Virus record (IMG/VR): IMGVR_UViG_2703719367_000020
Length of the DNA stretch: 4,387 nucleotides
Origin: a virus
Taxonomy: Duplodnaviria > Heunggongvirae > Uroviricota > Caudoviricetes
Reading direction: 5' to 3' (one strand)
In this document: in pieces, positions 1 through 4,387 of the stretch
Layout: every line of letters begins with the position of its first letter
Numbering within the stretch: position 1 is the first letter of the stretch
The notes under the pieces: model-generated
Database searches by the model: none
What the model was told of the DNA's origin: nothing
The model's input: the letters and a program-made list of their open reading frames with translations, nothing else
Program-made: the position numbers and the translations under genes

Positions 1-498
1 CTGCCCCGCGGACAGCAGAAAGAGGCTCTGCTTGCGTCAGCCGCGCTGCCCCTGTTGTTCCGTCCCCGTGAGGTTCAGGGGACAATGTTCGGTGATGGTG
101 GTATGGGAGGATGGCGAAATATGCAGGGAAATACCCCTGTAACGCCTCTGGTCGATGCCGGATGCAATATGGTGATTGTGACGCATCTGAGTGACGGTTC
201 TTTATGGGATCGCCAGGCTTTTCCGGACACCACAATCCTTGAGATCCGTCCCCGGAAAAGGTTGAAACATGCAGGTGATGGTGGCAACAGTGGCGGTCTG
301 CTCAGTTTCACGTCGGCACATATTGACGCCTGGCGTCAGCAGGGCTACGAGGACACGATGCTGACGATGGAGCATATCCGGAAACCACTGGCGGCGCGTC
401 AGGCACTGACCCGGTCAGAGGCGGTATTACAGAAAAGCCAGGAGATAACTGAAGGTGCAGATTCGGCACTGAGAAACGCGATGGCCCGGATTAAATAA
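1..498 (+). CDS. 3' portion of an upstream gene, 5'-truncated by the window edge; hypothetical protein, product not assignable from this fragment (in related islands a GTPase gene occupies this position upstream of the DUF932 gene, but no G-motif is visible here)
   Basis: Frame 1 is open from base 1 to TAA at 496-498 with no upstream stop; the track's TTG start at 55 is probably internal. GC-rich codon usage like the DUF932 gene. Followed by an intrinsic terminator. Confidence 0.6.
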   Translation: MPRGQQKEALLASAALPLLFRPREVQGTMFGDGGMGGWRNMQGNTPVTPLVDAGCNMVIVTHLSDGSLWDRQAFPDTTILEIRPRKRLKHAGDGGNSGGLLSFTSAHIDAWRQQGYEDTMLTMEHIRKPLAARQALTRSEAVLQKSQEITEGADSALRNAMARIK

Positions 499-517
499 AG
501 ACACACCGGAGAAACGC

Positions 518-541
518 CACCGCCACTGTGGTGGTGTTTTT
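518..541 (+). terminator. Rho-independent terminator of the upstream gene
   Basis: CACCGCCA (518-525) pairs with UGGUGGUG (529-536), 8 bp with one G.U, 3-nt loop CUG, followed by TTTTT (537-541); begins 20 nt after the TAA stop. Confidence 0.6.
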
Positions 542-629
542 CTTATCTGGTGTTATTGAAAATATTTTCAGATAAATATTACCTGGATGATGGTTAAGAT
601 TAATTTATTTAATTTTGGGGAGAAATCTC

Positions 630-1087
630 ATGAAACTGTTAAACATTCTTTTAGCTGTTGTTTTAACTGTAAGTACAACCGTAGCACAAGCAGAATCGGC
701 ATTGTAGAAGCGTAACAGTGTTGCTGGCACCGATATGTTCAGTATCGGTAGTGTTTCTATTAACTGCACGATTAATCCAGAAGACAACAATTTGCTACCA
801 CATATGAGTGGATTTACGGTCATACCCCCACCCCGCTAAATCAGTACGATTCTGATATTATTTTTATCATCAACGGTAAAAAGTATTCGGCCCCACCTGT
901 CGACGGAACACGAATGAATAAGAATGCGTGGGTATACTTTATCGATGCTATCGGTGAAGCCACGAAGCTCGACGTTTTAGTAAACGGTAAGAAAGTCGAC
1001 AGCTATACCGCAAATATCAAAAATGAGAAAAAGACTTTGGGTAACAAATTCTACGGTAGCTGCTGGAACACCTGGTTCCAGGAATAA
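630..1087 (+). pseudogene. Disrupted gene for a small secreted protein: signal-peptide ORF ends at a premature TAG, and the C-terminal body is in a different frame
   Basis: GGGGAG (617-622) sits 7 nt before ATG 630. Translation 630-704 gives MKLLNILLAVVLTVSTTVAQAESAL, a Sec-type signal peptide with an AQA-E cleavage motif, then TAG 705-707. The same frame continues to TAA 837-839. A second frame is open from 776 to TAA 1085-1087 (…YDSDIIFIINGKKYSAPPVDGTRMNKNAWVYFIDAIGEATKLDVLVNGKKVDSYTANIKNEKKTLGNKFYGSCWNTWFQE) and has no ATG/GTG/TTG start before codon 914. Confidence 0.5.
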
Positions 1088-1097
1088 TTGATAACGT

Positions 1098-1122
1098 GGT
1101 GTAAAACACCTCAGTTTAATTT
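1098..1122 (+). terminator. Weak hairpin plus T-rich tract after the decayed gene; possible terminator
   Basis: GGTGT (1098-1102), loop AAA, ACACC (1106-1110), followed by tcagtttaattt. The stem is only 5 bp, so support is weak. Confidence 0.25.
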
Positions 1123-1211
1123 AATACAGTGAGTGAAAATGAATATCATAAAAATATTTTTGTTTTGGATGTCACATGTTTTATTAACTGAATGATTAAC
1201 AGGAGAATCAG

Positions 1212-1751
1212 ATGAACTGGCATTATGAAAAAAATGGTGTACGTTATGATAACGTAACAGAGGAAGATATTATCGAACGTATCCGGCGTGGTGAACTGAA
1301 TGCATCAACACTGGTGTGGCAACAGGGCATGCTGGAATGGCAGCCAGTTTCAGCCACATCACTGGCGGAAATACTGAAACAAAGTGAAGTTCCTCCGGCC
1401 CTTCCGGGTCACCGCATTCCCGGAGACGTTGTCTGGACGCTGGCATTTGCCCCTTTGATTGGGTACATACTTGAGATGTGGACTGCCGGGCTGAACGGTA
1501 TGTCATTTGAACGGGCTTATGATGCAGTCAGCGAAGGCCAGTACTGGTTTATCTCTCTGATTCTGAATATTGCTCTGGGATATCTGGATGAACGAAAACT
1601 CCGTAAATCTGGTGTTGATACCACAGCATTTGGCTGGCTGGCATGGCTGATCCCGGTTTATCTGTGGCGTCGGGCAAAGATCCTCGGGCAAAAACCTGCT
1701 TATTTCTGGGTCTGGCTGGTTATGCTGATACTGGTGTTATTTACGATCTGA
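1212..1751 (+). CDS. Membrane protein with an N-terminal GYF-like (DUF4339-type) domain and about four C-terminal transmembrane helices; function unknown
   Basis: AGGAGA (1201-1206) sits 5 nt before ATG 1212; 179 codons to TGA 1749-1751. The N-terminus WHYEKNGVRYDNVTEEDIIERIRRGELNASTLVWQQGMLEWQPV matches the recalled W-Y..NG..G.V.......G.L...TLVW..GM..WQP pattern. Hydrophobic segments: VVWTLAFAPLIGYILEMW, YWFISLILNIALGYL, AFGWLAWLIPVYLW, AYFWVWLVMLILVLFTI. Confidence 0.8.
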   Translation: MNWHYEKNGVRYDNVTEEDIIERIRRGELNASTLVWQQGMLEWQPVSATSLAEILKQSEVPPALPGHRIPGDVVWTLAFAPLIGYILEMWTAGLNGMSFERAYDAVSEGQYWFISLILNIALGYLDERKLRKSGVDTTAFGWLAWLIPVYLWRRAKILGQKPAYFWVWLVMLILVLFTI

Positions 1752-2020
1752 TATTCTTTCTCGCAGAGTTTGCTAAATAATCAGGTTATTAGTGTTCTTA
1801 ACAGGTAAATGATGTTCATCATGGAACGGATATATTTTATTTGATTCAGGAGACAGTCAGAAACATAGTATAAATATATCACCATGTTGAAGGTCATATC
1901 TTCAGGTATGTGTTTAATAAACAAGTCGGGGGTTAATCCTGACCTCTCGAGTGGATTATAAGTATTGCAGAAACAGTTTTTATACTTTTCTTTAATATCA
2001 GAAACAATGGAGTATTTATC

Positions 2021-2434
2021 ATGAAAAATATCATCACTATTTTAATGATTGCAGTTATCAGTTTCTTTACTGCTAATGTATCAGCAAACAATGCCGTTCC
2101 TTTACCGACCAACCTGACTGACGTTACTGACGGTACAGAATTCTGGTGTCAGGGTACTGATACTATCGACGGAGGTTGTGAATACCTGGGCACATCCAAA
2201 GACATGCAATACGGTCTGGTACACGCCATGGGGGGTACAGCGTGCTGGGATGGTTTATACGGCGTAATTAATTTCTATACCGGTAAAGCCCAGACCATCA
2301 AATACAACAACAATCAAAGTTGTGAAGGCAACATCACCGCCGGTTTCGTTACCCTAAAAAACGGTAAACCGGGCGTTAAACTTTACGACAATACGATTCA
2401 TAAGATTGTCGGGCTTGACGAAATCAAAATTTAA
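2021..2434 (+). CDS. Small exported protein with signal peptide and four cysteines; function unknown
   Basis: GGAG (2009-2012) sits 8 nt before ATG 2021; 137 codons to TAA 2432-2434. The N-terminus MKNIITILMIAVISFFTANVSA is a typical Sec signal peptide (cleavage likely after VSA). The mature part has Cys in WCQG, GGCEY, TACWD and QSCEG. AT-rich codon usage; followed by a terminator. Confidence 0.8.
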   Translation: MKNIITILMIAVISFFTANVSANNAVPLPTNLTDVTDGTEFWCQGTDTIDGGCEYLGTSKDMQYGLVHAMGGTACWDGLYGVINFYTGKAQTIKYNNNQSCEGNITAGFVTLKNGKPGVKLYDNTIHKIVGLDEIKI

Positions 2435-2488
2435 TGTATGAATTATAGTATCTTATCTGCGCGTTATTAATATCAAATGTAAATAAAT

Positions 2489-2519
2489 CCTCTGCCATAA
2501 TGGCAGGGGCTTTATTTTT
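2489..2519 (+). terminator. Rho-independent terminator of the exported-protein gene
   Basis: CCUCUGCCA (2489-2497) pairs with UGGCAGGGG (2501-2509), 9 bp with one G.U, loop UAA, then cTTTATTTTT (2510-2519). Confidence 0.65.
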
Positions 2520-2779
2520 ACCTGAAAATACATGACGGGCTGTACATTACTTTTATTTTCCGAAGATCCTTTCTCACGCAAACAGACAGTTGCTGTCATA
2601 ACAGCTTACCGCAATGTGTTTATCCAGGAATGCATTTCCGGCGGATTATCCGCAACGCGGAAGGTCAGCGACGCTGGCGCTGCCGGAATTCTGAACCCTA
2701 TGCAGGCAAACAACTTAATGCGTGGCTCACCAGTGAAGGGCTTCCCGGACAATAAACCTCATTCATTTCACCCATCAGG

Positions 2780-2809
2780 CCGCGTCTTCTCCGGGAGACG
2801 CGGTTTTTT
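2780..2809 (+). terminator. Strong intrinsic terminator or attenuator hairpin 35 nt upstream of the DUF932 start codon
   Basis: CCGCGUCUUC (2780-2789) pairs with GGGAGACGCGG (2794-2803), about 10 bp with one G.U and loop UCCG, followed by TTTTTT (2804-2809). Confidence 0.7.
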
Positions 2810-2844
2810 CATTTATACCGCTTAATCATTCATAAGGAGCAATT

Positions 2845-3663
2845 ATGCGATTAGCCAGTCGTTTTGGTTATACAAACCAGATACGCCGTGAACGTCCACT
2901 GACACATGAAGAGCTGATGCACTATGTTCCCAGTATTTTTGGAGAAGACCGGCATACCTCCCGCAGTGAACGCTATGCGTACATTCCCACCATCACCGTA
3001 CTGGAAAGTCTGCAGCGGGAAGGCTTTCAGCCATTCTTCGCCTGCCAGACACGTGTGCGTGACCCGGGTCGCCGGGAATACACAAAACACATGCTGCGTC
3101 TGCGCCGTGACGGGGAGATAACCGGACAACATGTCCCTGAAATTATTCTGCTCAACTCCCATGACGGTTCATCCAGCTACCAGATGCTGCCGGGTTACTT
3201 CAGATTCGTCTGCCAGAACGGCTGCGTCTGTGGTCAGTCTCTGGGAGAAGTGCGTGTTCCGCACCGGGGAAATGTGGTGGACAGAGTCATTGAAGGGGCT
3301 TACGAGGTGGTGGGCGTGTTTGACCGGATAGAGGAGAAGCGTGATGCCATGCAGTCGCTGGTCCTGCCGCCACCGGCACGCCAGGCACTGGCGCAGGCGG
3401 CACTGACTTACCGTTATGGTGACGAACATCAGCCCGTCACCACCGCCGACATTCTGACACCACGACGCAGGGAGGATTACGGTAAGGACCTGTGGAGTAC
3501 TTATCAGACCATCCAGGAGAATATGCTGAAAGGCGGGGTTTCCGGGCGCAGTGCAAAAGGAAAACGTATCCACACCCGTGCCATTCACAACATCGACACC
3601 GATATTAAGCTCAACCGCGCATTGTGGGTAATGGCAGAAACGCTGCTGGAGAGTATGCGCTGA
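2845..3663 (+). CDS. DUF932 family protein (YfjQ/YafZ-like, typical of CP4-type prophage-like islands)
   Basis: AAGGAG (2834-2839) sits 5 nt before ATG 2845; 272 codons to TGA 3661-3663. MRLASRFG…YIPTI…GFQPFFACQTRVRDP…HMLRLRR…PEIILLNSHDGSSSYQMLPG…RFVCQNG…EVRVPH…NRALWVMAETLL matches recalled E. coli DUF932 proteins. Family assignment is from memory, not a search. Confidence 0.88.
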   Translation: MRLASRFGYTNQIRRERPLTHEELMHYVPSIFGEDRHTSRSERYAYIPTITVLESLQREGFQPFFACQTRVRDPGRREYTKHMLRLRRDGEITGQHVPEIILLNSHDGSSSYQMLPGYFRFVCQNGCVCGQSLGEVRVPHRGNVVDRVIEGAYEVVGVFDRIEEKRDAMQSLVLPPPARQALAQAALTYRYGDEHQPVTTADILTPRRREDYGKDLWSTYQTIQENMLKGGVSGRSAKGKRIHTRAIHNIDTDIKLNRALWVMAETLLESMR

Positions 3664-3836
3664 TGAAACATATCCCTGAAGGCGTGATTCAGGTACCAGA
3701 ATCACCCGACGCCCCGGAGGCGCTGCCGGGGTGTCGTTCCATTTCTGATGATGACCTGTGCGCCTGGTGTACCCGTCTGCTTTACCGTCCCGGAGAACTC
3801 AGTCTGTGCAGACTGAGTACAGGCAATGGCATCTGA
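3663..3836 (+). CDS. Small hypothetical protein (57 aa), probably translationally coupled to the DUF932 gene
   Basis: ATG 3663-3665 overlaps the DUF932 TGA stop (ATGA at 3661-3665); GGAGAG (3648-3653) sits 9 nt upstream. Product MKHIPEGVIQVPESPDAPEALPGCRSISDDDLCAWCTRLLYRPGELSLCRLSTGNGI, stop TGA 3834-3836. The track's ATG 3624 start lies inside the DUF932 gene and is less likely. No family recognised. Confidence 0.45.
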   Translation: MKHIPEGVIQVPESPDAPEALPGCRSISDDDLCAWCTRLLYRPGELSLCRLSTGNGI

Positions 3837-4001
3837 CCATCCGTCTGTGACCGGAACGGTTACGCGTACGGCTGTCCGGAATTTCAGCCGAATATCATTC
3901 ATCCCTGATATTACCGGGGCTCACGGTCAGTGATGAACGTGATGTTGTCAGCCCCCGGCCTTTACTTCCTCGCATTTATTCACACTACAAGGATTTCACT
4001 C

Positions 4002-4387
4002 ATGAAAATCGTTTCTCAGAACACAACTGCTCTTTCTTCAGCCACAGTACCAGGGAATGACCAGCCCCAACTGGTTGCTACTCCCGTTCCTGATGAACAG
4101 CGCATCAGTTTCTGGCCGCAACATTTTGGCCTCATTCCACAGTGGGTGACCCTGGAGCCCCGTGTCTTCGGCTGGATGGACCGTCTGTGTGAAGACTACT
4201 GCGGTGGTATCTGGAATCTGTACACCCTGAACAACGGCGGGGCATTTATGGCACCTGAACCGGATGAAGATGATGACGAAAACTGGGTACTGTTCAATGC
4301 CATGAACGGTAACCGCGCTGAAATGAGCCCGGAAGCCGCCGGCATTGCCGCCTGTCTGATGGCGTACAGTCATCATGCCTGTCGTAC
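4002..4387 (+). CDS. Antirestriction protein, ArdB/KlcA family (YfjX/YafX-like), 3'-truncated by the window end
   Basis: AAGGA (3989-3993) sits 8 nt before ATG 4002; open to the window edge, so absent from the track. MKIVSQNTT…FWPQHFGLIPQWVTLEPRVFGWMDRLCEDYCGGIWNLYTLNNGGAFMAPE…MNGNRAEMSPEAAGIAACLMAYSHHAC matches the recalled family pattern. Confidence 0.85.
   Translation, partial: MKIVSQNTTALSSATVPGNDQPQLVATPVPDEQRISFWPQHFGLIPQWVTLEPRVFGWMDRLCEDYCGGIWNLYTLNNGGAFMAPEPDEDDDENWVLFNAMNGNRAEMSPEAAGIAACLMAYSHHACR

Follow-up and report, generated by a model that had tools for sequence, protein, structure and literature searches.

The closest described relatives of the locus analysed here are the cryptic prophage islands CP4-44, CP4-57 and CP4-6 of Escherichia coli K-12, with which it shares the backbone genes, their order and the adjacency to a tRNA gene; the comparison was made on gene names and gene order. 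The K-12 names of the backbone genes are yeeP/yfjP/ykfA (GTPase), yfjQ/yafZ (DUF932), yfjX/yafX (antirestriction), yeeS/yfjY/ykfG (RadC), yeeT and cbeA-cbtA, and RefSeq places yeeS, yeeT, cbeA and cbtA on the same genes in sister alleles of our locus. In the equivalent region, the K-12 islands carry small genes for secreted proteins or lipoproteins, namely, yfjS/yafY and yfjT/ykfB; the family names PF27224 YfjT, PF20494 YfjS_YafY and YfjT/YkfB are found in related loci. Unlike the K-12 islands, the source island has genes for Ag43/cah, dynamin, RdcB and a patatin-like protein between the GTPase gene and this region, and it harbors there a rare allele consisting of a YfjT-family pseudogene, a gene for a GYF_2 protein and a gene denoted ORF137.

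The locus also resembles the hotspots of integrative and conjugative elements (ICEs) and the defence hotspots of P4-like satellites, in that conserved flanks enclose alternative contents with a GC content below that of the backbone. By contrast with those hotspots, the contents come from a limited set of gene families particular to these islands and not from unrelated systems for defence or accessory functions, PADLOC finds no matches, the breakpoints are staggered, and many of the states are deletion derivatives. A further point of reference is Ivy, the inhibitor of vertebrate lysozyme: the product of a sister-allele gene aligns weakly to its inhibitory loop, whereas no protein encoded in the window matches it. 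We propose that the AT-rich block at 545-2520 is probably a flexible module of small envelope proteins belonging to the widespread family of CP4-44/CP4-57/CP4-6-type enterobacterial islands and shaped by recombination, deletion and decay.

An AT-rich block in a tRNA-associated island

According to the RefSeq annotation, the source locus is an E. coli O157 genomic island at a tRNA-Ser gene (serW). Its genes run from the GTPase through cah/Ag43, dynamin, RdcB and patatin to the AT-rich block and a DUF905 pseudogene, and onward through DUF932, antirestriction, RadC and CbeA/CbtA; tRNA-Ser comes directly after a DUF4942 gene and is followed by the core genes infA, aat and cydCD. Both the tRNA adjacency of the CP4-44/CP4-57-type family and its ordered backbone (GTPase ... 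DUF932, antirestriction, RadC/JAB, DUF987, CbeA antitoxin, CbtA toxin, all by RefSeq) are present, with Pfam confirming DUF932 and Antirestrict within the window. The order in the family as a whole is GTPase, module, DUF905, DUF932, antirestriction, RadC, DUF987 and CbeA/CbtA. Matches to the island family occur in 4,503 of 5,426 complete E. coli genomes, at a median of three places per typical genome. The block matched a single plasmid record and gave no match to phages, and an Rfam search of the whole window at E <= 1 returned nothing. The window, that is, the entire stretch of 4,387 nt that was analysed, contains the following features.

1..498, plus strand: 3' end (last 165 codons) of a patatin-like phospholipase gene; GC 0.562, the GC-normal left flank
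518..546, plus strand: T1, an intrinsic-terminator-like hairpin with a T-run after the patatin gene, detected by scanning and folding; conserved in all alleles
547..620, plus strand: conserved AT-rich leader, common to alleles with differing downstream genes; part of the flank
630..1087, plus strand: pseudogene of a 152-aa secreted protein of the YfjT/YkfB family, the tail of which is the annotated 57-aa ORF at 914-1087
1212..1751, plus strand: intact gene, under purifying selection, for a protein of 179 aa that has a GYF_2 (DUF4339) domain at its N terminus and, by prediction, four hydrophobic helices
1752..2020, no strand assigned: AT-rich spacer that separates the GYF_2 gene from ORF137; GC 0.32, 73-87% identity with a Salmonella island
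2021..2434, plus strand: ORF137, encoding a protein of 137 aa from the phrog_8968 family; signal peptide predicted, four cysteines conserved
2440..2519, plus strand: conserved trailer that includes terminator T2, common to alleles with differing upstream genes
2532..2755, plus strand: DUF905 pseudogene with a frameshift near 2630 (tblastn in two frames, ~80% identity; a pseudogene also in RefSeq)
2777..2815, plus strand: T3, a conserved hairpin with a T-run 38 nt upstream of the DUF932 start, detected by scanning and folding
2845..3663, plus strand: DUF932 gene (YfjQ-like; Pfam E 1.9e-51); GC 0.553, the GC-normal right flank
3663..3836, plus strand: 57-aa ORF that represents a truncated version of a Cys-rich protein, 81 aa long in other islands, where it comes after DUF932
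4002..4387, plus strand: 5' part of an antirestriction gene of the KlcA/ArdB type (Pfam Antirestrict E 7.8e-21; RefSeq annotation)

Among the flanking genes, the patatin-like gene, annotated by RefSeq as encoding a 356-aa protein, scores below the gathering threshold of Pfam Patatin (E 1.2e-5) because the window edge cuts it. DUF905 is intact in allele L003, where Pfam recognizes it, and the 81-aa protein of the same allele aligns to 3663-3905 with 94% identity, through the stop codon of the truncated ORF (tblastn).

The GC content is not uniform across the window, and the AT-rich block between GC-normal neighbors reported in a preliminary description of this DNA is confirmed, with GC of 0.401 at 545-2520 against 0.561 to the left and 0.535 to the right. 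An unsupervised fit of two change points placed the boundaries at 536 and 2637 (segment GC 0.567, 0.400 and 0.544), with a log-likelihood gain of 49.8 compared with a maximum of 8.3 in 30 shuffles, and relative to 2-kb windows over 44 kb of the source genome, the block falls short of the mean by about 2.6 SD. Other parts of that description do not hold. Composition was said to return to normal after the terminator at 2489-2519, but it does not snap back at 2520, and the segment 2521-2844 has a GC of 0.478. All three genes of the block were said to use A/T-rich codons, but the GC3 of the ORF at 914-1087 (0.569) equals that of the flanks (0.53-0.59 in the flanking genes), the other two ORFs having values of 0.467 and 0.457; pooled GC3 is 0.479 in the block versus 0.574 in the flanks (Fisher p = 0.004). 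Annotated non-coding DNA (GC 0.335) accounts for 63% of the GC deficit, and much of the remainder stems from the amino acid composition (Lys, Asn, Ile and similar) of the 57-aa ORF and ORF137. Across their full length, the module genes have GC of 0.41-0.485, the upper value, near normal for E. coli, being that of the DUF4339 (GYF_2) gene, versus 0.54-0.59 for the flanking genes. The low GC of the block derives mostly from AT-rich spacers and Lys/Asn/Ile-rich secreted proteins, with a modest GC3 shift added, and the AT-rich signature is no proof of a foreign donor.

Alternative contents between conserved flanks

Between the patatin-like gene and DUF932, related E. coli islands show at least five states, one of them near-empty, so that the contents differ among related elements and the proposed variable interval between conserved flanks is borne out. 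Counted by megablast coverage thresholds, which miss rarer alleles and leave out the L004 type, the commonest allele, with an Ivy-like gene and a gene for a 136-aa protein (c136), occurs in 1,881 of 5,426 complete genomes, the near-empty allele in 649, an allele with YfjT, c209 and c150 in 202, and the window allele in 77. The latter is found in the same island type at three chromosomal sites, its other copies adjoining ula/rpsF and cadC. Between alleles, the flanks retain 88-94% nucleotide identity, and the interiors have no detectable nucleotide homology.

Conserved sequence flanks the module on both sides, with a terminator hairpin at the end of each flank. At both 518-546 and 2489-2519, a G+C-rich hairpin directly followed by a T-run is more stable than shuffled sequence and is predicted to act as a terminator (T1 stem 518-536 with T-run, -24.4 kcal/mol, z -5.1; T2 stem 2489-2509 with T-run, -18.8 kcal/mol, z -4.5). 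T1 is nearly invariant across seven alleles, as is T3 (-22 kcal/mol, z -5.2) across the alleles, in which the changes seen yield G-U pairs. Thus, the hairpins that had been suggested to bound the block do exist, but both sit inside the conserved flanks and do not delimit the variable part. On the left, homology between alleles ends at 585, 601, 620 or 691, 40-150 nt past T1, the positions 546-585 being common to ~2,200 genomes; on the right, it resumes at 2440-2453, upstream of T2, or at 2634 to 2725. The near-empty allele joins ~620 to ~2634. Because the leader as far as 620 and the 3' half of DUF905 are still present in it, this allele represents a deletion rather than an unoccupied site with a clean junction.

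Searches for direct and inverted repeats that could signal site-specific recombination yielded only short, AT-rich pairs at chance level. Two candidates were rejected: a 17-nt inverted repeat (I3, 563-579/2514-2530) considered as a boundary site is not conserved in L003 or L004, and neither this repeat nor one flanking the GYF_2 gene (I1, 1119-1148/1749-1778) is conserved in other alleles or at the Salmonella locus.

Proteins of the module

The block had been described as carrying three genes, one of which, the ORF at 914-1087, is the tail of the pseudogene spanning 630-1087. A tblastn search with the 155-aa protein of L003 (c155) yielded an alignment to the window that is split over two frames and contains an in-frame stop (E 1e-26). 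The codon TGG has become TAG at 706, 1 nt is missing near 806, and strain PK8241 has an undamaged copy of the gene. The intact orthologue (L013) matches c155, which RefSeq names YfjT/YkfB family, with E 4e-45 and a PF27224 protein of Yersinia with E 8e-27, so that, judged by similarity to named members, the pseudogene belongs to the YfjT/YkfB family (PF27224). A PDB sequence search with the YfjT-like protein returned nothing.

The GYF_2 protein matches Pfam PF14237 with E 5e-12 (45.8 bits against a cut-off of 25.8). Its AF2 model has a pLDDT of 85, and matches to solved structures are limited to the GYF domain, the Foldseek matches including GltJ. ORF137 matches the full-length profile of phrog_8968 (E 9e-37 over residues 1-135), which also recognizes c136 (E 2.6e-45), the protein encoded in the corresponding position by the last gene of the commonest allele; the two proteins share 35% identity (tblastn E 7e-19). 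The ORF137 family has just 18 representatives among 1.84 billion proteins. Its AF2 model is all-beta (pLDDT 82), the fold search returned no solved structural relative, and a profile search against PDB sequences returned nothing.

In the sister alleles, c180 of L004 resembles c209 of L003 and, by eye from the translations, a 215-aa protein of Yersinia. Judged from translations alone, the proteins of all alleles have signal-peptide-like or membrane-spanning N-termini. The Ivy-like gene, located at 3034-3516 in L004 and in the second half of a 227-aa ORF in L006, matches weakly and below curated thresholds (NCBIfam E 4e-4, Pfam E 0.0085, PDB 1gpq E 0.16), the alignment centering on the CKPHDC loop of Ivy, which reads CKAHAC in this family. 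PADLOC gave no matches for the 179-aa protein, ORF137 or the sister-allele proteins, and Pfam, NCBIfam, PADLOC, PHROGs and two fold searches yielded no functional assignment of the three module proteins. Literature searches turned up no work on the function of the interval or its small proteins.

Neither the GYF_2 gene nor ORF137 is disrupted in any examined carrier of the window allele, and both have dN/dS of 0.08-0.13, equal to that of DUF932 (0.08 for the GYF_2 gene compared with Salmonella; 0.11 for ORF137). Among the carriers, dS amounts to only 0.03-0.07 in the module but to 0.17-0.27 in DUF932, as would be expected if backbones had exchanged the module.

Origin of the module and its significance

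Wherever homologues of the GYF_2 protein and ORF137 could be traced (Yersinia, Citrobacter, Salmonella and E. coli), they lie inside this island family, and the same holds for every traced homologue of the YfjT/YkfB-family pseudogene. The collinearity of window positions 1212-3808 with a Salmonella island extends over the point where cargo was supposed to meet backbone. Among the 18 representatives of the ORF137 family, no taxon outside the island context was identified; in a scan of species-representative genomes, the sole match, in a Dehalococcoidia genome, was spurious. The search for the lower-GC donor from which the block was said to have been loaded turned up only Enterobacterales island genes, and the GYF_2 orthologues in other genera have a higher GC (0.555-0.579 versus 0.485 here, a difference of ~0.07-0.09).

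The preliminary description had taken the block for a cargo slot: the terminators would mark its ends within an otherwise fixed backbone, and it would have been loaded with unrelated genes of a lower-GC donor. The sharp GC change at 536, the differing gene sets and near-empty state of the interval, and the lower GC of the module genes all fit this scheme, and the contents do vary between conserved flanks. However, these genes are the island family's own and not unrelated cargo: as far as homologues were traced, the gene families recur within this island family only, and the alleles share them (the window pseudogene with c155 of L003, ORF137 with c136). Considering, in addition, the location of the terminators inside the flanks, the deletion origin of the "empty" allele, the collinearity with the Salmonella island, the lack of conserved flanking repeats and the failure to find a donor, we regard insertion of foreign cargo as improbable. 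Even less credible, in our opinion, is that the block is decaying, non-functional DNA that became AT-rich through mutation bias under relaxed selection. Three damaged genes in a 4.4-kb window (the YfjT-family pseudogene, the DUF905 pseudogene and the truncated 81-aa ORF) and the reduced GC of the GYF_2 gene would be expected under such decay, but the two genes that remain intact in every carrier evolve with the same dN/dS as DUF932, which largely rules out junk DNA for both of them, and the spacer at 1752..2020 is conserved with Salmonella.

An alternative compatible with the envelope-protein module, albeit a rather unlikely one, is an arms-race locus of envelope shield proteins under diversifying selection. 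Tentative candidate roles include muramidase inhibitors of the Ivy type, immunity against periplasm-acting toxins, and superinfection or phage exclusion, in proteins that the islands would carry and swap. This possibility is suggested by the N-termini of the encoded proteins, the weak resemblance of one sister-allele family to Ivy, the 35% identity of same-position homologues beside ~90% identical flanks, and the neighboring conflict genes (antirestriction, CbtA/CbeA, a type I restriction-modification system and DarTG). Conversely, the Ivy match falls under curated thresholds and concerns a gene outside the window, PADLOC is silent, ORF137 has no solved structural relative, and pairwise dN/dS of 0.08-0.27 indicates purifying rather than diversifying selection within lineages.

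Under the flexible envelope-protein module that we favor, the window allele would comprise the remains of a YfjT/YkfB-family gene together with two intact components, the inner-membrane GYF_2 protein and the periplasmic four-cysteine ORF137. Paralogous islands would swap segments by homologous recombination in the flanks, generating allele differences, to which deletions and point decay would add; the mosaic patterns of identity suggest that such inter-island recombination takes place. The module proteins presumably have their site of action in the cell envelope. H-NS probably silences the AT-rich DNA, and promoters belonging to the module itself may lie in the spacers. The markedly lower GC of the E. 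coli genes compared with their orthologues in other genera may reflect some history in a lower-GC background or AT-biased drift.

The AT-rich module appears to be a fairly ordinary feature of a very common E. coli island family. The practical value of these findings lies mostly in annotation: the interval is to be treated as a recombining module, and the 57-aa "hypothetical protein" as the tail of a pseudogene. If envelope protection proves true, it would provide a function for y-ome genes (yfjT, ykfB, yfjS, yafY and relatives) in thousands of E. coli genomes, and the allele series would offer natural variants for testing these long-uncharacterised E. coli families.

Composition and gene content of the block

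The segment at 545-2520 has a GC content of 0.401, compared with 0.561 in the left flank and 0.535 in the right flank, and an unsupervised two-change-point fit placed its limits at 536 and 2637 (log-likelihood gain 49.8; shuffled sequences reached no more than 8.3), so that the AT-rich block is real. Both terminators that had been proposed to enclose it are present, each as a stable hairpin followed by a T-run: terminator 1, downstream of the patatin-like gene (-24.4 kcal/mol, z -5.1), and terminator 2, to the right of the last block gene (-18.8 kcal/mol, z -4.5). Instead of the return to normal GC claimed after terminator 2, GC recovers gradually, with 0.478 in the segment 2521-2844. The claim of A/T-rich codons in all three annotated ORFs is weaker: GC3 is lower in the pooled set (0.479 vs 0.574 in flanking genes, p = 0.004), but not in the first ORF; the individual values are 0.569, 0.467 and 0.457, and those of the flanking genes 0.53-0.59. 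Annotated non-coding DNA (GC 0.335) accounts for 63% of the GC deficit of the block, the 57-aa and 137-aa ORFs are enriched in amino acids with AT-rich codons, and the DUF4339 (GYF_2) gene, at GC 0.485, is unremarkable for E. coli.

Genes in and beside the block
630-1087: YfjT/YkfB-family pseudogene (152-aa secreted protein); a 155-aa sister-allele protein aligns in two frames across an in-frame stop
1212-1751: 179-aa protein; GYF_2 domain at the N-terminus (Pfam E 5e-12), hydrophobic helices predicted (four)
2021-2434: 137-aa protein (ORF137) with four conserved cysteines and, by sequence inspection, a signal-peptide-like N-terminus; phrog_8968 match
2532-2755: frameshifted DUF905 gene, just right of the block
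3663-3905: 57-aa ORF after DUF932, its start overlapping the DUF932 stop (TGATG); truncated copy of an 81-86-aa Cys-rich protein with the motif ISDDDxCAWC...

The YfjT/YkfB-family gene is intact in strain PK8241, and the window copy is disrupted by a TGG to TAG change at 706 and by the loss of 1 nt near 806; the annotated 57-aa ORF at 914-1087 is simply the tail of this pseudogene. An all-beta fold is predicted for ORF137 (AF2, pLDDT 82), for which a fold search found no solved structural relative, and its family is tiny, with 18 representatives among 1.84 billion proteins. Other E. coli alleles, as well as Yersinia, have the 81-86-aa Cys-rich protein encoded after DUF932; its alignment to 3663-3905 passes through a stop codon at 3834-3836.

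Several smaller elements were also observed. The stretch 3665-3986, between DUF932 and the antirestriction gene, is a second variable spot, where the window ceases to be homologous to several sister alleles; depending on the allele, the small ORF is retained, truncated or missing. A hairpin with a T-run at 2777-2815 (-22 kcal/mol, z -5.2) lies 38 nt before the start of DUF932. It is strongly conserved, with almost no variation among seven alleles, and both substitutions in sister allele L003 yield G-U pairs. The hairpin probably serves as the terminator of DUF905, but its position is directly ahead of the DUF932 ribosome-binding site. On the minus strand of the conserved trailer, a near-consensus sigma-70-like site (2442-2470; TTAATA-17 nt-TATAAT, 10/12 matches) points antisense into ORF137, though AT-rich DNA could yield such a match by chance. 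The GYF_2 gene is bracketed by a 30-nt imperfect inverted repeat (1119-1148 / 1749-1778, 70% complementary), probably also by chance, since the left arm lies outside the stretch collinear with Salmonella.

Alleles of the patatin-DUF932 interval

The preliminary description regarded the block as cargo loaded from a lower-GC donor into a variable slot bounded by the terminators. The interval is indeed variable among related islands, with several states in E. coli.

States of the interval, counted among 5426 complete E. coli genomes (cNNN, sister-allele protein of that length)
Window allele: 77 genomes
c180-like remnant fused to Ivy-like gene, then 136-aa gene: 1881 genomes
YfjT-like c155, c209, c150, intact DUF905: 202 genomes
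c180 and Ivy-like pseudogene: frequency outside the count
Near-empty: 649 genomes

The terminators, however, do not bound the variable part, because the breakpoints are staggered and lie inside them. On the left, homology to other alleles passes terminator 1, extending to 585, 601, 620 or 691; on the right, it picks up again at 2440-2453, ahead of terminator 2, which is common to alleles with differing upstream genes. The near-empty allele joins ~620 to ~2634, a junction that falls mid-DUF905 and thus marks it as a deletion derivative, and the commonest allele carries a further deletion, from mid-terminator 2 to ~2714. Gene families are shared between states: ORF137 has a homologue in c136, which occupies the same position immediately ahead of the conserved trailer (35% identity at E 7e-19, both in one PHROG family), c155 is homologous to the pseudogene at 630-1087, and c180, c209 and the Yersinia/Salmonella 215/188-aa proteins look like one family when their translations are compared by eye. 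Conserved repeats were sought at the interval boundaries and none were found. Taken together, the staggered breakpoints, the deletion-type empty allele, the shared gene families and the absence of conserved boundary repeats do not agree with a terminator-bounded insertion slot.

Island context and the donor question

Several E. coli O157 chromosomes carry the window at 100% identity, for example that of strain 644-PT8, where the island adjoins tRNA-Ser, beside infA, aat and cydCD. Its order is: type I restriction-modification genes with embedded darTG, two AT-rich hypothetical genes, GTPase, cah (Ag43 homologue), dynamin-family, RdcB-family and patatin-like phospholipase genes, the AT-rich block, DUF905 remnant, DUF932, small ORF, antirestriction, JAB/RadC, DUF987, YeeU/CbeA, CbtA, DUF5983, DUF957, DUF4942 and tRNA-Ser. 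This backbone is that of the CP4-44 / CP4-57 / CP4-6 island family. Parts of the window were matched in 4503 of 5426 complete E. coli genomes, at a median of three places per genome, and the window allele occurs at three chromosomal sites in the same island type (serW/infA, ula/rpsF and cadC).

Upstream, the source island (L001) holds further features. A darT-darG toxin-antitoxin pair lies inside the restriction-modification operon (1-8321, ~12-20 kb upstream of the window; hsdR, darG, darT, hsdS, hsdM). A second AT-rich patch at 9000-11600, with two hypothetical genes (459 and 172 aa), is richer still in AT than the block, with 2-kb windows as low as GC 0.377. Immediately upstream of the window (16145-20498), three genes whose coding ends overlap (dynamin-family, RdcB-family and patatin-like) make up one unit, which could be a defence-like or membrane-remodelling system; the dynamin weakly matches PADLOC LeoBC (E 1.7e-4) and the patatin a phospholipase 'Effector' model (E 6.6e-5).

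The GYF_2 protein has homologues at 64-77% identity in Yersinia, Citrobacter koseri, Salmonella, Serratia, Hafnia, Buttiauxella and other Enterobacterales. Every context traced (three Yersinia loci, C. koseri, Salmonella, two more E. coli loci and two loci carrying an ORF137 relative at 41% identity) belongs to the same island family, between GTPase and DUF905/DUF932/antirestriction genes, often with a WYL-like regulator after the GTPase and usually with YfjT, YfjS/YafY-type or 136/145/150-aa secreted proteins as neighbours. A single alignment of 1212-3808 to the Salmonella island is collinear through GYF_2, spacer, ORF137, DUF905, DUF932 and small ORF, and the supposed cargo is more similar (73-89%) than DUF905/DUF932 (61-80%). 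The block matched none of 50,697 phage records and a single plasmid record. Since dynamin and patatin genes are absent from most of the homologous islands traced, the small-protein module seems to belong to the common layout of the family, and the GC-normal Ag43-dynamin-RdcB-patatin block to be a lineage-specific addition, judging from five contexts.

Loading from a low-GC donor is likewise not supported: none was identified, and GYF_2 orthologues in other genera have a higher GC (0.555-0.579) than the window gene. All module genes in their E. coli versions, and Salmonella ORF137, have GC 0.41-0.49, pointing to an AT shift in the E. coli lineage of the module, which could stem from a period in a lower-GC host, from drift biased towards AT or from silencing-linked selection. 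Both intact module genes are under purifying selection (dN/dS against Salmonella 0.08 for GYF_2 and 0.11 for ORF137; DUF932, 0.11). Among carriers of the window allele, the module has a dS of 0.03-0.07, below the 0.17-0.27 of DUF932, consistent with recombination having carried the module onto diverged backbones.

Possible function and significance

Pfam, NCBIfam, PADLOC and PHROGs assign no function to the module proteins, and a literature search found no study of them. The sole functional lead lies outside the window, in a 160-aa secreted protein of sister alleles (L004, 3034-3516; L006, the commonest, 2134-2817) that weakly matches Ivy, a periplasmic lysozyme inhibitor. The alignment is centred on the Ivy inhibitory loop (CKAHAC vs CKPHDC in Ivy), with all scores below thresholds (NCBIfam E 4e-4, Pfam E 0.0085, PDB 1gpq E 0.16). 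In the commonest allele, the annotation makes this protein the second half of a 227-aa ORF, which arose when a deletion joined the Ivy-like gene to the N-terminus of a c180-like gene; the true start of the protein is thus probably the internal Met (MKRLHTLML...). Our working model places the module proteins at the cell envelope, as accessory proteins of the island; a protective role, as inhibitor, immunity or exclusion factors, is conceivable but unlikely.

Thus, the compositional observation was largely right and the proposed variability of the region was borne out; the block is a rare allele of an accessory module that recombines and is partly decaying, within an island family that is well known. 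The biology is ordinary, and the finding is of some worth for annotation.

Follow-up and report, generated by a model that had tools for sequence, protein, structure and literature searches.

Whether positions 630 to 1087 of a 4,387-nt stretch of DNA, hereafter the window, hold a gene for a small exported protein that has lost its function, or a sequence that only gives that impression, is the question raised by this locus. An ORF there opens with a signal peptide and stops at TAG after 25 codons, and the remaining body can be read only by joining two frames. A first-pass annotation, made from the letters of the window, had described it as a decaying gene for a secreted two-cysteine protein, recently inactivated or possibly disrupted by a sequencing or assembly error. 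The locus was re-examined here by comparing it with intact alleles, by counting and ordering its lesions across complete Escherichia coli genomes, and by analysing the family and genomic neighbourhood of the encoded protein.

The remnant and its intact counterparts

The features of the locus are collected in Table 1. The N-terminus encoded from ATG 630 is a classical Sec signal peptide with a single Lys, a hydrophobic core of 12 residues and A-Q-A at -3 to -1, and both this ORF and its early stop were confirmed from the sequence. Beyond the stop, the frame of the ATG is open again from 708 to a TAA at 837-839, and a second frame is open from 776 to the TAA that closes the gene, the two open frames overlapping at 776-836. 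A promoter scan of the region upstream of 630 returned no convincing sigma-70 promoter, the number of sites equalling the shuffled expectation.

Table 1. Features of the locus and of neighbouring genes, in window coordinates
Feature	Position	Strand	Details
Shine-Dalgarno-like GGGGAG	617..622	+	7 nt 5' of ATG 630; kept from the ancestral gene; read from the sequence
5' remnant ORF, 25 codons + stop	630..707	+	Sec-type signal peptide MKLLNILLAVVLTVSTTVAQA, AQA at the predicted cleavage site, then ESAL; aligns with residues 1-25 of intact 152-aa proteins
Lesion 1, nonsense codon TAG (Trp26)	705..707	+	From alignment to the FORC_029 and O111 alleles
Ancestral codons 27-58	708..802	+	Frame still that of ATG 630; conserved Cys46 in SINC
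Lesion 2, 1-bp deletion junction	802..803	+	C lost from CACACTATG; rest of the gene frame-shifted
Ancestral codons 59-152 + TAA 1085-1087	803..1087	+	Out of frame with the ATG; invariant Trp101, conserved Cys145
Leftover 57-aa ORF, internal Met	914..1087	+	WP_001370911.1, hypothetical protein; sole part annotated by RefSeq
GYF_2/DUF4339 gene	1212..1751	+	Intact, 179 aa; N-terminal GYF domain, hydrophobic C-terminal half
Cys-rich secreted protein gene	2021..2434	+	Intact, 137 aa; signal peptide, six cysteines
DUF905 remnant	2532..2760	+	Second pseudogene
Cys-containing ORF	3663..3836	+	57 aa; ATGA overlap with the DUF932 stop at 3660-3663; RefSeq hypothetical protein, no Pfam family

A megablast search with window positions 500-1210 against 5,426 complete E. 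coli genomes recovered the whole stretch in 77. In strain FORC_029 (L002:6122-6580, ~94% nucleotide identity) the same position is occupied by an uninterrupted 152-codon gene, and in O111:H8 strain 7-58 72A (L010:331-789) the same gene is annotated at full length (WP_040084849.1). As in the window, the intact alleles lie between a patatin-like phospholipase gene and a GYF/DUF4339 gene, the flanking genes being identical. The existence of these syntenic alleles allowed both lesions to be pinpointed, the alignment revealing exactly two disabling differences: base 706 is A in the window and G in intact alleles, turning TGG (Trp26) into TAG, and one C is absent between 802 and 803, leaving CACA-TATG. 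With TGG as codon 26 and the additional C at 802|803, neither of which the window has, intact alleles encode the full 152-aa precursor; the Shine-Dalgarno site of the intact allele reads GGAGAG, one base off that of the window. In-silico repair of both lesions yielded a 152-aa protein with 89% identity to the intact protein P0001 (E 1e-105).

The locus thus combines an intact orthologue at the same genomic position with lesions that block the full product, and we estimate at roughly 93% the probability that window positions 630-1087 are a non-functional pseudogene of a YfjT-family (PF27224) gene, from which no useful product would be expected. Much of the first-pass annotation is borne out by these alleles. 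The decay of a gene for a small exported two-cysteine protein is supported by the intact syntenic orthologues; the search for an intact orthologue that it had proposed succeeded at the same locus and mapped the exact nonsense and indel positions; and the absence of any intact homologue, which it had named as counting against its reading, was not what was found. The frame switch is likewise real, the frame at 776-1087 being open, but it lies at 802|803, within the overlap of the two open frames, and not near 780, some 25 bases further downstream than had been thought.

It might instead be argued that the surviving ORFs are functional small proteins, the 25-codon ORF encoding an independent leader or membrane peptide, or the 57-aa ORF having become a new small gene. 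The former retains its ribosome-binding site and ATG 630, and the latter is annotated by RefSeq and recurs as the same fragment in public protein clusters (P0008, 57 aa). The 25-codon ORF, however, is a derived truncation of the 152-codon gene and no conserved unit, unlike the conserved leader peptide that the first-pass annotation had named as counting against its own reading, and its signal-peptide residues vary among TAG alleles (T16/A16, A20/T20). As for the 57-aa ORF, it corresponds to the C-terminal third of the domain, has neither a signal peptide nor Cys46, leaves out about two thirds of the fold, is preceded at ATG 914 by only a weak GGA, and owes its RefSeq entry to an automatic ORF call. 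A functional small protein is accordingly very unlikely. The locus may nonetheless give rise to a fragment, the candidates being the 57-aa ORF, which begins at an ATG in the downstream frame that had been said to have no usable start, or the product of an internal Met at 735.

In RefSeq the locus is not flagged as a disrupted YfjT-family gene, only the 57-aa leftover being labelled. The intact allele is also treated inconsistently: in FORC_029 it is annotated as a 117-aa protein starting from Met36, without the signal peptide (L002:6227-6580), and in O111:H8 as the full 152-aa protein.

Allele census, order of the lesions and decay

Codon 26 was typed by megablast with allele-specific 51-mers, for which a central mismatch leaves no 28-base exact word, so that only the matching base is returned. 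Among the 5,426 complete E. coli genomes, 78 copies were counted in 77 genomes, comprising 37 copies with the window-type TAG, 37 with TGG, and 4 with TAG on a second background (TAG only). The alleles at least 99% identical to the window (all 37) align over 501 bp of the record, which indicates that the deletion is present in each of them, and the other listed alleles align over 502 bp. Eight fetched loci (L003-L010), together with L001 and L002, fell into three states: intact with TGG, TAG only, and TAG with the deletion. Complete reading was confined to three TGG-type alleles, two from genomes and one from a metagenome contig, the remaining ones being typed at codon 26 and, if listed, by alignment length. 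Strain A10 (NZ_CP195143.1) matches the locus in two places; with 37 TGG copies counted for the 36 genomes that make up the 90-95% identity class, the 51-mer typing implies that A10 has one dead copy and one of the TGG type, presumably located on two islands.

In a neighbour-joining tree rooted with a 74%-identical TGG homologue, a single clade holds all TAG alleles and the deletion alleles are nested within it, placing the stop first and the deletion later. The most parsimonious history is one change from TGG to TAG followed by the deletion in one sublineage, with the reservation that recombination between alleles could distort both the tree and the order. The TAG alleles were found in O157, O145, O111, porcine ETEC and environmental strains; they are 3-5% apart, and their subclades differ by 15-22 of 459 bases. 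Such divergence, spread over many serotypes, indicates that the inactivation is not recent, as had first been supposed, although recombination could blur this picture. The three allele states could serve as lineage markers of the island.

Substitution patterns differ between the dead and the living copies. dN/dS ranges from 0.73 to 1.12 within the TAG clade and is 0.10 between the intact allele and the outgroup. Nonsynonymous and synonymous changes stand at 17:4 between the window and a TAG-clade allele (L008), against 53:64 between the intact allele and the outgroup (Fisher p = 0.004; counts small). The window allele carries V60E, F114L and V133E at positions that are hydrophobic family-wide. 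Within the limits of these small counts, the contrast in dN/dS fits a relaxation of constraint after the first lesion.

These patterns also bear on programmed recoding, in which read-through of the TAG and ribosomal frameshifting would still deliver a full-length exported protein. Both halves of the gene are open apart from the two lesions, and the TAG-only alleles keep a 152-codon frame that is otherwise open; with some 20 substitutions, however, the absence of further stops would be unsurprising. No slippery heptamer is visible at the junction CCACATATGAG; compared with functional alleles, in which no frameshift is required, the site has simply lost 1 bp. A dN/dS near 1 within the TAG clade and non-conservative changes at conserved core positions also argue against recoding. 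Natural amber suppression, to our knowledge, is absent in wild-type E. coli, which further counts against recoding. Taken together, we regard recoding as extremely unlikely.

The suspicion that the gene is really intact, and that the TAG and the missing base are sequencing or assembly artefacts, is reasonable in principle, single-base indels being common in assemblies. Also in favour of that suspicion is strain 319, otherwise 99.9% identical to the window, where the GYF_2/DUF4339 gene is annotated as frameshifted (L001:6713-7256), a lesion absent from the window. The full 4,387-bp window is, however, 100% identical in nine independently assembled complete O157 genomes, an agreement by which we consider such an error to be ruled out for practical purposes. 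Moreover, both lesions occur in 37 complete genomes of differing serotypes, hosts and laboratories, two independent read-set assemblies and 4 additional genomes have the TAG by itself, and the deletion lies outside any homopolymer run. The error option in the first-pass annotation can therefore be set aside.

The pseudogene reading suggests the following course of events. The ancestral gene, located in the variable slot for cargo that runs from the patatin-like gene to DUF932 in a CP4-57-like island, encoded a precursor of 152 aa, in which an alpha/beta domain of ~130 aa followed a Sec signal peptide with a predicted cleavage site after AQA21. A G-to-A transition converted the conserved Trp26 codon to TAG, so that translation now ends four residues past the predicted cleavage site. 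Loss of the C at 802|803 followed later in one sublineage, shifting the frame, and the non-conservative replacements V60E, F114L and V133E then built up at conserved core positions.

The YfjT family and the fold of the intact protein

The intact allele matches E. coli K-12 YfjT with 31% identity over 142 aa (E 1e-21), and the repaired window protein does so with 31% identity (E 2e-19). The family name comes from precomputed PF27224:YfjT labels carried by proteins P0001-P0005 and by genes in L011, L016 and L018; the intact protein had no PF27224 match in the local Pfam-A copy, which apparently does not contain that model. Scans of the intact protein against Pfam-A, NCBIfam and PADLOC gave no significant family (best Laminin_G_3, E 0.014, sub-threshold), and PHROGs returned a weak match to phrog_3429 (E 2.5e-5), of unknown function. 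An exhaustive HMMER search of 1.84 billion representatives recovered only 37 relatives with E up to 0.001, most of them of ~150 aa, and a one-genome-per-species collection, scanned once with an alignment and once with P0001, yielded no relative. No functional study came up in a literature search for yfjT.

Trp101 is invariant among 28 aligned family sequences, in which Trp26, Gly33 and both cysteines, Cys46 (SINC) and Cys145 (GSCW), are near-invariant. The repaired reading reproduces the family architecture, namely a signal peptide and one domain of ~130 aa with Trp26, Cys46, Trp101 and Cys145, and the nonsense mutation falls on a conserved Trp, five residues into the predicted mature protein. 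That the open frames arose by chance, with no gene ancestry, might be read into the lack of a significant Pfam-A or NCBIfam family for the intact protein, but it is dismissed by the intact orthologues at 89-99% identity, the 37 family members, the strength of the K-12 YfjT match and the presence of the conserved W/C positions, the matches of the repaired protein to P0001 and YfjT identifying the frames as homologous coding sequence.

One public entry within the family calls for caution. P0002 (35 member sequences; L016:75-533, L017:166-624) has Gln at codon 26, the sole departure from Trp26 in the family, which was considered as a reversion and rejected because the underlying DNA reads TAG; the gene caller evidently used a code with TAG as sense (Gln). 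P0002 is a pseudogene masked as an intact protein and stands as a data-quality warning, the Gln at the stop position being a gene-caller artefact. Two further arrangements were noted among relatives. On a metagenome-derived contig (L011:74-1025), YfjT-family genes of 151 aa and of 152 aa stand in tandem, each with ~31% identity to the other's group, and a further small protein with a signal peptide comes after them. Multi-domain architectures occur among the distant relatives: some of these proteins, 298, 1026 and 1802 aa long, contain between 2 and 7 matching stretches.

AlphaFold2 modelling of intact P0001, with a 26-sequence alignment, produced a confident, compact alpha/beta domain over residues 26-150 (pLDDT 89.3, pTM 0.80). 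A Foldseek comparison of this model with the PDB gave no match at E 0.001 or below, PDB sequences searched with a profile gave none of significance, and a BFVD fold search retrieved a few similar-sized phage proteins of unknown function at TM 0.5-0.6. Judging from the signal peptide, the ancestral product would have been exported to the periplasm, where the mature domain probably contained a Cys46-Cys145 disulfide, as the conservation of both residues suggests. The dead copy itself is an ordinary pseudogene in the accessory part of an island and carries little weight for biology at large; the YfjT family, which is without a solved structural relative, is the more interesting target.

The island slot and related systems

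The locus sits in a CP4-57-like (cryptic-prophage-like) island of E. coli O157. Dynamin-like, RdcB-like and patatin-like genes lie 5' of the pseudogene; it is followed by the GYF/DUF4339 membrane protein, the 137-aa Cys-rich secreted protein and the DUF905 remnant and, further downstream, by DUF932, antirestriction, JAB/RadC, DUF987 and CbeA/CbtA-type genes.

Several of these neighbours were characterised in their own right. For the 137-aa secreted protein, PHROGs gave phrog_8968 (unknown function, E 9e-37), and neither Pfam nor NCBIfam gave a family; the idea that the pseudogene is its paralogue was rejected, no similarity being found between the two, and it showed no similarity to K-12 YfjS either. 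At the DUF905 locus, the C-terminal half of that family's profile (PF06006, positions 31-68 of 70, E 2e-7) is matched by an ORF at 2630-2755, and the ORF that begins at 2532, apparently in a different frame, presumably contains the N-terminal half. In RefSeq the corresponding locus of FORC_029 is marked 'DUF905 family protein, frameshifted', and that of strain 319 is given as fragments.

The stretch from the patatin-like gene to DUF932 is a variable slot (L013, L014, L015). It holds no annotated gene in O157:H7 TR01, unrelated hypothetical genes in strain L73, and a different, intact YfjT-family paralogue in EcPF14, and behaves like a cargo-exchange point. The intergenic DNA that follows the patatin-like gene, at 510-624, is conserved in ~2,290 E. 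coli genome records.

The EcPF14 paralogue (WP_001239911.1, 155 aa, resembling P0007) occupies the same position, directly after the patatin-like gene. Upstream DNA and the part coding for the signal peptide are common to EcPF14 and the window (87.6% identity over 510-670), whereas the mature domain of the EcPF14 paralogue has diverged strongly (the similar P0007 has 43% identity with P0001) and the downstream cargo genes of EcPF14 are different. Retention of the promoter region and signal peptide next to very different mature domains would fit a polymorphic envelope factor. On that speculative and unlikely proposal, YfjT would be a periplasmic domain with a fold absent from the PDB, carried in a hypervariable CP4-57-like cargo slot and placed under diversifying selection, for example in phage or contact-dependent exclusion or immunity; the dead alleles in O157, O145, O111 and ETEC lineages would then represent adaptive loss, not neutral decay.

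The closest named system is yfjT of the K-12 cryptic prophage CP4-57 (b2637, 155 aa, PF27224), which belongs to the same family and matches the ancestral protein in length. The two have in common an N-terminal signal peptide, a conserved Trp just past the predicted cleavage site, an INC motif with the conserved Cys, the invariant Trp101 and a C-terminal Cys. Each gene lies within the accessory part of an island of the CP4-57 type, and both islands have DUF932, antirestriction, RadC/JAB, DUF987 and CbtA/CbeA-type genes as well. They differ in state and in placement: K-12 yfjT is intact and follows yfjR-ypjK-yfjS downstream of DUF932, whereas the window copy, a pseudogene by virtue of its TAG and 1-bp deletion, follows the dynamin-RdcB-patatin genes upstream of DUF932. 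The window gene is a divergent paralogue or allele class of the family and not the orthologue of K-12 yfjT.

Follow-up and report, generated by a model that had tools for sequence, protein, structure and literature searches.

The window, by which we mean the whole 4,387-nucleotide stretch of DNA that was analyzed, is 100% identical to the tRNA-Ser-associated island of E. coli O157 strains, and the island location proposed in the first-pass annotation was borne out. The gene under study, hereafter the target, is annotated in RefSeq as hypothetical protein WP_000789535.1. Its coordinates and those of its neighbors are collected in Table 1. Positions 1-498 of the window are the 3' end of a dynamin-RdcB-patatin operon. 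Farther upstream, the island of O157 strain 644-PT8 (locus L001, 1-20500) holds a type I restriction-modification system with embedded DarT/DarG, the Cah autotransporter, and the dynamin-RdcB-patatin genes. Given the restriction-modification system, DarT/DarG, and dynamin-RdcB-patatin, the left part of the island is rich in defense genes.

Table 1. The target gene, its parts, and its neighbors in the 4,387-nucleotide window.
Feature	Positions	Strand	Basis or remarks
yfjT-family pseudogene	630-1087	+	TGG -> TAG at 705-707 plus frameshift (2-nt loss)
GYF_2 (DUF4339) membrane protein gene, upstream of target	1212-1751	+	Accompanies the target allele in E. coli and Salmonella
Spacer	1752-2020	+	269 bp, 32% GC
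Shine-Dalgarno GGAG	2008-2011	+	9 nt before ATG; read from sequence
Target ORF	2021-2434	+	ATG start, 137 codons / 137 aa
Predicted Sec (signal peptidase I) leader, residues 1-22	2021-2086	+	Hydropathy, -3/-1 rule
Mature domain, 115 aa, predicted periplasmic	2087-2431	+	AF2 model, Cys conservation, phrog_8968 match
Stop codon TAA	2432-2434	+	
Intrinsic terminator	2489-2519	+	9-bp stem (6 GC), 3-nt loop, then CTTTATTTTT

The decayed secreted gene that had been put forward as a possible companion of the target is a yfjT-family pseudogene, which is unrelated to the target and adds a further gene for an exported protein to this island slot. An intact version of 152 aa is present in E. coli GXU-23-25-310 (WP_057698606.1); it resembles the PF27224 YfjT proteins of Yersinia and Pantoea and matches phrog_3429 (E 4e-5). 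The GYF protein carries an N-terminal GYF_2 domain, and its C-terminal membrane region matches the phage family phrog_12486 (E 5e-7), making this a further gene of the slot with phage relatives. The suggestion that homologs of the target might co-occur with the GYF gene is correct for the target allele itself in E. coli and Salmonella, and fails for the other alleles, which adjoin different exported proteins. The stretch 2532-2825, between the target's terminator and a DUF932 gene, holds remnants of a DUF905 gene, where Salmonella has an intact DUF905; RefSeq annotates two DUF905 pseudogenes here, at 2574-2713 on the minus strand and at 2681-2755 on the plus strand, and a second strong terminator-like hairpin follows the remnants at 2777-2806. 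An ORF of 57 aa that contains cysteine (3663-3836, plus strand; RefSeq hypothetical protein WP_001684385.1) runs across the stop codon of the DUF932 gene; Pfam gave no match for it. No RNA family was found in the window by Rfam.

The first-pass annotation described a good ribosome-binding site, a dedicated terminator, and an AT-rich spacer of about 270 bp, and all three are present; the terminator hairpin occupies 2489-2509 and starts 55 nt past the target's stop codon. Its conclusion that the target is probably an independent transcription unit does not follow as readily. The spacer holds no sigma-70 match better than 8/12, and no terminator was found between the GYF gene and the target ORF. 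Given the lack of an intervening terminator and of a strong sigma-70 promoter, the target's terminator may close a transcript that spans both genes. A promoter of the target's own in the AT-rich spacer is possible, and a GYF-target co-transcript is equally possible.

The predicted leader of the target begins with MK (Lys2), continues with the hydrophobic core IITILMIAVISFFTA over residues 3-17, and ends in the c-region NVSA. It contains a single -3/-1 site, which predicts cleavage after VSA and before NN, between residues 22 and 23. The mature protein has a mass of 12.4 kDa and a pI of 4.9. In the AF2 model of the target, residues 1-30 are disordered and the remainder is confidently predicted, with a pLDDT of about 90 over the domain, which is all-beta and consists of a short helix (residues 45-50) plus 7 strands. 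An N-terminal hydrophobic leader is present in all family members in the family alignments. The leaders in every relative, together with the disorder of the AF2 model to about residue 30, support export of the target. The four cysteines of the target are at positions 43, 53, 75, and 101; across 26 relatives, C43, C75, and C101 are invariant and C53 is nearly so (at least 90%), in the register C-x(8-10)-C ... C ... C. The export signal, the mature length of about 115 residues, and the four cysteines read from the sequence at first pass are therefore confirmed by the anatomy of the leader and by conservation among these relatives.

No family could be recognized in the target at first pass. In the PHROGs database, the target matches phrog_8968 with an E value of 9.1e-37, residues 1-135 aligning to positions 1-134 of a profile of 135, and the mature domain alone matches it with an E value of 1.4e-31. 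The members of phrog_8968 include SPN3US gp182 (SPN3US_0182 / YP_009153476.1) and gp203 of Erwinia phage Asesino. When 50,697 phage records were searched with tblastn, 53 matches came up, all of them in jumbo phages of about 240 kb, namely SPN3US-like phages of Salmonella and E. coli, the Erwinia phages Asesino, phiEaH2, and Stratton, and a Proteus phage. These jumbo-phage orthologs are 38-43% identical to the target over its full length. Structure comparison gave the same picture, with three jumbo-phage proteins in BFVD matching the target model in Foldseek (E 2e-10 to 2e-11, TM 0.71-0.77). The target and gp182 have in common their length, leader, four-cysteine register, and predicted fold (Foldseek E 2e-11, TM 0.76). 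They differ in setting: the phage copies sit in a run of exported-protein genes in lytic 240-kb genomes, whereas the island in the chromosome holds just one copy, the target, which has its own terminator. We consider it very likely that the target is an exported four-cysteine protein of this jumbo-phage and island family.

In SPN3US, genes 180-183 form a run of four small genes, and every product has a leader. The products gp181 (phrog_17072) and gp183 (phrog_5248), which adjoin gp182, have the same four-cysteine register, and their alignment and the reciprocal cross-matches between the PHROG families identify them as paralogs of gp182. SPN3US-like jumbo phages of Salmonella, E. coli, Erwinia, and Proteus carry the family as these three neighboring paralogs. 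The order of gp180-like, gp182-like, and gp183-like genes is kept in two phage-like metagenomic contigs. We make no claim that gp180 (phrog_9424) is a homolog of this family or of the YfjS/YafY lipoproteins discussed below, since the hhalign probabilities are 3-6% and a lipobox is found in the SPN3US protein only. A spanin or lysis-cassette role for gp180-183 was rejected on general grounds, since the domains are beta-rich rather than coiled-coil and the islands have no lysis function. The annotation of the 222-kb record NZ_CP134650.1 (Enterobacter ludwigii 'plasmid unnamed1') calls it a non-mobilizable plasmid, but every gene shown encodes a hypothetical protein, and the genes flanking its family member follow the order of SPN3US; the record most likely represents the genome of a jumbo phage present in the culture.

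An exhaustive HMMER scan of 1.84 billion representatives returned 18 proteins at E < 1e-3, indicating that the family is small and narrowly distributed. Searches of Pfam, NCBIfam, PADLOC, and PDB sequences gave no match for the target protein or for the 26-sequence profile, and 0 defense-protein families of PADLOC-DB matched the target at E <= 1. A literature search on SPN3US gp180-183, on the protein accessions, and on periplasmic exclusion by jumbo phages found nothing relevant.

Each bacterial copy that we examined occupies the same slot of a CP4-type (P4-integrase-like) island. To the left of this slot is a YeeP/YkfA-like GTPase gene, often followed by a WYL regulator or by the dynamin-RdcB-patatin operon, and to its right are DUF932, antirestriction, RadC, DUF987, and CbeA/CbtA genes. 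Island members of the 8968 type come from E. coli, two Salmonella lineages, Klebsiella, and others, and those of the 17072 type from Yersinia rohdei, Pantoea ananatis, and Salmonella. The Salmonella island carries, in order, a YfjS/YafY lipoprotein gene, a 17072-type gene, the GYF gene, and the 8968-type ortholog of the target. Among the copies examined, the family is thus restricted to mobile elements, namely enterobacterial jumbo phages and one slot of CP4-type islands. In a rough neighbor-joining tree, island and phage sequences are interleaved within both the 8968 and 17072 clades, suggesting several transfers between jumbo phages and islands. The same tree had suggested that the gp183 type is confined to phages, an idea that we dropped: YfjS/YafY and the C-terminal domains of two island proteins of 295 and 312 aa, described below, match phrog_5248.

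The target ORF is a real gene under purifying selection. The Salmonella ortholog has 87% protein identity to the target, and comparison of the E. coli and Salmonella copies gives a dN/dS of 0.108 (dS 0.62). Within a second allele group, made up of sequences from Salmonella diarizonae, Klebsiella, and another enterobacterial assembly, dN/dS is 0.09-0.105. A dN/dS of about 0.1 in two allele groups indicates that this is a real gene and not a chance ORF. The large sequence clusters are intact (104 and 256 members), and truncated or frameshifted variants of the target are few. Poor conservation of the ORF, which the first-pass annotation had raised as an objection to its own reading, was not what we found, nor was any of the other objections that it named.

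E. coli genomes frequently carry the family, of which the target represents the rarer allele. About 78 of 5,426 complete E. coli genomes carry the target. A second E. coli allele, WP_000846713.1, has about 35% identity to the target and a stronger match to phrog_8968 (E 2.6e-45); together with an upstream gene for a 227-aa exported protein, WP_001361977.1, it is found in 1,884-2,376 of the same 5,426 genomes (approximately 35-44%). The type strain ATCC 11775 has the two genes in its CP4-44 locus (L022, 9001-10110), and they are also present in locus L021 (NZ_LR890315.1, 5302-6411). This pair of genes is preceded by the same dynamin-RdcB-patatin operon as the slot in the window's island.

A more remote relationship extends to YfjS and YafY (Pfam PF20494), lipoproteins that are encoded in K-12 by the cryptic prophages CP4-57 and CP4-6. 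The mature domains of YfjS/YafY match the gp183 family, phrog_5248, with E values of 3.6e-5 and 2.3e-4. When the full-length family was aligned by hhalign to a 16-sequence YfjS/YafY profile, the probability was 46.8% and the score 30.6, as compared with 11.9 ± 2.7 for 200 column shuffles, 0 of which reached 30.6; the equivalents of C75 and C101 align. Without the leaders, the probability falls to 2% and the score to 17.1, as compared with 10.8 ± 2.0 for shuffles, 2 of 200 reaching the score. The best viral structural match of the YfjS AlphaFold model, which is moderately confident (pLDDT 65), is A0A1B2IBY1 in BFVD, and this is also the best match of the target. The PF20494 profile itself has no match to the target at E <= 1 (the Pfam gathering threshold being 27 bits), and a single one of the 26 family members reaches E 0.12, with none better. 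Taken together, YfjS/YafY are probably superfamily relatives of the target rather than fellow members of its family, and of the family proteins gp183 is probably the closest to them.

The target and YfjS/YafY share the island slot, a similar size, a predicted short helix plus 7 strands whose spacing is alike in the AlphaFold models of the target and YfjS, and the C-terminal cysteine pair. They differ in that YfjS/YafY lack the N-terminal cysteine pair and have a lipobox with an invariant C23 followed by a nearly invariant D24, whereas the leader of the target contains no cysteine, and hence no lipobox, and ends with VSA before NN; signal peptidase I is predicted to cut the target, which should be soluble. 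An Asp at position +2 after the lipobox cysteine is the classical signal for retention in the inner membrane. Since YfjS/YafY keep only the C75/C101 pair, we infer two disulfides in the target, C43-C53 and C75-C101. Where inspection by eye recognized no family, these searches provide phrog_8968, orthology to gp182, the paralogs gp181 and gp183, and a probable remote link to YfjS/YafY.

What might such a protein do? After export, DsbA would form the C43-C53 and C75-C101 disulfides, and the target would then act in the periplasm as a non-enzymatic binding module. Several observations argue for a binding module: conservation falls mostly on Cys, Gly, and aromatic residues; identity between alleles from the same slot of the same species is as low as about 35%; and soluble, lipid-anchored (YfjS/YafY), and domain-fused versions of the family all exist. 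No conserved constellation of polar residues with a catalytic look was seen, and no enzyme family matched. Export, disulfides, restriction to mobile elements, the three phage paralogs, and the combination of divergence between alleles with purifying selection within them point to a periplasmic protein-binding module whose partner varies. Insofar as we infer a function, no reading serves better than the early suggestion of a periplasmic protein of the binding, inhibitor, or immunity type.

By analogy, the partner could be a component of the envelope or of the virion that the target would bind during entry, so protecting the carrier (or infected) cell from an incoming phage. The phage proteins T4 Sp and Imm, T5 Llp, and phi80/N15 Cor are small phage-made envelope proteins that attach to a receptor or to a component of the entry process and block a second infection, some of them from strictly lytic phages. 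The analogy is one of function, since no relationship of sequence or fold to the target was found; moreover, Llp and Cor sit in the outer membrane as lipoproteins, and Sp and Imm are likewise proteins of a membrane, whereas the target is predicted to be soluble. If the target does serve to exclude incoming phage (or DNA) at the envelope, which we favor over the other roles considered here but propose tentatively and regard as somewhat doubtful, then the islands would carry phage-type exclusion genes. We put the package as a whole, comprising the family identity, the binding module, and the exclusion role, at slightly short of an even chance.

Against exclusion, no PADLOC model matches the target, and the only phenotype reported for any relative is the activation of Cpx by overproduced YafY, which points to envelope signaling instead. 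The target might instead modulate envelope stress, acting on Cpx (through the CpxA sensor domain, CpxP, or NlpE-type signaling) and resetting the envelope for the island or phage. YafY, an inner-membrane lipoprotein, is one of only two E. coli lipoproteins that activate Cpx when overproduced, as PMC6538781 states with reference to earlier work. YfjS/YafY are probable relatives of the target, and the Asp at +2 places that relative in the inner membrane, beside CpxA. However, overproducing a lipoprotein can induce Cpx simply through non-specific stress, and deletion of yafY had no phenotype in the trafficking-stress assays of PMC6538781. In addition, the target is predicted to be soluble rather than anchored in a membrane and is only distant kin of YafY. 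We view Cpx modulation by the target as rather unlikely.

Equally improbable, in our estimation, is that the target is a periplasmic inhibitor of peptidoglycan hydrolases, either host lytic transglycosylases or the lysin of an incoming phage tail, working with Ivy-like partners; such inhibition could also be the molecular basis of an exclusion function. In other islands, a family member adjoins homologous exported proteins of 227, 295, and 312 aa. The N-terminal parts of the 295- and 312-aa proteins (L014, 7060-7947; L011, 8476-9414) have sub-threshold matches to Ivy, including a C-x4-C-G loop (PF08816, E 0.0014 and 0.007; PDB 4ps6/1uuz, E 0.1), and their C-terminal domain is the family domain (hhalign 68%, E 4.8e-5, with the four cysteines aligned; phrog_5248, E 1.9e-5). 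These two proteins are possibly an Ivy-like domain fused to a family domain. However, the Ivy matches of the slot neighbors stay below the threshold, have Kunitz matches as competitors, and do not extend to the 227-aa protein, which makes them a weak lead. The target as predicted resembles Ivy (inhibitor of vertebrate lysozyme; 1uuz, 4ps6) in being a small periplasmic disulfide-containing protein, and Ivy-like domains may adjoin or be fused to family domains in sister islands; the target itself has no match to the Ivy profile (PF08816) or to a fold with a CKPHDCG-type loop.

A lectin-like module of two propeller-like blades, possibly oligomerizing, that binds peptidoglycan, LPS core, or periplasmic glucans strikes us as quite improbable. 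Still less credence goes to an orphan immunity protein against a toxin that acts in the periplasm, such as a T6SS, CDI, or colicin-type effector. The target is a small, predicted disulfide-bonded periplasmic protein of an island and has divergent alleles (35% identity) in one slot, as would suit an immunity protein. However, no effector, Rhs, VgrG, or CdiA gene adjoins the family member in any of about ten contexts examined, strictly lytic jumbo phages carry orthologs as a fixed set of three paralogs, and neither PADLOC nor Pfam immunity families match. A hitch-hiking or decaying ORF without a current function is the least credible and disfavored account, for although the neighbors in the window have decayed (the yfjT and DUF905 pseudogenes) and a few broken variants of the target exist, the two allele groups are under purifying selection, the large clusters are intact, and the four cysteines are kept across phage and island copies.

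Returning to exclusion, a bolder version would take gp181/182/183 and their island counterparts (17072-type, 8968-type, and YfjS/YafY) as a module of disulfide-bonded beta-proteins of the periplasm, traded repeatedly between SPN3US-like jumbo phages and CP4-type enterobacterial islands, that forms an unrecognized exclusion system, which we judge unlikely. With such a module, the phage would shut the envelope behind itself, and the islands, which a large share of E. coli carries, would use captured copies against jumbo phages or other phages. If this were true, the divergent alleles would be specificity groups, and yfjS and yafY would gain a first function.

Apart from any role, the family links the jumbo-phage proteins gp181-183 and, probably, YfjS/YafY, so that several hypothetical proteins become one testable superfamily. 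Between roughly one third and almost one half of the complete E. coli genomes carry some allele in their CP4-44/CP4-57-type islands, among them those of O157:H7, ST131, and the type strain. If the function is exclusion or envelope signaling, then it matters for the host range of jumbo phages under consideration for therapy and for the benefit of CP4-type islands to their hosts; if nothing can be measured, then the target is one more conserved exported protein with a function still to be assigned.

Two database records with island content are labeled otherwise. NZ_LR890315.1 (Klebsiella oxytoca 'plasmid 4', a 29-kb circle) is a CP4-44-type island module that contains dynamin, RdcB, patatin, the slot genes, DUF932, antirestriction, RadC, and CbeA; instead of a plasmid, this circle could be an island that has been excised. 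JAEWTL010000095.1 ('MAG: Bacillota bacterium') holds enterobacterial island genes, including a GTPase gene whose product is 92% identical to a Salmonella protein, and this contig is probably mis-binned.

Follow-up and report, generated by a model that had tools for sequence, protein, structure and literature searches.

A conserved terminator-like hairpin separates a DUF905 pseudogene from DUF932 in an E. coli genomic island

How a gene can be expressed when a strong terminator stands almost at its start codon is the question raised by the DUF932 gene of the window, i.e. the whole stretch of 4,387 nucleotides analysed here (IMG/VR record IMGVR_UViG_2703719367_000020). The setting of this gene is a CP4-type E. 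coli genomic island in which antirestriction, RadC and toxin-antitoxin genes lie downstream. It heads a very widespread module; of 5426 complete E. coli genomes, 4081 contain a match to DUF932, and several copies per genome are frequent. A first-pass annotation had placed a 10-bp hairpin followed by U6 at 2780-2809, 35 nt before the DUF932 start, and this element was confirmed at those positions. The same annotation had proposed that DUF932 depends on read-through or on an unusual promoter or, alternatively, that the roughly 280 nt upstream are a terminated small RNA. These proposals are examined below on the basis of the structure and conservation of the hairpin, the nature of the segment preceding it, and the comparison with other genes of the islands and with plasmids.

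Structure and conservation of the hairpin

The 5' arm of the hairpin runs from C2780 to C2789 (CCGCGTCTTC) and the 3' arm from G2794 to G2803 (GGAGACGCGG), the loop TCCG between them being a cUCCGg tetraloop in the RNA. The core stem consists of 10 pairs, one of which is U.G, and can be extended outward to A2777-T2806, giving 13 pairs; 35 nt (2810-2844) separate the T6 run that follows the stem from the ATG at 2845. Folding of positions 2770-2815 as RNA yields -22 kcal/mol, compared with -9.1 +/- 2.4 kcal/mol for 200 shuffles, none of which equals it (z = -5.3). In a consensus terminator scan, 10 terminator-like sites were counted in the window versus 3.7 +/- 2.1 in shuffles, and the DUF932 hairpin (13 pairs, 7 G-C, loop of 4) ranks among the top sites. 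For K-12, none of yafZ, yfjQ, yafX, ykfF, yfjP and ykfA is listed in the 3'-end and full-length transcript tables published from Term-seq and SMRT-Cappable-seq (Adams 2021 eLife; Yan 2018 Nat Commun). The sequence features by which intrinsic terminators are recognised are all found here, namely a G+C-rich stem with a short loop, a U run on its 3' side, a co-directional gene upstream, and conservation of the structure at the RNA level. On sequence grounds, 2780-2809 thus has all the features of a strong Rho-independent terminator in the + strand RNA. The coordinates are collected in Table 1.

Table 1. Coordinates of the elements around the DUF932 start in the window
Feature	Position	Strand	Remarks
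Terminator-like hairpin after the 137-aa gene	2489..2519	+	CCTCTGCCA-TAA-TGGCAGGGG and T-rich tail; 9 pairs, 6 G-C (consensus scan)
97-aa ORF	2532..2825	+	Out-of-frame fusion made by the deletion; not a real gene
DUF905 pseudogene, N-terminal part	2532..2626	+	Family codons 1-32; Shine-Dalgarno lost; tblastn and alignments
10-bp deletion site	2626..2627	+	GGATGACCCG present in intact relatives; DUF905 frame shifted
DUF905 pseudogene, C-terminal part, original frame	2630..2755	+	Pfam PF06006; true stop TAA 2753-2755
Spacer from DUF905 stop to hairpin	2756..2779	+	ACCTCATTCATTTCACCCATCAGG; almost unchanging in the close family
Terminator hairpin (predicted)	2777..2806	+	Core stem 2780-2789 / 2794-2803, loop UCCG 2790-2793; fold and covariation
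U tract	2804..2819	+	T6 2804-2809, then more T-rich sequence (CATTTATACC)
Shine-Dalgarno AAGGAG of DUF932	2834..2839	+	5 nt before ATG; AAGGA(G/A) kept in nearly all homologous loci
DUF932 gene (272 aa; YfjQ/YafZ family)	2845..3663	+	Pfam PF06067, 175.5 bits

Conservation was evaluated in 80 DUF932 loci from Enterobacterales together with the window (81 sequences), a hairpin being counted when it reached -10 kcal/mol or better within the last 100 nt before the DUF932 ATG. Such a hairpin is present in 75 of the 81 sequences, with 63-68 distinct hairpin sequences among these 75 loci. A T tail (at least 5 of 8 bases T) follows it in 66 of the 75, and an A run is found on its 5' side in only four. 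The distance from the end of the stem to the ATG is narrowly distributed (median 31 nt, IQR 29-35, sd 6.8), compared with an sd of 42.6 for the interval between the preceding stop codon and the hairpin. At least eight unrelated gene families, including DUF905 and the YfjP-type GTPase, are represented among the upstream neighbours, and the hairpin is retained ahead of DUF932 across Enterobacterales regardless of which of them precedes it. No sequence motif common to the regions upstream of the different hairpin families was found.

Covariation across families was measured in 48 distinct tetraloop hairpins, which were aligned on their loop and whose pairs were counted with our own script, the MAFFT alignment being left out of the pair counts since it shifted hairpins onto their T runs. 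Stem positions 2-10 are paired in 77-98% of these hairpins, with four to seven standard pair types at each position, whereas pairing falls to 42-78% at the same positions when the arms are permuted between loci; the mean pairing observed is 0.93, and none of 2000 permutations exceeded 0.68. In addition, 44 G.U against 9 A.C mismatches are counted among the internal pairs (binomial p about 1e-6), and c(UUCG)g or c(UCCG)g loops occur in 19 of the 48. As for the close family, all 88 cells are paired in the 8 distinct relatives, which show three G.U changes and a single compensatory change from G-C to A-U, the latter being a signal drawn from little variation that 124 of 500 shuffles also reach and that is therefore not significant alone. 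Since the arms are complementary, G.U is favoured over A.C, the loops are of the UNCG type and the T tail is one-sided, the hairpin can be regarded as a terminator element of the + strand RNA, and it is under structural selection at that level. The conservation and covariation check advised in the first-pass annotation thus speaks for the hairpin, which is kept in homologous loci, compensatory changes included.

The segment upstream of the hairpin

Judging from its homology, the segment 2532-2755 is a decayed gene of the DUF905 family (UPF0401; YkfF of K-12 and c0279 of CFT073), and neither a small RNA nor another non-coding locus. The family and the segment align codon for codon. The intact DUF905 protein of strain A8, used in tblastn against the window, matches with 82% identity across residues 1-33 and with 79% identity across residues 35-73, this second match lying in a different frame, and the 10-bp deletion is seen in the alignment with strain A8 (L002 4093-4326). 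The C-terminal fragment covers positions 31-68 of the 70 of the Pfam model with 31.2 bits, above the cut-off of 22.3, and the intact A8 homologue scores 62.2 bits. The sequence before the ATG, ACCTGAAAATACATG, is without a Shine-Dalgarno, where the intact relatives carry AGGTG, AGGAG or GGGAG. The frame-shifting deletion and the lost Shine-Dalgarno thereby make this locus a pseudogene.

The 97-aa ORF, previously described as crossing the hairpin without a ribosome-binding site, indeed does so and is not a real gene, but the non-coding role that this was taken to favour does not hold, the segment being a DUF905 pseudogene. The whole ORF has no match in a Pfam search, its exact protein is recorded on only 2 contigs compared with at least 1000 for the intact 77-aa DUF905 protein, and the RefSeq annotation at this place consists of pseudogene fragments only. 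In terms of annotation, 2532-2825 should consequently be labelled as a DUF905 pseudogene followed by a terminator, and not as a 97-aa protein or a small RNA.

From the true DUF905 stop to the hairpin there are 25 nt, which is an ordinary location for the terminator of a gene. In relatives, the DUF905 segment has accumulated nonsense mutations and deletions, its last part alone being retained. The hairpin is intact in all 11 close-family loci, even though 8 of these have a DUF905 that is clearly broken or deleted and a ninth has one with an internal gap, and a block of ~55-80 nt on the 5' side of the hairpin (DUF905 3' end and spacer) persists even where the other DUF905 sequence has been deleted. 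That a strong terminator is kept despite the decay of the upstream gene suggests that transcription into the DUF932 module is deliberately limited. A similar arrangement is seen in K-12, where a hairpin with a T run stands between ykfF and yafX and likewise between the pseudogene ypjI and lfgA, these elements ending ~25 nt before the next ATG and ~14 nt before its ribosome-binding site. The window copy aligns with this family at the codon level, and its C-terminal fragment is above the Pfam threshold; it differs from ykfF of K-12 by the 10-bp deletion, the lost Shine-Dalgarno and another hairpin sequence.

Possible routes of transcription into the DUF932 module

In our view, 2780-2809 is probably an intercistronic Rho-independent terminator between the DUF905 remnant and DUF932, so that only read-through transcripts reach the latter. 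Transcripts coming from the promoter of the 137-aa gene (2021..2434), or from the Ag43 promoter further up, would mostly end at about 2809-2812. The read-through fraction alone would reach the strong AAGGAG of DUF932 and, behind it, the genes for antirestriction, RadC and toxin-antitoxin, and the hairpin would work as an intercistronic attenuator and insulator holding the module low or silent. If so, the hairpin is neither a riboswitch nor the 3' terminus of an independent small RNA, and no evidence for a regulated attenuator at this place came from Rfam, from the one-sequence minimum-energy fold or from the search for upstream starts. Attenuators inside operons are known in E. coli from T1 between rpsU and dnaG and from the rplL-rpoB attenuator. 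As at DUF932, an intrinsic terminator stands there between genes of the same orientation, where the space is too short for a promoter, so that the downstream gene receives read-through transcripts only and its expression is lower. The DUF932 hairpin differs from these two cases in that its layout is found before many genes of mobile islands, in that the upstream gene decays whereas the hairpin stays, and in that co-transcription of DUF932 with the upstream gene is only putative.

The layout at DUF932 is already known from the Ag43 gene of such islands. Rfam IS102/IsrC (RF00124) is matched with 75.4 bits 9.7 kb upstream in the island of the window itself (L001 2487-2723), the match ending about 20 nt before the ATG of cah/Ag43. 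The agn43 (flu) leader terminator belongs to the same island family and likewise combines a strong hairpin with a U run, ending about 20-30 nt before the start codon and ribosome-binding site; expression of its downstream gene needs bypass of the terminator, according to a passage of PMC5389530 citing Wallecha 2014 and a passage of PMC4807369. However, IsrC and the DUF932 hairpin show no similarity in sequence or by covariance model (Rfam, no match in the window), and whereas IsrC is a true untranslated leader made from the phase-variable agn43 promoter, a decayed protein gene in which no promoter was seen lies upstream of DUF932. Bypass of the leader terminator in vivo is shown by one transcript that spans agn43-yeeR-irmA and begins 228 nt upstream of agn43 (PMC4807369). 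Moriel et al. did not see irmA transcribed together with the genes behind it; in culture, terminators of this type may therefore let very little transcription through, and DUF932 may have an unrecognised promoter.

In E. coli Nissle, just four genes were up when Ag43c was switched on, one of them being a DUF932 gene named yfjQ (PMC11056357), which is suggestive in vivo support for the read-through model. Adjacency of fluC and the up-regulated yfjQ was sought in Nissle and not established, the serW site being empty, and a third Ag43 copy was not located in this strain. DUF932 was located on two Nissle islands, serX GEI-I and aspV, neither of which matches both qPCR primers exactly.

Besides plain read-through, the terminators before DUF932, Ag43, the GTPase, RadC and other genes might be passed only under a dedicated mechanism, i.e. 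conditional or factor-dependent antitermination through a factor encoded by the island, a modification of RNA polymerase or the agn43/IsrC bypass mechanism, the whole module being switched on together. We consider this unlikely, though it draws on several observations. Little leakage is expected from strong stems that carry UNCG loops and U6 tails, and the rise of the DUF932 gene with Ag43c in Nissle points the same way. Antitermination has been reported at the equivalent agn43 terminator, its mechanism not being identified in the passage concerned (PMC5389530, citing Wallecha 2014). Furthermore, terminators close to a start codon are pervasive in the islands and precede several of their conserved genes: in the 80 DUF932 loci, 138 of the 297 + strand terminator-like sites (46%) lie at most 45 nt before a start codon with a Shine-Dalgarno, and 61 of 220 when the DUF932 sites are left out, compared with 9 of 104 (9%) in 113 kb of the E. 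coli Nissle core genome. On the other hand, no candidate for the factor or its loading site was identified, no motif is common to the regions upstream of the hairpin families, and a plain leakage of 1-10% combined with the strong Shine-Dalgarno would suffice for low-level expression. In addition, two in-frame start codons reportedly flank the agn43 terminator, whereas a counterpart of this pair is absent at DUF932, whose frame has a stop at -12 in the window. An in-frame upstream start occurs in only about 11 of the 75 loci, and translation through the hairpin from such a start was rejected, as no conserved start crosses the hairpin.

A broader form of the same idea, which we put forward tentatively and hold to be improbable, is an island-wide design in which strong RNA terminators are set 15-45 nt before the starts of the GTPase, Ag43, DUF905, DUF932, antirestriction, RadC and other genes of a conserved module resembling a plasmid leading region and require dedicated antitermination or read-through, possibly by the same mechanism as at the agn43/IsrC leader. 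The region upstream of the antirestriction gene in the window (3895-4001) has no significant hairpin (z = 0.28), which indicates that the layout is not common to every island gene. If the design were real, the module would be a conditionally unlocked establishment or anti-defence cassette, a chromosomal-island counterpart of the control of plasmid yubP by the ssDNA promoter Frpo. The DUF932 locus is in this way tied to the question of how the agn43/IsrC leader terminator is bypassed, and, were that bypass regulated, the DUF932 hairpins would provide many natural test cases.

Equally doubtful is a promoter belonging to DUF932 itself, situated either across the hairpin and its T tract or within the conserved block of 55-80 nt on the 5' side; with the second position, the terminator would end a leader RNA of ~50-100 nt, a miniature of IsrC/agn43. 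This is consistent with the near invariance of the DUF905 3' end and spacer where the remainder of DUF905 is gone, with the fact that the hairpin tracks DUF932 and not the upstream gene, and with a related island in which a separate internal promoter has been mapped ahead of irmA (PMC9431211). Yet no sigma-70-like promoter was found on the + strand in 2440-2844 at a threshold of at least 9 of 12 hexamer matches, which weaker promoters would escape, and the dependence of DUF932 on read-through or on an unusual promoter, as first proposed, is thereby a reasonable deduction. Moreover, just 35 nt extend from the T run to the ATG, and a -35 box would have to sit inside stems whose sequences vary between families. 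The conserved pre-hairpin block could still hide a weak promoter; TCACCA-15 nt-GACAAT, the best candidate by eye in that block (7 of 12 matches, 15-nt spacer), was judged unconvincing and rejected.

With even less probability, the hairpin, set at a constant distance 5' of the ribosome-binding site, would be chiefly post-transcriptional in its role, stabilising a processed DUF932 mRNA or shielding this site from upstream folding, while the U-rich tract would enhance translation and termination would be secondary. The distance to the ATG, tight in comparison with that to the upstream stop, and the long U-rich stretch reaching the Shine-Dalgarno would fit this. Nevertheless, a U run right behind a G+C-rich stem is the signature of termination and would be superfluous for a stabiliser, and the same signature closes the IsrC RNA before Ag43. 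Such a role is anyway compatible with termination, and the tight hairpin-ATG spacing is equally compatible with an extra role of the terminator in mRNA stability or translation.

The reading of 2520-2809 as a free-standing terminated small RNA or a riboswitch-like regulated leader, which the first-pass annotation had offered, is very improbable and largely refuted by the broken DUF905 gene. It could be defended by the two terminators that flank the segment (2489-2509 and 2780-2809), by the 97-aa ORF not being a real gene, and by the fold of 2510-2812, which is somewhat better than that of shuffles (z = -2.9, terminator hairpin included). These points are opposed by the codon-for-codon homology to a 77-aa protein that is intact in other strains, and by the decay of the segment in relatives. 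Besides, the Rfam scan for non-coding RNA that had been advised returned nothing for the window up to an E value of 1, no promoter-like site was seen, and in the minimum-energy fold of 2510-2812 (one sequence) the terminator forms by itself, with no competing helix.

Plasmid relatives and the hairpin at 2489-2519

The DUF932 protein shares 64% amino-acid identity with that of yubP, a gene of the F-plasmid leading region (Frpo1 - ygeA - yubP) found on at least 5000 plasmids, which we take to be ygeB from the gene order. F ygeB is expressed from the ssDNA promoter Frpo1, and the operon driven by Frpo1 has been reported to matter for conjugation (PMC9849209). In both settings the homologous gene heads a set of the anti-restriction/establishment type, and the leaders of an F-like plasmid and the island can be recognised as similar over the final ~35 nt ahead of the ATG (TTTTATGCCTTCATAAAGGAG...ATGCGATTAG). 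What precedes the gene is different: in the F-like plasmid, ygeA and an inverted repeat of ~250 nt of the Frpo1 type (ssDNA promoter) are present and a canonical terminator is absent, whereas the island has the RNA terminator and no Frpo homologue. Frpo-type ssDNA promoters are imperfect hairpins of ~250-330 nt in the transferred strand that rebuild the -35 and -10 boxes. Despite the homology to yubP and the resemblance of the island module to the leading region, it is extremely improbable that the DUF932 hairpin is an element acting at the DNA level, be it an ssDNA hairpin of transfer (Frpo-type promoter or priming site), a palindromic operator or a recombination site, given that the G.U pairs prevailing over A.C on the + strand would be mismatches on the template (transferred-type) strand, that a one-sided T tail and loops of the UNCG type are characteristic of RNA, that a stem of 10-13 bp is too short for the -35 and -10 boxes, that the stems are too divergent between loci for a shared operator, that blastn of the Frpo1-like repeat of an F-like plasmid (L092) against the window and all island loci gave no match, and that no long hairpin dominates the DNA fold of the - strand.

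Finally, the element at 2489..2519 comes after the 137-aa gene, which encodes a secreted protein; its assignment as IrmA was rejected by sequence, no PDB match being obtained. This element can be aligned in strain A8 and in E. albertii. It stops only 22 nt short of the ATG of the DUF905 pseudogene and thus repeats the layout of the DUF932 hairpin, that is a terminator just ahead of a start codon.

A conserved RNA hairpin in front of DUF932

The hairpin and T6 run that the first-pass annotation had placed before the DUF932 ribosome-binding site were found at exactly those coordinates, with a predicted fold of -22 kcal/mol, 5.3 sd better than shuffles. The T6 run and the DUF932 ATG are separated by 35 nt, Shine-Dalgarno included. 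A consensus scan of the window detected 10 terminator-like sites compared to 3.7 +/- 2.1 in shuffles, this site being among the strongest.

Positions of the features discussed (window coordinates, except for the last row)
Feature	Position	Strand	Remark
Signal-peptide ORF	from 630		stop at about 706
ORF with C-terminal similarity	914..1087		NAW..FIDA.G....DV.VN.KKV
GYF_2/DUF4339 ORF	1212-1751		intact (179 aa)
Promoter-like matches	2442-2476	-	TTAATA-17-TATAAT (10/12) and an overlapping 9/12
Second terminator	2489-2509		ends 22 nt before DUF905 ATG
97-aa ORF	2532..2825
ORF with DUF905 C-terminal part	2630..2755		original frame
True DUF905 stop	2753-2755
Hairpin arms	2780-2789 / 2794-2803	+	loop UCCG
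T6 run	2804-2809	+	directly 3' of stem
DUF932 Shine-Dalgarno AAGGAG	2834-2839	+	ATG at 2845
57-aa ORF	3663..3836
Hairpin past DUF932	3707-3736	+	11 pairs, 9 G-C, 8-nt loop, weak T-rich tail
IS102/IsrC RNA (RF00124)	L001 2487-2723		75.4 bits, E = 3e-11 (Rfam)

The expected conservation in homologous loci was borne out across 80 DUF932 loci from Enterobacterales, one per contig (81 sequences with the window), sampled from Escherichia, Salmonella, Klebsiella, Enterobacter, Citrobacter, Yersinia, Serratia, Photorhabdus, Xenorhabdus, Morganella and other genera. A single hairpin of -10 kcal/mol or lower lies within 100 nt before the start codon in 75 of the 81 sequences, with 63-68 distinct hairpin sequences among the loci; a T tail (5 or more T among the 8 nt past the stem) follows it in 66/75, and a comparable A run precedes it in 4/75. 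The stem ends at a median of 31 nt from the ATG (IQR 29-35, sd 6.8), with a much wider spread (sd 42.6) in the spacing between the upstream stop codon and the hairpin, and the genes upstream of DUF932 represent eight or more unrelated families, among them DUF905 and a YfjP-type GTPase. Three loci, from Cedecea (L034), Scandinavium (L066) and Serratia (L073), have a GTPase gene upstream of DUF932 and a 49-nt spacer devoid of hairpin; they are natural terminator-less variants and possible comparison cases.

In a loop-anchored alignment of 48 distinct tetraloop hairpins, 77-98% of the hairpins are paired at stem positions 2-10, where 4-7 standard pair types occur per position, pairing being 42-78% when the 3' arms are permuted between loci; the mean observed pairing is 0.93, compared to a maximum of 0.68 over 2000 permutations. 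Internal G.U pairs number 44 versus 9 internal A.C mismatches, which places the selection for the structure on the + strand, i.e. in RNA. The RNA-specific stable tetraloops c(UUCG)g or c(UCCG)g cap 19 of the 48 hairpins. Within the window's close family, 88 of 88 cells are paired, with one compensatory G-C to A-U change, in E. albertii, plus three substitutions giving G.U, a variation too small for significance when this family is taken alone.

The DUF905 gene is intact in only 2 of the 11 close-family loci: it is frameshifted in the window, interrupted by a nonsense codon in E. ruysiae, one S. flexneri locus and Nissle GEI-I, fragmented in O157, cut down to its last 12-16 codons in SEV1, FDA1268 and a second S. 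flexneri locus, and in E. albertii shows a gap of about 16 residues in its interior, so that this copy may or may not be broken. Since this decay has left hairpin and leader unchanged in each of the 11 loci, and in the light of the conservation data, the hairpin is maintained for its own sake; it travels with DUF932, not with the gene that it nominally terminates. As judged from its anatomy and these comparative data, the element, which lies between the dead DUF905 gene and DUF932, appears to be a genuine and conserved intrinsic terminator.

Near-start terminators and probable read-through

Terminators close to start codons recur in these islands. The same layout is found in K-12 before yafZ and yfjQ (after GTPase genes) and before yafX and lfgA (after ykfF and ypjI), and strong + strand terminators of the full island end 20-40 nt before the cah/Ag43, DUF905, DUF932 and DUF4942 starts. 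Over the 80 loci, 297 terminator-like sites lie on the + strand versus 114 on the - strand; 138 of the 297 are at most 45 nt before a Shine-Dalgarno-bearing start codon (61/220 when DUF932 sites are excluded), and the same scan of 113 kb of E. coli Nissle core genome gives 9/104 near-start sites. The genes so preceded include RadC/JAB (23 loci), GTPase (13), a secreted 144-aa protein (8), antirestriction (6), DUF905 (5) and others. The layout is not universal in the island, no significant hairpin being found in the window region before the antirestriction gene.

Among known cases, the IsrC leader terminator of the same island comes closest. The IS102/IsrC match, located in L001 (a stretch of this island) about 9.7 kb upstream of the hairpin and outside the window, includes the GATC cluster that serves the Dam/OxyR switch; at its end, a hairpin with a T run leaves about 20 nt to the cah/Ag43 ATG (L001 2742). 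Wallecha 2014 reportedly described, 28 bp ahead of the start codon of agn43, a Rho-independent terminator that is flanked by two in-frame start codons and bypassed by an unknown antitermination mechanism. According to Moriel et al., the agn43-yeeR-irmA transcript starts 228 nt upstream of the agn43 ATG, so that the leader terminator is bypassed in vivo; loss of oxyR raised agn43 121-fold and irmA 13-fold, and irmA was not found to be co-transcribed with more distal genes (PMC4807369). The two-start-codon feature of agn43 is absent at DUF932, and an unrelated 137-aa secreted protein takes the irmA position in the window.

In plasmid-cured E. coli Nissle, only four genes are up, including fluC (Ag43c) and a DUF932 gene named yfjQ, with confirmation by qPCR (PMC11056357). 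The primers used for fluC fit the Ag43 type present in the window's island and in SEV1, and Ag43 is directly followed by DUF932 in at least 2473 E. coli genomes. This joint rise hints at read-through from the Ag43 promoter, the relevant copy not being located in the Nissle genome. The K-12 Term-seq and full-length transcript tables hold no entries for the homologous genes.

Taken together, the hairpin would stop most transcription arriving from upstream, and DUF932 would be made from read-through transcripts, aided by its strong Shine-Dalgarno. Such read-through may be promoted by a factor or reflect leakage, and a weak promoter may be hidden in the conserved 55-80 nt before the hairpin. The element is of a known type, the intercistronic or leader terminator, as in IsrC and agn43 of the same island; its main value lies in annotation, and it offers a further natural setting in which to test how such terminators are bypassed.

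The upstream segment and the plasmid homologue

The upstream segment of about 280 nt had been proposed, as one alternative, to be a terminated small RNA, and the 97-aa ORF had been distrusted because it runs through the hairpin and lacks a ribosome-binding site. The distrust was justified, but the segment is a DUF905 pseudogene. The sequence before DUF932 is annotated as DUF905 family protein in most homologous E. coli loci, and alignment with strain A8, whose intact gene encodes 77 aa (Pfam DUF905, 62 bits), reveals 10 bp (GGATGACCCG) missing from the window after position 2626. The C-terminal part still scores 31 bits (Pfam cut-off 22.3), nothing matched the whole 97-aa ORF in the Pfam search, and tblastn gives two DUF905-matching segments in two frames, which together set the true stop. 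The hairpin begins 25 nt past it, the normal terminator position for a gene. The missing ribosome-binding site is due to the loss of the Shine-Dalgarno that intact relatives have. The exact 97-aa product is recorded on 2 contigs only (one being STEC S1191), the intact 77-aa protein on at least 1000, and RefSeq annotates only pseudogene fragments at this ORF. Since the segment is a broken DUF905 gene, the small-RNA reading is unsupported, and the Rfam scan of the window returned no match.

The DUF932 protein (window 2845-3663) is 64% identical to yubP of F-like plasmids (6001-6822 in the plasmid L092), which occurs on at least 5000 plasmids, including 4407 conjugative ones. On one F-like plasmid, yubP (equated with ygeB from gene order only) belongs to the leading region and adjoins oriT; it is preceded by ygeA and by a long inverted repeat fitting the description of the ssDNA promoter Frpo1 (PMC9849209). 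No canonical terminator precedes yubP on that plasmid, whereas the island has an RNA terminator before DUF932. A single-strand DNA role for the hairpin is ruled out, since no Frpo homologue was found in the islands, the - strand of the segment has no long DNA hairpin, and the G.U bias lies on the + strand.

Island setting

Over 2440-2900, the window matches the E. coli strain 319 chromosome at 100% identity, in a genomic island adjoining tRNA-Ser and infA whose order is GTPase, cah/Ag43, dynamin, RdcB, patatin, several small genes, DUF932, antirestriction, RadC/JAB, DUF987, YeeU-CbtA, DUF5983, DUF957 and DUF4942, the CP4-type module known from K-12 (yfjP-yfjQ, ykfA-yafZ). This query has matches in 4081 of 5426 complete E. 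coli genomes, at a median of two places per genome.

The GYF_2/DUF4339 ORF, intact in the window, has a counterpart annotated as frameshifted in strain 319; the window therefore stems from a close relative and not from the strain 319 record itself. Window 630-1087 holds apparent remnants of a secreted-protein gene, namely the signal-peptide ORF and an ORF resembling the C-terminus of proteins encoded immediately upstream of DUF932 in Hafnia, Salmonella, Klebsiella and other genera. The window's best promoter-like matches point leftwards, antisense to the 137-aa gene, and lie between that gene and its terminator. The strong hairpin 44 nt past the DUF932 stop lies within the annotated 57-aa ORF, which lacks a Pfam match and is possibly not a real gene; the DUF932-to-antirestriction gap is only about 90 nt in other strains. 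Finally, in the 2014 assembly of E. coli Nissle 1917 (NZ_CP007799.1; L091 17800-34825 and L093 10995-45397), the two ends of the island regions carry several near-identical tandem copies of the irmA-DUF905-DUF932 and patatin...DUF932 blocks, with ghrA/tRNA-Ser duplicated, which look like either real amplifications or assembly artefacts.
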